Positions 1 through 64,000 of a stretch of 64,000 nt of DNA are shown one piece after another. The stretch is from positions 1,568,001 through 1,632,000 of the forward strand of contig OZ241865.1 in NCBI GenBank assembly GCA_965203275.1, written 5' to 3'. Numbering within the stretch: position 1 is the first letter of the stretch; every line of letters begins with the position of its first letter. Position numbers and translations under genes: made by a program. The notes under the pieces were generated by a model. It had not been told where the DNA came from. It made no database searches and was given only the letters and a program-made list of their open reading frames with translations. The DNA comes from Bdellovibrionales bacterium. Its GTDB lineage: Bacteria; Bdellovibrionota; Bdellovibrionia; Bdellovibrionales; JAUICD01.

Positions 1-893
1 GTATTTCCTCTGGGCCTTCTGTATTTATAAATGTCATTGTTTTCTAAAACTACAGCTATTTCCTGACCATCATCTGTTATTTGAAATGGATTGATATAAG
101 GTTGTAAGTTTTCTGTGATTTGAACCTCTTTTTTTCTATAGACAAGACATCCGTTTGAATCCACGGCAGAGACTTCAATGACCAAAGAACCTAATTCCCC
201 TGTCAGGTCGACAGTTAGCGTTGCACCATTAAAAATCCTCTCTGATTGACCAGATGGTGATATAACTTTCCACGTAATATCTGTAAAATCAAAAACATCT
301 CTCAAAGTTAAAACAACAGAAGAATCACTAGTGAAAGAGCCTGACTGAAGTGCTATCTCTAATACACTATCTAATTGACATTCTGCTCCAATCACAATCC
401 GCTTAACAGACTTGGTCAATAAGTCAGAAGAACTTCCTTGATGAGCTGTGGCAAATAACATGTAACTTCCTGTTTGTGTGAAACGATGTTGATACTCATT
501 TTTATTTGTGGTTTGAGAGTCTACAATGCTCTCAAAACCTCTTGTAATAGTCCACTTAAAGTGATCTGCGTCAGGATGAACATGACCCATTTTGAGATAG
601 AGACCTGCATTGATATCAAATCTATCTTTGGGCATACCCTCACCCTCTGAGGGCAGGTAAGCAATGGCTTGACCCTTTTCATAAGACAAAGATGAAGATG
701 CCTCAGAATTTCCTGGTTGTTGTGGGGTTTTACTAGTGGATACAGTGTCAAACTCGCAGTTTTGAAATAAGATCAACAAAAAGCCCATACAAGCTAAACC
801 TATAATATGTAAACCTTTAAACTTGCTTCTTCTTACACGTGGCATACGTGCTAAGACGCTTTGGTGATCTTGCATTTTCTTTAAAAATGTCAT
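1..893 (-). CDS. Lipoprotein with beta-sandwich (PKD/Ig-like) character, 3' end outside window
   Basis: Not in the ORF track because it has no stop in the window. Manual translation from ATG at 893: MTFLKKMQDH...LHIIGLACMGFLLILFQNC (lipobox), then FKWTIT, HRFTQTGSYMLFATA, ITWKV; frame spot-checked down to position 3. Confidence 0.75.
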   Translation of the reverse strand, partial: MTFLKKMQDHQSVLARMPRVRRSKFKGLHIIGLACMGFLLILFQNCEFDTVSTSKTPQQPGNSEASSSLSYEKGQAIAYLPSEGEGMPKDRFDINAGLYLKMGHVHPDADHFKWTITRGFESIVDSQTTNKNEYQHRFTQTGSYMLFATAHQGSSSDLLTKSVKRIVIGAECQLDSVLEIALQSGSFTSDSSVVLTLRDVFDFTDITWKVISPSGQSERIFNGATLTVDLTGELGSLVIEVSAVDSNGCLVYRKKEVQITENLQPYINPFQITDDGQEIAVVLENNDIYKYRRPRGN

Positions 894-939
894 TTTTAAA
901 ATACCTGGAATGTCTTCAATTGATACATACCTATTAATA

Positions 940-968
940 ATATCGGTAAAAACTAAGACAAGACTTAA
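940..968 (-). promoter_or_regulatory. Sigma28 (FliA)-like promoter
   Basis: Minus strand reads TTAAG-N16-ACCGATAT, resembling TAAA-N15-GCCGATAA, about 45 nt upstream of the lipoprotein start. Confidence 0.4.
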
Positions 969-1199
969 GTACTTTAAGAAACAATATTTAGATTTAAAGC
1001 AAATCAGGATAAATCTTCTCTTTATCCCATCAGTTCATTTTTTCATCACAAGATCATCAGAGATGGTTGAAAAAAAGTAATAAATTTCAGTAGGTTAAGA
1101 AGATAAAGGTCCTGTTTAAAATTTTGATTGACTGGCATGTCTGAAGTGCTATAAGAGATAAAATATTTTTCAATAAACTAATAAACAATAAAACAAATT

Positions 1200-2447
1200 A
1201 TGAATCAAACAAACTCAAAAAATTTTCAGCAAGAAGCCTTCACTGCGGATAAATTTTTTAATGCTGTTTTGATAATGTCAGATGGTTCAACACTGCAAGG
1301 GCAAGGGCTTGGTTCTTATGGACTGACCCGAGGGGAAATTTGTTTTAATGTCTCTATGACAGGCTATCAAGAAATTCTCACAGATCCCTCTTACTTAGGG
1401 CAAATTATTACTTTTACCTTTCCTCATATTGGAAATGTAGGCTGTAATCCTGAAGACTATGAATCCAAAGAAGTTTTTTGCAATGGCCTTATTTTACGCG
1501 AATCCATTACAGAGCCTTCTAACTACAGATCAAAAATGCCCCTCTGCCAATGGCTCAAAGAACAAAATGTTATTGGTCTCTCAGGTTTAGATACGCGGTT
1601 TCTGACACGTAAAATTCGAAACGAAGCCCCACAGAATGCCCTGATCTATCACTGCAAACCCAATGAAACCATATCTATCAAAGATATTTACAAAGAGCTT
1701 AAAAAACATCCAACTCTTGTAGGTCAAGAGCTAGCTTCATTAGCCTCTACAAATAAAACCTACCAATGGAATGAGAAGCTTTATCATATCAATCAAAAAC
1801 ACATACAACCATCAGGGCCTGAATATAATGTGGTTGTAATTGATTATGGCGTGAAAAAAAACATCCTTAGATATCTTGCAAGTTATAACTTTAACGTCAC
1901 TGTTGTGCCTGCTAAAACTAGCTTTGATGATATCATCAAACACCAACCTGATGGTGTTGTATTGTCTAATGGGCCAGGGGACCCTTTTGCTACCTCTACT
2001 TATGCACAAAAGACCATTGCTACCATCTTAGAGCATAACATCCCTCTGTTTGGTATTTGTCTAGGCAGTCAGCTTTTAGCATTGACCTCTGGTTTGAACA
2101 CTTTAAAGCTTCACTGTGGTCATATTGGAGCTAATCACCCTGTTAAAAATCTCAAGAGTCCTTATGTGGACATCACTAGTCAAAACCATTGTTTCTCTGT
2201 ATCCCAAGAGGCTATATCAAATCATATAGAGATCACCCATAAATCTCTTTTTGACGATACAGTTGAAGGCGTGCGTCATAAAGAAAGGTATGCTTTTGCT
2301 GTGCAGTATCATCCCGAAGGTTCACCTGGCCCTCGTGATAGTAGTTATTTATTTAAAGAGTTTTACAACATGGTCAAAAAGTCTAAGACAAAGACTAGCA
2401 GAAAGCTTTATCAGCAAAACAAAGAAAGCTCATTACTTCAAGCATGA
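1200..2447 (+). CDS. carA: Carbamoyl-phosphate synthase small subunit
   Basis: GEICFNVSMTGYQEILTDPSY, LSNGPGDP, GICLG (catalytic Cys), QYHPEGSPGP. carB is not adjacent. Confidence 0.97.
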   Translation: MNQTNSKNFQQEAFTADKFFNAVLIMSDGSTLQGQGLGSYGLTRGEICFNVSMTGYQEILTDPSYLGQIITFTFPHIGNVGCNPEDYESKEVFCNGLILRESITEPSNYRSKMPLCQWLKEQNVIGLSGLDTRFLTRKIRNEAPQNALIYHCKPNETISIKDIYKELKKHPTLVGQELASLASTNKTYQWNEKLYHINQKHIQPSGPEYNVVVIDYGVKKNILRYLASYNFNVTVVPAKTSFDDIIKHQPDGVVLSNGPGDPFATSTYAQKTIATILEHNIPLFGICLGSQLLALTSGLNTLKLHCGHIGANHPVKNLKSPYVDITSQNHCFSVSQEAISNHIEITHKSLFDDTVEGVRHKERYAFAVQYHPEGSPGPRDSSYLFKEFYNMVKKSKTKTSRKLYQQNKESSLLQA

Positions 2448-2679
2448 TCTAACTTTTGGTTTACATATAAAATGAAGTGAATAGGTTCAAGGTAACCCTT
2501 ATTAAGGAAGCATTTGTATAAAAAGACTTAAGTGAGATGATTAAAGATTGGAAAAAAAAGAGCCGACCATCCCAATTGACTGTTGAGTATGGCCGGAGAC
2601 AGGAGTTTCTTATAAACTGTTTAAAGGGTACCAACCTGCCCCTAAACCAGAGGCAGGTGGCTTGGCTCAAAAGATTTTA

Positions 2680-3543
2680 TTAAAATGGTTGAGTGTTTGC
2701 CTGTATCAAAGACTTAACCACTTCAGCATGCCCGTTCAAAGCTGCTGTTTTTAAGGCTGCTCTATCCTCATGGTTAAGATGCACTCTAGCACCATTTTGG
2801 ATAAGCTTTTGGACAACATCCATATTGCCGTTCCTTGCAGCATAAACCAATGCAGTATTGCCTTTTCTGTCTTTAACATCTAAATCAATGCCTGGTTGAA
2901 TTAACTTAAAGCTTATGTCTTGATGATTTTTAGCTGTTGCATACATCAAAGCCGTTCTGTTGAAGTTATTGCGTATATTGCGATCAGCTCCAGCGTTGAG
3001 CAATACCTTAACAAGTTCCATATTTCCAGTTAAAACAGCTTTCATAAGTGCTGTTGTGCCTTTCTTATTTTGAATGTCAGGCTTAGCTCCTGCATTCAAT
3101 AGAGCTTTTACTGCTTGAATATGTTGTTTTTTTGTAGCAGTGATCAAAGCTGTTTCATCATAGCTGTTTTGTTCATTGACTCTGACACCTTTTTCTAACA
3201 ACATTTCTAAAATCTCCATATTGCCATTAAAAGCAGCTCTTATAAGAGGCGAAGGCTTAATGAAGAGATTTGTTTTTGGATTTTGCAAAAATATCTTAAC
3301 AGCTTCAACATCATTTCTTCTCACAGCTTCATAAACAGGTAAGAACTTTCTACCTTTAGGAGTTGTGTTGATCGTTTGAGGTGTTGTTTGATAAAGCTCA
3401 TAAGTTCTAGCTGTAATTTCTTCTTGAGTAGGTGCAGATGTGCAAGCAGGAAGAGATAAAACAGCAAGAGACATCAAGCTTATAACAGTAACACTCTTTT
3501 GAACATAAGACTTAAATTTGTTATTAAATAATTGTTTTTTCAT
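2680..3543 (-). CDS. Ankyrin-repeat lipoprotein
   Basis: Hydrophobic leader ending LPAC; about 6 ankyrin repeats (G.TAL..A...G..E.VK.LL..GA). ATG at 3543 follows AAAGGTG. Confidence 0.9.
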   Translation of the reverse strand: MKKQLFNNKFKSYVQKSVTVISLMSLAVLSLPACTSAPTQEEITARTYELYQTTPQTINTTPKGRKFLPVYEAVRRNDVEAVKIFLQNPKTNLFIKPSPLIRAAFNGNMEILEMLLEKGVRVNEQNSYDETALITATKKQHIQAVKALLNAGAKPDIQNKKGTTALMKAVLTGNMELVKVLLNAGADRNIRNNFNRTALMYATAKNHQDISFKLIQPGIDLDVKDRKGNTALVYAARNGNMDVVQKLIQNGARVHLNHEDRAALKTAALNGHAEVVKSLIQANTQPF

Positions 3544-3805
3544 AATAATCACCTTTTAAATTGTTGGGGTTAATAAACGTGCTATTTTCGTAGTCATAAC
3601 AGATTATTTTAATCATTTATGACTCGCTTTATTTTAATACAATATCTATGCCAAACAATTAAAGTAGGTAAAACTAGGATTATTTGAATATGAGCGTTTA
3701 ATTAACAGAAAAAATGTGGCTTGGTTTACAATTTTGGTCCTTTGAAGTGACAATTTTCGGCTTTATTTTAAGCAAAAGGGGTTTCAATTTCAACTATTCA
3801 TTCAA

Positions 3806-5164
3806 CTATTCAGGAGATATATTGAAATCCTCGAAAACACTTTTGTTTGAAATAAACCTTCTCAATGATAATAGTTGATCACGAATAGCCTCATACACAT
3901 CAAGAGTCATCTCTATAATGATATCTGTGTATTCAGGATAATGTTCTGTACCATAAACGTATGCATAGCCTGATAATAAAGTAGCTAATCCTATGCCCAC
4001 AGTTCCCCATGAGATGGATTTAAAAAATCTTCTGGCAATACGTGTTTTTAAAGGAATAGTGCTTTGTGTGATTTGACTCATTGTTAAAGAAGATGCATTG
4101 AAGGGAGGCCTCCATTGAGGAGATAGAAAACGCCCCATCTCTGCAACCAAGATTTGTCTATTTGCCAAAGACCTTGCTGAAATAGACTGATAAGAGGTAG
4201 GATAGCAATTTGTAGCATTTTTTATATATTGTGTTCCAAGCTTTCCTATACAATAATACAAAGAAATATATTTATAACCAAAGTCAGTTGATCGTTTACT
4301 TCTTTGAAAAGCAACATGAAGACTGTGTTTATTATAGTTATCCATTAAGCTTAATCCACCACCACCTAATCCATCTGGTTGAAAGCCTATACCTATTAGT
4401 CTGTTTCTTATATTGTCTCGATTGGCACTCAATATGTGATAGGACGGATTATAGGTAAATTTAAAGTGCGGAGATTTTCTTTTTTCTATTTCTAAGGCAA
4501 GCCTCTGTCTAGCTTCTAAATTTCTTATGTCGAGAGACTGTGCCCGCTCAATTGGGTAACAGTTTACGTCATTTTGAAGAATAGCCCTGGATATATTCCC
4601 TTTACAATAATATAAGGAGTATTTATTAGGATTACGAATATCAACGTCAACGTACAAACTTGTATCATCGAATTTATCCATAAGCTTTAAATGATTCCGT
4701 CCTTCTTTTTCTAAGCCTATATCTAAAAGCCTTTTTTCCAAAACATCAGGGTCAGTCGCTTTTGATATATATTCAAATCTGTCCATTTTACCTTCAGCAA
4801 ATAATCTTTCCGCAGTAACCGCGGTTGTTGAAACACCAACAGTGGGTCCATCAATGTAACTAGCTAGCTGAAAGGATACCAACATGGAATAAAAACCAAA
4901 AAAGCCGGCCGATGACGCAATTCTTATGCTATCTTCGTTAATAATCTCTACGTCGTCTTCCCATGCTTGAATAGCCTTATCTAAGGCCTCTTTAAAGTCT
5001 TCAACTTGCCTGTAAGTCATAAATTCCAAAAATTGTGTGTCCTCAAGAACATTCAGTATATCTGATGAAAAATCACAATGATTAGGATCACAATTAGCTT
5101 GAAGTGCAATTGGATTCAGCCAGATCAACAAAGTGCATATATAGATTCCTATATTTTGCTTCAT
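3806..5164 (-). CDS. Hypothetical exported protein with duplicated internal domain and C-terminal TM helix
   Basis: Signal peptide (..PIALQA-NCD); two ~95-aa repeats (RL..IG...L.LMD......SL.V...SLYYC.G......NCYP); C-terminal TM followed by YGTEHYPE. Confidence 0.75.
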   Translation of the reverse strand: MKQNIGIYICTLLIWLNPIALQANCDPNHCDFSSDILNVLEDTQFLEFMTYRQVEDFKEALDKAIQAWEDDVEIINEDSIRIASSAGFFGFYSMLVSFQLASYIDGPTVGVSTTAVTAERLFAEGKMDRFEYISKATDPDVLEKRLLDIGLEKEGRNHLKLMDKFDDTSLYVDVDIRNPNKYSLYYCKGNISRAILQNDVNCYPIERAQSLDIRNLEARQRLALEIEKRKSPHFKFTYNPSYHILSANRDNIRNRLIGIGFQPDGLGGGGLSLMDNYNKHSLHVAFQRSKRSTDFGYKYISLYYCIGKLGTQYIKNATNCYPTSYQSISARSLANRQILVAEMGRFLSPQWRPPFNASSLTMSQITQSTIPLKTRIARRFFKSISWGTVGIGLATLLSGYAYVYGTEHYPEYTDIIIEMTLDVYEAIRDQLLSLRRFISNKSVFEDFNISPE

Positions 5165-5302
5165 GTTAAGAAACTCCAATAAAGCTTTTTTGATACATAC
5201 TATGTAAAACTTCTTTTGTAAATAATAAGCTCTTCATATTTACATGACCTGAAATAATGCCTTGCTTTTAGCTTATTTTAAAGTGTTGTTTTAAGTAAAG
5301 TT

Positions 5303-6646
5303 TTATTGAATATCAAAGTCGTCCTTTATTTTTTGAATAGACATTTGCCTATTTAATTCATATAAAAAGTCAATTAGTTCTCTTAGTGACTCTTGTGACA
5401 TAGTTAAATCACTGATGATCTCTTGTGTCTCATCAGGATAATGCTCCATGCCATATTGATAGTAATCATAAATTAAAAATATTCCTCTTGCAAGAGCTGC
5501 AATTGCCACAGAAGTGCCTGTAATCAATGCAACCTTCAAACGTCTCTTAGTTGTAGGAGATAAAGATAAAAATCTAGCTACTCTAGTAGTCATACGTTTG
5601 ATTGAACGATTTCGCTGTGCCTGAGCCTGTGGGGATGTAGCCTGTTGTTGTGCTGGAGCAGGAGCAGAGGCTTGAGGTGGATGTGCAACCTGTTGTTGTG
5701 TAGCAGGAGCAGGGGCTTGTTGTGGATGTGTAACCTGCTGTTGTGTGGCTTGAACAGGAGCAGGAGCTTGTTGTGGATGTGCAACCTGCTGTTGTGCCTG
5801 AGCTGGAGCAGGGGCTTGTTGTGTATGTGCAACCTGTTGTTGTGTAGCTGGAGCAGGAGGAGCAGAGGCTTGAGGTGGATGTGCAACCTGCTGTTGTGTA
5901 GCTGGAGCAGGAGCAGGGGGTTGTTTTGGAGGTGTAGCCTGCTGTTGTATTGCTTGAACAGATTTGGCCTGAGGTGATTGTGGTTTAGGTTGATTGATTT
6001 CCTGATCAAGATCAACCTGATGAGGTACTATCAATAAGGGTGATTTAAATTGAGGAGATCTAATGTTTTCAAGTTCTTCTTGTAACAATCTATTCATTAA
6101 AGCATCCTTAGGGTCAAATTGAGGGAAAGCATGCATAACTTTACTTATATTATATCTTCGCATATTAACATGGTGGATTTCTAAACTATGTTGACCTCCT
6201 AGTTTATAGAAGATCAGTTGAAGGGCATCTTGTTTATTTCCGTTCATAACAGATATGCGAGTGAGATGATTGTCGTCTGCTAACACTTTGATAAAGCTAT
6301 GTTTCTCTGATGCATGGCGGAATCTATCGATTATAGGAGTTGGATTATCTATATCAGTTAATCTTTGTATAATAAATAACTCTTGTGCTGCTATGACAGC
6401 CATAGCTCCCAAAGGCGATAAGTGGACTTGACAATTCCCGTTATCAAAACACCTGGCTTCTTCTAGATCTTCTATCAAAGCCCTTATAGATTCGGTCATT
6501 TCTTCTGATTGTGAGGCATCTATAAAACTGCCTTCCATATCAATAAAATCACCAGAGGAGTCTAAGAAATCCTCATCACAACAAGCCTGCAATGTACCAG
6601 GGGTTATACTTACAAACAATATGCTTAAATATATTAAAGCTTTCAC
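5303..6646 (-). CDS. Hypothetical exported protein, paralog of 3806-5164, with Pro/Ala/Gln linker
   Basis: Signal peptide (..GTLQA-CCD); QQQVAHPxQAPAPA repeats; C-terminal TM followed by YGMEHYPD. Confidence 0.75.
   Translation of the reverse strand: MKALIYLSILFVSITPGTLQACCDEDFLDSSGDFIDMEGSFIDASQSEEMTESIRALIEDLEEARCFDNGNCQVHLSPLGAMAVIAAQELFIIQRLTDIDNPTPIIDRFRHASEKHSFIKVLADDNHLTRISVMNGNKQDALQLIFYKLGGQHSLEIHHVNMRRYNISKVMHAFPQFDPKDALMNRLLQEELENIRSPQFKSPLLIVPHQVDLDQEINQPKPQSPQAKSVQAIQQQATPPKQPPAPAPATQQQVAHPPQASAPPAPATQQQVAHTQQAPAPAQAQQQVAHPQQAPAPVQATQQQVTHPQQAPAPATQQQVAHPPQASAPAPAQQQATSPQAQAQRNRSIKRMTTRVARFLSLSPTTKRRLKVALITGTSVAIAALARGIFLIYDYYQYGMEHYPDETQEIISDLTMSQESLRELIDFLYELNRQMSIQKIKDDFDIQ
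5617..5948 (-). repeat. Intragenic imperfect tandem repeat encoding (A/T)QQQVAHPxQA(S/P)APA
   Basis: About 6 units containing GGATGTGCAACCTG(C/T)TGTTGTG-like cores on the + strand. Confidence 0.9.
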
Positions 6647-6760
6647 AGCTGACCTCTTACTTATTTTATATTTTATAAAAACAATTTCAAAAACTTAGAT
6701 TTCTGTCAAATTATTTCTAATGACTCCTTACCACACAATAAAACAAAAAGTCAAATAAGC

Positions 6761-8110
6761 TTATTTTCCAATGCAAAACTCTTTAAAAACCTTATCCATA
6801 ACCTCATCATTAAATTCTTTGCCTAAAATAGCAAAAAGACTTTTGAGTCCTATTTGAAGTTCTAATGCAATGAACTCTAAACTTTCATTTTGAATAAAAA
6901 GTCTAAGCCCCGTTTGCAAGCTTTTTTGAACCACCTTGAGAGCTTCAAAATGCCTTACTTGCATAACCATCACAGAAGCCTCTTTAAATTGCCCTTCAAG
7001 CTTTTGCACTATGGCTTCTTTGAGGTCTTGTAATCCTTCTCTTGTTTTATTTGATATATATATTCCCTCTTGAAGGGTGTCATTTTTTGACTTAATTAAG
7101 TCTTTTTTGCTGATCACTTTAATAAGAGGCAAAGAGGGCAGGCTATCTAAAAGTGTTTGGTCTTTTTGTAAGGATTTATAAGCATCTGTGACAAAAATCA
7201 GTAAATCAGCATTTAAGATAGCTTCCTTAGCTCTTTGAACTCCTATTTTTTCAATAGTTCCTTTAGCTTCTCTTAGGCCTGCCGTATCTATAAGCCTGAC
7301 AAGGTATCCATTGATCAGCATTTCACCTTCTATAAGGTCTCTTGTGGTACCTGATACAGGAGATACTATAGAACGATCTTTCTCTATAAGGCTATTGAGC
7401 AGACTGGATTTGCCTACGTTAGGTCGTCCTGCAATGGCTACTTGATAGCCTTCTTTTAAAATTTTCCCACCTTGATAGGATGACAATAGTGCTTCTACTT
7501 GATTGAGCATTTTTTTTAAATTGTTTAATATTTTTTCTGTAGGCAAGACATCTATATCCTCTGTAGTGAAATCAATGCTAGCCTCCAAGACAGATAACAC
7601 CCAAGTCATATCATCTGTGATTTGCTTGATTTGATCACTGAGGTGTCCTTTCAATTGTCTAAGAGCTTCTTGTTTGCTTTTTTGAGATTGGGCTTCGATA
7701 AGGCTCAAGACACTTTCAGCTTGCACAAGATCCATTTTGTTATTCATAAAGGCTCTATAAGTAAACTCTCCAGGACGGGCTATTCGCAAGCCATTGTTTA
7801 ACAAAGTGTCCATGATTTGTCTTACAATAAAAGGGTTTCCATGACAAGAAACCTCAACAAGGTTTTCCCCTGTATAAGATTTACCACCTAAAAAAACAGT
7901 CACAAGCACTTCATCAATAATAACAGCATTTTTTTTTAAATGACCAAAATAAGCTTTATGTGACTGAATATCTTGAGGTAGAAAGGGTGCTATTTTTTTA
8001 ATGTTTTCTATAGCAGTGGGGCCACTAATGCGAACAACAGAGATGCCCCCAATGCCTTGTGGAGTAGCTAAAGCATAAATAGTGTCGTCATCACCTTCAA
8101 GATAGGACAT
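6761..8110 (-). CDS. mnmE: tRNA modification GTPase MnmE/TrmE
   Basis: DTIYALATPQGIGGISVVRISG, GRPNVGKSSLLN, GTTRD, DTAGLRE, C-terminal FCIGK. Confidence 0.98.
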   Translation of the reverse strand: MSYLEGDDDTIYALATPQGIGGISVVRISGPTAIENIKKIAPFLPQDIQSHKAYFGHLKKNAVIIDEVLVTVFLGGKSYTGENLVEVSCHGNPFIVRQIMDTLLNNGLRIARPGEFTYRAFMNNKMDLVQAESVLSLIEAQSQKSKQEALRQLKGHLSDQIKQITDDMTWVLSVLEASIDFTTEDIDVLPTEKILNNLKKMLNQVEALLSSYQGGKILKEGYQVAIAGRPNVGKSSLLNSLIEKDRSIVSPVSGTTRDLIEGEMLINGYLVRLIDTAGLREAKGTIEKIGVQRAKEAILNADLLIFVTDAYKSLQKDQTLLDSLPSLPLIKVISKKDLIKSKNDTLQEGIYISNKTREGLQDLKEAIVQKLEGQFKEASVMVMQVRHFEALKVVQKSLQTGLRLFIQNESLEFIALELQIGLKSLFAILGKEFNDEVMDKVFKEFCIGK

Positions 8111-8285
8111 TTGTATTTGTTACCTTATAGATTTATTTTTGTTTTTGAGTTTGAGCTTGAGTTTGAGTTTGGGGAGTTATATCTGTTTGTTTAAGTTTGC
8201 TTTGCGGTGATGATCTTCAATCTGTTTATCAAACGTAGTCAATTGAAAGTATTGTGTCAAGAAGATTCTCCCCAACCTTGTTTTT

Positions 8286-8523
8286 TTCACTCAAAATGCA
8301 TCATGCCTTTCTTTCACTAAAAGTGGTCTAGCCTTCGGCTGGCAACCCAAAAGTGACCAGAGGTCAGTTTACTTTTAGTGAAACAAACGGCTAGTTTACT
8401 TTTAGTGAAACAAACGGCTGGTTTACTTTTAGTGAAAAAGAATAAGAAGGCGAATAGCCTTCGGCTGGCAACCAGAAAGTAGCCAGAGACCAAAGGTCGT
8501 AGGCTAGACCACTTTTAGTGAGA
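8286..8523. repeat. Cluster of partial copies of the structured ~145-bp element
   Basis: TTCACT(C/A)AAA starts, several TTTTAGTGAA ends, GACCAGAGGTC hairpin, GAAGGC-GAATA-GCCTTC hairpin. Confidence 0.85.
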
Positions 8524-8942
8524 CAAACCGAATGTTCTTGCTTGCGATCGAGAACAAACAAATATATAGTTTTAAATTCCATGTAGTTAGTAAGAGACAT
8601 GCAATTTCAAGTAAACCTAAGGGAGCAGTCATGCCATCAAAATCAAAACAGATCAAACAAATGCAACAGAGTACTTCTTCAGAAGCTCATCCTCATAACA
8701 TTGCTTTTCAACGGCTTTTTTCACAAAAAATTATTGTGAGGGCCTTTCTTGAAATCACATTGCCTTTGCAACTCTTAAACATCATAGATTTAAAAACGCT
8801 CACAATAGAAAAAGGAGAATTTTCTGAATATATGAAAGGTCTTTGTGACCTAGTTGTTGTGGTTAGATTGAAGAATTCTCACTTGATTGTAAAGCTTGTT
8901 TTCAACATAGAGCATCAAAGTACAATCCGCCAATTTCTTTTT

Positions 8943-9284
8943 TTCACTCAAAATGAACTGGCCTCTGGCCACTTTTGGGTAGCCAGCCCGACGGCTCACG
9001 CCGTCGATCAAAGGCTGGCTACCTCAAAAGCTTGTTCATTTTGAGTAGAGAGGATCTTTTTATTCCTTTACAGCATGTTAAGGAAACAAGATATGCTTCT
9101 AAAATGTTTTTAAGGAGCATGCCGGTCTGCAAATGAAGCTCTTTTTCCTTAACATCGTGTTAAAAAACGAAGATATTCTCTTTACTAAAAGTAAACGGAC
9201 TTTTGAGGCATTGCTCTTTTTGGACAGCGACAGATGTCAGAGCAATGCCCAAAAGTAGCTAGAGGCTAGTTTACTTTTAGTGAA
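8943..9284. mobile_element. Back-to-back pair of structured elements (8943-9086 minus, 9143-9284 plus)
   Basis: Both copies have the full architecture. Outer ends are TTCACT...AGTGAA. The pair sits inside the rpn reading frame. Confidence 0.75.
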
Positions 9285-9513
9285 ACAAATGAGGGAAAAT
9301 ATTTTAATTGTAGAAAGGGAGTTGAGTAGACTGCAAAAAGATGATATTATTAATGAAAAAGACTATGAAAGTGGTGATAAATTAGATATAATAGAAATGA
9401 CAGATGATTTGGTAAGGTATTTCTGCACATACGATGGAAACATGGCAGAAAAGCTTTTAATCAAAACAATGGAAGAAGTAGGGGAAGAAATAAAACAAAG
9501 GAAAGGAGATGTT

Positions 9514-9780
9514 ATGTTAAAATTTAGTGAGATTATTCAAAATCATGCCCGACAAAAAGGCCTGCAAGAAGGCCTACAGGAAGGGTTGCAAAAAGGGCGA
9601 CAGGAAGGAGAAGAAAAAGGGCGACAGGAAGGGCGACAGGAAGGACGACAGGAAGGAGAACAAAGCATCATCTTAAAAATGCTTAAAAATAACATGGATA
9701 TTTCAACCATAGCAAAAATCACAGAAGTGACAGAAGATAAAATACTCCAACTACAGAAAAAACTAAACAATCTAAGCTAA
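9514..9780 (+). CDS. Putative internally translated RpnS-like small protein (88 aa)
   Basis: AAAGGAGA-TGTT-ATG lies in frame inside the rpn C-terminus (MLKFSEIIQNH...). Confidence 0.5.
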   Translation: MLKFSEIIQNHARQKGLQEGLQEGLQKGRQEGEEKGRQEGRQEGRQEGEQSIILKMLKNNMDISTIAKITEVTEDKILQLQKKLNNLS

Positions 9781-9795
9781 ATATTTCTGCATTTT

Positions 9796-10141
9796 TTCAC
9801 TCAAAATGCATAGATTTTTGAGGCAATGACCATTTTGCCAACGGCGTAAGCTTTTGCAGGCAACAAGTGTAAGAAGGAACTTTTTCCTTAACATGATGTT
9901 AAGAAATGAGAAGATCCTCCTTACTAAAAATAAACGGATTTTTGAGGCAATCAGCCTTTGATCGACGGCGGTAGCCGTCGGGCTAGAAGGGACTTTTTCC
10001 TTAACATGGTGTTAAGAGGTAAAGGGATCCTCTCTACTCAAAATGCATAGATTTTTGAGGCAATGACCATTTTGCCAATGGCGAAAGCCATTGCGGTCAT
10101 TGCCCAAAAACATGCCAGAGGCATGATGCATTTTGAGTGAA
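9796..10141 (+). repeat. Cluster of structured elements; complete copy at 9995-10141
   Basis: P1 ACTCAAAATGCAT/ATGCATTTTGAGT, P2 GGCAATGACC/GGTCATTGCC, apical CAATGGC-GAAA-GCCATTG, P3 CATGCC-AGA-GGCATG. Two truncated copies lie upstream. Confidence 0.9.
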
Positions 10142-10238
10142 CCAAATTAGCTTGATGTTCCTTCTAATTATTTATAAGCTATTTTTAATTTTATTTTATA
10201 AGTTCAAACAACAATTTCACTCTTAGTGGAGGTACACC

Positions 10239-10967
<729 letters not shown>

Positions 10968-11023
10968 TCTCCCTTAATTCCGTGTTAGTTAGCTTGTATT
11001 GAATTCTGTTAAACAATCCTTCT

Positions 11024-11237
11024 TCCGGGATCCCGGAATCCGGGATCCGGCAAGCCGGCATCAGGTCCCGGATCCCAGAAGTGAAATAAATATAAATAGT
11101 ATTTATCCGGGGTCCGGGATCTGGGATCCGGCAGTCAGGCAATCAGGCAATCAGGCAAATGGGCGTAAGAAAGAACTTTTTCCTTAACATGGTGTTAATC
11201 CGGGATCCCGGAATCCGGGATCCGGCAACCCGGCATC
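11024..11237. repeat. GC-rich palindromic repeat family (GGATCC/CCGG-rich)
   Basis: TCCGGGATCCCGGAATCCGGGATCCGGCAA at 11024-11053 and 11199-11228; inverted CCGGATCCCAGA/TCTGGGATCCGG; related pieces at 19650-19727. Confidence 0.85.
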
Positions 11238-11247
11238 TAAATGAACT

Positions 11248-11389
11248 TTTTCCCTAACATCGTGTTAAAAGAAGAAAGGATCCTTCCTACTAAAAGTGGT
11301 CAGGCTTTCTAGGTTGCCAGCATTTAAGAAGGCGGTAGCCTTCGGCTGGCAACCAGAAAGTGACCAGAGGTCAGACCACTTTTAGTGAA
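11248..11389 (+). repeat. Complete structured element copy
   Basis: P1 ACTAAAAGTGGTC/GACCACTTTTAGT, P2 GGTTGCCAGC/GCTGGCAACC, apical GAAGGC-GGTA-GCCTTC, P3 TGACC-AGA-GGTCA. Confidence 0.9.
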
Positions 11390-11406
11390 CCAATAAACCA
11401 ATGAAC

Positions 11407-11979
11407 CTAACGCCTGTCTCTTCTTCCATAATTTCCATAAGAAGTTCTATCTCGATGATAACCCCTTCTTTCATTAAAGGGAATAATTTTGATCTTCTTA
11501 TAATAATCGTATCCAATAGATTTTGTTTTAACTCTATTATCCTCTGCTAAATGCTTGTGAATCATTCGTCTATGGCTAGGCGATAAAGGCTTACAATAAA
11601 CACTTTTTTGGTTTTTTAAAGCCATTTTCTTAAGCTGGTCTGCCATATCTAAAAGATCTTGATCAAATTCTTCACGTAATCCATCAGAATCAAAGTAAAC
11701 ATCTATACCTTTCCCTGGAAAGTTATGCTGAAGAACTTTTTTAATAAAAGTTTGAAAGGCATCTAATAACTGCCCACCTCGTTTTTTCAATAAATAAGCA
11801 TCTTCTCCGTAAAGCTCTACAGAGATATTGTTTTTATCCTGTTGAAGATCGTAATCAAAATTAAACTGAGCTTTTCGACAAACACTATCTAAAACGTCTG
11901 CAACCATATCAATTAACTCAGATGAGGCTGCTGTCTTTTTTGAAAAAACACCTGAAAATAAATTTGAAAATACACTCAC
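11407..11979 (-). CDS. jag: Jag/EloR/KhpB RNA-binding protein (KH + R3H)
   Basis: LYGEDAYLLKKRGGQLLDAFQ (KH), PLSPSHRRMIHKHL (R3H); lies downstream of yidC. Confidence 0.9.
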   Translation of the reverse strand: MSVFSNLFSGVFSKKTAASSELIDMVADVLDSVCRKAQFNFDYDLQQDKNNISVELYGEDAYLLKKRGGQLLDAFQTFIKKVLQHNFPGKGIDVYFDSDGLREEFDQDLLDMADQLKKMALKNQKSVYCKPLSPSHRRMIHKHLAEDNRVKTKSIGYDYYKKIKIIPFNERRGYHRDRTSYGNYGRRDRR

Positions 11980-11982
11980 TTA

Positions 11983-13623
11983 TTAGTCCCTCCTTTTCGC
12001 ATTTTGGGTTTTGATAAGAGATAAAGAGGTTTTTTTATCCCCTTTGGTTAAAAAAAACTGTTGCACAATGCTAAATAAACTTCCAACAAAAATATAAAGT
12101 GCAAGTCCACTTGGATAAATAACCATAAACAAAGAAAAAACAACAGTGATCACTAGCATTATTTTCCTCGTCTGAGGATCAGGCGTCGCTGGAGAGATTT
12201 TCTGATGTACAATCATAGAAATAGCCATCAATACAGGCAAGACAAAATAAGGATCAGGTTCACTTAAATCCTTAATCCAAAGATAAAATGGAGCTTGATA
12301 AAACTCTATAGCATTGCCTAACACCTTAAAAAGTGCAATAAATATGGGAAATTGTAAAAGTATAGGCAAACACCCACCTAAGGGATTAGCTCCGCTACCT
12401 TGCATAAGTGCCATTGTCTCTTTATTAAGAGTTACTTTATCGTCTTTGTATTTTTCTTTCAAAGCTTTAAGCTGTGGTTGTAAATCCTGAAGTTTTTTCA
12501 TGGATCGATAAGATATAATATTAAACGGAAGTAAAATCAACTTAACAATCAGTGTCATTAAAATAATAGCCACACCCCAATTACCTACAAGATGATATAA
12601 TATCTTAACTAAATCCATAATAGGATAGGCAATCCAGTCAAAAAAACCATAATCCATAACATCTCTTAATCGTCTATCTGTTGTTAAAAGGACCTCTTCT
12701 TGTTTTGGGCCTATGAAAAGATTTTGTTTGATATTGATCTGATGGCTACCCTGAGGAAATATATAAGAAATACGACCAGAAACAACCTTTTTAAATCCAT
12801 CATAAATAATCTGTGCAGTTGGAAAAACATCAGAATCATCTATAAAAGTCCTTGCAAAATAATGCGTATCTATGCTCAATAAACCTACTTGCTCAAAAAA
12901 CTCCCTGAAAGAAGACTCCTCTAAAAAATAATCTCTCTGGCTATCTGTAGAATAAGTCACATAATAGCTATTGGTGTCATAGGTAGGAAGAAAAGGAATA
13001 TAGCTTTCTGTAATAGAAATTTCTTCTTCAAAAACACTTTCAATGCCTTGTATCAAAGATAAATGACCAGTGATTTCTATTTCAGAAGAAATGAAATATT
13101 TTTCTTGATCTACAGACAAAGTTTTTTTGATGATCACTTCACCTGTATGATCACTTATTTGTGCCTGGCCTGAAAATTTATTTTCAGATTCTTGTCTATA
13201 AACCTCAAAAATAAGAGGGTCTGGATGACCAATAATTTTTACGGCAGAAAAAGGCAATAGAGAATTAAAAGAAACTATTTTATCTTCTCTGTCTTTATAT
13301 TTATTGATCAAAATATTTTTAAGCCCAAAGCCCCTATTGGATATATCAAATGAAAGATATTGTCCTTTCACATTAACTAAAGACTCTTGAATATCTGACT
13401 CTGATTGTATAGGTGGTAAGTGACCCTTTGTATCAAGCTTCTGGGCTTTAACTTCTTGTTGCGGTTTTGTTTGTTCTTCTTGTGTTTGATTATAGTAATC
13501 AGGATATTTATTCACTAAGTAATTTTGCCATAAAATAAGACAAGCAAAACAAAGAACTATCACTAAAATCATTTTTGGATCTAAAAAAGACGTATTTGAA
13601 GTATTTTGCTGGTCTAACTTCAT
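11983..13623 (-). CDS. yidC: Membrane protein insertase YidC
   Basis: DYGFFDWIA, GNWGVAIILMT, NPLGGCLPILLQFPIF, WIKDLSEPDPYFVLP. Confidence 0.97.
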   Translation of the reverse strand: MKLDQQNTSNTSFLDPKMILVIVLCFACLILWQNYLVNKYPDYYNQTQEEQTKPQQEVKAQKLDTKGHLPPIQSESDIQESLVNVKGQYLSFDISNRGFGLKNILINKYKDREDKIVSFNSLLPFSAVKIIGHPDPLIFEVYRQESENKFSGQAQISDHTGEVIIKKTLSVDQEKYFISSEIEITGHLSLIQGIESVFEEEISITESYIPFLPTYDTNSYYVTYSTDSQRDYFLEESSFREFFEQVGLLSIDTHYFARTFIDDSDVFPTAQIIYDGFKKVVSGRISYIFPQGSHQINIKQNLFIGPKQEEVLLTTDRRLRDVMDYGFFDWIAYPIMDLVKILYHLVGNWGVAIILMTLIVKLILLPFNIISYRSMKKLQDLQPQLKALKEKYKDDKVTLNKETMALMQGSGANPLGGCLPILLQFPIFIALFKVLGNAIEFYQAPFYLWIKDLSEPDPYFVLPVLMAISMIVHQKISPATPDPQTRKIMLVITVVFSLFMVIYPSGLALYIFVGSLFSIVQQFFLTKGDKKTSLSLIKTQNAKRRD

Positions 13624-14006
13624 TTTATCTCCTTAGATTCACGCTTATTTAAAGGATACAGGTCATAACCAAAAGAACCCAACGGATGGCATCTTAAAAT
13701 CCTTTTAAGGGAGTGAAATAAAGCTCTTAAAAAAGAATCTGTTTTAAATCCTTCAAGAGCATAATCTGAACAAGAGGGGATGTAACGACAACAACCCCCC
13801 ATCCAAGGAGAGAAAAAAACCTTATAAAAAGCAATCAAACCAATAGCTAAGTAGCTACAAGTTACTTCAAAATTTTTATAAAAGCTCTTATTGTTTTGTT
13901 TTGTGTGAAAGTATTGGCCCTTTTTACTACTCTGGTTTCTTAGCACTACTTCTGATCTTAACAATAATTGCTTGAATGCCTTTTTCAAAAACTTCAGTAA
14001 ATTCAT
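13620..14006 (-). CDS. yidD: Membrane protein insertion efficiency factor YidD (true start may lie further downstream)
   Basis: CRYIPSCSDYA...RILRCHPLGSFGYD; located between rnpA and yidC. Confidence 0.9.
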   Translation of the reverse strand: MNLLKFLKKAFKQLLLRSEVVLRNQSSKKGQYFHTKQNNKSFYKNFEVTCSYLAIGLIAFYKVFFSPWMGGCCRYIPSCSDYALEGFKTDSFLRALFHSLKRILRCHPLGSFGYDLYPLNKRESKEIK

Positions 14007-14298
14007 TATATTTTAGATTCCTGTAAAAGCGATCTTTCCTCGGTTTAAGGATTATGTTTATATCCACATAAAGCTGATTTTTAAAATTCTGCCGTAAATA
14101 AAACTTACCCCATCTTTTGATTTTATTTCTTATGACGCTAGATGCCACCTTTCTGGAAACTGTCCAACCTAATCGCACTTCCTTCTGGTTATTTTTAATA
14201 GCATCTAAACACATCCAAGCACTTGGATAAACCCTAATACCCTCTTTTTTTAACTTTTTAAAATCATTACTTAGAGATAACCTACTTATTTTATTCAA
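13927..14298 (-). CDS. rnpA: Ribonuclease P protein component
   Basis: RLGWTVSRKVASSVIRNKIKR; conserved synteny. Confidence 0.93.
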   Translation of the reverse strand: MNKISRLSLSNDFKKLKKEGIRVYPSAWMCLDAIKNNQKEVRLGWTVSRKVASSVIRNKIKRWGKFYLRQNFKNQLYVDINIILKPRKDRFYRNLKYNEFTEVFEKGIQAIIVKIRSSAKKPE

Positions 14299-14321
14299 AT
14301 GATCATCATCTCCTGGTGACC

Positions 14322-14471
14322 TTATTTACCACCTACAGATACAGATAATTGATGCCTTTGCTTAAGTCTTCTGCGAGAAAGGATTTTTCTTCCTCCTGAT
14401 GTAGACATTCTCTCTCTAAATCCATGTACATTTTTTCTATGTCGACGGCTTGGTTGATATGTTCTTTTCAT
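14322..14471 (-). CDS. rpmH: 50S ribosomal protein L34
   Basis: Manual translation [49 protein letters not shown] (below the ORF-track size cutoff). Confidence 0.97.
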
Positions 14472-14708
14472 AATAGTACCCCTTAACATCCTCTATCTTT
14501 AACAAATGCAACAAAAAAGTCAAGAGGCCTCTTATTTTCTTTTAGTTATCAATTAAAATATTTATAGATGACCTATCGTGTCAAACCTTTTTATTTTCCA
14601 AAAAATTAAATAACTTAGAGTTTTCATATTTTATTATCTATCAATATTGAAAACTTTACCGATTAACTTAATTTTAAAACTAGATACACAAACCATAGGG
14701 AGGGGCAT

Positions 14709-16106
14709 TTGAATCAAGAAATCTGGAACCAAGTAAAAAGTCAGTTGCATTCAAAACATTCTAATAATCCCACTTTTCATGCACTATTAGAATCTCTGCA
14801 TCCAATTGATAATCATTCTGATGGATCACAAGAACAAATCGCATTTAGTGTTCCGACAAAATATCATAAAAATCTTATTCAAGATCAAGTTATAGATCAG
14901 GTCAGGACAGAGTTATCAAAATTCTATAGCCCTACTTGTCAGTTGAAACTACAAGTTAAAAACCTTAAGAAACAACAAGTACCTTCTAAACAGCTACGTT
15001 TTGATCAAATTGGATTTTACATAAACTATAATAAAGATAATAAAAAAACAAACCCTTCCAGAGATGAAAGCAAGCAACCTTTAAGATCTGATTTTACTTT
15101 CAATACATTCGTGGTGGGACCTAATAATGAGTTTGCACATGCTGCTTCCTTTCAAGTTTCAGAAAATCCGGGTGATTTTAAAAATAACCCCCTTTTTATT
15201 TTTGGACCAACAGGCCTTGGGAAAACACATCTTTTAAACGCTATTGGTAATCATATCAAGAAAAAACAACCTGCTATTAAGGTCATTTACATATCTGCTG
15301 AAAGATTTTTAAAAGAATGTGTTTTAGCATTGCGTTATAAAAAAATGGACAATTTTCAGAAAAAATATCGTGAAAATGCTGATTTACTCCTTGTGGATGA
15401 TATTCATATTTTAGGTCGAGGAAATGTAGCTCAAGAGGAGTTTTTCCATGTATTAAACTCTTTATTTGAACTTAAAAAACAGGTTGTGGTTGCATGCGAT
15501 CGTATGCCAAAGGATCTTAATGGCTTAGAAGATCGTATACAAACACGCTTAGAAGGGGGATTGATCGCAGATATTGCTATGCCTGATTTAGAAACAAGAA
15601 TGGCTATTTTAAGATATAAAGCAGAATCTATGTCCTTGAATATATCCTCTGAAATTATTCAATATTTAGCTAGTATATCTAGAAGGTCTATTCGTGAATT
15701 AGAAGGCAATTTAAATAAAGTACGTATGTTCTCTCAGCTACAAGGTGTTAATATTTCTAAAGATTTAGTTAAACGTGTTTTAAACAATCATCAAACATCT
15801 TCAAACACTTTATCTATAGAAACTATTCAAAAATTAATTAGTGATGCCTTTAATATTAAAGTAAATGCATTAAAATCTAAAAGTAGACAAAAAAATATAG
15901 TCATTGCAAGGCAAATGGGTATGAAATTTGTACAAAAATATTTAAGTAAGACATTAAAAGAAATTGGTGTAGCTTTTGGTGGAAAAGACCACACCACTGT
16001 TCTAAGTGGTATTAAAAAAATAGAAAGTCACTTAATAAAAAATAAAGAAATAAATAATATTTTCAATGAGATAGATGATCGTATCCACAAATTAACCACA
16101 ATATAA
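14709..16106 (+). CDS. dnaA: Chromosomal replication initiator DnaA
   Basis: FTFNTFVVGPNN, NPLFIFGPTGLGKTHLL, LLVDDI, FGGKDHTTVL; TTG start after GGAGG. Confidence 0.98.
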   Translation: MNQEIWNQVKSQLHSKHSNNPTFHALLESLHPIDNHSDGSQEQIAFSVPTKYHKNLIQDQVIDQVRTELSKFYSPTCQLKLQVKNLKKQQVPSKQLRFDQIGFYINYNKDNKKTNPSRDESKQPLRSDFTFNTFVVGPNNEFAHAASFQVSENPGDFKNNPLFIFGPTGLGKTHLLNAIGNHIKKKQPAIKVIYISAERFLKECVLALRYKKMDNFQKKYRENADLLLVDDIHILGRGNVAQEEFFHVLNSLFELKKQVVVACDRMPKDLNGLEDRIQTRLEGGLIADIAMPDLETRMAILRYKAESMSLNISSEIIQYLASISRRSIRELEGNLNKVRMFSQLQGVNISKDLVKRVLNNHQTSSNTLSIETIQKLISDAFNIKVNALKSKSRQKNIVIARQMGMKFVQKYLSKTLKEIGVAFGGKDHTTVLSGIKKIESHLIKNKEINNIFNEIDDRIHKLTTI

Positions 16107-16315
16107 ATAAATATTAAAACTTGACAACAATATGCTGTGTGATTAAAAAGTGGATTTTGTAAAATGTGGATAAAATAGGATTAGTTTTTAAGTTATAAAT
16201 ATATAAATTAATATAATAATATTAATAATTACAATATTTTAATTAACTTTTACACAAAATAACATGTACCTATTATTATTACTATATATTTATATATACT
16301 TTTATATTTTATAGG
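16081..16315. other. Probable oriC
   Basis: Perfect DnaA box TGTGGATAA at 16165-16173, near-box GTATCCACA at 16081-16089, very AT-rich stretch 16190-16310 with TATTATTATTAC trinucleotide run, between dnaA and dnaN. Confidence 0.75.
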
Positions 16316-16324
16316 AGGTTTGTT

Positions 16325-17572
16325 TTGAGAGTTAATGTTCAAAAAGATGCTTTAATTGAGCTTATAGGTAAGACACAAAATATTGCAGTTAAAAAAACAA
16401 ATATGAAAGTTTTAAGTCATATACTTTTAGAATGCGAGGACGATTATTTAAAGGTTTATGCTACAGATATGGAAGTTAGCCTTACAGATCAGATTAAAGT
16501 AGAAGTTATTGAAAATGGTAAAGTTGTCATTGACACAAAGAAATTTTATCAAATTATTAAAGAACTCAATGATGGACTTATATCGCTTTCTAAAAACAAT
16601 GAAAATGAATGTTTAGAGATTTCTCAAGGTAAAAGCTGTATGAATATAATGAGTGCAAATGTGATGGAGTATCCTACTTTTCCTGTTACTTATACAAATA
16701 ATACTTTTTATGTTCAATCTTGTATTTTAAAAGAGATGATTGAGAAAATAACTCACAGTGTACATATAAGTGAATTACAAAACCCAGCTAACGAAGGTTA
16801 TAGAGGAGTCTATTTTGAGCAATTAGAGGAAGAAAAGGGCATGGTCTATAAATTAGTTTCTACTGATGGACATAGGTTAAGCCTTATTACAAGACTGGTT
16901 TCAAATGCCAAAGTCAATGATCAGAATAAAGAATCATTTCAGAAAATACTAGAGCAAAAAGCTAAAATATTTAAGAAAGAACGTCAATCCAATGCAAGTA
17001 GTGCAAGTGAAGATGACCCCTTAAAAGATGAGCAACAAAATGGGATTGTTATTCCTCGTAAAGGTTTAGCTGAAATAAAAACACTTTTAGATAAAAGTAG
17101 CGAGGATTTAATAGAAATAACCATAGAAGGTGTACAGTTAATTGTCAAACAAAAAAATACCTTGCTCTTTATTCGATTAATTGAGGCTCGGTTTCCCAAT
17201 TATAAAATGTTTATTCCTAAAAAAATTTCTAAACAATTTCAAATATCAAAAAATCAACTGGTTTCCTGTTTAAGACGTGCTGCTATTTTAACAACTGAAA
17301 AATCAAAAAGTGTAACTCTATTTTTAACGCGTAATAAACTTTCTATTAGCCTACAAAGTCCTGATTTAGGGGATATTCAAGAGGATTTAGATATTGATTA
17401 TAGTGGTGAAGATTTAATGATTGAGTTTAATGTAGGATATTTATTAGATATTTTAACTTCATTTGAAGATGAAAGTGTAGATATAGGATTTAATACTCCT
17501 GGAAGTAGTGGAGTTTTTCGTCCTTCATCTGATAGTAATTATACTTGTATTGTTATGCCTATGAGAAAATAG
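16325..17572 (+). CDS. dnaN: DNA polymerase III beta clamp
   Basis: ATDMEVSL, STDGHRLS, IVIPRKGL, RLIEARFPNY, C-terminal IVMPMR; carries an extra ~40-aa charged segment. Confidence 0.96.
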   Translation: MRVNVQKDALIELIGKTQNIAVKKTNMKVLSHILLECEDDYLKVYATDMEVSLTDQIKVEVIENGKVVIDTKKFYQIIKELNDGLISLSKNNENECLEISQGKSCMNIMSANVMEYPTFPVTYTNNTFYVQSCILKEMIEKITHSVHISELQNPANEGYRGVYFEQLEEEKGMVYKLVSTDGHRLSLITRLVSNAKVNDQNKESFQKILEQKAKIFKKERQSNASSASEDDPLKDEQQNGIVIPRKGLAEIKTLLDKSSEDLIEITIEGVQLIVKQKNTLLFIRLIEARFPNYKMFIPKKISKQFQISKNQLVSCLRRAAILTTEKSKSVTLFLTRNKLSISLQSPDLGDIQEDLDIDYSGEDLMIEFNVGYLLDILTSFEDESVDIGFNTPGSSGVFRPSSDSNYTCIVMPMRK

Positions 17573-17681
17573 TTTTAACTTCGAAGGTCACGAGAGAAAA
17601 AGTATAAAAATAACTCAATGAATAATAGAAAAGTTTTATAGATTATGTTTCAAAATCGACAAAGGACTATAATGTTTAAGA

Positions 17682-18803
17682 ATGAAACTTAAACAAATAT
17701 CTATTTTAGGATTTAGAAATATTCATCAAGCTTGTCTATCTTTTGGTGATCATGCCATTATTTATTTAATCGGGCAGAATGGGCAAGGCAAAACAAATCT
17801 TTTAGAAAGTATTTATGTTTTATTGACAGGTCATTCTTTTCGCTCTTCTCAAATAGAACATTTAAAGCAAAAAAATAATCCTTATTTGTCAATTAAAGGC
17901 GTTGTTTCTAACAAGCAAATCAATCACTCATTAGAATTTCAAATGAATACTTTTAAGTTAATGAAATTAAATGGCAAAAAAAGTTATCCAAATGCATTAA
18001 ATAAGATGTTCCCAGTTGTTATTTTAAGTCCAGAGAGTATTTTTGTTATTAAAGAAGGTCCTGATGTGAGAAGGAAGTTTTTAGATCAAGTTATGTTGTT
18101 TTTAAATCCACAAAATTTTGATATTTTGCTTAAATTTACTAAAGTACTTAAAACAAAAAATAAAATCTTAAAAAACATCAAAGAAGAAATAATTTCTTAT
18201 AAAGAAGGCATAAGATTATTAGATAGTTTAGAGGCTTCCTTTTTAGAGGTGTCTTTTCTTTTGACTAAGATGCGATTTCAAACTATTAAAACATTAATTC
18301 CTTTGGTTAAATCTACACTAAATAATATTCTTCAAACTGATCATACGGATATTTACATAGAATATATAATGAATGGTAGAGTATTAAAAGAATCTGATAA
18401 TATAAAGGATATTTTAAGCCAAAGAATGAAAGAACTTAGGGATATTGAAATAAAAGTTGCCAGTTGTTTGGTAGGGCCTCACAGGCATGATATAAACTTT
18501 ATTTATAATGGGCAGAATGCCCGGTTTTATTGCTCACAAGGGCAACAAAAAGCTCTTGCACTAGCTTTTAAGATCAGCCAAGTCTTATATTATCATTCTT
18601 GCAAAGGTTCGTGGCCTTTATTTCTTTTAGATGATGTTTTTTCAGAATTAGATAAAGAAAAAAGTATGTATTTATTAGATTTTTTAAAAAGTCATAAAAT
18701 GCAAACATTTATCACAAGCACAGAGCTTCTCAAAGAATTTTATGATCTAGATATTCAGCTGTATTCTGTAAAAAATGGCTGTTTCACACTTGAAAACCCA
18801 TAA
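17682..18803 (+). CDS. recF: DNA replication and repair protein RecF
   Basis: GQNGQGKTNLLE, GPHRHD, SQGQQK, LLDDVFSELD. Confidence 0.96.
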   Translation: MKLKQISILGFRNIHQACLSFGDHAIIYLIGQNGQGKTNLLESIYVLLTGHSFRSSQIEHLKQKNNPYLSIKGVVSNKQINHSLEFQMNTFKLMKLNGKKSYPNALNKMFPVVILSPESIFVIKEGPDVRRKFLDQVMLFLNPQNFDILLKFTKVLKTKNKILKNIKEEIISYKEGIRLLDSLEASFLEVSFLLTKMRFQTIKTLIPLVKSTLNNILQTDHTDIYIEYIMNGRVLKESDNIKDILSQRMKELRDIEIKVASCLVGPHRHDINFIYNGQNARFYCSQGQQKALALAFKISQVLYYHSCKGSWPLFLLDDVFSELDKEKSMYLLDFLKSHKMQTFITSTELLKEFYDLDIQLYSVKNGCFTLENP

Positions 18804-18868
18804 GATAAAATGCAAAAAATTATCGCAACTGATGATAAACATAAAGATTGAAATATGGACAATAATAT

Positions 18869-19350
18869 TTAATCTAAGTTATTTAGTTTTTTCTGTATTT
18901 CTCGTATTTTGTTCTCTGTGGACTCTGTGATTTTTGCAATGGTTGAAATATCCATGTTATTTTTAAGCATTTTTAAGATGATGCTTTGTTCTCCTTCCTG
19001 TCGCCCTTTTTGCAAGCCTTTTTGTTCTCCTTCCTGTCGTCCTTCTTGCCTACCTTCTTCTCGGCCAATCTGAATGCCTTTTTTCATAGTTCCTTCTATG
19101 GTAAAATCAAATGCTTCCATAATATCTTCTCCTCCTAATTGTTGAGTCACCTCTTTTGAAGCTGATTGAACAACTTCTTTGTTTAACTGATTATTGTACT
19201 GATAAAAATAAGTCATCGCTTTAGTGATGAGTTCTATTATATACTCTTTATCGGTACTTTGCGACACTTTTTTCACAAATGAAAAGAATTTTATGAAAAA
19301 ATCATGCTGTTCCTTTGTGCTTTTTCTACTATCTAAAGACCAAATACCCT
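18869..19350 (-). pseudogene. C-terminal fragment of an Rpn-family gene; RpnS-like ORF at 18869-19120
   Basis: (GRQE)n repeats and EQSIILKMLKNNMDISTIAKITE nearly identical to 9600-9780; GGAGGAGAAGATATT-ATG at 19120; cut off upstream by the element at 19361. Confidence 0.8.
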
Positions 19351-19360
19351 GAAATTATGG

Positions 19361-19727
19361 TTCACTAAAAGTGGTCTAGCCTCTGGCTACTTTCTGGTTG
19401 CCAGCCGAAGGCTACCGCCTTCTCAAATGCTGGCAACCTAGAAAGCCTGACCACTTTTAGTAGGGAGGATCCTTTCCTCTTTTAACATCATGTTAAGGAA
19501 AAAGATTTCCTTCTGACGTTTGCTCTGACAGCTGTCGTTGTCCAAAAAGAGCAATGCCTCAAAAGTCCGTTTACTTTTAGTAAAGAGAATATCTTCGTTT
19601 TTTAACACGATGTTAAGGAAACAAGATTTCCTTTTGTTGCCGTATGCCAGTCTGCCGGATCCCGGATAAATTTCATGTTAAGGAAAAAGTTCAGTTTTAG
19701 TACCTGATGCCGGGTTGCCAGATCCCT
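19361..19727 (-). repeat. Cluster: complete structured element (19361-19502), partial copy (~19520-19622), GC-rich family pieces
   Basis: Reverse complement of the 11248-11389 type copy; 19520-19620 nearly equals the reverse complement of 9145-9245. Confidence 0.9.
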
Positions 19728-20362
19728 TTATTCTGAAAATTGGTATACTCCTTTAAATCCATATTACCAGAGTTCTTTAAAAGATAACACCAATCTGCCT
19801 TTTTGTCAAATAATTCATGCAAACTTGACTGAAACTTGCCTAATTCTACAATGACAAAACACAATCCACGAGACATAATCACTTCTGGTGGTTTTGTCCG
19901 ACGGATATTGCAGATATGATAGTAATCCTTTATCCCTGCAAATTCTTTTAAATTAGCTGTTGTAAAAACAAGTGAATACACAGGAAGTAATTTATTAAAA
20001 TCTTCGCCTTTCTTTATCTGACCAGAATAAGCCCTAGAAGCATAAACTAATATCCGATCTGTAAAAAACTTTTGACTTGTCGTCTGAATTTCTACATGGA
20101 CAATCTCTGTATTTTGAAGAACGCCTCTGATCCGTCTTCTTAATTTTACACGCAAATCTAAAGTAAAGGATTTGTATTCGTCTGGAACCTTATCGGGAAG
20201 AAGCTCTGTGTTTAATAATGAAACACCCTCTATCACAGAACCCTTAGGCAAAGGCACAAAATTCTCTACCAGTGAAATTAAAAGGTCTTCTCTCTTTTCA
20301 AAAAAAGCTTTGAAAATAGCATCTATTGTTAATTGTAATAAAATTCTCTCTGCTTGAGTCAT
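19697..20362 (-). pseudogene. Rpn family (PDDEXK_2-type) nuclease/putative transposase, 3'-truncated
   Basis: LTIDAIFKAFF, LDLRVK, HVEIQ, DRILVYASRAYSGQIKKGEDF, VELGKF, DWCYLLK. The frame ends inside the GC-rich repeat (GIWQPGIRY). Confidence 0.85.
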
Positions 20363-20480
20363 AACTTTGAACCTCCTTTGAACATCCCTTTATATCTTTA
20401 AACATAATACTTAATAATAACTTAATTTCTAATCATCTGTCTAATGAAACATTATATTATAACTTAGTCAAAAAACCAAC

Positions 20481-20516
20481 CAAAAAGTGGCCAGAGGCCA
20501 GTTTATTTTGAGTGAA
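20481..20516 (+). repeat. 3' end fragment of the structured element
   Basis: CAAAAAG-TGGCC-AGA-GGCCA-GTTTATTTTGAGTGAA. Confidence 0.85.
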
Positions 20517-20532
20517 AATCTAAAGCCAAAAA

Positions 20533-21174
20533 TTATTTTATAGCAATATGTTGAAAATGAGGCAATAACATATTTTGTGTGGATTTTTTAATATAAGAGA
20601 TAACAGTAGGGTCTAAATTAAACTGCTCATGTTCTAAAATAGAGTGAGCTAAAGGTATTCTCATACAAGAGCTTTCTTTTAAAAACCCTTGTATTTTTAG
20701 TAATCTTAATTCAAAAATAACTTGAAGATTACTTAGATTTTGAGAGGTTTCTAAACTCCTCAATGAGTTACCTAAAAGATGGAAAACTTGAGAGTTATCA
20801 CACAAACCTTCATGGCAAAAATGATATACCAAATGAATCATATAAAGACCTAGTTGCAATCTATTATAATCTTTGCGAATTTTATGAAAATCATTTTGAA
20901 GAGATGCCTCTTTAAGAAAATAGAACGTATGACTTTGCATAGATAGGTTTTGTTTTGATAAGCTTTTTCCTCGGAAACTTCTTGAAGTGTTGTTGTAAGT
21001 AGCTTCAATATAATGAGTCGATTCTAAAACACCTCCTCCAAAGCGTTTTTTACTTTTAAGAGCAGCCTTTGCAAATAAAGGTACTTTAGCTCCCATAGAG
21101 TTTAAGCCAAAAACAAGCAAATCAGCCTCACCATACTTGACTACCTTGAGAATAAATAAACGCTCTGTTTTCAA
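20533..21174 (-). CDS. recO: DNA repair protein RecO
   Basis: LKVVKYGEADLLV, AKAALKSKKRFGGGVLE, FELRLLKIQGF. Confidence 0.9.
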   Translation of the reverse strand: MKTERLFILKVVKYGEADLLVFGLNSMGAKVPLFAKAALKSKKRFGGGVLESTHYIEATYNNTSRSFRGKSLSKQNLSMQSHTFYFLKEASLQNDFHKIRKDYNRLQLGLYMIHLVYHFCHEGLCDNSQVFHLLGNSLRSLETSQNLSNLQVIFELRLLKIQGFLKESSCMRIPLAHSILEHEQFNLDPTVISYIKKSTQNMLLPHFQHIAIK

Positions 21175-21187
21175 AATACTTTCTCCA

Positions 21188-22663
21188 TCAATAAATCCAA
21201 TACCAAAATATACAGGATATAAACAAAAATGTTAAAATATAACTTGCTGATGTTGTAATGGATAAACTTCCAACCGCAGGATCTAACTGTAAGCGACGAA
21301 TAAACCAAGGGATAAAGACACCTAAAATCACCGAGATTAAAAGATGCACAGTTAAAGATCCTGTTACAATCACAATATGTGTTAAATATCCCATTTGCAA
21401 AAGATAAAAAGTAATAGTAATTAAAGCAGAAGCTACTAAAGATACTAAGACTCCCATTTTAAATTCATTAAAAATATAAGAAAAAAATCCTATGGAATCA
21501 AGTTTTCCCTCTCTTAAATCGTGAACAGTTAAGGTAACCACTTGATTACTTAAAGTCATTCCCATAATTAATAAGAGAGGTATAGCAAAAACTATCACTT
21601 TAGCCTGCTCTACATTATGTTTCAAATGGTAAGATAAAGATGAAAGCATTCCATGAAGTGATGGATGTGCTTTAAGCGAAGGTAGATCTGATATTGTGTT
21701 ATTAAGAGCAAGTAGTGTATCAGAAAATACACCTATGATATGCTTTTCTGTAAGATATAAAAGCCAAAAAGAACAAAATAATCCTATGACAAAAGCAAGA
21801 GCAATCCAAGAATATAACCCTATTTGACTTTTAAATCCACCTCGCCTTGCATGCCCTATTTGACCCATAGCCAATAACTCTTCTTTGGCTTCCTCTCTGA
21901 TGACGTCAATAACATCATCAACTGTAATAGCTCCTAAGAGAATATTGTTATGATCTGTTACAGGTAAAGATAAAAAATCATACCTTTCAACCAATTTTGC
22001 AACTTCTTGACTACTTGTTGTCACAGAAACATCAATAGTTTCTTTTGTCATAATGTCTTTTAATTTATCTGTAGGTTTAGAAAGAAGAATTTGTTTAAGA
22101 CTTAAAACGCCTACCAATCGATCATCCTCATCTACAATATAAACATAAAATGTTGCCTCTGCATCTTCTACAATTTTTTGAAGTGACTCAATAGCTGTTT
22201 TAACTGTAAAACTTTCATTGAGCTTTAAAATCTGTGTAGTCATTAGGCCACCAGCAGAATCTTTAGGATATTGTAATAAGTCTTCTGCGGCTTCTTTTTC
22301 TTTTTTTTCCATAGATGAGAGAATTTCAGTGGAAACTTCTATATCCAGATGCCCTAAGAGATCTGTTCTATCATCTACATCCATGCATGAAATAATATTA
22401 ATAAGAGATTTTTTAGGTAACCAATTAACAAATACTTTTTGCAAGTCTTCGTTTAAGTGACTGAAAACCTCTGATTTGATTTGATCTGATTCTAATGAAT
22501 TAAAAACAACACTCTGTTCATCTTTGTCGAGTTCATCAAGAACTTCTGCTATATCAGCAGAGTGTGTCTTCTGAAGTAAGTTTTTAATATTGCTAATAGC
22601 CTGAATGCTAATCAACTTTTTAAGACTACTAACTAAAATTTTATTCTTTTGATCAATAACCAC
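21188..22663 (-). CDS. mgtE: Magnesium transporter MgtE
   Basis: HSADIAEVL N-domain, SAGGLMT, CBS pair, ITVDDVIDVI, LDPAVGS. TM region is divergent. Confidence 0.9.
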   Translation of the reverse strand: MVIDQKNKILVSSLKKLISIQAISNIKNLLQKTHSADIAEVLDELDKDEQSVVFNSLESDQIKSEVFSHLNEDLQKVFVNWLPKKSLINIISCMDVDDRTDLLGHLDIEVSTEILSSMEKKEKEAAEDLLQYPKDSAGGLMTTQILKLNESFTVKTAIESLQKIVEDAEATFYVYIVDEDDRLVGVLSLKQILLSKPTDKLKDIMTKETIDVSVTTSSQEVAKLVERYDFLSLPVTDHNNILLGAITVDDVIDVIREEAKEELLAMGQIGHARRGGFKSQIGLYSWIALAFVIGLFCSFWLLYLTEKHIIGVFSDTLLALNNTISDLPSLKAHPSLHGMLSSLSYHLKHNVEQAKVIVFAIPLLLIMGMTLSNQVVTLTVHDLREGKLDSIGFFSYIFNEFKMGVLVSLVASALITITFYLLQMGYLTHIVIVTGSLTVHLLISVILGVFIPWFIRRLQLDPAVGSLSITTSASYILTFLFISCIFWYWIY

Positions 22664-22729
22664 ATTTATCCCTTAAGCCCTTCAATTAAAGTCATTAGAG
22701 TCCTTTAGAATAATTATAAAGAAAGCATA

Positions 22730-23695
22730 TCAGGACTTATCTCTGTTACTCAATGAATTTTTGAAATCTGTTTTTATCTGCAAATAAAAAATAACACCTA
22801 ACAAACCCCATAAAATGCCTATCACTTGAAAGGCTGATACCACAGCAGGACCAACTTGTGTCTCTTGACCTAACCCCCAGGAAAATAAACCTAAGGCAGC
22901 AACCTGTCCTGTTCCAATGCCCCCTGGAGCAATAGGTATAGCCATAAAAATAAAAGATAAAGGAACTGCATAGACATAAATCCAAAGAGGTATGTTAAAG
23001 TCCATTAAGAGAGCAGATGTTATAAAAAATGCAATACAAAGCCCCACAGTCAGAAGACTAAAACACATACCTATTATAAAATGGGATGGCTTAAATGATT
23101 CAAAAATAACAGCATTATGAGGTAAATTTTTTGATAAGTACGGTAAATCAAAAATAATTTCTTTATACATCTCACGAAAACAATGATGAAAACATACTAT
23201 TAATAAAAAAGAGAAGAGTGCAAATAAAATACTCGTAAATAAAAATAGCATTTTTAATTGAGGGTGATTCCAAAAAAAATCAAACTTGAAGAACATCATA
23301 GTCAATCCTACTAAAAGCATGGTATATACACCTGAAATGCGATCAAAAAGAATACTCATGGCTGCTTGCACCTTTTGATCACTGTGCTGTTTAGTAATGT
23401 AATATCCCTTGACTAAGTCACCCCCAACACCTCCAAGCATAGCAAAATTAAAAAAAAGCCCTATAAAACTTAACTTAAAAGCTTCTTTAAAAGAAGTGTC
23501 GACTTCAAAAATTTTTAAAAAATATCTCCACCTTACATTGTTGTTAAGCATGAGGGCAAAATAAAAACCTAAAAGCAATATAATTTCAGTGGGATGGGCT
23601 ACCTGCTTTAAGATAGACAAATCCAAGCTACCTCTTTCTAAGAGCCAATAAATTAAGCTACAAGCAAATAAAAGTTTAAAAAATGCTATCCACAT
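22730..23695 (-). CDS. Lysylphosphatidylglycerol synthase TM-domain (UPF0104) membrane protein
   Basis: RW...IGLFFNFAMLGGVGGDLVKGYY, SILFDRISG, IPIAPGGIG. Confidence 0.85.
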   Translation of the reverse strand: MWIAFFKLLFACSLIYWLLERGSLDLSILKQVAHPTEIILLLGFYFALMLNNNVRWRYFLKIFEVDTSFKEAFKLSFIGLFFNFAMLGGVGGDLVKGYYITKQHSDQKVQAAMSILFDRISGVYTMLLVGLTMMFFKFDFFWNHPQLKMLFLFTSILFALFSFLLIVCFHHCFREMYKEIIFDLPYLSKNLPHNAVIFESFKPSHFIIGMCFSLLTVGLCIAFFITSALLMDFNIPLWIYVYAVPLSFIFMAIPIAPGGIGTGQVAALGLFSWGLGQETQVGPAVVSAFQVIGILWGLLGVIFYLQIKTDFKNSLSNRDKS

Positions 23696-23881
23696 AAAGT
23701 ATTTAGTTGACCTTGATAACTTGTTTTGATACTCTCAATACTTTCAACATAAGGCTCTTTTTAAAAGATCAATATGTCAAAGTTTAAAATTAAATGTTTT
23801 AAAAAGTAAAAGTAATATAATTTAAAAAAATCAAAAAGTTTCTTAATAAAAATATATAGACCTCAGATCATTATATAAGTA

Positions 23882-24388
23882 TTAAAGTGTTTTTTGTAGG
23901 AAATGAGGATGAATTTGTTGGTAAAAATCTTCTAAGCTTATTGAGATGACTTTTGTTTCTGCAATGACAGGTAAAAAATTTGTATCTCCTGCCCATCGAG
24001 GAATAACATGATAATGCAAATGCCCTGGAACACCTGCTCCTGCATGAACTCCAAGATTAATCCCTATATTCATAGCTTCTGGGTTTAAAACCTTTTGCAA
24101 AATACCTACAGTCATCTTGACTGTCTCTTGTAGATGCATGTAGCTTTCTTGAGATAACTTTAATAAATCAGATTCATGTTTTCTAGGTAGAACAAGTAAA
24201 TGACCACTGTTATAGGGATATTTATTTAAAAACACAAGACTTTCTTGATCGGCATATACAATCAAAGATTCAAAACACACACCCTTAGGAAGTGCTTGAC
24301 AAAAAGGACAAGGCTTATGAACTTTAGACCTAGCCTTCATAATGTATTTTAAGCGATCAGGGCGAAACCAAAGACTTAATCTCGACAT
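23882..24388 (-). CDS. HIT family hydrolase
   Basis: CPFC, LNKYPYNSGHLLVLPRKH, HLHYHVIPRW. Confidence 0.95.
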   Translation of the reverse strand: MSRLSLWFRPDRLKYIMKARSKVHKPCPFCQALPKGVCFESLIVYADQESLVFLNKYPYNSGHLLVLPRKHESDLLKLSQESYMHLQETVKMTVGILQKVLNPEAMNIGINLGVHAGAGVPGHLHYHVIPRWAGDTNFLPVIAETKVISISLEDFYQQIHPHFLQKTL

Positions 24389-24420
24389 CTTTTATCTCTT
24401 TTACTTTTTAATAAAAACAT

Positions 24421-25353
24421 TTAAAAAGAGGGCATTAAATACATAGGAGTTGAAGGGTAAAATAAAAAAGAAAGAGCGTGTTTTTGAGTTAATAAACCTT
24501 CTAACTGGTTAAACCATCTTAAAATAGTAGGGCCTTCTTCTGGGATAAATATTTTTAATCTCTCTTGCCCTGTAAGCTCTTCAGCTAAATCAATAGCATC
24601 AGAAAAACCTCCTAGTTGATCAGCAAATCCCAACTCAACCCCTTTAGCTCCCGTAAAAATACGACCATCTGCATTTTGATCTACCAAATTAGCATCTAGC
24701 TTTCGTCCCTCCACAATTGCTGTTTTAAACTGACCTAACACTTCATCTAAAAGATTTTGTATGTATTCTCTCTCCTCAGAGGACATTTGTCTATAGTCTG
24801 CACCTGTGTCTTTATACTTACCGGTTTTAACTGAAAAACGTTTGATTTTTGCCCATTTATATAAATCTTCAAGATTAGCAAAATCCATAATCACACCGAT
24901 AGAACCCATAATTGTTCCTGGATGAGTGACAATTTGATCGCCTCCTGCAGCAATATAATAAGCTCCACTAGCTGCAACAGCTCCTAATGACATAATAATA
25001 GGTTTCTTAAATTCTTTACGAATTTTTATGAGATCACTGTAAATAGCCTGACTAGGTCCCACAGCCCCTCCAGGAGAGTTGACCCGAATGATCGCAGCCT
25101 TGACACTATCTTGATCGATGTGCTTTCTTAGAGTTTTCAAAAATTTCTGAGATTCTAAGATGATCCCTTCTATATCCAAAACTAAAACAGAATGAGTCCC
25201 TGGAGGTTTTTGCGAGCTTCTATCTGAAAATAAAGATTGCATAAGACCATAAGACAAAAAAATACTTACAGCTATGCTAAGAAAGACCAAAAGAAATGAC
25301 ACTTTCCAGAAGCTTTTAAAAAAGCAAGCAAACCATTTACGCCATAATGCCAT
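24421..25353 (-). CDS. sppA: Signal peptide peptidase SppA (36K type)
   Basis: RVNSPGGAV, AASGAYYIA, GSIGVI, KTGKYKD, DGRIFTG. Confidence 0.95.
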   Translation of the reverse strand: MALWRKWFACFFKSFWKVSFLLVFLSIAVSIFLSYGLMQSLFSDRSSQKPPGTHSVLVLDIEGIILESQKFLKTLRKHIDQDSVKAAIIRVNSPGGAVGPSQAIYSDLIKIRKEFKKPIIMSLGAVAASGAYYIAAGGDQIVTHPGTIMGSIGVIMDFANLEDLYKWAKIKRFSVKTGKYKDTGADYRQMSSEEREYIQNLLDEVLGQFKTAIVEGRKLDANLVDQNADGRIFTGAKGVELGFADQLGGFSDAIDLAEELTGQERLKIFIPEEGPTILRWFNQLEGLLTQKHALSFLFYPSTPMYLMPSF

Positions 25354-25433
25354 AAATTCCTCCTCTTAGAATTATTTTTATTTATAATCAGTCAAACAAA
25401 AGTGTATGTCAAACATAATAAGTTTTTAATTGA

Positions 25434-26990
25434 TTATCCGCCGGCTATAACGGAAAGTCCTCTTTTTATAAATTCACTTTCAATAATATTAGCATGCTTC
25501 CCTTGATAAAGGTTGCGATCTAAGTTTAATATTTTTTGTACAATTGTTGTGAGTGTATCATCTAATGTGATCAAGGGAAGATGATCTGTGAAAAGTTTAG
25601 CTATCTCAAATGGAATGACTTCTGGATGTGTATAGATAGCCCACCAAATACTTGAATATAGTATACCTATACCATAAGATTTATTGTGGCATTCATTAAA
25701 TACATCTGTTGCTGTAACTTGTAAATTAACTTGTGGGTTTCTATAGACACCACTATTAGCTTCACACCTTAATCCTTCTAAATTATTGGCAATGCTTTCA
25801 CCTATTTGAGGAGCATCTGGGAAAATCAATGCTGAGTGAAAATCTGCTATCCCCTCCTCGATAGCACGAAAGCAACCTGTCTCATTTGTACAACAAATAG
25901 GTGAAGAAGAAGGATCCACATCACATATTGATGAACCTTTACAATTTGTGTGATTCTCACAATAGCCACCAGAAGTTAGTTTTTTATTAGCATAATTAAA
26001 ATTAGCATGACCTGCTTCATGTAAAATGCTTTCTGCATTCAATGCCATCTCAAACCTCTTGTTACAAGAATTCAGGAAGCCTTCTTCACACACAATACCT
26101 AAAGCTAGTTTATTTTCAGCAGAACTCCAATAAGCATTGTTTTTAAGACCTTCCTCCACAGCGACTGCTACAATACTTTTGTTAGAGGCATACCAGCCAC
26201 CAGCATTGTTTTGCATCCAATTCATTTGATACATGAGATAATGATAAGTCATTAACTGTGCAATAGAATGACCCTCATCTCCATAGCGAAACTTCCAACT
26301 ACCATCAGCTTGAGGACGTAATCTTTCTACCCCTGGAACATCTATCACCACACGATAGTTATTATTTTGTAAAAGAACACCTGTTTCTTGATTCCATCTA
26401 AGAGGATCATTCAAAGGCATTCTGTTTGTAGGCATAGTGTTTTTTAAAGAATTAGCATTTCGTAAAAGTTCAGATGTATGATCAGCAAATCTATTAAGAT
26501 CATTGCTAAAAATATTTCGCAGTGAAAAACCTCTTTTTTGATTAAAAGAAAATATATTTTGAGGTTTAAGTTCTACAAGAACATTACTGTTTTGTTGTTG
26601 TTGAAATTTTTTAATAGTATTGGCTATTGAAGAATGAGGAGGAGGAACATTTGAATGATTTACTAAAGGAGCATTGACTTGGACATAACCTAGAGTATCA
26701 CTAATGGATACCCCATAAATTTGAAGGTCTTGTAAGGTTAAAAGCAAAGAATCTTCATCTTCTGGTAGAGGCTCTTGGCTCTGAGCCACAGGATTTTTCC
26801 AAAAAATACAGGCATCTACAGCAGGATCGCTTAAACAAGAAGTGGCTGTTCTTTCTCCTAAAACAATATTGAGAGCAGGATTATTATAGATAGCATTTTG
26901 ATCAATATTGGGATAAGAGTTATTTTTTGCCTCTTGACAACCCATATTAAAAGCTAGTAAAATAAAGAATATTGGGGTTTTGTATTTCAT
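25434..26990 (-). CDS. Lipoprotein zinc metalloprotease (gluzincin, M4/M36-like)
   Basis: Lipobox FNMGC; NNAYWS; HEAGH; EEGIADF. ATG at 26990. Confidence 0.75.
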   Translation of the reverse strand: MKYKTPIFFILLAFNMGCQEAKNNSYPNIDQNAIYNNPALNIVLGERTATSCLSDPAVDACIFWKNPVAQSQEPLPEDEDSLLLTLQDLQIYGVSISDTLGYVQVNAPLVNHSNVPPPHSSIANTIKKFQQQQNSNVLVELKPQNIFSFNQKRGFSLRNIFSNDLNRFADHTSELLRNANSLKNTMPTNRMPLNDPLRWNQETGVLLQNNNYRVVIDVPGVERLRPQADGSWKFRYGDEGHSIAQLMTYHYLMYQMNWMQNNAGGWYASNKSIVAVAVEEGLKNNAYWSSAENKLALGIVCEEGFLNSCNKRFEMALNAESILHEAGHANFNYANKKLTSGGYCENHTNCKGSSICDVDPSSSPICCTNETGCFRAIEEGIADFHSALIFPDAPQIGESIANNLEGLRCEANSGVYRNPQVNLQVTATDVFNECHNKSYGIGILYSSIWWAIYTHPEVIPFEIAKLFTDHLPLITLDDTLTTIVQKILNLDRNLYQGKHANIIESEFIKRGLSVIAGG

Positions 26991-26998
26991 AATATTAT

Positions 26999-27026
26999 CT
27001 ATCGACAAGATAAAAAAAGTTCTTTA
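26999..27026 (-). promoter_or_regulatory. Sigma28 (FliA)-like promoter
   Basis: TAAAG-N15-GTCGATAG immediately upstream of the metalloprotease ATG. Confidence 0.45.
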
Positions 27027-27199
27027 TATTATGTTGTGTTGAGATAGACTTTAGAAGTGAGATAGAGGTCCTTTTATAAAAAGTTAGCATAGACTTGAGT
27101 ATAGAGGCATCTTATGTTACACAAGGTGTTTTAACTTAGAGATTTAATAACGCAGTAAATAAAGTGTATAAAATGAAATAATAATAGGAGCAATAAACA

Positions 27200-27379
27200 A
27201 TGGCAAAAAAAGGCAAAGTTAAAATCATTACATTAGAATGTACAGAAGCCAGAAAGATAGGTGCATCCCCTTCACGTTACACCACTAAAAAGAACACACA
27301 AACTCATCCTGAACGCTTAGAGAAGAAAAAATATAATCCTTTTTTAAGAAGGCATACTCTCCATAAAGAGATTAAGTAA
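27200..27379 (+). CDS. rpmG: 50S ribosomal protein L33
   Basis: Manual translation [67 protein letters not shown]. Confidence 0.96.
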
Positions 27380-27456
27380 CTTTTATGTGATCATGTTATA
27401 TGTCCATGTTTCAAAAAGAAGGAATAAAAACACAAGTTTCAATAAATCAATCCTAG

Positions 27457-27897
27457 GTGTTTTCGATGAATAATAAAATTAAAATGGATCATGTAGGTAT
27501 TGCTGTTAGGTCTATTCAAGAAGCCTTACCTTTTTATAAGACTTTAGGACTTTTGCCTTCTTTTGAATATATCCCTTCAGAAAAAGTTAAAGTAGCTTGT
27601 TTAATTTTAGAAAATGGTGTCAGTGTAGAGCTTTTAGAACCTGCTAGCCCTACTAGTGTTATTGATAAATTTTTAAATAAACAAGGTCCGGGGTTGCATC
27701 ATATTTGCTTTCGTGTTGAGAGTCTTAAAACAACCCTTGAAATACTTAAAAAAAATGGCATTACACTTATTGATCAAAAACCACGTAAAGGAGCTGGAGG
27801 TTGTTTAGTTGCTTTTATCCATCCTCGTGCTACAAACGGGGTTTTAGTCGAATTAAGTGAAAAATTAAAGGAATCAAAATCAAATGTATGCGAATAA
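27457..27897 (+). CDS. mce: Methylmalonyl-CoA epimerase
   Basis: DHVGIAV, VELLEP, GPGLHHICFRV, AFIHPRATNGVLVEL. Confidence 0.9.
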   Translation: MFSMNNKIKMDHVGIAVRSIQEALPFYKTLGLLPSFEYIPSEKVKVACLILENGVSVELLEPASPTSVIDKFLNKQGPGLHHICFRVESLKTTLEILKKNGITLIDQKPRKGAGGCLVAFIHPRATNGVLVELSEKLKESKSNVCE

Positions 27898-28576
27898 CTT
27901 TTACCTTCCTTTTACCGGTATGGTGAAAAAAATAGTGATAGCTAATGTAGTTATCTGGATTGTTTTACAGGTGATTATAGATGGTTTAATTTTACGTACG
28001 CCTTTTTTTACTTCTATTTTAGGGCTTTCTACTACTTCAGTTTTAAACCATTTTTTTATATGGGAACCCATTACTTATATGTTCCTGCACTCTCAAAGTC
28101 CTTTTCATATTTTATTTAATATGTTGCTTTTATGGTGGATGGGTGCAGAGCTTGAGCATTACTGGGGTAGCAAATTCTTTTTGAAATATTATATGACTTG
28201 TGGCATAGGGGCTGGATTAATCTATCTTATAGCTAACGGCCTTTATGGTTGGTTTATTGCACCAGTAAGTCCTGCTATTCTTATTGGAGCATCTGGATCT
28301 ATTTATGGGTTAATGTTAGCTTATGCTATCTTTTTTGGTAATCGCATCGTGTTGTTTATGTTTATTTTTCCTATGAAGGTAAAATGGATGGTTATTATTT
28401 TAGGGAGCATTCAATTTATAAGTTTAATGCAAGATGGCATTAATGGAGGTCGTGTTTCTCATTTAGCCCATTTAGGAGGACTTGCTTCTGGATGGATATT
28501 CCTTATAGTATGGACAAACTATCAAAAATATAAAAGAAAACTTCCCTCCAAAAATAGACTGCGAATTGTTCATTGA
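27884..28576 (+). CDS. Rhomboid family intramembrane serine protease
   Basis: TYMFLH, HILFNM, GASG, HLAHLGG. Confidence 0.95.
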   Translation: MYANNFYLPFTGMVKKIVIANVVIWIVLQVIIDGLILRTPFFTSILGLSTTSVLNHFFIWEPITYMFLHSQSPFHILFNMLLLWWMGAELEHYWGSKFFLKYYMTCGIGAGLIYLIANGLYGWFIAPVSPAILIGASGSIYGLMLAYAIFFGNRIVLFMFIFPMKVKWMVIILGSIQFISLMQDGINGGRVSHLAHLGGLASGWIFLIVWTNYQKYKRKLPSKNRLRIVH

Positions 28577-28660
28577 TTGTTTTATGTGCAGAAATACCCT
28601 ACTAAGTCATCTGTCATTTCTATTATATTCATAGTCTTTGTTTTCCTAAAAGTGGGTTGG

Positions 28661-28830
28661 TTCACTAAAAGTAAACTAGCCTCTGTTTCACTAAAAGTGG
28701 TCTAGCCTCTGGCTACTTTTGGACAATGACCGCAAAGGCTTTCGCCTTTGACAAAATGGTCATTGTCTCAAAAGCCTGTTCACTTTGAGTAAGAAGGAAC
28801 CCTTCGTTTCTTAACAGGATGTTAAGGAAA
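28661..28830 (-). repeat. Structured element (28687-28830, chimeric P1) plus end fragment
   Basis: GACAATGACC/GGTCATTGTC stem, CAAAGGC-TTTC-GCCTTTG, CTTAACA-GGA-TGTTAAG head. Confidence 0.85.
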
Positions 28831-28896
28831 CAAGCTGTTCGTCTTTTAGGAATTTTTCTAAAAGGTAGGGAAAAGGTATTTGAAAATTGGAATTTC

Positions 28897-29309
28897 AGTG
28901 ATTTCAATAAGTTAATACTGTGACTTTTGTATAAAAGTTACAGTATTAAGTGTTTGTAATTGTTAGACTTTTTTAGGTCGACTTTAGAAATTTCTAATTT
29001 TTCGTCTAACATAATTCTTATCGTTTATTATGACATAAAACTTTATATTTTTGTTAAAAAAAATTAAAAAAAGTTACATTTTGTATCAAAAAGAATCACT
29101 TTTTTAAATTTTTGTATCATCTTGAAACACTTTACTAATCTTAAAAACATAAGATCAGTGAAATAAACAATAAATTTTCATTTGCGTTTTATAACTTTTG
29201 TTTTATTTGATTTTTCAAAACAATTTTCTTGCAAAAATTTGTCTATTTTTTACTCTTTCGAATTGTGACTTTTATACAAAAGTCACAGTATTAAGTAGCT
29301 GAAATCACT
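28897..29309. repeat. 46-bp inverted repeat pair (28897-28942 / 29264-29309) enclosing an AT-rich 321-bp segment
   Basis: 27-bp perfect core TTAATACTGTGACTTTTGTATAAAAGT (28912-28938) vs its reverse complement at 29268-29294, plus outer AGTGATTTCA/TGAAATCACT. Confidence 0.9.
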
Positions 29310-29369
29310 AGGGGTCATTTAGAATCACTAAAAGTGGCTAGTTCACTTTGAGTGAATAAAGAAGGAACT

Positions 29370-29517
29370 TTTTCCTTAACATTATGTAAAAGAATAAAAG
29401 GATCCTTCTCTACTCAAAATAAATGAATTTTCTAGGCAGTTAGCCTTTGATCGACGGCGGTAGCCGTCGGGCTAACTGCCAGAAAACATGCCAGAGGCAT
29501 GATTTATTTTGAGTGAA
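29370..29517 (+). repeat. Complete structured element copy
   Basis: P1 ACTCAAAATAAAT/ATTTATTTTGAGT, P2 GGCAGTTAGC/GCTAACTGCC, apical CGACGGC-GGTA-GCCGTCG, P3 CATGCC-AGA-GGCATG. Confidence 0.9.
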
Positions 29518-29647
29518 ACAAGTTAGGTGAAGTTGAGAATCTTAAGCATCTACAGAGATACAAATAAGCCTAACTAAAAGGTAAAGAAGGATGGTAAAAG
29601 ATGCTATCCAAATTTTAATTAATTTTAATAAATAGAGGAGTTTTAAA

Positions 29648-30364
29648 ATGAACAAATTAAAACTAAACCAAAGGGGCTTTAGCTTAATTGAGCTAATGGC
29701 AGTTGTTTTAATTATTGGAGTCTTGGCTGCTGTGGCAGTTCCAAATTATCAAAGATTCCAAAGAAAGGCAAGGCAAACTGAGGCTAAGACAAACTTGGCA
29801 GCGATGTACACTGCTGAGCGAACTTTTATTTCAGAGTGGTCTTATGGAACAACTAACTTAGACTTAATTGGTTACGATTCAACTGGAGAGCTTTTTTATG
29901 TTGTGGGATGGCATACTGGAGATGCTACAGAAAAGGACAATACTATCAACGCAACAAGTGGGCAACCAACCCGTTATCGTGGTCCTGTACCACTGGCAGG
30001 TACTACTGATCATGTAAACACTGCTGAAACAAATCCAAATGGATTCCATATAGACGCAGATTCGGGAGTGCAACTTTCAAGAAGCAGGACGTGTGTAAAC
30101 AGTGCTGCAACTTCGAATAATACATGTTGTGAGGTTTCCGGGGCAAACTGTCAAGCGATCGGAGCTGTAAGTTCAACGTGTAATACTGCAGCATTAGCTG
30201 CAGCAAGTTGTGGTTATGAATCGCATGGAGTGATAAACACCACTGCTGGTCTTGATAATGTTGGTTTTACAATAAGGGCCAGAGCTGATATTGGCGGTTC
30301 GGACAATGATGAATGGGAGATTGATCATAGCAAAGCTATGAGGAATCCATTATCAGGACTTTAA
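29648..30364 (+). CDS. pilA: Type IVa major pilin
   Basis: Prepilin site QRG|FSLIELMAVVLIIGVLAAVAVPNY, KARQTEAKTNL; GAGGAG RBS; own terminator. Confidence 0.88.
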   Translation: MNKLKLNQRGFSLIELMAVVLIIGVLAAVAVPNYQRFQRKARQTEAKTNLAAMYTAERTFISEWSYGTTNLDLIGYDSTGELFYVVGWHTGDATEKDNTINATSGQPTRYRGPVPLAGTTDHVNTAETNPNGFHIDADSGVQLSRSRTCVNSAATSNNTCCEVSGANCQAIGAVSSTCNTAALAAASCGYESHGVINTTAGLDNVGFTIRARADIGGSDNDEWEIDHSKAMRNPLSGL

Positions 30365-30380
30365 TTCCGTTAATTCAATT

Positions 30381-30418
30381 ATAAGGCTATGGGTTTATGA
30401 GTCCCATAGCTTTATTTT
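30381..30418 (+). terminator. Intrinsic terminator after pilin
   Basis: GCTATGGG-loop-CCCATAGC followed by TTTATTTT. Confidence 0.8.
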
Positions 30419-30423
30419 AATCT

Positions 30424-30942
30424 TTGGAGAGTGAGATCATGTTTCAAAAAATAAGAAAGGCCATTAAATATCTATCAAGACCACGACAATTTATGTATTT
30501 ATATGCTTTATTGGCAGTGTTCTGGCTACATGCCTTTTATTTAATCTATGAAGATAATTATCTAAAAGCTAAATTTAAGTCTGATCAAGAGATAGCAAAT
30601 CAGGAATTATCTCTTAATAAAACAATGCAAATCGATATTAACACTGCACGTAAAGCTTATGATGGCATCTTTGATCCGGACGAGGCTATCAGAGATAAGA
30701 AAATAGATACTTTAGAGAGGTTTCTTAATATATGCGATAGTGCCTCTTGTCGAGTGATCAGTGGGTTAGAGCCGACACGTGATGTTTGCAATAATGAGCT
30801 GTCAACATCCCGGAATTTTCATAAGTATAGGGTGTATTCGTGTAAATTAAAGATCACAGTAGAGAACAACGAGCCTATGGATTGTACGAGGGTAATTTGG
30901 AGTTCGGTAAAGGGACTTTGTGAAAGATTAAATGATACATAA
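30424..30942 (+). CDS. Hypothetical membrane-anchored Cys-containing protein (possible pilin accessory)
   Basis: One N-terminal TM helix and 6 Cys; directly after pilA. Start probably at the ATG a few codons in. Confidence 0.65.
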   Translation: MESEIMFQKIRKAIKYLSRPRQFMYLYALLAVFWLHAFYLIYEDNYLKAKFKSDQEIANQELSLNKTMQIDINTARKAYDGIFDPDEAIRDKKIDTLERFLNICDSASCRVISGLEPTRDVCNNELSTSRNFHKYRVYSCKLKITVENNEPMDCTRVIWSSVKGLCERLNDT

Positions 30943-30983
30943 AACCTTTTTGAGAACTTAAAAGTATTTAGCGTTTTCATGGT

Positions 30984-31016
30984 AAAGAGGGCCCTCACGA
31001 CAGGCCCTCTTTTTTT
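30984..31016 (+). terminator. Intrinsic terminator
   Basis: AAAGAGGGCC-loop-GGCCCTCTTT plus T-tract. Confidence 0.88.
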
Positions 31017-31018
31017 AT

Positions 31019-31047
31019 TTGACTTTCTTAGAAATTAATCCTATACT
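31019..31047 (+). promoter_or_regulatory. Sigma70 promoter for 31095 ORF
   Basis: TTGACT-N17-TATACT. Confidence 0.75.
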
Positions 31048-31094
31048 AAAGCCAATTGATTTTAGAAATATTAATTTAACAAAGAGAGGACGTT

Positions 31095-31325
31095 ATGGAT
31101 AAGAAAAAAGAGATAAAAGGTTTTAATAAGTTTTTGAAAGATTCTGAAATAATAAGAGATCTAAAGGATGCTAAAAAAAATTTAAATGAAACTTTTAAGA
31201 AAGAGTCTAAATTAATTAAGAGTTATAAAAATAAAAGAGCAGACTCCCTAGCTCTTTTTTTAAAAAAAGAGTTTATAGCTTTTATAAAAAAAGTTGAGAA
31301 TAAAATAAAAAAATTAAAGAAATAA
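31095..31325 (+). CDS. Small Lys-rich helical hypothetical protein (76 aa)
   Basis: GAGAGGA RBS and own promoter; no family recognised. Confidence 0.65.
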   Translation: MDKKKEIKGFNKFLKDSEIIRDLKDAKKNLNETFKKESKLIKSYKNKRADSLALFLKKEFIAFIKKVENKIKKLKK

Positions 31326-31410
31326 ATATGAAAAGTCCTTATGGTCATCCTGACTGGAAACGAGAAAATAGAGGGAAATAAGAAGTCTAAATTAATCTAA
31401 TTCTAAATAA

Positions 31411-31439
31411 TTGAGTTTATCCAAAGAGGATGAGATACT
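31411..31439 (+). promoter_or_regulatory. Sigma70 promoter for crRNA-like unit 1
   Basis: TTGAGT-N17-GATACT with extended TG at 31431-31432; +1 predicted at 31446. Confidence 0.65.
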
Positions 31440-31445
31440 ATAATT

Positions 31446-31517
31446 AATTTCTACTGTTGTAGATTAGATAATGGTAAGCTATAAAAAGAGGCCTTTCCTT
31501 GGTGGCCTCTTTTTTTT
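31446..31517 (+). CRISPR. Solitary type V-A (Cas12a) crRNA-like unit 1: handle + 18-23-nt guide + terminator
   Basis: AATTTCTACTGTTGTAGAT (31446-31464), guide TAGATAATGGTAAGCTAT(AAAAA), then terminator. Confidence 0.8.
31483..31517 (+). terminator. Intrinsic terminator closing crRNA-like unit 1
   Basis: AAAAAGAGGCC-N10-GGCCTCTTTTTTTT. Confidence 0.88.
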
Positions 31518-31593
31518 AATAAATTAAGGAAAAAGTGCAATATTTAAGCCTTCCGTCGCTTATATATCTTTTAAAAAACCTCTTTTTAAAGGT

Positions 31594-31833
31594 CTATTTA
31601 AAAGTCATAAGTCCATGGCTATCTTGATCATTAATATTCTCATATTCTATTAACTTTTTTATAGTGTTAATATGGCCTCTCTCACAAGCATACATTAAGG
31701 CTGTCTTTTTCTTATCTTTACCTTCTATTGAATCCATTAAACTAGTCGCATCATTAAGTACTTGAAACATGGTTAATATATCCATTTGTTTGATTAAAAA
31801 ATTCATTTTACTGAAAATGTGGTGTTTGGTCAA
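31594..31833 (-). pseudogene. Ankyrin-repeat gene fragment
   Basis: Single repeat KTALMYACERGHINTIKKLIEY, then an early stop. Confidence 0.55.
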
Positions 31834-31862
31834 GGGATGATGCGGCCTGTTAAAAGTTTTTA

Positions 31863-31891
31863 TTGTTTTTTTTTTAAAAAAAAGCTATACT
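31863..31891 (+). promoter_or_regulatory. Sigma70 promoter for the TM/coiled-coil ORF
   Basis: TTGTTT-N17-TATACT. Confidence 0.55.
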
Positions 31892-31916
31892 AATACTTAT
31901 GAAAACGGAGGTTATT

Positions 31917-32228
31917 ATGGACATATCAGTAGATATTAAGTTGATAAAGGATTTTTTTATAAAACATCCTATATTTTCCGTTATTATATTCATTATTGTA
32001 GTGATGATATGGTTTTGTTCTTGGTCTTTGTATCGACAGCTATCTAATCATTTACCTACACAGATCACAGAGATTAAGGACGATATGAAAGAATTGAAAG
32101 AAGATATGAAAGATGGGTTTACAGAAGTTAATAGAGATATAAGAGAAGTTAATAGAGATATGAAAGATGGGTTTACAGAAGTTAATAGAGATATTAAACG
32201 TCTTCTTGAAAAGTCTAATCAAGAATGA
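31917..32228 (+). CDS. Small single-TM plus coiled-coil protein with internal repeats
   Basis: GGAGG-TTATT-ATG at 31917; TM IFSVIIFIIVVMIWFCSWSL; repeats MKDGFTEVNRD. Confidence 0.75.
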   Translation: MDISVDIKLIKDFFIKHPIFSVIIFIIVVMIWFCSWSLYRQLSNHLPTQITEIKDDMKELKEDMKDGFTEVNRDIREVNRDMKDGFTEVNRDIKRLLEKSNQE

Positions 32229-32234
32229 TATACT
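32206..32234 (+). promoter_or_regulatory. Sigma70 promoter for crRNA-like unit 2
   Basis: TTGAAA-N17-TATACT with extended TG at 32226-32227; +1 predicted at 32241. Confidence 0.75.
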
Positions 32235-32240
32235 ATAATT

Positions 32241-32331
32241 AATTTCTACTGTTGTAGATAAACTTTACTGTTAATCCTAGTATATTGTATTTAAAGCTAT
32301 AGGAGTTAAACTACCAACAAAGCCCTATAGC
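32241..32331 (+). CRISPR. Solitary type V-A (Cas12a) crRNA-like unit 2: handle + guide + hairpin
   Basis: AATTTCTACTGTTGTAGAT (32241-32259), guide AAACTTTACTGTTAATCCTAGTA..., hairpin GCTATAGG/CCTATAGC (32296-32331). Confidence 0.8.
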
Positions 32332-32400
32332 AAAAATGTCAATTTATATAAAAGAGTTTCTTTATTGCACAAACCGCTTGCTCCTAAGGTAATAAAAACA

Positions 32401-32880
32401 CTTTTTCCTTAACATGCTACAGAGGAATGAAGAGATCCTCCCTACTCAAAGTGAACAGGCTTTCTAGGCGATGACCATTTTATCGACGTGAAGTAAACAT
32501 CTTGTTTCCTTAACATGGTGTTAAGAAAAGAGGAGATCCTCCTTACTAAAAATAAACGGATTTTTGAGGCAATCAGCCTTTGATCGACGGCGATAAGCCG
32601 TCGGGCTAACTGCCATTAGAAGGATATTTTCCTTAACATGGTGTTAAGAAACGAAGATATCCTCCCCTACTCAAAATGCATAATTTTTTGAGGCAATGAC
32701 CATTTTGCCAATGGTGAAAGCCATTGCGGTCATTGCCCAAAAACATGCCAGAGGCATGATGCATTTTGAGTGAAAAAGACAGCTAGTTCAATTTTAGGGA
32801 AACAGAGGCTGGTTTATTTTTAGTGAGACAAACGTGGTCATCGCCAGAAAGTGACCAGAGGTCAGTTCACTTTGAGTGAA
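32401..32880 (+). mobile_element. Three nested structured elements
   Basis: Outer copy split into 32401-32488 and 32836-32880; middle copy into 32505-32614 and ~32802-32826; intact inner copy at 32627-32774. Confidence 0.8.
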
Positions 32881-32993
32881 ACAACATAGATTGTCCAAAA
32901 TTCTGCCACAAAACAAAAAACCTAGTGGCACAAAATCTCTTTCGACTCATAACCTACTGCTCAACTTTATTTTTGCAGGCTATCAAACTCAGG

Positions 32994-33857
32994 TTAATAT
33001 CTTGGAGTGAAAAGCGTCAAAGGCTCTCCTAGTGGCTTAAATAAAACTTCATCACCAGAGAGAAAAAATGGACCTTCATCTTTTTCTATACGGCTTTGTA
33101 TGGATTTGAGATTGTCTTCATCTTTAGGATGTAATAAAAATTGTGTTTTTTGATAACGTAAGTCAAAAGATTCGTTGTGTTCTTGTTTATCAAAGAATCT
33201 CCTCCATGCCACGTGATCAATTAAGCATTTGTAAGTGACAGAATGAGAGTGATCATGTGAAGCATTATATGTAGCAATTAATTCAAAATCTCCAAAATTA
33301 GTATGAAGTTTAAGGGCGTTAGAATGCCATTGAGTAACTCCATAAAGTGATTGAATATTAGCATACCATAAACCAAAAGCCTTACTTAAAAATCCAAGAC
33401 CTTTAAAACGTTTATCCGAAGGTAAAAGACCATTGAGTGAGCAAAGATTATGGGCAACCCATTGCCCTGTATCCATAGATGGAATGACAATAAAAAGAGA
33501 TAAAGGAACCCATTTTTCATGGGAGTGTTCATTTTTATAGAGATTGTGGATTTCTTTAGGCAATTTGTCTCTTTTCATTACAAATCCAGTGATTATTCCT
33601 GGCATAATTCCACAATCATAAAAAGCCCATCGAGGCGTAGAAAGCCTTCCAAACATAATAGAATCTACTTTCATTTGCAACTCTATAAAACCTGCATTTT
33701 TTAAAAGCAAAGGATTGATCACCTTAGGCTTGCGATGAAACCAATCAAAACTTTGCTGTGAAAAATTGCCTTCAATGCTTTTATGGTTTTCCGGTCGGAT
33801 GCAAATATAAGGTAAAATATCAGGATGATCTAGCCAATCAGGCTTTAGTGTATTCAT
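32994..33857 (-). CDS. Hypothetical protein
   Basis: 287-aa ORF with AAGGAG RBS; motif PRWAFYDCGIMPG; FKGLGFLSKAFGL is weakly GNAT-like. Confidence 0.75.
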   Translation of the reverse strand: MNTLKPDWLDHPDILPYICIRPENHKSIEGNFSQQSFDWFHRKPKVINPLLLKNAGFIELQMKVDSIMFGRLSTPRWAFYDCGIMPGIITGFVMKRDKLPKEIHNLYKNEHSHEKWVPLSLFIVIPSMDTGQWVAHNLCSLNGLLPSDKRFKGLGFLSKAFGLWYANIQSLYGVTQWHSNALKLHTNFGDFELIATYNASHDHSHSVTYKCLIDHVAWRRFFDKQEHNESFDLRYQKTQFLLHPKDEDNLKSIQSRIEKDEGPFFLSGDEVLFKPLGEPLTLFTPRY

Positions 33858-33970
33858 TAAGCTCCTTTTCTATTTAATTATAACAAAATTGTTTTTGAAA
33901 TAAAACGTTTTTCTCTTGAATAAATCATGCTGGTTTTAAAAGACCTATTGAGAGTAGAACAAATATAGAC

Positions 33971-34864
33971 TTAAAGAGTTTTTTGGACAGAAAACAAAAC
34001 GGCAGGGGCATTGCTTAAACCAATATAATACCTAGGCTCTATATTCAGAATTAGAGAGTTAAAATGTATTCCAAAGTGAAAAGACACAATAGCACCAAAA
34101 CCTATTTTAGATAATGGTTGAGAGCCGTCCTCCTTTGATAACCTTAAGTAATTCACAGTAGGCCCTAGGCCAATAAATAGAAAGCCGTTATTTTTCATCA
34201 GAGCATCTAAAAAGATCAAAAGTTGAGGTTCTACAAAAACAGCAATGTTGTTTTGGTACCCGTTAGGAGCTGTAAGAGTAAAGTGGGTTGTAACATCCCA
34301 TATCTGACGCTTTAAAAACATTTGAGAAGAAAAATTAAACTTCAAACCATAGGTCAAAAAACCACCTGTAATACTGTTAGAATCTTCAAAGCTTATTTCT
34401 TTGCGATTTTTAATATAGTTTTGATTGAAAACATAGCTTGCCATAATGCCAGCTCTCGATCTGCTCGCTAGACTTTTGTCGACAGAAGGCCTCTCGCCTT
34501 TTTTAGGTGGCTTTTTTTGATCTTCTTGTGTGTTTTCTTTCTCTTGGCCATTATTGCTAGATAAAGACCTATTAAGCGGTGAAGAAGGATTTGCTCCTTG
34601 AACTTTTACATCTATATCGGAGATATATCCGATACGTTTTTGAAAAATCACACGATAAAAAGGCCCAATGGTTTTATCAGAAATTCTTATCTTTTGTCCA
34701 CTTCTGAAATAACCTAAAACACGGCTATCAAAGTTAGCACTGCTATAGACGATAGCCCCATCTGTCGCTACAGTTGCATCTTGTGCAGCTTTGGATTCTG
34801 TCCAAAGTCCTAAGACACAAAAAAACATTAAATTTGCCCATAATGTAAAATACCTGTTGAACAT
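33971..34864 (-). CDS. Exported protein with SH3b-like domain and C-terminal beta-barrel-like region
   Basis: Signal peptide; GAIVYSSANFDSRVLGYF...GYISDIDV; amphipathic strands at the C-terminus. Confidence 0.7.
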   Translation of the reverse strand: MFNRYFTLWANLMFFCVLGLWTESKAAQDATVATDGAIVYSSANFDSRVLGYFRSGQKIRISDKTIGPFYRVIFQKRIGYISDIDVKVQGANPSSPLNRSLSSNNGQEKENTQEDQKKPPKKGERPSVDKSLASRSRAGIMASYVFNQNYIKNRKEISFEDSNSITGGFLTYGLKFNFSSQMFLKRQIWDVTTHFTLTAPNGYQNNIAVFVEPQLLIFLDALMKNNGFLFIGLGPTVNYLRLSKEDGSQPLSKIGFGAIVSFHFGIHFNSLILNIEPRYYIGLSNAPAVLFSVQKTL

Positions 34865-35099
34865 AAAATAACCCTGCTGTCTTTGGAGCTAAAAATATAG
34901 ATGGAGCTATTGTGTAAAAACAAAAATCCATCTATTCGCACTGTGTATATATGTATAACTATGTCGCCTAAAAGAAAGCCTTCACACTATTATAACTTAA
35001 AATTTACTTAATGGTTAGACAGTTTGAGAATCCTCTACTTACGTTATTGACTCAAATAAAGACCTCTTAGGGTAAAAGAATCTTGCTATAGGCATTTAA

Positions 35100-36332
35100 T
35101 TGGTATATTTAGTTAAAATAATGCAAAACATTAGTTTAAAACAGCTTAAAAAAGCTCACATTAAGATCAATATTTCTCATTTGATTCATAATGCCAGACT
35201 ACTGAAAAAACGGCTTGGCAATGTGTTTTTTTGTCCTGTTGTTAAGGTTAATGCTTATGGACATGGACTTTCTCTTATTGTACAAGCACTTCAAAATGAA
35301 AACATAGATGCTTTTTGTGTCGCCTCTGTGGATGAAGCTGTACAATGCAGGTCTTTTCTCACAAAACCTATCCCCATCATTATTTTTACTGCTGACTACA
35401 CCTCTTATGAGATACAAGCTTGCTTAGATTACAATCTCACCCCGGTGATTGGTCAAATGACTGATTTGATTAGATTTCAATCTGCCTCTTTTAAATTAAA
35501 TATCCACTTAAAGTTTGATACAGGCTTGCATTGTCATGGTTTTTCCATTGATGAAATGAGTACAATAAAAGAACAACTTGCTCAAAGCCCTTACCTTAAT
35601 TTAACAGGTGTGGCCACTCATTTAGCAAAGGCATACGATGCAGGACTTAAGGATGGATATAGCTTTATACAGCAAAAACAATTTATCCAAATACAAAAAT
35701 TATTTGGACCTCAAAATTATCATTATCAGAACAGTGCATGTATTTTACTTCAAAAAGATATTACTTGTGGAGGGCGACCTGGCATTGCCCTTTATGGAGT
35801 TTTGCCTTATACTCACAAACCTGTTTCTGTAGACTTAAGACCTGTGATGAGTTTTCAAACGCATTTGATCAATATCAGAAAGATTAAAAAAGGAGTTGCT
35901 GTTTCTTATGAACACCAATGGACAGCTAAGAGAGATTCTGTGATTGGCTTGATTCCCATAGGTTATGCAGATGGCTTAAGAAGAAACTTAACCAAAGAGA
36001 AAATTTATTTTTTGATAGAAGGTCAAAAGGTTCCTCAAATTGGAGTCATTCGCATGAACTGTTGTCTTGTGGATTTAACAGATATGCAAAGAGAAGTGAG
36101 CGTAGGGACAAGGGTAGTGATTTTTGGTGAAAGTTATGGAAAACATCTCACAGTTGAACAATTAGCTCGCAGGTCAAAATTAGCCCCTTATGAAATTTTA
36201 ACAGGACTTCGGTCAGATATAGAAAGAATTCCTATTTATGAGAAAGCAAAGCATATACACACAGTGAATCATTCACATTTAACAAAACAATCGTGCTTAC
36301 ATGACAAAACATATCCATCAGCTCTTTTATAG
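35100..36332 (+). CDS. alr: Alanine racemase
   Basis: VVKVNAYGHG (PLP Lys), HLKFDTG, RPGIALYG, PIGYADG, YEILTGL. Confidence 0.95.
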   Translation: MVYLVKIMQNISLKQLKKAHIKINISHLIHNARLLKKRLGNVFFCPVVKVNAYGHGLSLIVQALQNENIDAFCVASVDEAVQCRSFLTKPIPIIIFTADYTSYEIQACLDYNLTPVIGQMTDLIRFQSASFKLNIHLKFDTGLHCHGFSIDEMSTIKEQLAQSPYLNLTGVATHLAKAYDAGLKDGYSFIQQKQFIQIQKLFGPQNYHYQNSACILLQKDITCGGRPGIALYGVLPYTHKPVSVDLRPVMSFQTHLINIRKIKKGVAVSYEHQWTAKRDSVIGLIPIGYADGLRRNLTKEKIYFLIEGQKVPQIGVIRMNCCLVDLTDMQREVSVGTRVVIFGESYGKHLTVEQLARRSKLAPYEILTGLRSDIERIPIYEKAKHIHTVNHSHLTKQSCLHDKTYPSALL

Positions 36333-36340
36333 GATTTTAA

Positions 36341-37075
36341 ATGAGTCATCCACAAAAGCAAATTTTAAATGATATTTTAGATAAGGTGAAAAACCCTCAT
36401 CAGAATTCACAACCTTTGGCTATTTTTGATTTAGATGGCACTTTGATAGATGTACAAAATCGCATGTTAGAAATCTTTAAAGACTTTGCTCGCTTGCCTA
36501 GTGTGGCAAAGCAATTTCCTCAAGTTCCTTCAGTGATTTTAAATACATCTGTTTTGCCGTCTCGTAAATATTATATCGAAGATTACTTTGAAGACTTAAA
36601 ACTAGGGCATTTAGATGAAAGTTTTCATGCTAGTTTATTAAAGTTTTGGAAGAAATGCTTTTTTAGCAATGACTACTTAAAATATGACGTGCCTTTTCCT
36701 GGAGCCTTAGATTTTTTAGCAAAGCTCAAAAGTTATCATGTTAAGATTGTGTATTTAACAGGACGCGATGAAAAAAGAATGGGAGAAGGAACACGCAAGT
36801 ATCTTTTAGATAAGGGCTTCATGGATGGGAAACAAATCCAGTTAATTTTAAAACCTCATAAAGCTATGGACGATGCCCTTTTTAAAAAGAATGTCATTTT
36901 AAACTTTGATAAATATTATCACCCTATTTGGTTTTTTGATAACGAACCTTTTATTATTAACCCTGTGATCAAAGAGACCCCTCATATCAATGTGATTTTT
37001 TTTGAGAGTAGCCATTCTCGTAGAGATGCTCCTCCTGGACAGAAAGTACATCGCATCCAATCCTTTGAACACTAA
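36341..37075 (+). CDS. HAD-superfamily hydrolase
   Basis: IFDLDGTLID, YLTGR, FFDNEP. Confidence 0.88.
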   Translation: MSHPQKQILNDILDKVKNPHQNSQPLAIFDLDGTLIDVQNRMLEIFKDFARLPSVAKQFPQVPSVILNTSVLPSRKYYIEDYFEDLKLGHLDESFHASLLKFWKKCFFSNDYLKYDVPFPGALDFLAKLKSYHVKIVYLTGRDEKRMGEGTRKYLLDKGFMDGKQIQLILKPHKAMDDALFKKNVILNFDKYYHPIWFFDNEPFIINPVIKETPHINVIFFESSHSRRDAPPGQKVHRIQSFEH

Positions 37076-37280
37076 TAGAGATTATTAGTGGCCTTAAAAT
37101 AGAAAGAGCCATCACAAACTTTGCTAAATTTCTAAGCTATCTATTATTAAGTTAGGGCATATTTTGAAAAAACCAACTGGGAAAACAGAAAATGAAATAT
37201 CCATACGCTAAATAAGAAATACAAATAAAATAATTGACTTGATAGACATACAAAATTTAGAGTAAAAGAATAGAGAGGAC

Positions 37281-39020
37281 ATGACCATTATGAATGAAAA
37301 CAAAATATATACAATCTTAGCCTGTAGCCCCTGTAGCACTTATAGCCATAAAGAAGTTATACTGACCTTACTTAAAACAAAATCACTCTATTATAAAATC
37401 TCTCGGTTATTTTCTGTTCTAAATATCTATCAACAACAAAATCAAAAGATTTATTTATTAATGCCATTAACATTTTTAATGCTTGTATTTTTAGGGGGTA
37501 GTCTTAAAAATCATGCCATTGCATTTATTACTCCACAAGTGCAGGAACATCAAATATCAGTCGACCAAGAAACAATAACGAGTGACACACATCGAGATAT
37601 TGTTATGCATATTGCTGCTGATAGAGGTGATATTGATCAAGTAAGGCAACTGCTTGCCCAAGGCTTTAATCCAAATGATTTAAATATTAAAAATCAAACC
37701 CCTTTACATATAGCTGCTTATAGAGGGCATACTCATATTTTAGAAATTCTTTTAGATGCTGGAGCGGATATTAACCTTTCTGAGATCAGAGGCAATACAG
37801 CCCTTCATTATGTTGCTGGAAATTGCTACCCGACAGCTGTTGCAAAGCTTATTCAATCTCATGCTGATTTGAATCAAACAGATCATGTAGGTAGTACACC
37901 TTTTCATGTGGCTGCTGCTAGAGGTTGTACTGCGGTGGTTAAGATGTTCATAGATGCGGGTGTTGATGTTGATATAATCAATGATCAGCAATTTTATCGT
38001 ACGGCCTTGCATTATGCTGCTTATGGTTGTCATGTAGATACAGTTAAGACACTTATAGAATATGATGCAGATATTTATAAAACAGATCTTGTGGTTAATA
38101 ATCGAAATGTTGGCACAGCTTTGCATGTAGCCGCTGGCAGAAATTGTGTTGATGTTGTTAATATATTGATAGAGGCAGGTCTTCATCTGGATACACTCAA
38201 TAACTCTAGAAGTCGTGTTACCCCCTTACATCTTGCCGCTCAAAGTTGTCATATCAATACTTTTGAAGCACTGATCCGTGCTGGTGCAGATATGTATGCA
38301 AAAGACTTTCTTGGAAACACAGTTCTTTTCTTTGCTGTTGATAGAGGTTGCGGTAATATTGTCAATATGCTTATAGACAAAGGCTTTGATATCAATGCAC
38401 CTAATAATAATAACAATGTACCACTCCACTATGTTGCTACTAACTGTCAGGTTGACGTTGCTAAAATATTAATAGCATCAGGTGCAGATATGTATGTACC
38501 GGATAATATGGGCAATATAGCTATTCATCATACAGCAATAAATGATTGTGTTGAGTTGACAAAACTTTTTATTGAGAATGGCGTTGATCCTAATTATGTC
38601 AACAATCACAGGGAGACTCTTTTGATACATACAGCTACTGAGAATGCTGTAAAAATTGCAAGTTATTTAATAAATATAAAAACATCATTAGATATACAAA
38701 ATGTGAATGATAATACAGCTTTGCATATAGCTACTTATCATGGTCACTCTTTAATCGTCCGTTTATTATTGAGTGTATCTGCTAATTTTATGCTGAGAAA
38801 CAGAGATGGAAATACTCCCTTACATCTTGCTGCCTCTGGTGGCTACAAGGCTTCCTTAGGAGATCAAGACTTGATCAATTACCAGGATATTATTTATGAT
38901 CTATTAAACGCTGGTGCTGTAATGCAGTGGAACAATAGAGGAATAACACCTATTGACATGTTACACATTCAATTACGTGGTACTCAATTGGCACATGAGT
39001 TAGCAGTGGCTTGGTTTTAA
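37281..39020 (+). CDS. Large ankyrin-repeat protein, probably exported
   Basis: About 13 ankyrin repeats (TPLH.AA..G/C); hydrophobic leader MPLTFLMLVFLGG suggests a later start near 37461. Confidence 0.92.
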   Translation: MTIMNENKIYTILACSPCSTYSHKEVILTLLKTKSLYYKISRLFSVLNIYQQQNQKIYLLMPLTFLMLVFLGGSLKNHAIAFITPQVQEHQISVDQETITSDTHRDIVMHIAADRGDIDQVRQLLAQGFNPNDLNIKNQTPLHIAAYRGHTHILEILLDAGADINLSEIRGNTALHYVAGNCYPTAVAKLIQSHADLNQTDHVGSTPFHVAAARGCTAVVKMFIDAGVDVDIINDQQFYRTALHYAAYGCHVDTVKTLIEYDADIYKTDLVVNNRNVGTALHVAAGRNCVDVVNILIEAGLHLDTLNNSRSRVTPLHLAAQSCHINTFEALIRAGADMYAKDFLGNTVLFFAVDRGCGNIVNMLIDKGFDINAPNNNNNVPLHYVATNCQVDVAKILIASGADMYVPDNMGNIAIHHTAINDCVELTKLFIENGVDPNYVNNHRETLLIHTATENAVKIASYLINIKTSLDIQNVNDNTALHIATYHGHSLIVRLLLSVSANFMLRNRDGNTPLHLAASGGYKASLGDQDLINYQDIIYDLLNAGAVMQWNNRGITPIDMLHIQLRGTQLAHELAVAWF

Positions 39021-39100
39021 TGAATCTTATAAACTTTTTAAAAGGGTAGTGTAATAAAAAAACAAATATAAAGAAAAGCAAAAGCACAAAAGGACCCACC

Positions 39101-40078
39101 TTGTATCATATTTTAAGTGCTAGTCAATTTGATCTTCCTACTTTGAAATACATTTATAGACTGACAAATCATATTCGTCGATTTGATAAATGTAAAGAAG
39201 GCTTAATGTATTTGAGAGGATTATTGAGAGAAAAGCGTGCTATGTTATATTTTACGCAGGTGTCTACACGTACATTTTTGTCTTTTCAGTCGGCATGTCA
39301 CGTGTTAGGTATACAAACTTTAGAGATTAGAGACCCTACGACAAGCTCTGAAATGAAAGGTGAGAGTACATTAGACTCTTTGAGGACCTTTTCAAGTTAT
39401 GCAGACCTTATGATCATTCGATCTGTTATCCCTAAATTGAGCGAAGATATTGCTAAACATCTTGATCAAACTCCTAGACGTGTCCCTATCATCAATGCAG
39501 GCAGTGGTCCTGATGAACATCCAACACAAGCTGTTTTAGATGTTTACACTTTGATGAGAAGTTTTAAAGGTAGCAACAACATCAATGGCAAGAGCATTTG
39601 TTTTGTAGGAGATCTCAAAAGAAGCCGAACAGTTCGTTCTTTGGTTCAGATGTTATGTTTATTTAAAGATGTAAAATTTATTTTCGTATCACCTCAAGCC
39701 TATCAAATTCAAGATGATATGTGTCAGTTATTAACTTCGAAAGGATTAGAGTTTACTCAAACTCAATGTTTTGAAGATGCTGTTTCCCAAGCAGATGCTA
39801 TTTACATAACACGCATTCAGTCAGAATATGGAGAGGATGAAAAGTGTGATCCGCCTATTGAAAAATTCTTCTTTAAGGCAGAACATCTCAAGTTAATCAG
39901 TGATGAATGTGTGATTATGCATCCCTTGCCACGTTGTCAAGAGTTAGATACAGCTGTGGATAGTGATCCTCGTGCTATGTATTGGCGACAAGAAAGAAAC
40001 GGCTTATGGACAAGAGCAGCTCTTATGACTATGATCTTAGGTGTGGATAACAAAATTGTTCTACCAGAACTTCAATAG
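39101..40078 (+). CDS. pyrB: Aspartate carbamoyltransferase catalytic subunit
   Basis: STRTFLSF, KGESTLDS, INAGSGPDEHPTQA, GDLKRSRTVRS, MHPLPR. Confidence 0.95.
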   Translation: MYHILSASQFDLPTLKYIYRLTNHIRRFDKCKEGLMYLRGLLREKRAMLYFTQVSTRTFLSFQSACHVLGIQTLEIRDPTTSSEMKGESTLDSLRTFSSYADLMIIRSVIPKLSEDIAKHLDQTPRRVPIINAGSGPDEHPTQAVLDVYTLMRSFKGSNNINGKSICFVGDLKRSRTVRSLVQMLCLFKDVKFIFVSPQAYQIQDDMCQLLTSKGLEFTQTQCFEDAVSQADAIYITRIQSEYGEDEKCDPPIEKFFFKAEHLKLISDECVIMHPLPRCQELDTAVDSDPRAMYWRQERNGLWTRAALMTMILGVDNKIVLPELQ

Positions 40079-40122
40079 TTAAAAAAAGAGAGGTCCATAC
40101 GAATAAACAAAGATCAACAAAG

Positions 40123-40770
40123 TTGGATAATGGTCATATTATTCTAGCTAAAGACTTTTACTATCAATCCACTGAAGAAGTAGCTCGTCAGTTACTTGGC
40201 AAAACCTTAGTTTACCAAAATATAGCAAAACAAGTCTTCTCTGGCATTATTGTAGAGACAGAAGCTTATTTAGGGCTTAAGGATCCTGCTTGTCACTCAT
40301 TTAGAGGTAAAATCACCTCAAGAAATAAATATTTATATCAAGAGGGAGGATACACTTATGTTTATTTTATCTACGGCATGTATTACTGCATGAACTTTGT
40401 GACTAAAAGTAACAAAGAACCTGAAGCTGTTCTCATAAGGGCTATTGAACCTCAAAAGGGACTTGCTTATATGAGGCAAAACCGGAAACATTCTTTTAAG
40501 AAATCTCCAAAGAACAAAAAGCCTGAGACTTACTTGACATCAGGTCCAGGCAAGCTTTGTCAAGCATTTGGCTTTGATCTTACACATAATAAATTAAAAT
40601 TAACTCAAAACAAACCATATCCTGCTATTTATGTGCTAGATGCATCGACACTTTCCCTTCGACAAATAAGCAAAGTTCCTCGTATTGGTATTCAAAGCTA
40701 TGGAGAAGTAGCTTTATGGCCCTTAAGGTTTTACATTAAGGACAATCCTTTTGTATCGGCTCTTAAATAA
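40123..40770 (+). CDS. mpg: DNA-3-methyladenine glycosylase (MPG/AAG family)
   Basis: IVETEAYLG, YVYFIYGMYYCMN, AVLIRAIEP, SGPGKLCQA, PRIGI. Confidence 0.95.
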   Translation: MDNGHIILAKDFYYQSTEEVARQLLGKTLVYQNIAKQVFSGIIVETEAYLGLKDPACHSFRGKITSRNKYLYQEGGYTYVYFIYGMYYCMNFVTKSNKEPEAVLIRAIEPQKGLAYMRQNRKHSFKKSPKNKKPETYLTSGPGKLCQAFGFDLTHNKLKLTQNKPYPAIYVLDASTLSLRQISKVPRIGIQSYGEVALWPLRFYIKDNPFVSALK

Positions 40771-41025
40771 TTGGGCTTTTTATTGACTTGGAAGTAAGTG
40801 AGCTATTGTAAATATTTGGATAACTTTTTATGCTGAAGTTTTGTTTTAATTTTTAGACCTTGAAAAATGCAAATAAAGTATTGCTTTACATGTAAAGTTA
40901 AGGTTAAATCATTAAAGTTTATTTTTATTATATATAAAGTCAGAATTTAAAAAGCAAACATTCTGACAATGAAGCCAATAAAATCATTGAGTAAATAACA
41001 GAAAAACAATAACTCTCAACAAAGA

Positions 41026-41054
41026 GTGACCAGAGGTCAGTCACTTTGAGTGAA
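41026..41054 (+). repeat. 3' end fragment of the structured element just upstream of the hppA RBS
   Basis: GTGACC-AGA-GGTCA-GTCACTTTGAGTGAA. Confidence 0.8.
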
Positions 41055-41074
41055 AAAACTACAGGAGATACATT

Positions 41075-43138
41075 ATGGAACAAGCAGGTATTTTTGGAGT
41101 GGGTGTTTTAGCACCTTTAGCTGGAATTATTGGACTTTTAGTTGCTGGTATACTGTATCAGATGATTATAAAAGCCTCACCTGGAACAGATAAAATGAAG
41201 GCTATAGGGGATGAAATTCATGCTGGAGCTATGGCCTTTTTGAAAGCAGAATATACTATTTTAGCTTTTTTTGTTCTTTTAGTGGCAATTCTTTTAGGTT
41301 TTAATTTTAACTTATCAACATCTTTAGCTTTTATTTCTGGGGCTGTGGCTTCTGGCCTAGCTGGTTGGCTAGGCATGAAGGCTGCGACTCAAGCAAATGT
41401 ACGTACGGCCAATGCTGCAAAAGAGCAAGGGCAGGCAGCAAGTCTTAATATGGCATTTCAAGGAGGAGGAGTCATGGGGCTTTCTGTTGCTAGCTTAGGA
41501 CTTCTAGGACTTGGCATTTTGTTTTATTTTTTTGGTAGGGACCCTGCTACGGCTAATGTTATCTCTGGCTTTTCTATTGGAGCATCTTCTATTGCTTTGT
41601 TTTCTCGTGTAGGGGGAGGCATTTTTACCAAAGCTGCTGATGTAGGCTCTGACCTTGTTGGTAAGGTTGAAGCAGGCATTCCTGAAGACGATCCCCGTAA
41701 CCCTGGTGTTATTGCTGACAATGTAGGGGATAATGTAGGAGATGTAGCTGGTATGGGAGCTGATATTTTTGAATCTTATGTGGGTGCTATGGTGGCATCT
41801 ATTGCCATTGCAGCAACAATGAGTGTAGACAAGATTCATCATTTGGTGTCTATTTCAGACAGCACAGTAGCTCAAGGTCTTTTGCTTTCATTTCCTTTAA
41901 TTTTAGCTATTATAGGACTGTTTGCTTCTTTGTTTGGCATTTTTGGGATGAAAGTTTTTAAATTCCTTCAACCTCAGATGGCATTGACTCTTTCTTCAGT
42001 GGTAGCAGGAGTAGTGTTTTTAGTCCTTACTTGGCTTTATGTGCAAACATCAGGCCTGAGTTCTTATATTTATTTAGCTATTATGACAGGGACTGTTGCA
42101 GGTATTTTGATTGGCAAGGTGACAGAATATTATACAGCTTCTCGCCCTGTTTATAGAATTATGGAAGCTTCCAGAACAGGACCTGCTACAAATATTATTA
42201 CAGGAATGGCTGTGGGTTTAGAGTCGTGTGCTTTGCCATTAGCCTTGATCTCTGGTTCTATTTTAATCTCTTATAACCTTGCAGGATTGTACGGCATTGC
42301 TATGTCGGCTGTGGGGATGTTAGCTACTGTAGGTGTGACAATGACAGTGGATGCTTATGGACCTATTGCTGATAATGCAGGAGGCATTTCAGAAATGTCA
42401 GGGCTAGGCCCTGAGGTGAGAAAGATCACAGATGGATTGGATGCCTTGGGTAATACAACAGCGGCAATTGGTAAGGGCTTTGCGATAGGGTCTGCTGCTT
42501 TGACAGCCCTAGCTCTCTTTGTGGCTTATGCTCAGTCAGTTAATGTTTCTCTTGCAGAGCAAGGCTTGAGTGCTTTATCTATGGATATTTCTGATCCTAA
42601 AGTAGTTGTAGGATTATTTTTAGGAGCTATTGTACCCTTATTAGCAGGAGCTATGACAATGACCTCTGTAGGAAAAGCAGCTTCTCAAATGGTTGCTGAA
42701 ATACGCAGGCAGTTTAAAGAGATTCCAGGGCTTTTAAAGGGCGATGCTAAGCCTGATACTAAAAGATGTGTAGATATTTCTACCAAAGCAGCCCTTAAAG
42801 AAATGATAGCACCAGGGCTGGTGGCTGTGATAGCCCCTGTAGCTGTTGGTTTTGGATTAGGTCCTGATGCTTTAGGTGGCATGTTAGCAGGTGCTTTGTT
42901 GGTGGGTGTGGTGATTGCTCTTTTAATGTCCAATGCAGGGGGTGCTTGGGACAATGCTAAAAAATATATTGAAAAAGGCAGTTTAAAGGGGGAAGCTAAG
43001 GGCGGAGATGCTCATAAAGCAGCTGTAACTGGTGATACAGTTGGTGATCCCTTTAAGGATACCACAGGCCCTGCCATGAATATTTTAATTAAGTTAATGT
43101 CTATTGTCGCTTTGATCATTGCTCCTTTAATTATTTAA
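41075..43138 (+). CDS. hppA: Membrane ion-translocating pyrophosphatase, K+-dependent type (probably Na+-pumping)
   Basis: [34 protein letters not shown] (Ala variant marks K+ dependence), [10 protein letters not shown]. Confidence 0.97.
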
Positions 43139-43233
43139 TTAAATATTTCTTGAAATATTTCTTGTCTAGGGACTTAAAAGTTTGTTAAGTTTCTGTAGGG
43201 ATGATTTTAGTTTATACTAACTTAAGTCAATAA

Positions 43234-44325
<1,092 letters not shown>

Positions 44326-44576
44326 TCTGTACTCTTTGAATAAATCAAAAAAATTGTTGATTGATAGTGCATAATAGGTCACACTTTAAAGATACTTCAA
44401 GAAATCTATAAATGCAGTGAGTTTGTTTAAAGAAGTAGTTACAATGGCAAGCTCATTTAAAATGATAACATTAAATGTGTTAGAGTAGAGGTATCCGAAG
44501 TGATAGCGATCAAAAAAGAAAACTCAAAAAACAATTACATAACAATGTAACACAGGGTGAAGCAAATTAAACATAA

Positions 44577-45275
44577 ATGGTACATTTCAATTGGTTACAA
44601 TTCATTGTAGATCATCATTACCTGCACATAGCTTCAGTGTTATTGGTATCTATTGTCATGCTTGTCACAGCATGGTTTGCTAAAAGGCAAATGATACAAG
44701 CATCCACAGACAATACTGCTTACAAAGCTCCTTGTTCTCATTTTTCTCTTCTTGGATTTTATGAGGTCATTTTAGAGTTTATTTGCCGTCAATTTGATGC
44801 TATTGTAGGTAAGTCCCATCGTAAATTTGTACCATTTTTCACTTTTTTATTTTTATTTATCTTTTTTAATAATTTTTTAGGGTTGCTTCCAGGGTTTACA
44901 CCTGCTACAGATAACTTAAATACCACTTTTGCTATAGGGCTTGTTTCTTTTGCCATCTATAATGTAGTGGGCGTTAAGCAACAAGGGATTATTGAATATA
45001 TAAAGCACTTTATGGGTCCTATCTGGTGGATTGCTCCTTTGTTATTTGCTATTGAGGTGATTTCGCATTTATTCCGTCCATTTACATTAGGGTTACGTCT
45101 GATGGGTAATATGACGGGGGATCACACTGTACTAGGAGCATTTTTAGAGCTTGTACCTGTTGGGGTACCAGTTATTTTCTATGGATTAGGGCTTTTTGTG
45201 TGTGCTGTTCAAGCATTAGTTTTTACGCTACTATCTATGGTGTATGTGGCTATGGCAGTAGCTCATGATCATTAA
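44577..45275 (+). CDS. atpB: ATP synthase Fo subunit a
   Basis: NNFLGLLPG, RPFTLGLRLMGNM, QALVFTLLSMVY. Confidence 0.96.
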   Translation: MVHFNWLQFIVDHHYLHIASVLLVSIVMLVTAWFAKRQMIQASTDNTAYKAPCSHFSLLGFYEVILEFICRQFDAIVGKSHRKFVPFFTFLFLFIFFNNFLGLLPGFTPATDNLNTTFAIGLVSFAIYNVVGVKQQGIIEYIKHFMGPIWWIAPLLFAIEVISHLFRPFTLGLRLMGNMTGDHTVLGAFLELVPVGVPVIFYGLGLFVCAVQALVFTLLSMVYVAMAVAHDH

Positions 45276-45307
45276 AATTAACAATCATTTAATGAAAGGA
45301 GATATAA

Positions 45308-45637
45308 ATGAAAAAAGCAAAAACAATCTTTTTAAATAGAGGATATATCTTAATAGGTTCTTTTATTGTGTTTTTATCAAGCACATTGGCTTTAGCTCAA
45401 GATATGGAATATACCATGGATGCTACTGGGCCAGACTGGAAAGGGGCAGCTATGGCTATTGCCCTTGGGCTAGCTGCCATTGGAGGAGCTTTAGGTCAAG
45501 GCAAAGCTATTAGTGCAGCTCTTGAGGGGATTGCTCGAAATCCTTCAGCACAGGATAAGATTTTTACACCTATGATTTTAGGGTTAGCCTTTATTGAATC
45601 TTTGGTCATCTTTACTCTTGTATATAAATTCTTTTAA
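45308..45637 (+). CDS. atpE: ATP synthase Fo subunit c with N-terminal extension
   Basis: GLAAIGGALGQG, IARNP, LAFIESL. Confidence 0.96.
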   Translation: MKKAKTIFLNRGYILIGSFIVFLSSTLALAQDMEYTMDATGPDWKGAAMAIALGLAAIGGALGQGKAISAALEGIARNPSAQDKIFTPMILGLAFIESLVIFTLVYKFF

Positions 45638-45674
45638 AAGAGGCTCTCTTTTTTGAGTAGTTTAGGAGGTCAAC

Positions 45675-46067
45675 TTGAATTCATGTCCTGGCTGTGGGAA
45701 GAAACCAATTTCTTTATTTAAATGGATTTATCTTTGGAAAGAATCATTGCGTCGACGGTGTCGTCTTTTAAAAGAATCGTTGCAGGCAGAGGACAATTAC
45801 ATAAATTGCAATCATTGTCGTATTCGCTTAAAACGCAATATTTATCATCCTAAAATACTAGCTTACAGTTTGCTAGTTTGTCTTTTAGGTATTGTGCTTG
45901 GTATGAATATAGGCACTATAGTCAATTTATATGATGATCCATTACTTGGTATACTTAGTAGTATAATAATGACAATCTTTTTTATACTTTTCTTAATAAT
46001 TCCCTGTTCAATACTTTCTTACTTTGTGGAAGTTTATGAGAAAGACAATAAAAAGAATCATAATTAG
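45675..46067 (+). CDS. Hypothetical Zn-ribbon plus 2-TM protein
   Basis: CPGC...CNHC and two hydrophobic helices; AGGAGG RBS before TTG. Confidence 0.65.
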   Translation: MNSCPGCGKKPISLFKWIYLWKESLRRRCRLLKESLQAEDNYINCNHCRIRLKRNIYHPKILAYSLLVCLLGIVLGMNIGTIVNLYDDPLLGILSSIIMTIFFILFLIIPCSILSYFVEVYEKDNKKNHN

Positions 46068-46093
46068 TTAAGTTGTAAGGATGGGGGTGAAAA

Positions 46094-46709
46094 CTGATTG
46101 CTTTTTTACAAGGGCAACTTATTCATATTGGCAAAGAATCTATCACTCTTTTAACACAAGGTGTTGGTTATGAGGTTTTTTTACCTCAACAGTCTCTTTA
46201 CTTAAAGTCGATCAACCCTACACGAGCTAAAATTAGAGGTTTCTGTTAGCTTTTGGACTCACACTATTGTAAGAGAAGATGCTTTGGCTTTGTATGGTTT
46301 TTCAACAAAGCAACAAAGGCATTTTTTTGTCTCTTTACTTAAAGTCGATCGCATTGGGCCTAAGATGGCTCTAGGCATTTTGTCATCAAATTTTTCGACA
46401 GATCAGATCATTGCTATGATTCAGTCAAAAGATATAAGAGGTTTAAGTGTTTTGCCCAAAGTAGGCAAAAAAATGGCCGAACAAATCGTCTTTAAATTAA
46501 AAGATCAACTTGTTATGTCTGAAGGGCTACAAACTGAAATAACCTCTCAGAATCAAATGATTGTTTCAACACTATTGAATTTAGGATTTAGAATTCAAGA
46601 CATAGAGAAAGCTCTTTTGCAAATGACTCAAGCAGGTTCTTTGCAAGATAAAATCAAGGCATCTCTAGCCATTTTATCAGGAAATAAAACATCCTCAGGT
46701 GGGCTTTGA
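46094..46709 (+). pseudogene. ruvA: Holliday junction branch-migration protein RuvA, frameshifted
   Basis: CTG-IAFLQGQL...GVGYEVFLP in one frame; TIVREDALALYGF, RIGPKMAL, PKVGKKMAEQIVFKLK in the +1 frame. A 22-nt insertion at 46192-46213 accounts for the shift. Confidence 0.88.
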
Positions 46710-46798
46710 CCTCAGAGTTTTTAATTTCAGGCTTTTATTGGTACAAAACGGCGTTCATAATAGATTTGCTTTATAGAACACATCACATCAAGGTTCGA

Positions 46799-47586
46799 TT
46801 ATTTTCCGGCGATTCGAATAGTATGACCTGGTGAAAATCGATTTTGAGAATCATAACTCCATAATGTCAACTGAAAGACACAACCTGAGTTGACATTATA
46901 AGAGCAAGCTAATGTTGTTCCATCAAAAGTTCCGCATCCAAAGACTTGACTGGAATCTGATAAAATGACATTGCCACTGTTGTCTATGTTGACTTTGTAT
47001 AATCCACCATTTTCATCAATAGAGTTTTTTCTTTCAGACCCGCAAACAAGGGAATAGAAGCTCACTAAACGGACATCTATTTCTGTATCTTCATCTACGT
47101 TTTCTTCTTTTGGATTTTCTTCATCATCCACATCATCATTTTCAATAACTTCTATTGTGGCTTCGTTGACTGCAAGATTAATGGTGTTAAGGGTTTCATC
47201 AACGGCAAAATGGCCGAACAAATGCTAATGCGGGTATCAGCATTGTTTGTTCCAAATGAACATCCATGTAAGGATAAGTTAGCCAATGCATTATTACACT
47301 GCAAATCACTTGGACTATTGCCTTGTGCTTGAATTTGTAAGCTGCTTCCTAATGTAGAACAAAAAGGAAGATCACAACCAGTAATTTCAATACATACAGA
47401 TGGGTCTCTAAAATCTAAAGTAGCCGTACATGTCCCCCGTTGTTGTGAGAGAGTACTTTGAAAGTTATTAACAATATCACTTCCACTTTTCCCACAATTT
47501 TGAAAGGCAACAATCAATACTGAAGAAAAAACAAAAGCTAAGATTAAAACAGGTTTTTCTGATAATCTTTTGATCGTAATATACAT
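46799..47586 (-). pseudogene. FQNC-lipobox Cys-rich lipoprotein, frameshifted
   Basis: Two overlapping ORFs (47152-47610, 46799-47221) fuse into one when 17 nt at 47207-47223 are removed; lipobox IVAFQNC. Confidence 0.75.
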
Positions 47587-47615
47587 ATATATTCCTCCAT
47601 CTATCTTCATAAAAT

Positions 47616-47643
47616 GTATCGGTATGAAATACTTTTTACTTAA
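47616..47643 (-). promoter_or_regulatory. Sigma28 (FliA)-like promoter
   Basis: TTAAG-N15-ACCGATAC upstream of the GGAGGA RBS. Confidence 0.5.
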
Positions 47644-48037
47644 GGATATTTTAAAAAAAATGTTTCAAAATGATAATTGTAAGACACTTAGACATAAGGG
47701 CATATAGATAACACACTGTTATTATTAAGAAAATAAACCGCACCCCATTTTTAGACACAAGGCAGTCAAAAAAGCCAAAAAAGTCAAAAAATAAACATTA
47801 TGACTGACTAATGTCGAAAAGTATTAGGTTAGATAGCCTGATTATAAGGTCATGTTGCCTTTATGCTACTTTAAAGTGACTGGAATTAAACTATCAATAC
47901 AAGTAAAGTCTACATAATCATTAGTAAAACAGCTTTAAAAGGACCATTTTTGTCTAAGAAGATGACCATTTTTGGCATATTATTGAATTTTTGTGTTTAA
48001 AAACCTTATTTTTATTGGTTTTGAGGCTGTAATTTAC

Positions 48038-48053
48038 TGGCATGCCTTTTGCT
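48038..48053 (+). promoter_or_regulatory. Sigma54 -24/-12 promoter
   Basis: TGGCATGCCTTTTGCT (GG-N10-GC), about 60 nt upstream of ORF 48113. Confidence 0.7.
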
Positions 48054-48112
48054 ACTATATAAGTAATAGATATTTTTATAAACAAAAACCTGTATAGAAG
48101 GAATAAATAGAA

Positions 48113-48601
48113 ATGAAGAAATTTAATTTAGTTTTATCCTTATTAATTGTAATGATTGTTATTTCAACTTATTGTTTAGATAGCCTATTTGCTATCCCTA
48201 GACGGCGTTTACCTCGACAAAATGTTACACCTCAAAAACTTTTAAAAGAGTTAGATTTCCCTAATGATGAAAAGAAGTTCTCTGTTCAAAAAATTCAACG
48301 CAGACGTCACGAAAACCTTGCCCTTCTTTATTCTGTTCAGTTTGTTGATAAAGAAGGAGATCGTTATTATATACAAGATGACTATGCTGAGCGTAACTTT
48401 GTATGCCAATCTTTTGGTTTTGGAAAGTCTTTTAACGATATAAGTAATATAAGACATTTGTCTATTCCTGTGGTAGCTTTTGGACAAGCTAATCAAGTAG
48501 TGAAGCTTGTAAGAGGTAATAGGCTTGTTCCTTATAATCAAAATGATCATCGTAGAATCGGTTATATGGACATCTTGCCCTGTCAAATTCATTCTATTTA
48601 A
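48113..48601 (+). CDS. Hypothetical secreted protein
   Basis: Signal peptide MKKFNLVLSLLIVMIVIST; no family recognised. Confidence 0.7.
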   Translation: MKKFNLVLSLLIVMIVISTYCLDSLFAIPRRRLPRQNVTPQKLLKELDFPNDEKKFSVQKIQRRRHENLALLYSVQFVDKEGDRYYIQDDYAERNFVCQSFGFGKSFNDISNIRHLSIPVVAFGQANQVVKLVRGNRLVPYNQNDHRRIGYMDILPCQIHSI

Positions 48602-48707
48602 GAGACAGCAAGAACAACCATTGACTTTCTTAATAAATTCAATATCTTATAACAAAACCTAAAAATCCTAGACTTTAAAGAAAATTTGGACTATAGAAAA
48701 CTTCATT

Positions 48708-51700
48708 ATGAGGTTTTCTAGTTCTAGCTGTAATATAAAGAAATCACTTTTTGTATTTTTATGTTATGGGAGTTTCATTTTGACTCTTAATGGCACGCCT
48801 GTTTATGCTCAAATGCAAAACAAAAATATATCTGATCACAATCATGTCACAAAGGCTTTTTTAGATGAAACAATCAATATAACAAGCCGTGCAGTATCTG
48901 TAAATAATACAGCCAGAGATGTTGAAAATATAACATATATTTCAAATAGGCCATCTCTTCTCTCGTTGCATGCCCTTTTGTCCCTGCTTGTACACTATCA
49001 AATGAATGCAATTATAACTCAAGATCAACCAGGACAATCACAGTTTCAAACACAAGAACTTGATAAATTTATTCCTAGGCTTTTTTTAGCTATTATAAGG
49101 ATGACCACACCTCAGGAGGCATTTTGGGTAAAAAAAGAGCTACAACATGCTTTTGTAAACTTTAAAAATCATTTAAGCCTTGACAGTCAAAGCAGGATTG
49201 AAGCCTATATAAACGATCCTCGCTACATGCAAAAGACTGATGCTCTTCCTTTTTTCTATAGCGAAGATGTTGCAATACAAAAAGGGTTTATTTTTCCTTT
49301 TGAGTCAGACTTTATATTGGGCAATACTTTTCATTACCTTATACAATCTTTTTTCAATATCATAATGCTGACTCAAAAAAATGAAACAAGGCATATAGAG
49401 AACTTGCAGCCTACTCGTACGTCTCTTCTTGTTTTATTTTTACAAATTTATGTAGAAATTAAAATATCTTCTCCTAATGAGTCCTTTTCTCCAGAATCTC
49501 ATCAAATTATTTCTACAAGTCTCTATACTATAAAAAAAATGGCCACAAGATTTGAAATACCTTATCTCTTAAATCTTTTATCTCTTATAACTCCAGAAAG
49601 TCATGTTTATACTCAGACCATAATGTCTGCTGTAAAAAAATTAAATACTCAAAAAATAGCCTGGGGAAGTCCACTACCCCAAATGACTATTTCTAACTCT
49701 CCATTATTAGAACATGTAGTTAGACAACCGTTGCAAGAAAATCAACAAATAATCCTAGCACATACTGCAAATGATGATTTTTTAATAGATAGTTTGCCTT
49801 TAGAAGAGTCTCTTTATCATCTTTTTAACTTACAGAAAAAATTAGATCTAATGGGAATAGAAAAGATAAATATATCTGAGTTACCTGTTTTAGAAGCAGC
49901 TTTGTTTTTATCTATGGAATTAGAAACCCAACCTTTACAGAAAATAAATATTCATCGAGTGAAAGAGATTTTAGAAACCATTGAGTTAAAAGCCACTCCT
50001 GATGATCTGAAAAAGATAGCCTTTTATCTTATACAAGTGGATAAAAAATTAAATATTAACCCACTATCTTTTAGTCCACTTGATAGACGACCACTTAAAT
50101 ATGCTCATTTTTTAATATTTCAAATGATCGGTCGCTTAAGCACCGAACAACAAGACAATATTCAGGTTCAACAAAGCATAATATCCTATTTCACTTCGTT
50201 GAGGGATAAGTGGGAAAAGACGAACCCAAAATCCCCCGTAAATATCTATTTAGATTCTTTGGAACAAAGAACAAATCAAAAATCTACAGTATCTCCCTCT
50301 ATAGAAAACGACTCAGGTGATAGAATACAAACTGTTGAAAAACATCTTAAGGATCATCTTAAAGGACAACCTGAAGTTATTCAAAGAATCCTACAAATTG
50401 AAACTCAAAGATCTATTTTTGGTCACTTAGGTTCTCAAGGGCTTACTTTAAAGTTTATGGGACTTCCAGGTGTGGGTAAGGACACAGCAGCAAAGGCATG
50501 GATTGATGGGATTCATAATAAGAAGGGAGCTTGGCAAGAACAACAACATTTATTAAGTGTACCTCCTATCAGAAATTCAATGGATATGAGAGAGTATATT
50601 GGTTCTAGTCCAGGTTATATAGATTCCAATGACTTGCCTATTTTGATTAACTTTTTGGTACAACATTCAGGTGGAAAGTATTTAATTGTAAGTAGCAAGG
50701 ATCTTTCTGTTGATAGAACAGCTTCACATAATTCATCATCCTCTACTGAAAAACCATGGTATGTCATCCTCAATCCTGAATGGCAAGGTCAAAATTTACC
50801 AGGTCATTACACTCCAGATCAAGGAATTGTGTTTCTTAATGATGTACATGACTGGAGCAAAAATGGACGTAACTTTATAAAAACTTTTTTAGAAGAAGGC
50901 CGTATTCGCATAGCCAATTCAGGGACTCTGCCAGGTGCTGGCTATAAAAATCTCCCTGCTATTTTTGTCAATGAAATTATAGTTCCTATTATAAGAATTG
51001 AAGCCAGCAATGAGCTATCCTATCTTATTGCTAGCAATCGACGAGTAGATGGCACTTATACTGGAAGTCCTTTATCAGAAAAAGCTCTTATGGATAACTG
51101 GCAAAGGGTTCACAAAGATTATACACTACTGAGAAAATCCTTATTAGATGAAGGTGTTGCCCGTTCTTCTGTAGGTGCAGGTGAGCATCTTGCTTTTGGT
51201 GTATCTCAAGAATATCTTGATCGTTTCAATGATGCAGACTTGCTTTTGTTCCGTCCACTTACATCTAAAACTGTCAGGGAGATACTCTTACAAGAAATAC
51301 ACTTTTTAGTTGATGAACTCAAAGCCAGCAAAACAAAATTTGCTAATATTGAGTGGCAATTTTCAGAAGACCTCATCACTTTTATACAAAATTGGCAACA
51401 AGAAGCTGATAAAAGTGCAAGATTTTTGAAAGCAAAAAAAGAGAGCTTTCTTCGGGCGAGTATAGTAGAAGCTGTAAGTCAAGGCCATCTAGTAGCAAAA
51501 GAAGAACCTATTACAATTTCTCTTGATATAAAAGAAAATAAAGATGGTACATCTAGTTTAAGTTTTTTACAATCTAACGGATTATCTTATGAAGTTTTTA
51601 TAAAAGAAACTCAAATCAATAAACACAAAGAGATTCTCTCCACGCAAAAAATGCAACATTTGTATAGCTTAGGTCATAGACTCTCTCAACATGTTTTTGG

Positions 51701-53702
51701 GGTGGAAGCCATTGCTCAAAGATTAGGAGGGCTTGTGGCGTCAGAACTTCCTAATAGAAATAAAAATGTCACTGCTCGCACTGCTAGAAGGAATGCTCAA
51801 ACGTATGTTTTTTTAGGGCTTTCTTCTATAGGCAAGACAGAGCTTGCAAAAACTTTAGCAAAAGAGGTTTATGGAGACGAAACCCAGTTACTTGTTATAC
51901 CTTTTGGAGATATTAAAACAACATCTGCATTGGAAGAATGGCTTTTAGGAGGCATTTACAATGGCAAAGTAAAAAGATCTAAGTTGATGGAAATTTGGGA
52001 TCGCACCAATGGACAATTTATTTTAGTTTTAGATGAGATCACAAACGCTCCTGAGGCAATACAAGAAAGCCTTTATGATCTTTTCAGAGAAAATATTTAC
52101 TCTAACTTTGTAGATAGAGAGCCTCGCCCTACAGAAAACCTAATCATTATCGTGTCTGATAATGCGACACAAGAATGGTATGCTCAAATGCAACGTGATG
52201 TTTCTATGGTGGAACAACAAGCAGCTTTTTACAGCATTTACAAAGAAGCTATGGAAGATACAGGATTTTTGAGACATTCTCTGGAAAAGCATTTTAAAAA
52301 TGCTTTGATTAATAGGGTGGGATTGAAGAATATATTTTTCTTTCCACCTTTAAGTTATCAAAGCATACGTCATATTGTGCATAGACATATTTTAAAAGGG
52401 ATTGCTCGCCTGGCACCTCAAAGCCGTGATTATCCTATAGGTTGGCATATAGAGTTTTTAAGCCAACAAGATTTTAAAAATATTGTCAAGGTTGTGGAGG
52501 TAGAGGGTTTTGAACTTTTTGAACAAGGAGCTTCTTTAATTCACTTTATTGAAGATGATATTTTTAGACCCTTAAATATTTTACTTGGACAAAATGGAGT
52601 TGCTATTGCTTCTACTGTTGTTCTCTATTTAAAAAATATTTCAGAAAAGCAAGTTACTCTAGGCGTTTTAACAAATGATGGTAGGGATTTAAGTTTTAAT
52701 ATACAGAGAAGAAAAGACTTCAAAGATATACAACAAATACAAACCTCCCCTACAGAAACTTTTTTAACAGCACTTCATGAAGCTGGTCATAGCCTTATGA
52801 GTCAGATATTATTTAGAGATATTTATCAACCGGATGAGTTAGGTATCATTGCAGGTGTTGCTAAGGTAGATAATAAATGGAAGAGAATATTAGGAGTGAG
52901 TAAGGCCACAAAGATACGTAACTTTGCCCCTACAAAAGAGGCTTTTATTGCAAGAATGGCTGTTCTATCTGGTGGTTATGTAGCAGAGGAGCTGACCACT
53001 AAAGGTCGTCGGAGTGCAGCAGGAAAGGGCAATGATATACAAAGAATTACTCATTTAGCTTATGAAGGCATTTTGTGTGTAGGTTTGTCTTCTCTATTTG
53101 GTAATATGTCTTGTCCTGAAGATACGAGTTTTGTAGATTGGATGAAAACTTTTCCAGAGGAGAAAAGGCAAAGGGTCATTGATGAAGTTAATCAATGGAT
53201 CAATCAAGCTTATACTTTAGCTCAACAAGCCTTGATATCTCACTTTGATATATTGTTAGCTTTAGGTGAGAGGCTGGCTACAAAAGGTAAGTTAAATGCT
53301 ACTCAGATCAAAAATTTTTATAAAGGAGTAAAATTAAAAGAACCTCCTTATAAGAATGTATCACTTGAAAAAATTCCAAAAAAAGATAGTGGATTTTTAG
53401 TTAGAGATATGCAGTTAAGAGATGATATACAAAAACCTAAAGTGATTATGGATCATCTAAAGTATCTCATGCGAGAGAAATCCAAAGAGTTAGCTTTAAT
53501 AAATATCCCTAAGGAGATTCCATTTGTTGCAAATCCTGATCATTTGCTTAGTATGATAGAGAGAAAAACAGATGTATCTTTGCCCAAAATATATCGATAT
53601 GATATTCACCATCAAAAGCTTCAAAAGAGAAAAAATAAGGTTCACCGAGTCCAAACAGGTGCAGATAAGAATGTCTCTGGCTGTTATAGAGTTCTTCTTT
53701 AA
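48708..53702 (+). CDS. Large exported protein: helical N-domain + two ClpA/B-like AAA+ modules + FtsH-like (M41) protease domain
   Basis: Signal peptide (..PVYA-Q); LKGQPEVI...GLPGVGKD...IGSSPGYI; VFGVEAI...GLSSIGKTELAK...LVLDEI; ALHEAGH...GGYVAEEL...NDIQRIT. Confidence 0.8.
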   Translation: MRFSSSSCNIKKSLFVFLCYGSFILTLNGTPVYAQMQNKNISDHNHVTKAFLDETINITSRAVSVNNTARDVENITYISNRPSLLSLHALLSLLVHYQMNAIITQDQPGQSQFQTQELDKFIPRLFLAIIRMTTPQEAFWVKKELQHAFVNFKNHLSLDSQSRIEAYINDPRYMQKTDALPFFYSEDVAIQKGFIFPFESDFILGNTFHYLIQSFFNIIMLTQKNETRHIENLQPTRTSLLVLFLQIYVEIKISSPNESFSPESHQIISTSLYTIKKMATRFEIPYLLNLLSLITPESHVYTQTIMSAVKKLNTQKIAWGSPLPQMTISNSPLLEHVVRQPLQENQQIILAHTANDDFLIDSLPLEESLYHLFNLQKKLDLMGIEKINISELPVLEAALFLSMELETQPLQKINIHRVKEILETIELKATPDDLKKIAFYLIQVDKKLNINPLSFSPLDRRPLKYAHFLIFQMIGRLSTEQQDNIQVQQSIISYFTSLRDKWEKTNPKSPVNIYLDSLEQRTNQKSTVSPSIENDSGDRIQTVEKHLKDHLKGQPEVIQRILQIETQRSIFGHLGSQGLTLKFMGLPGVGKDTAAKAWIDGIHNKKGAWQEQQHLLSVPPIRNSMDMREYIGSSPGYIDSNDLPILINFLVQHSGGKYLIVSSKDLSVDRTASHNSSSSTEKPWYVILNPEWQGQNLPGHYTPDQGIVFLNDVHDWSKNGRNFIKTFLEEGRIRIANSGTLPGAGYKNLPAIFVNEIIVPIIRIEASNELSYLIASNRRVDGTYTGSPLSEKALMDNWQRVHKDYTLLRKSLLDEGVARSSVGAGEHLAFGVSQEYLDRFNDADLLLFRPLTSKTVREILLQEIHFLVDELKASKTKFANIEWQFSEDLITFIQNWQQEADKSARFLKAKKESFLRASIVEAVSQGHLVAKEEPITISLDIKENKDGTSSLSFLQSNGLSYEVFIKETQINKHKEILSTQKMQHLYSLGHRLSQHVFGVEAIAQRLGGLVASELPNRNKNVTARTARRNAQTYVFLGLSSIGKTELAKTLAKEVYGDETQLLVIPFGDIKTTSALEEWLLGGIYNGKVKRSKLMEIWDRTNGQFILVLDEITNAPEAIQESLYDLFRENIYSNFVDREPRPTENLIIIVSDNATQEWYAQMQRDVSMVEQQAAFYSIYKEAMEDTGFLRHSLEKHFKNALINRVGLKNIFFFPPLSYQSIRHIVHRHILKGIARLAPQSRDYPIGWHIEFLSQQDFKNIVKVVEVEGFELFEQGASLIHFIEDDIFRPLNILLGQNGVAIASTVVLYLKNISEKQVTLGVLTNDGRDLSFNIQRRKDFKDIQQIQTSPTETFLTALHEAGHSLMSQILFRDIYQPDELGIIAGVAKVDNKWKRILGVSKATKIRNFAPTKEAFIARMAVLSGGYVAEELTTKGRRSAAGKGNDIQRITHLAYEGILCVGLSSLFGNMSCPEDTSFVDWMKTFPEEKRQRVIDEVNQWINQAYTLAQQALISHFDILLALGERLATKGKLNATQIKNFYKGVKLKEPPYKNVSLEKIPKKDSGFLVRDMQLRDDIQKPKVIMDHLKYLMREKSKELALINIPKEIPFVANPDHLLSMIERKTDVSLPKIYRYDIHHQKLQKRKNKVHRVQTGADKNVSGCYRVLL

Positions 53703-53745
53703 AAGTGGAATGGTGTCCCTTATGGATTAAAAAACTATCAGAAAC

Positions 53746-54531
53746 TTGACCTTATTCTATGTTACTTGTATATATTTATTTATGATTAAGCTAGCAAATG
53801 TATCTCTTTCTTTGAATGAAGCTCAAATTATTTGTGATTTTTCTTTAGAGCTGGAATCTCAAAGAACACATGCCCTTTTAGGGCCAAGTGGATGTGGTAA
53901 GTCCACTCTTCTTAAGATCATTTTGGGTCTTTATTCTCCCACAACAGGAAAGGTTTTTATAAATGGCGTACATCTAACCAATAAAAATCAAAGGCAAATT
54001 GTTCAAAAGATGGGTTATTGTGTTCAAGATGGAGGTTTGTTTCCTTCTTTGACAGCAAGAGAGAACATTCTTTTAACTGCTCACTTGAGACGTAAAGACC
54101 CATCAGAAACAAAAAAAAGACTTGCTTGGCTTTGTCAGCTTGTGCAAGTGGAAGAAAAAACTTTAGATCTTTATCCGTCTTTGTTGAGTGGAGGGGAAAA
54201 GCAAAGGGTTTCTTTGATGCGTGCTTTGATCTGTGATCCAGATATTTTGTTAATGGATGAACCATTAGCTTCATTAGACCCTATTAAGCGTCACGACTTA
54301 CAAGAGCATCTAAGGTATATTTTTAATACCTTGAAAAAAACAGTCATTTTTGTAACCCATGATATATTTGAAGCTTCTTATTTAAGTCAAAATGTGATTC
54401 TTATGTCAAAGGGTTCTATTGTTCAGGATGGCCCTTTTAAGAAATTAATGAATTACCCTAAGAATCAATTTGTTTCTCGTTTTATTCAAGTTCAGAGGAA
54501 AGCTACAACCATAGGTGATCTGCATGTTTAA
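53746..54531 (+). CDS. Osmoprotectant ABC transporter ATP-binding subunit
   Basis: GPSGCGKST, LSGGEKQRV, LMDEP, VTHD. Confidence 0.92.
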   Translation: MTLFYVTCIYLFMIKLANVSLSLNEAQIICDFSLELESQRTHALLGPSGCGKSTLLKIILGLYSPTTGKVFINGVHLTNKNQRQIVQKMGYCVQDGGLFPSLTARENILLTAHLRRKDPSETKKRLAWLCQLVQVEEKTLDLYPSLLSGGEKQRVSLMRALICDPDILLMDEPLASLDPIKRHDLQEHLRYIFNTLKKTVIFVTHDIFEASYLSQNVILMSKGSIVQDGPFKKLMNYPKNQFVSRFIQVQRKATTIGDLHV

Positions 54532-56017
54532 GTCAAATCTTTCGTTATTTTTTATAACTATTTTTGTGATGTTGGCTATTTCTCAAGCTCAAACTCCACC
54601 AAAGGATAAAAAAATTATTATTGGTTCTAAAGCTTTTACAGAAGGTTATCTTTTAGCGGAGCTTCTTGCTCAGAAGTTAGAGCAAAAAGGCTTTCTTGTG
54701 GAGAGGCGTTTTGGTTTAGGAGGCACAGGTATTTTATTTGAAGCACTGTCTTCTGGGATGGTTGACATTTATCCTGAGTACACGGGTACAATTGTTCAAT
54801 CTTTGTTAGATACACCTGAAGTGATCAAAGACCATGATGCTCTTTATCGAAGAGTATCTTCTATGGGTTATGAGATCAGTCGAAGTTTTGGTTTTAATAA
54901 TACGTATGCTTTAGCTATGAGAGAACATGTAGCAGAAAAATTACAAATTAGCAGAGTATCTGATTTGCAGAATCACAAAGAACTAAAAGTAGCTTTTAGC
55001 CATGAATTTCTCAACAGGCCTGATGGTTACCCTGGTTTACAACGATCTTATCAATTGAGCTTTTTAAATGTCAGAGGTGTTCAACATGCGTTAGCTTATG
55101 AAGCTCTTGAAACAGATCAAATTGATCTTACAGATATTTATTCTACTGATGCGAAGGTAAAATCTTTAGGCTTAAGGGTATTAGAGGATGATAGGTCTTT
55201 TTTTACAGAGTATTTGCCGGTGGCATTTGTGAAAAAGAGCTTTAAGGAGAAGTTTCCAGGAGCATGGGCCGTCATTGAAAATCTTGAAGGGCAAATAGAT
55301 GAATCAAGTATGATTGAGATGAATTCACAAGTAGATATTGCTCAAGTTTCTTATAAAAAAGTTATTTCTGACTTTGTCACTCCGCTTGTGGCTTTTCAAG
55401 GTGACCCTCTGACGACTCGTATTATGCATAGAACAAAAGAACATATTTTACTTGTGATTGTCACTTTATTAATTTCTTTATTGATAGGGTTTCCATTAGG
55501 GATCCTTGCAACAGAAAACTCTATTTTAGAACGTATTATATTGAATATTACAGGTCTTGTGCAGACGATTCCTTCCTTAGCTCTTTTGTGTTTTTTAATT
55601 CCTTTTTTTGGTATTGGGGAGGTGTCTGCTTTAATTGCTTTGATTCTCTATGGTTTATTACCTATTGTGATCAATACATGTACTGGCATTACAAGTATAG
55701 ACAAAAAATACAATGAAGTTTGTTGTGCATTAGGATTGTCTTGGTGGGAGGCTCTTGTTCATATTAAAGTGCCTATTGCTTCTCCAACAATTTTAGCAGG
55801 CATAAAAACTTCTGTAATTATCAGTATTGGGACAGCCACTTTATCAGCTTTAATTGGAGCTGGTGGTTATGGTGTTCCTATTATGACAGGATTAGCTTTG
55901 AGTGATACGTCCATTATTTTAGAAGGAGCTTTGCCTGCTGCTCTCTTGGCACTTTTGGCTAATTTTATTTTAGATAAAGCGAATAAAATATGTATACCCA
56001 TAGGTCTGCAATCATAA
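54515..56017 (+). CDS. Glycine betaine/osmoprotectant ABC transporter, fused substrate-binding and permease subunit
   Basis: IGSKAFTEG, DIYPEYTGT, FNNTYAL, QTIPSLALL, IGAGGYG. Confidence 0.93.
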   Translation: MICMFKSNLSLFFITIFVMLAISQAQTPPKDKKIIIGSKAFTEGYLLAELLAQKLEQKGFLVERRFGLGGTGILFEALSSGMVDIYPEYTGTIVQSLLDTPEVIKDHDALYRRVSSMGYEISRSFGFNNTYALAMREHVAEKLQISRVSDLQNHKELKVAFSHEFLNRPDGYPGLQRSYQLSFLNVRGVQHALAYEALETDQIDLTDIYSTDAKVKSLGLRVLEDDRSFFTEYLPVAFVKKSFKEKFPGAWAVIENLEGQIDESSMIEMNSQVDIAQVSYKKVISDFVTPLVAFQGDPLTTRIMHRTKEHILLVIVTLLISLLIGFPLGILATENSILERIILNITGLVQTIPSLALLCFLIPFFGIGEVSALIALILYGLLPIVINTCTGITSIDKKYNEVCCALGLSWWEALVHIKVPIASPTILAGIKTSVIISIGTATLSALIGAGGYGVPIMTGLALSDTSIILEGALPAALLALLANFILDKANKICIPIGLQS

Positions 56018-56020
56018 TGA

Positions 56021-56076
56021 AGAGATGCAATATGGAGAGATGCAATATGGAGAGATGCAATATGGAGAGATGCAAT
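56021..56076 (+). repeat. 15-bp tandem repeat (AGAGATGCAATATGG) x3.7 carrying the fabZ RBS
   Basis: Perfect units at 56021, 56036, 56051 and a partial unit at 56066. Confidence 0.95.
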
Positions 56077-56551
56077 GAAAACACAAATGAATATCCATGA
56101 TGTTATTTCTATTTTACCTCATCGCTATCCTTTTTTATTGATAGATCGGGTTTTAGATCGTCAAAGACCTGATGATTTAGAAAACGGCAATTGGAAGGGT
56201 GCTAAATTATTAGCTATTAAAAACGTGACTATCAATGAACCTTTTTTTGTAGGGCATTTTCCAAATAATCCTATCATGCCTGGGGTGATGATTTTAGAGG
56301 CTATGGCTCAAGCAGCAGCTTTATTGTTAGAGCGTCCGCATCCAGAAGGGGGAAAATGGAACTTTTTCTTAGGTGGAGTGCAAAAGGCTAGATTTTATAA
56401 ACCTGTGCTTCCTGGAGATACACTGCATCTTCATGTAGAATTACTCAAAGCTAAGCAGAACAACACAGTTTATCTTTTTAAGTGTTGTGTTGTTGTTGAT
56501 GATATTAAGAAGGCAGAAGCAACCATGACAGCCCAGATTTTGTTTCACTAA
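56075..56551 (+). CDS. fabZ: 3-hydroxyacyl-ACP dehydratase FabZ
   Basis: [39 protein letters not shown]. Confidence 0.97.
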
Positions 56552-56621
56552 AAGAGGCCAGTTTATCTTGAGTGAACCAGAGGCTAGTTCAATTTTAGGG
56601 AAATAGGCCACTTTTAGTGAA
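56544..56621. repeat. Stacked end fragments of the structured element, overlapping the fabZ stop
   Basis: TTCACTAAAAG...TTGAGTGAA...CTTTTAGTGAA. Confidence 0.8.
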
Positions 56622-56669
56622 AAAAAAGAAGCTTAGCTGTTTGTAAAAAAGCTTTACTATGCCGGTACT

Positions 56670-58751
56670 CTATCTAGCACCTCCGGTAGCAGGCCGAGGA
56701 CTTCCTCCACTTCCTCTACCTCTGGCAGAGGCAGAAGTAGCTGTAGAACAATGTTCGACTAGTCCTGTTGTCCAATCACTTTCTGCCTCACCTGTTGTTG
56801 TTGAATTCGGCCTACTGTCACATCCAATTCCATTAGAGCTAGGGGCATTTCCATTACCACACAAATAATCTGTGATAGTTAGACGTTTAAGACATAAAGG
56901 ATCATTTCTTTCATCACATTTCTCAAGATTAAATATTGGCATTAGTTTAGAACTTATATTTTCATTTCCTTGACGAATGGATAATTTGTTAAAATATATG
57001 TTAGAGTAATACTTACTTTGGCTTAGCCATGAAGAGAGAGGTACTACATCTGTACTTGTTTGACGACGAGGCATTACATCAAGAGAAATATTGCTCCCAC
57101 ATGCTTTGTTAAAGAGAAGTCCTGCTTCATGAAGAGCGACACGATGTGTTTCTATACATTTATCCTTATTGTCTCCTTGATTTTTTATCCTATTATAATC
57201 TCGCAATGCTGTCTGATAAATTCCATTAGATCTGCCATCATCTGCTATTCCTGGGAAAAAAAGCTCAGTTCGATCATTTTCTAAATGTCTAAGATCTTCA
57301 TTTAATCCATCGAATAAACAACGATTACTTACACCATGTTCTTTTTTTATTTCAATTGTTTGACCTTGATGGGTAAAAACTGCCTTGTGACTATCTCCTT
57401 TATAGAAGCATGCTACACTACCAGCTAAATAAACAAAATTATTAAAATTATCTAGGGTCACTGTTGGACCCTTGTAGGTTACTTTTTCAGTATCGAAATT
57501 AGAACTTAAACAATAGTCTCCGTCTGAACGATCACTTTGATAAACAACAGCTTTTAATACTTTTCCTCCATGATATTGATTACCTTCAACTTCTTCCAGT
57601 CGTACAACAAGATATTGATCATCCCCAGTTTTGACTTGACAGAAATGTTTCCCAGGTAATTGATGAAATTTAACACAATCATTTGCTACTTCAGATACAT
57701 CTGCACCCACATCTGCTACAGGTACATTGTTTAATGCCTCTAAGTCATGTCGAAATACATCACAGTGTTTCTTTTCAATGGAGTTGCTTACATCACTACA
57801 CGTTGCATTCACATCTTGAAGCTTCTCTAAAATATTACCATCCGTCGCATCTAAAAGAGCTACATTGTATCGAGTTACTGCATCATCTGCTCCGTCTAAA
57901 GCTTCCTCGATGAGTTTATCTCTTTTTTTAATCCATTCTTCAGAAACATCTGAGTTCCATAAAGTAGTCTCTCTAATTTGATTTTTAACGACTCTTCTTT
58001 TCTGATGTAAAGTGATATTATCAAGAGAGGAATTAGAATCTCTTAATTGCTCTGCTATCAATTGAGCATCAGCATAAGCACAAGCTTGAGTGGTGCTATA
58101 GTTTCTTCCTGCATCATAAATTCCTACACGATAAACACAAGGGGCTGTAGGGAATATTTCACGATTACATTGAATACCATCACCAACACCATTTAAATTA
58201 CATCTCTTACGATTATCATCCCTTGTTGCTTCCTGCCATTTACAACTACTTAAAACATGCCCTCCAAAAAAGCACGTCCCGCGTGCCTGAGCATAAGCTT
58301 GTGCTATAAATAATTGCCAAAATAGATAAAGGGAGGATGTTTTGGTAGAACGTTGACGACGAGATAACTCTAAGACGGCCATAGTCCTCACCATAGAATG
58401 ATATAATTTGATTTTTTGTTTGACAGGCAATCGCTTCCAGCGAGCCTCAAGAGATAATTTTGTGTTTTGTCTTCTTGCTCTGTTTTCTTTTCTTGCTCTA
58501 GAAGAAGTGCGTTTTTTAACTCTAGCATTTGAAGCTCTTGAACGTTGAACCCTTGATCTACTAGATCTGGAATTACTAACTCTGGTATTTGTAACTTTAG
58601 ATGGTTTTACACGAGAGGTATCAGACCTGGCAAAGACATCCACAGGCTCTAAAAACACCTGCAAACAAGACAGAATGAAAGCTATTAATATATTTTGACG
58701 CACTGCCCCCCCCCTCATTTTTTGGCGAAACGCTGAGTTGACAGTGTACAT
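56670..58751 (-). CDS. Hypothetical exported Cys-rich protein with Arg/Ser-rich N-terminal region
   Basis: Signal peptide (..VDVFA); RS-rich segment; second hydrophobic segment ending AQAYA before CFFGGH; many Cys. Confidence 0.75.
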   Translation of the reverse strand: MYTVNSAFRQKMRGGAVRQNILIAFILSCLQVFLEPVDVFARSDTSRVKPSKVTNTRVSNSRSSRSRVQRSRASNARVKKRTSSRARKENRARRQNTKLSLEARWKRLPVKQKIKLYHSMVRTMAVLELSRRQRSTKTSSLYLFWQLFIAQAYAQARGTCFFGGHVLSSCKWQEATRDDNRKRCNLNGVGDGIQCNREIFPTAPCVYRVGIYDAGRNYSTTQACAYADAQLIAEQLRDSNSSLDNITLHQKRRVVKNQIRETTLWNSDVSEEWIKKRDKLIEEALDGADDAVTRYNVALLDATDGNILEKLQDVNATCSDVSNSIEKKHCDVFRHDLEALNNVPVADVGADVSEVANDCVKFHQLPGKHFCQVKTGDDQYLVVRLEEVEGNQYHGGKVLKAVVYQSDRSDGDYCLSSNFDTEKVTYKGPTVTLDNFNNFVYLAGSVACFYKGDSHKAVFTHQGQTIEIKKEHGVSNRCLFDGLNEDLRHLENDRTELFFPGIADDGRSNGIYQTALRDYNRIKNQGDNKDKCIETHRVALHEAGLLFNKACGSNISLDVMPRRQTSTDVVPLSSWLSQSKYYSNIYFNKLSIRQGNENISSKLMPIFNLEKCDERNDPLCLKRLTITDYLCGNGNAPSSNGIGCDSRPNSTTTGEAESDWTTGLVEHCSTATSASARGRGSGGSPRPATGGAR

Positions 58752-59097
58752 TATGACTTCCTTCTTGTTTAAAATATTGATTATTTTTTATAAATTCTAT
58801 TTACTAAGTGATTTAAACCTATAACCTATAATTGTTATCGTCAGAAATTTTAAAATAATAAAATTTTTTATCTAAAAATCAGATAAAAAATCTTTTTGTG
58901 ATCCATTTTGTGATCCATAATGAGACACTTTCTCTTTTGACTCTGGACTTTCATCTATAAGAGGCCAACAAGAAGCTCACAACAAAAACAAACCCACACA
59001 TCGTAATCGCATAGCAACATAATAACTAAGCATCATAAATGCTTCTTGTATAAAACGAAAATAAAGAAAATAAAAAAATAAAGAAAATAGCGAAAAT

Positions 59098-59126
59098 AAA
59101 ATGAGGACTGAAAAAGCCCTCATTTT
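59098..59126. terminator. Terminator after hup
   Basis: AAAATGAGG-loop-CCTCATTTT. Confidence 0.7.
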
Positions 59127-59157
59127 TAAAATTCAAAAATAATAAATCAATTGGGTT

Positions 59158-59430
59158 TTAGTTCAACAAATTTTTAAACTCACTTCCAGGACGGAACTTA
59201 GGATACCAAGATGCTGGTATCTTAATAGCTTGACCTGTTTGTGGGTTACGGCCTGTACGAGCCTTACGCTTAGACTTAGCAAAAGTGCCAAATCCAATAA
59301 GCTTAACTTCATTGCCTCGCTTTACAGACTTTCTAACGACTCCTAAAGTTGTGTCAAGCACTCGCTCAACATGAGCTTTAGGTGTATCACATTCTTTAGC
59401 AACTTTTTCAACTAATTCTGCTTTATTCAT
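59158..59430 (-). CDS. hup: DNA-binding protein HU
   Basis: MNKAELV...LIGFGTF...ARTGRNPQTG; GGAGG RBS before ATG at 59430. Confidence 0.96.
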   Translation of the reverse strand: MNKAELVEKVAKECDTPKAHVERVLDTTLGVVRKSVKRGNEVKLIGFGTFAKSKRKARTGRNPQTGQAIKIPASWYPKFRPGSEFKNLLN

Positions 59431-59876
59431 AAAATAATCCTCCATAGTTAGAATAGTTAGAATTTTTTAAACGTTTAAAAAATTAAGCTGACTGTTTAGT
59501 GATGTATTCAAACACCGTTCTATTAATTAAGTTTTACTTCAAAATGATCATATACCTTTCGTCAAATAAAAAATACAAAAAACATGCATTTTAAAGCTTT
59601 TTATAATAATTTTATAATAATTTATAAAGTTGACCTAATGAAATAGCCCTTGAACTCCCCGTTTCCGATCCAACAAACATCTTCACAGGCTATCCCTATT
59701 ATGCTATAATAAGCTATAGAAACTAAAAAACAAGCTAAATTTACAAAAATATTAAAAAATAAAAATAAATGAAAATCAATCCCTTTTTGTGTTATAAAGT
59801 TATTATGTGTTGTCTTGCCTACCAAGCAAAGATAACACAAGAACGCTTATAATCCCTTAAAATAAAGGAAATAACA

Positions 59877-60458
59877 ATGAATATCCACTCAGACCTTGCC
59901 ATTGAGGTTCACAATACCCCCAATCCTCAAACTAAAAAATTTGTTTTCAATGCACAGTTAGTGACAAGCCCCATAGAGTTTACAGACAGCCTAAGTGCAG
60001 AAAAATCCCCCCTTGCCTCTAAAATATTTGGTTTTCCTTGGGCAAGCTCTGTTTACATTGGTATTGACTTTGTATCTGTCACAAAGCAAGAATGGGTCGA
60101 TTGGGAGCTTCTACAAGAACCTCTCTGTCAAATTCTTTTAGACCATATCCAATCAAAAGAACCCATCTTGTTACAGAATGGTACAAATATATCTCAAAAT
60201 CCAAATCCACAGGATATTTTAGATACAGATACAGAAGAAGTCAAAAAAATCAAAACTGTTATCAATAGAGATATTCGACCTTTTGTGGCTATGGATGGAG
60301 GGGATATTGTGTTTAATAAATATGAAAATGGTATGGTATACGTTGATATGAGGGGAGCTTGCAGTGGATGTCCAAGCTCTCAAGCCACTTTGAAAGATGG
60401 TGTAGAAAGATTACTTAAGCAAGCCCTTCCTGAAATTCAAGGCATCATAGCTAATTGA
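59877..60458 (+). CDS. NifU/Nfu family Fe-S cluster carrier
   Basis: TPNPQTKKF N-domain; IRPFVAMDGGDI, GACSGCPSS. Confidence 0.93.
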   Translation: MNIHSDLAIEVHNTPNPQTKKFVFNAQLVTSPIEFTDSLSAEKSPLASKIFGFPWASSVYIGIDFVSVTKQEWVDWELLQEPLCQILLDHIQSKEPILLQNGTNISQNPNPQDILDTDTEEVKKIKTVINRDIRPFVAMDGGDIVFNKYENGMVYVDMRGACSGCPSSQATLKDGVERLLKQALPEIQGIIAN

Positions 60459-60463
60459 ACATT

Positions 60464-60844
60464 TTACAAATACTTTTTTATAAGTTGATCCAAAGAATAC
60501 TTACCACCATCTAAAAAGAATAAAGCCAAAAACACAACAAAAAATAACAAAGCTTTTTCTTTTTGTGACCAGGGATCACTTGCATGGAATATAAAAGCTG
60601 CCACACCCATTGTGGTCATAAGAGGGACAACGGCCCATCTTGTACATAGACCCAAAATCACAGCACAAGCACAAAAAAACTCTGCAAAAATAGCAAAAGC
60701 AAGGGTTGCCATTGATCCAATACCAATAGGGTCAGGAAATGTATCCATCCTATCTGTAAAAGACACTAACTTCCCCCACCCATGTAAAAACAACATAAGG
60801 CTTCCGCTTCCTACCCTTAATATCAATAATCCAATGTCTTTCAT
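60464..60844 (-). CDS. DoxX family membrane protein
   Basis: GLLILRV, HGWGK, AEF, LGLCTR, GGKYSLD. Confidence 0.92.
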   Translation of the reverse strand: MKDIGLLILRVGSGSLMLFLHGWGKLVSFTDRMDTFPDPIGIGSMATLAFAIFAEFFCACAVILGLCTRWAVVPLMTTMGVAAFIFHASDPWSQKEKALLFFVVFLALFFLDGGKYSLDQLIKKYL

Positions 60845-60906
60845 AAAGCTCCTTAATAGATTACATTTTTTTAAATTTTATGTTTTTTTCAAAATCAATT
60901 CACAAA

Positions 60907-61659
60907 TCAATTAATAGAATGAAAAAGGCGAGACCAGCGAATAGTTCCTGGATGACATAAAAACTCTAACAAAGGCAACATCTCATCACAGCTCAACCAC
61001 ACAAACATTGCTCTTCCTATAATATTTTCATAAGGTACAAATCCCCAATGTCGTCCATCATTTGAATTGTCTCTATTATCCCCCATCACAAAAAAGTGAT
61101 TTTCTGGTACAACAGTTGGTCCCCAGTTCTGTCTAAAAGAAGTTTTGTACAACAAAATAGGATGCCCTGTTTGAGATATTAAATGTTCATTAAATAAATC
61201 ATAATCATTTTTTACCCCAGGCAAATCAGAATTTCTCACCCATTCAAAGTCTTTTGAATTGGTAAGAGGGTTTCTCTCAATTTGATTGCTATTGATATAA
61301 AGATGACCACCTCGATAAGATATTTCATCTCCAGGAAGACCTATCACCCTTTTAATAAAAAAAGTTTTTTTATTAGTCATATTAGCACTTAGCGGAGCAA
61401 GAAAAACAACTACTTCATTACGTTTAAGCTGTGAAAAATGCACAAGCCATTTTTTACTCCAAGGCACTCGCACCCCATATACAATTTTATTGACAAAAAT
61501 ATGATCGTGGATCAAAAGAGAAGGCAACATACTGCCTGTTGGAATAACATAAGCTTCTAACAACAACCACCGGACTGTTAATGCAGCCACTATAGCTATA
61601 AGTATAGAAGATATACCACTTAAAAAATTTCCTTTTGATTTACCTTTTGATTTAGTCAT
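60907..61659 (-). CDS. lepB: Signal peptidase I
   Basis: IPTGSMLPSL, FIKRVIGLPGD, MGDNRDNSNDGR. Confidence 0.96.
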   Translation of the reverse strand: MTKSKGKSKGNFLSGISSILIAIVAALTVRWLLLEAYVIPTGSMLPSLLIHDHIFVNKIVYGVRVPWSKKWLVHFSQLKRNEVVVFLAPLSANMTNKKTFFIKRVIGLPGDEISYRGGHLYINSNQIERNPLTNSKDFEWVRNSDLPGVKNDYDLFNEHLISQTGHPILLYKTSFRQNWGPTVVPENHFFVMGDNRDNSNDGRHWGFVPYENIIGRAMFVWLSCDEMLPLLEFLCHPGTIRWSRLFHSIN

Positions 61660-61723
61660 AAGACTTTTAACCTATAACGTAACCTTTGTTTCAGTCAATA
61701 CCTTCTATAAAATACAACACACT

Positions 61724-62383
61724 TTAGCCACAAGCTTTTTTCTCAGGATCATTTTGTTCTAATTCTGAAGATACAGAATCTTTAGAAGACTCTGAGGTGT
61801 TTTTTTGTGTAAGAGTCTCTTTTTTCTTTTGGATAATTTTTCTCAAAATTGCTGGAGTAGGGGCTAGCATCACAAACATTTGACGGCCTTCCATTTTAGG
61901 TAGATGCTCCACAACACTTACATCTGCTAAAGTTTGAATGACTTTTTGAATTTGTTGTTGGCCTATATTTTGATGGGCCATTTCACGACCTCTAAAACGC
62001 ATAGTAATTTTAGTCTTATCACCATTTTCTAAAAACCGCCTGGCATGGTTTAATTTAATAGCTAAATCATGTGAATCTGTACGTGGACGAATTTGAATTT
62101 CTTTGATGGAAACAATAGTTTGCTTTTTTTTGGATTCTTGAGCCTTTTTCTTCTGCTCATACTTGTACTTCCCATAATCCATAATCTTACATGTTGGTGG
62201 ATTTGCATTCGGTGCAATTTCTATAAGATCAAGTCCTTGATCAAATGCAATTTCTAAAGCCTGAGAAGACTTCATAATGCCTAACATTTTGCCTGTACTA
62301 TCCACAACCCGTATTTGTGGAGCTTTGATCTGCTCATTCATACGGAAACGATCTTTATTTGTTTTATCTTTTTTATGTCTAAT
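61724..62383 (-). CDS. infC: Translation initiation factor IF-3, ATT start
   Basis: NEQIKAPQIRVV, PPTCKIMDYGKYKY, FRGREMAH; AAGGAGG-CATTT-ATT in frame at 62383, the usual infC autoregulatory start. Confidence 0.95.
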   Translation of the reverse strand: MRHKKDKTNKDRFRMNEQIKAPQIRVVDSTGKMLGIMKSSQALEIAFDQGLDLIEIAPNANPPTCKIMDYGKYKYEQKKKAQESKKKQTIVSIKEIQIRPRTDSHDLAIKLNHARRFLENGDKTKITMRFRGREMAHQNIGQQQIQKVIQTLADVSVVEHLPKMEGRQMFVMLAPTPAILRKIIQKKKETLTQKNTSESSKDSVSSELEQNDPEKKACG

Positions 62384-62518
62384 AAATGCCTCCTTTGTCT
62401 TTTTGTTTTGATCTAAATTTATCTAAAATAGTTATTCAAAATAACCTCAATACATAGTTAATTTCTGGTATTGAAGGCAAAAACTCATTTATACATGAAA
62501 CATAAACTTTTTGTTATA

Positions 62519-62625
62519 ACTTTTTTATTTCATCTTATTTTTTTATTTCATCTTACTTTTTATTTCATCTTACTTTTTTATTTCATCTTACTTTTTTATT
62601 TCATCTTACTTTTTTATTTCATCTT
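62519..62625 (-). repeat. 18-bp tandem repeat x6 duplicating the thrS 3' end
   Basis: ACTTTTTTATTTCATCTT units; the minus strand reads AAG-ATG-AAA-TAA-AAA-AGT. Confidence 0.95.
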
Positions 62626-64000
62626 ACTTTTTTCTAAAAGAAAAGGATTTAATGACTTACTCCGAATATCATCTACCACTTTGCTTAAAAAATCATCTTT
62701 ATTTATAGCATTTTTTTGAATTCCTCCATAAGAGCGTATAGAAACCTGAGTATTTTCCATTTCTTTCTGTCCTATAATAACAATATAAGGGATTTTATTC
62801 AAGTGAGCATCCCGCATTTTATATCCTAATTTTTCACTTCTACTATCATACTCGACTCTCACCCCAGCCTCTTTAAATTCTGTTACCAATCTTTGGCAAT
62901 AACCATCCTGTTGGTCAGTGATGTTTAAAATACGAACTTGACAAGGAGCTAGCCAGGGAGGCATTTGCCCTGCTAAATGTTCTAAATAAACCCCTATAAA
63001 ACGTTCAAAAGTTCCTAAAATGGCTCTGTGAAGCATGACAGGAGTATGAGGATGGTTATCTGGTCCTGTATATTTTAATCCAAAACGTTCAGGCATTACG
63101 TAGTCTAACTGAATAGTACCTAATTGCCAAGACCTATCAAGGGCATCTGTAATATGAAATTCTACCTTAGGGCCATAAAAAGCTCCCTCTCCAATTGCTT
63201 TTTCATAAGATAAATTCATATCTTTTAAAGCACCTTCTAAGTCTATTTCACTTCTATCCCATAACATATCCGAACCAGCACGTTCTGTAGGGCGAGTAGC
63301 TAATCTGACGATCATTTTTTGGTTGAGTCCTAATACTTTGTAAACTTCATTTAAAAAGTGAATAAATAAAGTGACTTCTGATTTAATTTGATCTTCTGTG
63401 CAGAAGATATGAGCGTCATCTTGACACATTGTACGTACTCTTAAAAGACCATTTAAAACACCACTGCGTTCCCATCGGTGAAGCCTTCCAAAATCTGCAA
63501 TCCTCAAAGGTAGGTCTCTATAAGAATGCTGTTGCATTTGAAATAAAAGACAATGACCTGGGCAATTCATAGGTTTGACAGCATGATTTAAAATGTCTTC
63601 TTTTGTTTTATTTTTTGCAAAAAACATATTTTCTAAAAAATGCTCATAATGACCAGATGTTTTGTAAAGCTCTATATTAAAAATCTCAGGAGTAATGACC
63701 TCTTGGTAATCGTATTTTTTATAAAGCTGTTGGATATATTCCACAAGTTGTTTATAAATAACACACCCTTTAGGAGTAAAAAAAGGACTCCCAGGAGCCA
63801 GTGGGTGAAAATAAAATAATCCTATCTGCTTGCCAAGCTTTCTGTGATCTCGTTTTTGAGCATCCTCCCTTTTTTGAAGATAGTTTTTGAGTTGCTGGGC
63901 TGTTGGCCAAGCTGTACCATAAATTCTCTGTAGAGGTTGCCTTTTTTCATCTCCTCTAAAATAAGCTGCTGCAACAGAAAGCAACTTAAATGCCTTTAAT
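62614..64000 (-). CDS. thrS: Threonyl-tRNA synthetase, 5' end outside window
   Basis: LQRIYGTAW, RDHRKLG, KPMNCPGH, QDDAHIFC, GAFYGPK, HRAILGTFERF. Confidence 0.98.
   Translation of the reverse strand, partial: LKAFKLLSVAAAYFRGDEKRQPLQRIYGTAWPTAQQLKNYLQKREDAQKRDHRKLGKQIGLFYFHPLAPGSPFFTPKGCVIYKQLVEYIQQLYKKYDYQEVITPEIFNIELYKTSGHYEHFLENMFFAKNKTKEDILNHAVKPMNCPGHCLLFQMQQHSYRDLPLRIADFGRLHRWERSGVLNGLLRVRTMCQDDAHIFCTEDQIKSEVTLFIHFLNEVYKVLGLNQKMIVRLATRPTERAGSDMLWDRSEIDLEGALKDMNLSYEKAIGEGAFYGPKVEFHITDALDRSWQLGTIQLDYVMPERFGLKYTGPDNHPHTPVMLHRAILGTFERFIGVYLEHLAGQMPPWLAPCQVRILNITDQQDGYCQRLVTEFKEAGVRVEYDSRSEKLGYKMRDAHLNKIPYIVIIGQKEMENTQVSIRSYGGIQKNAINKDDFLSKVVDDIRSKSLNPFLLEKSKMK

Follow-up and report, generated by a model that had tools for sequence, protein, structure and literature searches.

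The window analyzed here, a 64-kb stretch of a Bdellovibrionales genome (C1:1568001-1632000 of genome G000), contains a block in which two small genes alternate with two short crRNA-like units, each composed of a predicted promoter, a 19-nt type V-A handle, and a guide-like segment (Table 1). All elements named in the original prediction are present in the sequence where it placed them, and its observations were largely confirmed; the interpretation attached to them, i.e., CreTA-type modules in which a crRNA-like antitoxin represses a toxin, or anti-CRISPR (Acr) loci, is unsupported. The assignment of the units to a type V-A-type system held up because their handles are the same as that of the array in the same genome. 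No other handle occurs in the window when up to three mismatches are allowed.

Table 1. Features of the block in the window (window positions).
Feature	Position	Strand	Remarks
Terminator-like hairpin and U-tract	30984..31016	+	Closes the upstream 167-aa gene; unlisted by scanner
Promoter 1, predicted sigma70	31019..31047	+	TTGACT (31019-24)-N17-TATACT (31042-47); scanner-listed
76-aa Lys-rich orphan ORF with RBS	31095..31325	+	32% Lys, pI 10.1; single copy
"17-codon ORF"	31328..31381	+	Opens with a 24-nt DNA motif that recurs at gene ends
Gene-tail remnant	31379..31410	+	Homologous to the 3′ end/tail of the TM/coiled-coil gene preceding the paralogous unit G000:C1:1546831
Unit 1 promoter, predicted	31411..31439	+	TTGAGT (31411-16)-N17-GATACT (31434-39), TG extension; legible in the sequence, unlisted by scanner
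Handle 1, type V-A, 19 nt	31446..31464	+	Same sequence as the V-A array handle of this genome
Guide-like segment 1	31465..31482	+	18 nt up to the terminator stem; its first 5 nt duplicate the end of the handle; no target detected
Intrinsic-terminator-like hairpin and U-tract of unit 1	31483..31517	+	Predicted RNA of ∼70 nt
Ankyrin-repeat gene remnant	31594..31833	-	Between the cassettes; paralogous to the gene beside unit G000:C1:960086
Promoter 2, predicted, weak -35	31863..31891	+	TTGTTT (31863-68)-N17-TATACT (31886-91); legible in the sequence, unlisted by scanner
103-aa single-TM and coiled-coil protein	31917..32228	+	One hydrophobic segment; 1 of 95 genome paralogs
Unit 2 promoter, predicted	32206..32234	+	TTGAAA (32206-11)-N17-TATACT (32229-34); scanner-listed
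Handle 2, type V-A, 19 nt	32241..32259	+	Identical to the array handle
Guide-like segment 2	32260..32287	+	About 26-28 nt; no target detected
IS1634-like piece and hairpin	32286..32331	+	36 nt (32286-32321) resembling, at 89-92%, the end of IS1634 transposase genes of this genome; hairpin 32296-32331 without U-tract

In both units, the predicted transcription start falls on the first base of the handle. The −10 box of unit 1 ends 6 nt 5′ of the handle, and the predicted RNA is ∼70 nt long with a z-score of −2.97 over its whole length; its minimum-energy structure pairs the handle with the guide, and the handle hairpin is retained in the centroid structure. For unit 2, it was rightly noted that the −35 box overlaps the last codons of the preceding gene. 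Relative to a paralog, the ancestral −35 box of this unit was removed by a deletion, and the new TTGAAA restores a five-of-six match at 17 nt from the −10 box; 235 of 7,885 positions (3%) in the ends of family genes would do likewise. The promoter scanner listed 4 sites in the window compared with 8.4 in shuffled sequences and, thus, a consensus match alone is no evidence for a promoter. Neither unit has a second full repeat or a cas gene nearby, their 5′ half differs from the host repeat, and Rfam gave no matches across the window. The −10 box may represent the 5′ half of a foreign V-A repeat, as arrays in other genomes have TATAAT at this place. An exact-pattern search of 185,579 species genomes returned a TATAAT-fused handle in 5 stretches (four arrays and one at a contig edge), and none of 400 other genomes of the phylum gave a match, which does not prove its absence there.

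The original prediction described the same layout as occurring twice. The individual elements are in place; however, the two cassettes are not copies of each other and have only a 38-nt block ending at the handle in common. Because promoter 1, the gene-end motif, the ankyrin remnant, and the IS1634-like piece are all recurrent or derived parts, the block is a mosaic of repeated parts rather than a twice-repeated operon. Promoter 1 belongs to a repeated promoter family with five other clear copies, all more than 30 kb from any unit. The 24-nt motif that opens the 17-codon ORF, which had been listed as a gene, is present in 17 copies, mostly at gene ends and with an ATG in only 4 of the 17, and this ORF is probably not a peptide gene. 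The terminator thought to insulate the block upstream does exist as a hairpin with a U-tract, but it is the usual 3′ end of the 167-aa gene family and, being common to the paralogs, it is not specific to the cassette. We also noticed that the reverse complement of the 24-nt motif (window:31328-31351) resembles the region 5′ of the −10 box of the units, that a type IV pilin gene precedes the 167-aa gene (window:29648-30942), of which several paralogs have the same terminator, and that an abundant structured repeat family begins directly after unit 2 (window:32336-32970). Similar structured repeats interrupt the last CRISPR repeats, inside the handle, in the arrays of G000 and of the related genome G001 (L013:12200-13450; L048:690-1080).

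The block was also compared with four public sequencing runs from four studies (X2, X3, X7, and X8). Pieces of X2 (31026-31440 and 31441-32131) and of X3 (30940-31445 and 31435-32131) contain no differences, X8, a sponge metagenome, has a variant of 31435-31773 with five differences and six gaps, and X7 covers only parts of the block. No RNA data set was among the runs listed for this DNA. Unit 2 is spanned by none of the listed pieces, and no joint excising the entire block was found in these runs. Paralogous loci explain two joints (31046-31324 and 32104-32224).

Using pattern and profile searches, we identified 20 dispersed units in the genome, including the two in the window and excluding two weaker handle candidates (C1:958685 and C1:1166640). 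The handles of 17 units align gap-free within four changes; the remaining three need gaps, and two of these look disrupted. The best predicted −10 box ends exactly 6 nt 5′ of the handle in seven units, among them both window units. A terminator-like hairpin follows the handle after 19-35 nt in 11 units and after 86-112 nt in four, and was undetected in five, including unit 2. In the seven units that are best preserved, identity amounts to 89% over the 18 nt preceding the handle and to 98% over the handle itself, compared with 28% over the guide (30% for shuffled sequences), and the 20 guides represent 14 unrelated families. Only 1 of 24 substitutions in the 17 alignable handles breaks the stem, compared with 25 of 57 possible single changes, although this conservation is overstated because the search patterns required most of the stem. 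At least three related tails have no handle; together with the disrupted handles, they demonstrate that copies of the unit do decay.

The handle of the window units is also that of the type V-A array at G000:C1:245.3-245.7 kb, which has six spacers. In the adjoining cas locus, the cas12a region (G000:C1:235350-238350; L001:3350-6350) encodes a Cas12a of 982 aa, which aligns with profile positions 327-1287; positions 1-326 are absent, corresponding to a loss of ∼320 N-terminal residues. The same protein start is present on two other contigs/assemblies, and the finding of the first cas12a codons just upstream in another frame indicates an internal deletion. A search of the genome for the REC1 family was blank, and its control was likewise silent. 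In a separate search of a genome-contig collection, no effector locus was confirmed. cas4 and cas1 are fragmented. A 1325-aa protein is divergently transcribed from cas12a (G000:C1:238803-242780; L001:6803-10780), and its only solved relatives are two Cas12a3 proteins (E-values of 1e-71 and 2e-58). The RuvC residues D804, E1044, and D1223 are invariant among 12 aligned homologs out of at least 120. Cas12a3 and Cas12a4 are RNA-triggered and cause growth arrest, and residues 855-960 of Ba1Cas12a3 form a tRNA-loading domain (PMC12851939). In our alignment, this domain falls in a gap opposite ∼46 residues of the 1325-aa effector; for this reason, we refer to the latter as Cas12a3-related and not as Cas12a3, and its sequence suggests that its collateral substrate may differ from that of Ba1Cas12a3. 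Judged by sequence, this Cas12a3-related, RNA-triggered nuclease is the only intact type V effector of the genome. It is split in two other assemblies, by error or by decay. The effector sits in a clade of ∼60 proteins with 42-59% identity.

The CreTA reading of the block is centered on the two small proteins. Searches with the 76-aa protein return only itself and no usable Atlas match; it has a weak 25-residue resemblance to a 97-aa protein encoded behind the same promoter family. The 103-aa protein matches no family above the curated cut-off and has only Atlas matches under 0.9; its close relatives are few in a set of 1.84 billion representatives, and it is weakly similar to small phage membrane proteins, all below confident thresholds. 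Neither protein matched a toxin or Acr family, although either could still have such an activity. The single-TM coiled-coil genes are expanded in the genome, occurring at window:31917-32228 and 94 other places in 52 clusters with a common 7-residue motif. Linkage above chance of homologs of the small genes to handles is borne out on the side of the units, 9 of 20 of which lie within 200 nt 3′ of a 103-aa family member, with 95 members among ∼1985 ORFs (binomial probability of 1.4e-7, for copies that are not independent and a family of which divergent members may be missed). It fails on the side of the genes, as 86 of the 95 members have no unit and only 9 do. The lack of a unit at these 86 genes and at the five other copies of promoter 1 is contrary to what is expected of a toxin that depends on an antitoxin.

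The guides themselves do not support repression of the neighboring genes either. For the window guides, no TTTV-anchored match of at least 11/12 was found anywhere in the genome, and the best match within 1.5 kb was 10/15 compared with a mean of 10.2 for shuffled guides. Genome-wide and with no PAM required, the best matches were 16 and 17 of 20 compared with 16-17 for shuffles, and in the upstream regions of the 95 family genes, the window guides did not score above shuffles. The crosswise similarity of the guides to the promoters had been qualified as short, outside the seed, and possibly due to chance. The 8-mer is common, being reached by 17% of windows; the 9-mer of guide 2 in promoter 1 is rarer (0.75% of 2000 GC-matched windows, in one of four comparisons). 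It spans guide positions 12-20; when aligned accordingly, the guide matches at only 3 of its first 11 bases, and the flanking TGAC is not a PAM. Moreover, the DNA-binding effector that the CreTA model needs as a repressor, Cas12a, is truncated. CreTA/CrePA modules (10.1101/2024.01.05.574328) resemble the block in that a small protein gene adjoins a crRNA-like gene; as described, they lie inside cas loci, whereas the window units are more than 1.3 Mb away, lack PAM-flanked complementarity to the adjacent promoter, and belong to a set in which most protein paralogs are RNA-less, so that a consistent pairing of toxin, RNA, and cas genes is not found (9 of 95 members). Despite the above-chance linkage, the 9-mer, and the weak phage likeness of the TM protein, we therefore consider it highly improbable that the units are CreTA/CrePA-like modules in which a small toxin or Acr gene is silenced at its promoter by Cas12a under the direction of the neighboring guide.

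A related possibility is that the units are relics of promoter-silencing guides of the CreR/Cracr type, which once aimed an intact Cas12a at PAM-flanked promoter matches and have drifted since Cas12a broke. CracrVA1 and the V-A CreR (10.1101/2024.10.29.618823; 10.1101/2023.03.10.532045) share with the units a single repeat-like handle, a spacer-like segment, and an intrinsic terminator, with a 19-nt handle and a guide of ∼21 nt. Their guides pair with the cas12a promoter next to a TTTA PAM and depend on an intact Cas12a; by contrast, the window guides match no promoter, Cas12a is truncated, and in the region of the cas12a/effector promoter, no guide match exceeded background. Known V-A regulators need about 9-10 PAM-proximal matches (10.1101/2024.10.29.618823), a level that the window guides do not reach at a cas promoter. 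The unit most closely paralogous to window unit 1, at C1:1546831, has a guide that does reach it, at the array leader. In the whole genome, this guide has a sole TTTV-flanked 11/12 site, which covers the −35 box predicted for the leader of the V-A array (C1:245218-245233); 0 of 3000 GC-matched windows reached this match, and the motif is also present in the G001 leader. However, position 6 is mismatched, the guide core also resembles the tail sequence of the family, and it is a single case from tests of 18 guides and several regions, making it by rough estimate a 1-2% chance event and a lead only, albeit one that counts against the decoy reading discussed below. Altogether, the same 18 guides (two duplicates omitted) have 44 PAM-anchored self-target sites compared with 52 for shuffles, and 11 compared with 10.4 in promoter zones. 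We regard relic silencing as quite unlikely.

Alternatively, the units could form a distributed array of one-spacer immune guides with their own promoters, programming the RNA-triggered effector against unsampled invader transcripts. The single scaffold, which carries unrelated guides and gives way to them where repeat meets spacer, is what such an array would look like. A second, degenerate handle is present at array-like spacing in the unit at C1:364012, and four long units have a degenerate second repeat-like block. On the other hand, the window guides have no exact match in viral contigs (exact scans miss variants), the 80 array spacers of three genomes show no resemblance to the unit guides, many of which seem to have arisen locally, and cas1 is in pieces, arguing that a distributed array is decidedly improbable.

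The absence of excess self-targets, the conserved scaffold with divergent guides, and the presence of a cognate handle and a RuvC-intact effector in the genome are in line with a different function, in which the guide sequence is irrelevant. In the reading that we favor, to which we assign about an even chance, the units are Racr-like decoy RNAs that sit on small islands and damp the RNA-triggered type V effector. Given the observed layout, a sigma70 promoter would start transcription on or next to the first handle base and yield a ready-made crRNA mimic with an arbitrary guide of 18-28 nt. These RNAs would load into the type V effector of the host, today presumably the 1325-aa Cas12a3-related nuclease, and, being target-less, compete with the six real crRNAs in the manner of Racrs and non-targeting crRNAs. 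The units would travel on island-like patches as an appendage to the 3′ side of small orphan genes, the islands would gain by damping an effector of a growth-arresting class, and the neighboring proteins would be cargo or carriers and not guide-controlled toxins. Precedents exist in that Racrs and non-targeting crRNAs are described to inhibit by competition and effector sequestration (PMC10651486) and a spacer-mutated Cracr to still displace the crRNA (10.1101/2024.10.29.618823).

Compared with RacrVA1-3 (PMC10651486), the units are similar in having a solitary repeat with a predicted promoter immediately 5′ (here at the consensus level only), no cas gene nearby, a cognate host system, and no required target; the window handles match the host repeat handle in sequence and fold. 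They differ in that there are ∼20 chromosomal copies with unrelated guides, no recognized prophage or plasmid, and no known acr neighbors, and in that the likely partner is an RNA-triggered Cas12a3-related nuclease. Concerning a carrier, the exact promoter-handle pattern had no exact match in viral contigs and metagenomes, searches from which close-to-genome records may be excluded, and Terminase_3, the one terminase family searched, has no match in the genome, giving no sign of a phage origin of the units. Several units do adjoin transposase, HNH, or resolvase genes. Standalone V-A repeats near cas12a (10.1101/2023.03.03.530964) are likewise host-encoded and without an evident target, and have been proposed to bind and inhibit the effector; they are single and inside the CRISPR-cas locus, whereas the family studied here is large and dispersed. 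We found no description of many dispersed chromosomal V-A repeats, or of an RNA inhibitor of Cas12a2/a3/a4-type nucleases, in the literature searched, whose scope excluded most subscription papers and preprint supplements.

The distribution of the handle speaks against decoys. Among 41 related genomes, 3 have the handle, and in G001 (60 handle matches) and G011 (16 matches), every match falls within a single array or at its tail. G001 shares the systems of the genome studied here, with a full-length Cas12a and presumably a homolog of the 1325-aa effector (P0008), and no dispersed units were found in it. In addition, the decay of the CRISPR locus, with cas12a truncated, cas4 and cas1 fragmented, and the effector split in two assemblies, weakens the case for a present benefit.

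A further alternative is neutral hitch-hiking, in which a gene-end module composed of a promoter-like part, a hairpin, and a terminator once took up a repeat fragment, which then spread through recombination between paralogous tails without a present function, the guides being altered by local duplication, inversion, and deletion in a repeat-rich genome. Consistently, the promoters, the gene-end motifs, and also the terminators are repeated elements that have been shuffled, decayed and handle-less copies are present, units were not found in the relatives, and some guides look locally made, based on duplications of the handle end, tail-derived cores, and one apparent inversion (C1:960086 compared with C1:1168398). 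However, homology breaks at the 3′ end of the handle with both flanks still 90-98% alike, several different −35 boxes are retained at 17-18 nt, and the handle substitutions are mostly in the loop or produce G-U pairs. We, therefore, judge the neutral explanation to be unlikely. As a separate observation, a guide is complementary at 17 of 20 positions to the RNA of another unit (C1:960087-960106 and C1:1168416-1168435), followed by a purine-rich 5-mer, which could reflect either the inversion or cross-targeting.

If the units load into and damp the effector, as in the decoy model, they would be natural 70-nt off-switches for a growth-arresting class of nucleases, and solitary repeats could reach ∼20 copies in a host chromosome. 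If they are neutral, they caution that CRISPR handles beside small genes are no evidence of CreTA. The set, with one scaffold and 14 guides, is a natural experiment on the importance of the guide sequence. More speculatively, a type V array may have broken into ∼20 singly promoted one-guide genes behind an expanding small-gene family, with spacers exchanged at the repeat boundary, to program or tune a growth-arresting, RNA-triggered Cas12a3-related nuclease without the known tRNA-loading domain, with at least one guide acting on the promoter of its own array; we consider this scenario improbable.

Two further observations concern other defense loci. The leader-proximal spacer of the V-A array (C1:245323-245350) is identical at 26 of 27 positions to a spacer of a second array (C1:2266566-2266593), which has 37-nt repeats and adjoins a type II-B Cas9-like ORF below the family cut-off, suggesting that the two systems remember the same invader site. 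This match had been a candidate for a self-targeting spacer and was rejected because it is itself a spacer, in the same sense and without a TTTV flank; an argument from autoimmunity was consequently dropped. Finally, ∼1.5 kb from one of the units lies a four-gene operon encoding OmpA-like, EH_Signature, and SNF2-HNH domains (G000:C1:952163-958578; L043:163-6575), which we take to be Zorya-like from its gene order.

Follow-up and report, generated by a model that had tools for sequence, protein, structure and literature searches.

Stand-alone Cas12a-type crRNA-like units with promoter-like elements form a dispersed chromosomal family in a Bdellovibrionales bacterium encoding a Cas12a3 homologue

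Introduction

Stand-alone RNAs derived from CRISPR repeats are known in two forms, as phage anti-CRISPRs and as regulators inside cas loci. For the first form, three type V-A solitary repeat units are reported to inhibit a Cas12a system (PMC10651486), and the same report mentions virus- and plasmid-borne mini-arrays in conflicts between mobile elements. For the second form, the regulators described in PMC10120712 lie inside or beside cas loci and carry a pseudo-spacer with partial complementarity to the promoter of a cas or toxin gene. Regarding the effectors of this family, Cas12a3 is reported to be an RNA-targeting nuclease that cleaves tRNA tails (PMC12851939).

Here we describe handle-bearing units in a Bdellovibrionales genome that resemble both forms in part. 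A chromosomal family of about 16 such units, maintained over a long time and individually equipped with promoters whose position would make processing dispensable, would be a third arrangement, and its only intact partner appears to be the recently described, tRNA-cutting Cas12a3.

Results

Two crRNA-like units in the window

In the window, i.e., the whole 64,000-nt stretch of DNA analysed here, the 19-mer AATTTCTACTGTTGTAGAT is present in two exact copies on the + strand (31446-31464 and 32241-32259), with 0.07 matches expected by chance and two or more copies in 0 of 100 shuffles, and the repeat extends to 38 nt (31427-31464 versus 32222-32259; 95% identity, 795 nt apart). The 36-nt repeat of the genome's own V-A array ends in exactly this 19-mer, which we take to be the 'Francisella-type' Cas12a handle. 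Both units lack the 5' half of that repeat (ATTGAAAGGGACTTATA), so that the absence noted in the preliminary description is borne out against the array repeat sequence itself.

Unit 1 starts with a -35-like hexamer TTGAGT (31411-31416, + strand), directly upstream of a block that takes in the spacer and the beginning of the -10 (TTATCCAAAGAGGATGATATA) and that, allowing at most one mismatch, occurs in seven copies in this genome and in none in genomes G001 and G011. The hexamer is separated by 17 nt from GATACT (31434-31439), which with the TG at 31431-31432 forms the TG-extended -10 box TGAGATACT (31431-31439, +), matching the consensus at four of six positions, A2 and T6 among them. After 6 nt (ATAATT) follows the first A of the handle (31446-31464, +), which is an exact match to the array repeat and forms a hairpin in the fold. 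Sequence and fold together delimit a guide-like segment TAGATAATGGTAAGCTATAAAA (31465-31486, +) and an intrinsic-terminator-like hairpin with an 8-T run (31487-31517, +), the hairpin having a G+C-rich stem core and a 10-nt loop; in the predicted fold (z = -3.2), the handle hairpin is followed by about 18-22 unpaired nt and then by an 11-bp hairpin (31483-31514), and the T-run spans 31510-31517. Promoter, handle, guide and terminator add up to about 105 nt. Upstream of unit 1, a remnant of a small coiled-coil/membrane gene is recognisable by alignment from its last codons only (AAGAAGTCTAAATTAAT; 31380-31396, +), the remainder of the gene being gone; it aligns with the 3' ends of two ORFs, a 153-aa ORF (...LLKKSG*) upstream of another unit, u1546813, and the window ORF 31899-32228, with no homology further upstream. 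A candidate dead unit lies at 31203-31262.

Unit 2 adjoins the window ORF just mentioned (109 aa; 31899-32228, +). The ORF product has a hydrophobic stretch at the N terminus and a tail of repetitive coiled coil, and the last codons of the ORF overlap the putative promoter. The -35-like hexamer TTGAAA (32206-32211, +), identified by the promoter scan, sits inside the ORF end, followed after 17 nt by TATACT (32229-32234), with TG at 32226-32227; in the resulting TG-extended -10 box TGATATACT (32226-32234, +) the TGA doubles as the ORF stop codon. According to the alignment, a 32-nt deletion took out the canonical -35 block of the family, leaving TTGAAA at its present distance. Again 6 nt lead to the handle (32241-32259, +; exact match, hairpin in the fold), and the guide-like segment that follows, assigned from sequence and fold, begins AAACTTTACTGTTAATCCTAGTA (32260-32295, +; about 36 nt) and has no defined 3' end, as is also the case in the other long-class units. 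The 3' hairpin (32296-32331, +) lacks a T-run, the terminator scan made no call on it, and the fold has z = -2.1. Overall, the preliminary description had placed both repeat copies correctly, and likewise their promoter-like boxes, their 3' hairpins and the 6 nt ahead of the handle. An Rfam search over window positions 30500-33500 returned no family worth noting at E <= 1.

Of 16 sequencing runs listed, none is recorded as RNA. Read-derived contigs from three studies carry the identical sequence. One divergent contig has no change in 82 nt covering the 3' end of the unit 1 promoter region, the handle, the guide and the terminator, whereas the 257 nt that follow differ by five substitutions and an insertion of 6 nt, numbers that are too small for a test.

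A family of units across the genome

A genome-wide check for cas12a, V-A arrays and further handle copies, as suggested in the preliminary description, yielded a locus, an array and, outside this 6-repeat array, 16 clear and two possible handle-bearing stand-alone units; the reversed search pattern, used as a control, gave no match. The units share a conserved promoter-plus-handle module and a variable guide of 17-30 nt, mostly followed by a terminator, and the 5' repeat half known from the array is absent from all of them. Over the 16 units, the handle has accumulated 16 substitutions and one loop insertion (tabulated by script), of which nine substitutions fall in the loop, three in the 5' tail and four are C>U changes at one stem position that keep a G.U pair, so that the 5-bp stem is unbroken in all 16. 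Among eight non-redundant short-class units, identity is 0.87 in the handle, 0.67 in the terminator (where the alignment register of the hairpin varies between units), 0.55 in the promoter block, 0.50 in the guide and 0.31 in the flanks. Unit 1 and u1546813, to name one pair, have 28/29 matches in the promoter, 6/6 in the spacer, 18/19 in the handle and only 10/22 in the guide.

The short-class guides are paralogues of each other (AAATTCATRATTG...), that of unit 1 being homologous to the others yet diverged, and hairpins homologous to that of unit 1 are found 3' of other short-class units. Most of these guides have a G+C content near 25%, as does intergenic DNA; judged by eye, the array spacers contain clearly more G+C. 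In all, 14 distinct guides are counted. The shortest gap between handle and hairpin among the 16 units is 17 nt, close to a working guide length. A small antisense ORF starting from an ATG in the reverse complement of several guides was considered and rejected, its frame varying between units (by eye).

Promoter geometry

The full geometry of a -10 box, a TG and a -35 hexamer at 16-18 nt is present in six of the 16 units, both window units included, compared with 0.08% of 20,000 random positions and 0/6 array repeats. A -10 box is present in 11/16 units versus 13% of random positions, and its 6-nt spacing to the handle is kept in upstream subfamilies of divergent sequence as well as in unit 2 after its 32-nt deletion. 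The promoter scan called the unit 2 promoter (10/12 matches, with TG) and made no call on that of unit 1 (8/12). Since the scan of the region found only four promoter-like sites, fewer than in shuffles (9.1), support for the promoters comes from their conservation across copies and not from the scan.

A cas locus with an intact Cas12a3 homologue

The preliminary description had reported no cas gene or array nearby, which holds within the window; the genome does have a V-A-type locus 1.35 Mb away, comprising Cas12a3, Cas12a, Cas1, Cas2 and a six-spacer array, the repeat of which carries the same 19-nt handle as the units and is truncated in its last copy. The unit nearest to the array is about 19 kb from it, others are up to more than 1 Mb away. 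The Cas12a3 homologue has 1325 aa without stops and matches PDB entries 21we (E 1e-71) and 9hlx (2e-58), with the acidic residues of RuvC I and II and the zinc-ribbon CxxC aligned. The canonical Cas12a is N-terminally truncated, with about 326 residues gone and a match to model positions 327-1287 only, Cas1 covers only positions 103-316 of the 317 in its model, and no Cas4 ORF was seen in the locus. Judged from these gene sequences, Cas12a3 is the only intact effector of the genome that fits the handle. Consequently, the earlier proposal of guides acting in trans with Cas12a stands as regards an effector encoded elsewhere and has to be revised as regards its identity, Cas12a being truncated and the intact protein being Cas12a3. 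Three features of a V-A crRNA are present, namely a 3' repeat part matching that of the host, a guide of appropriate length (18-22 nt in unit 1) and a cognate effector in the genome. An apparent self-target of array spacer 1 was traced to a second CRISPR array, in which it is one of the spacers.

Small coiled-coil ORFs and genomic setting

Eleven of the 16 units lie 12-124 nt 3' of the stop codon of an ORF from a small coiled-coil/membrane family, and these ORFs have no terminator of their own ahead of the unit hairpin. The family is lineage-specific, with about 99 small ORFs in the genome, 86 of which, large tandem clusters included, are without a unit. The 109-aa window ORF has 33 paralogous ORFs in the genome and only three database relatives. 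Neither this ORF nor the flanking small ORFs had a Pfam or PHROG family above cut-off (sub-threshold coiled-coil noise only), and Atlas scores for the flanking small ORFs stayed below 0.9, so that the holin-like clusters, at 0.77, count only as leads. Three units, unit 1 included, are intact without an intact family gene upstream; in the case of unit 1, the gene once upstream has decayed to about 17 nt. In general, housekeeping genes enclose the small chromosomal islets in which the units are found, and the neighbours of the units there are ankyrin-repeat genes, HNH endonucleases, transposases and resolvase fragments; no phage structural gene was found within 2.5 kb on either side of them.

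Relatives, viral contigs and other genomes

A congener possesses an intact system with a 59-repeat array and not a single such unit. Synteny with the congener did not define an insertion, its genome being too divergent and rearranged; window positions 29.6 to 32.4 kb have no DNA match there. An abundant repeat of about 145 nt inserts into CRISPR repeats and splits arrays, as seen at the end of the congener array; the units as leftovers of an insertion-split array, an origin that the preliminary description had named as fatal to its proposal, is a process that occurs there and does not describe the window units. A viral contig, L083, has a like layout (TTGACA, 16 nt, TATAAT, 6 nt, handle, 22 nt, terminator). 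The metagenome contigs gave no match to the pattern of -10 box plus handle. In addition, the chromosome of a gammaproteobacterial MAG contains 29 dispersed handles and no detectable Cas12a-family gene, a hint that scattered guide units of the Cas12a type may be an arrangement more widespread than has been recognised.

Target searches

Searching the guides against their own genome on both strands (20 nt with at most three mismatches; 14 nt with at most one) returned self and chance-level matches only, and within 1.5 kb on either side of each unit 0/16 guides matched better than in random regions (lowest null fraction 0.087). In the non-coding DNA of the cas locus none of 42 tests survives multiple-testing correction and neither window guide matched; one other guide has a 13/16 match between cas12a and cas12a3 (null fraction 0.007), and a single site of the array-leader region is matched at 13/16 by three related guides (null fraction 0.013-0.067), these partial matches having mismatches in the seed and no TTV motif. 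Against 40 relatives, window guide 1 had no match and guide 2 a single match with two mismatches, and neither guide had an exact 20-mer match in the viral contigs. As two array spacers used as a yardstick likewise match no viral contig, this test has little power and the absence of targets is weak evidence. Moreover, DNA flanked by a PAM is probably the wrong type of target to look for, because the only intact fitting effector, Cas12a3, is RNA-targeting.

Discussion

We favour, tentatively and with somewhat less than even confidence, the reading that the units encode autonomous, born-mature crRNA-like RNAs that would occupy Cas12a3 without a target, similar to an RNA anti-CRISPR. Observed are the anatomy of the units, the family they form, a constrained handle and promoter, the genome's set of effectors and the failure to detect targets, and on this basis we infer the transcription of the units, its start site, the binding by Cas12a3 and the competitive effect. 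Each unit would be an autonomous small-RNA gene, in which a sigma-70-type promoter with a TG-extended -10 would start the transcript at the first handle A or immediately beside it. The RNA would be born with a mature 5' end and consist of the handle, a variable segment of 17-30 nt and, in unit 1 and most relatives, a terminator; it may be bound like a crRNA by the Cas12a3 homologue, the sole intact handle-compatible effector. As target-less crRNA mimics, such RNAs and the six array crRNAs would be competitors for Cas12a3, and occupancy by the mimics would damp or buffer an RNA-triggered nuclease that cuts tRNA tails and arrests growth. Occupancy is the most likely role since no target was found for any guide and the guides are A+T-rich paralogues and not captured spacers.

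This reading is further in line with the same layout on the viral contig L083, and the intactness of unit 1 despite the decay of its upstream gene points to autonomy. Of the roles considered in the preliminary description, the Racr-like decoy fits best, by exclusion and by architecture (viral locus L083), and the description of the units as born-mature, trans-acting guide RNA genes is retained in view of the conserved promoter and handle geometry and the unbroken stem in 16 units, with the partner corrected as above. Nevertheless, several observations sit uneasily with decoys. Racrs are defined on phages, plasmids and prophages, and the units lie in chromosomal islets. A decoy needs no guide, as one of the three inhibitory V-A solitary repeat units was cloned with nothing beyond the repeat on its 3' side (PMC10651486, supplement file 1, row 215), yet all 16 units keep at least 17 nt, and the concentration of the divergence between unit 1 and u1546813 in the guide looks like guide turnover and not like mere neglect. 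Additionally, the lack of units in a congener with a 59-repeat array also fits units replacing an array, and decoys leave unexplained why the host would keep an intact Cas12a3 together with 16 inhibitors.

In a second explanation, doubtful in our estimate, the units are real Cas12a3 crRNAs forming a germline-encoded, individually promoted repertoire that replaces the adaptive array, and each would sense a foreign or conditionally expressed RNA and trigger tRNA-tail cleavage and growth arrest. The guide-length segment (17-30 nt or more) kept in 16/16 units, the repeat/spacer-like combination of a constant module with variable guides, the decayed adaptation (truncated Cas1, no Cas4 ORF seen, only six spacers), the 59 repeats without units in the congener and the intact Cas12a3 all speak for it. 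Against it, no search made produced a target, the short-class guides are mutually paralogous and not independent captures, their G+C content of mostly about 25% is unlike that of the array spacers (richer by eye), and unit 2 and the other long-class units have no defined 3' end. In its fullest form, which we regard as unlikely, Cas12a3 in a host-associated bacterium would be armed by about 16 born-mature guide genes, the adaptive array having been exchanged for a germline repertoire; equally unlikely is the corollary that its guides diversify by duplication and drift with promoter and handle fixed, acting as an innate set of RNA sensors whose output is tRNA-tail cleavage and arrest of growth.

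The position of the units behind small ORFs gives rise to a third, improbable explanation, namely that the handle is a cis-acting 3'-UTR element serving as a processing or binding site for a Cas12a-family protein on the mRNAs of small coiled-coil/membrane proteins, tying mRNA stability to Cas12a3 availability, so that e.g., the transcript would be stabilised and a membrane-active protein made when an anti-CRISPR blocks the effector. The 11/16 units at 12-124 nt from a family stop codon and the lack of a terminator before the unit hairpin would fit, Cas12a3 clades are reported to retain crRNA-processing residues (PMC12851939), and a CRISPR-repressed protein toxin is described for type I-F (bioRxiv 10.1101/2024.01.05.574328). 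However, 86/99 family ORFs have no unit, unit 1 and two others are intact without an intact upstream family gene, a conserved promoter of their own would be unnecessary, and there is no sign of protein toxicity (no family assignment; Atlas leads below 0.9).

Regulation in the manner of CreR/CreA, in which the RNAs would guide the effector to partly complementary promoter DNA of cas or neighbouring genes for repression without cleavage, is very improbable: such regulators are reported for V-A systems (bioRxiv 10.1101/2023.03.10.532045; PMC10120712) and weak 13/16 matches exist in the cas-locus non-coding DNA, but the units are 19 kb to more than 1 Mb from the cas locus, in which the known regulators sit, Cas12a, the DNA-binding effector, is truncated, none of the 16 units gave a positive cis test, and the cas-locus matches have seed mismatches, lack a TTV and fail correction over 42 tests. 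This role, listed in the preliminary description, is accordingly unsupported, and the mini-array weapon listed beside it found no target in the own genome, the 40 relatives or the viral contigs, the last being a low-power test. Just as remote is the origin of the units as non-functional debris, i.e., array leftovers or pieces of repeat carried along passively by gene duplication or mobile elements, since the array-splitting repeat of about 145 nt in the congener, the truncated last array repeat, the rearranged, transposase-rich islets and the possible dead unit at window 31203-31262 are set against a stem unbroken in 16 copies while guides fell to 50% and flanks to 31% identity, a conserved promoter geometry, retained terminators and the lack of the array repeat 5' half in every unit.

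If the units are decoys, RNA mimics would serve the host or its resident mobile elements to throttle a suicidal nuclease; if they act as guides, a CRISPR system would have been turned into a fixed, innate RNA sensor. In both cases, the units would represent compact natural designs for expressing Cas12a-family guides without processing.

Comparison with known systems

Compared with Racrs (RacrVA1-3; Camara-Wilpert et al. 2023, PMC10651486), the host likewise carries a cas operon of the matching subtype, a promoter is predicted closely upstream, as in the definition of a Racr, and competition for the Cas protein, as described there, is a plausible mode of action. Unlike the Racrs described in that work, at least 16 copies are chromosomal and not in recognisable phages or plasmids. 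Moreover, the units are diverged among themselves yet still constrained, which suggests that they have been kept for a long time, and all keep a guide-length segment; their intact partner is Cas12a3 and not Cas12a, and most of them follow one lineage-specific small-ORF family.

Like CreR, CreA, crlRNAs and the V-A stand-alone repeats by cas12a, the units are degenerate repeat-derived RNA genes outside an array (PMC10120712), and a further likeness can be drawn in that CreR, CreA and crlRNAs are reported to use the effector for a purpose other than cutting invaders (bioRxiv 10.1101/2023.03.10.532045, 10.1101/2024.10.29.618823). They differ from CreR and CreA in being dispersed, with no such promoter complementarity found. 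With mini-arrays the units share a guide-bearing element away from the cas genes that would borrow the host effector. The spacers of mobile-element mini-arrays match rival elements, whereas no target was found for any unit guide in the searches made.

Finally, the units agree with the array crRNAs of Cas12a and Cas12a3, as reported in PMC12851939, in the identical 19-nt handle followed by about 20 nt. They are distinct from array crRNAs in lying outside the array and far from the cas genes, in having guides that are paralogous and not acquired, and in their predicted expression from a promoter and to a terminator of their own, without flanking repeats or the need for 5' processing.

Two solitary crRNA-like units in the window

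The 19-nt Cas12a-type crRNA repeat end, here called the handle (AATTTCTACTGTTGTAGAT), matched the window exactly twice, at 31446-31464 (unit 1) and 32241-32259 (unit 2), compared with 0.07 expected matches and with two matches in 0 of 100 shuffles. The sequence features named in the preliminary description were present as described, including the promoter layout claimed for both units, i.e., -35-like and -10-like hexamers separated by 17 nt, a TG one base before the latter, and exactly 6 nt between the -10-like hexamer and the handle; the repeat common to both units extends to 38 nt with 95% identity, the copies lying 795 nt apart. Folding predicted for both units a handle hairpin, an unpaired segment and a 3' hairpin, which in unit 1 comprises 11 bp followed by eight T and in unit 2 is without a T-run. 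A generic promoter scan called the promoter of unit 2 and not that of unit 1, and since it returned fewer sites in the A+T-rich region around the units than in shuffles, the scan alone proves nothing about the unit promoters.

The 2.9-kb segment carrying both units is flanked on both sides by clusters of ~145-nt repeats (window 29330-29520 and 32390-32900; families D1, D3 and D4), at which contig depth accumulates, and no DNA match to this segment was found in the congener G001. Between the units, a 79-aa ORF with one ankyrin repeat (31594-31833, minus strand) is probably a gene fragment. A possible dead unit lies at 31203-31262, within a 76-aa ORF (31095-31325): a copy of the 3' end of a coiled-coil gene (GAGTCTAAATTAAT) runs directly, with promoter and handle absent in between, into an A-rich stretch and a hairpin that resembles a terminator and has a T-run (AGAGC...GCTCTTTTTTT), so that the C-terminal part of this ORF may be spurious.

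The CRISPR-cas locus of the genome

The window (G000:C1:1568001-1632000) is part of a 2.57 Mb genome with 35% G+C on a single contig. The earlier statement that no cas gene or array lies nearby holds for the window but not for the genome, in which a cas locus with an array is located at 232-246 kb. Its 982-aa Cas12a ORF covers only positions 327-1287 of the Cas12a model and is preceded by no more than about 500 bp of non-coding sequence, hence the N-terminal third of Cas12a is missing. The locus further contains a Cas1 covering only model positions 103-316 of 317, a Cas2, and an array of six full repeats and a truncated one, whose repeats each end with the handle as their 3' 19 nt. Divergently oriented is an uninterrupted 1325-aa ORF, which was named by no Pfam or NCBIfam model and which groups with solved Cas12a3 structures by phmmer (21we, E 1e-71; 9hlx, 2e-58), the acidic residues of RuvC motifs I and II and the zinc-ribbon CxxC aligning with the solved proteins. 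Cas12a3 is reported to use Cas12a-like crRNAs, to recognize RNA with a purine-rich flank and thereafter to cleave tRNA 3' tails, leading to growth arrest (PMC12851939).

Beyond the window, the genome has a second CRISPR array, built on a different repeat (GTTTCAGTAGGAAGGGTTTTGAC...) and lying near a Cas4-like ORF (G000:C1:~2266500-2266640 and 2268955-2269557). One spacer of this array agrees at 26 of 28 nt with the V-A array's spacer 1, so two systems remember the same invader.

A dispersed family of sixteen units

Searching the genome for the handle with up to three mismatches gave 26 matches (six in the array, 15 clear solitary, two possible divergent and three chance-like), and one additional unit with a 5-nt loop brings the clear units to 16, dispersed from 0.26 to 2.43 Mb. 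The aligned units share a plan of -35, spacer, TG-extended -10, 6 nt, handle and 17-30 variable nt; in the short class (n = 10, including unit 1) the variable segment leads into a G+C-rich hairpin and a T-run, whereas unit 2 belongs to the long class, without an immediate terminator. A -10 box stands 5-8 nt upstream of the handle in 11 of 16 units versus 13% of random positions, and the combination of -10, TG and -35 is found in six, both window units among them, versus 0.08% of random positions and none of the six array repeats, although these counts are not independent because the copies are paralogues. The promoter geometry is retained in upstream sequences that are otherwise different (TTGAGT...TATACT, TTGACA...TATTCT, and TTGAAA in unit 2). 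Unit 2 lost the family's usual -35 by a 32-nt deletion, and a hexamer from the last codons of the preceding ORF is now placed at 17 nt.

Together, the handles of the 16 units differ by 16 substitutions and a single insertion, in the loop. Nine affect the loop and three the 5' tail, and four, all at the same stem position, are C>U and keep a G.U pair. None of them breaks the stem. Mean pairwise identity among eight non-redundant short-class units was 0.87 in the handle, 0.67 in the terminator, 0.55 in the promoter block, 0.50 in the guide and 0.31 in the flanks. Unit 1 and another unit of the genome, u1546813, agree at 28/29 promoter, 6/6 spacer and 18/19 handle positions and at only 10/22 guide positions, which is the pattern of a constant module with a variable guide. 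Overall, the units are very probably autonomous genes whose crRNA-like products fit a Cas12a-family effector, most plausibly Cas12a3.

At G000:C1:960087-960180, 1168399-1168500 and 2428110-2428230, outside the window, long-class units have downstream of them a second, degenerate promoter-block copy, in which the handle stem-loop appears deleted (…AAAGTTTC joined to CATGATTCCATAT…) and which joins the common short-class guide and terminator, resembling a decayed two-unit mini-array.

Possible roles of the units

By exclusion and from the architecture, we tentatively favor, at somewhat less than even chances, a mechanism like that of RNA anti-CRISPRs (Racrs), in which the unit RNAs would occupy Cas12a3 without a target. 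Guide targets were not found in the own genome, around any of the units (0/16) or in 40 relatives; none were found in viral contigs either, a search without power, given that two array spacers likewise went unmatched there. Units of this organism were not found in the metagenome collection. Homology among the short-class guides is visible (AAATTCATRATTG...), and a G+C content of about 25% sets them apart from the array spacers. These guides thus arose via duplication and drift and not from captured spacers.

Hard-wired guide RNAs are a less likely reading, for which the retained guide length, the combination of constant module and variable guide, and the way in which unit number and array size run opposite to each other in the two congeners can be cited. 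A role in cis, in the mRNAs of small ORFs, appears improbable. Eleven of the 16 units start 12-124 nt past the stop codon of a small coiled-coil-family ORF, and 86 of the about 99 members of this lineage-specific family, two nine-gene tandem clusters among them, have no unit (membership by phmmer, E < 1e-4, with unit-adjacent ORFs as queries, and possibly inflated by coiled-coil composition). Many of these ORFs have a hydrophobic N-terminal stretch, as judged by eye, and the proteins fell below cut-off for every Pfam and PHROG family; the 109-aa ORF upstream of unit 2 has three relatives in the database. Upstream of unit 1, only about 17 nt of the 3' end of a coiled-coil-type gene remain beside an intact unit, which speaks for the unit being retained in its own right. 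The unit neighborhoods are small islets amid housekeeping genes (ATP synthase, purH, metK, carboxyltransferase) and contain HNH endonucleases, Mutator-family transposases, resolvase fragments and ankyrin-repeat genes, the last adjoining most units elsewhere in the genome; phage structural genes were absent within 2.5 kb of the units.

CreR-like regulation is highly improbable, and guide targets were not found in the non-coding DNA of the cas locus (best null fraction 0.007 in 42 tests, not from a window guide). Just as improbable is that the units are debris, e.g., leftovers of an array split by insertions, the scenario that the preliminary description had set against its own reading. Among 40 related genomes, the handle is numerous only in G001 and in G011, a genome of another family, both times in ordinary arrays. 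G001 has a full-length Cas12a, a 59-repeat array and a Cas12a3 58% identical to that of the source genome, and has neither dispersed units nor a promoter-block copy. Its single handle outside the array is part of an array end into whose CRISPR repeats the lineage's abundant structured repeat of ~145 nt has inserted (L108, G001:C1:2606900-2609400, 270-1050), just past ...TTAATTTC, splitting the array end and leaving the handle isolated. Array splitting is thus real in the lineage, yet the window shows something else. The last repeat of the V-A array of the source genome (G000:C1:~245680) is truncated in a similar way.

Comparison with known systems

Scanning for a -10 box, 5-8 nt and the handle yielded 29 loci in representative genomes and two in viral contigs. 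Several are arrays whose repeat happens to include TATAAT, and others are solitary units with consensus promoter, short segment and terminator, found in a Clostridia MAG, three Treponema MAGs, a Ruminococcoides isolate and the viral contig L083, whose layout is the same as that of unit 1. In the Treponema MAGs (L073, L077, L078) the -10 box lies 6 nt before the handle, only about 10 nt separate the handle from a conserved terminator hairpin, and segment and hairpin are nearly identical across all three. The chromosome of a Gammaproteobacteria MAG (G041) carries 29 dispersed handles and no large array (L084-L101), most as full-length 36-nt repeats, some with a common leader-like block or as two-repeat mini-arrays, and two about 25 nt upstream of tRNA genes (L096, L099); no Cas12a or Cas12a3 match was found on this chromosome.

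In the literature covered, which included few subscription journals, we found neither a description of self-promoted Cas12a-type units forming a family dispersed over a chromosome nor a link between such units and Cas12a3. V-A stand-alone repeats adjoining cas12a and CreR-type regulators have been reported (PMC10120712; 10.1101/2023.03.10.532045; 10.1101/2024.10.29.618823), and in type I-F a crRNA-like RNA is described as repressing a protein toxin (10.1101/2024.01.05.574328). Viruses are reported to carry solitary repeat units immediately downstream of promoters, and three V-A solitary repeat units to inhibit a Cas12a system (PMC10651486), one inhibitory V-A unit having been cloned only up to the 3' end of the repeat (PMC10651486 supplement file 1, row 215).
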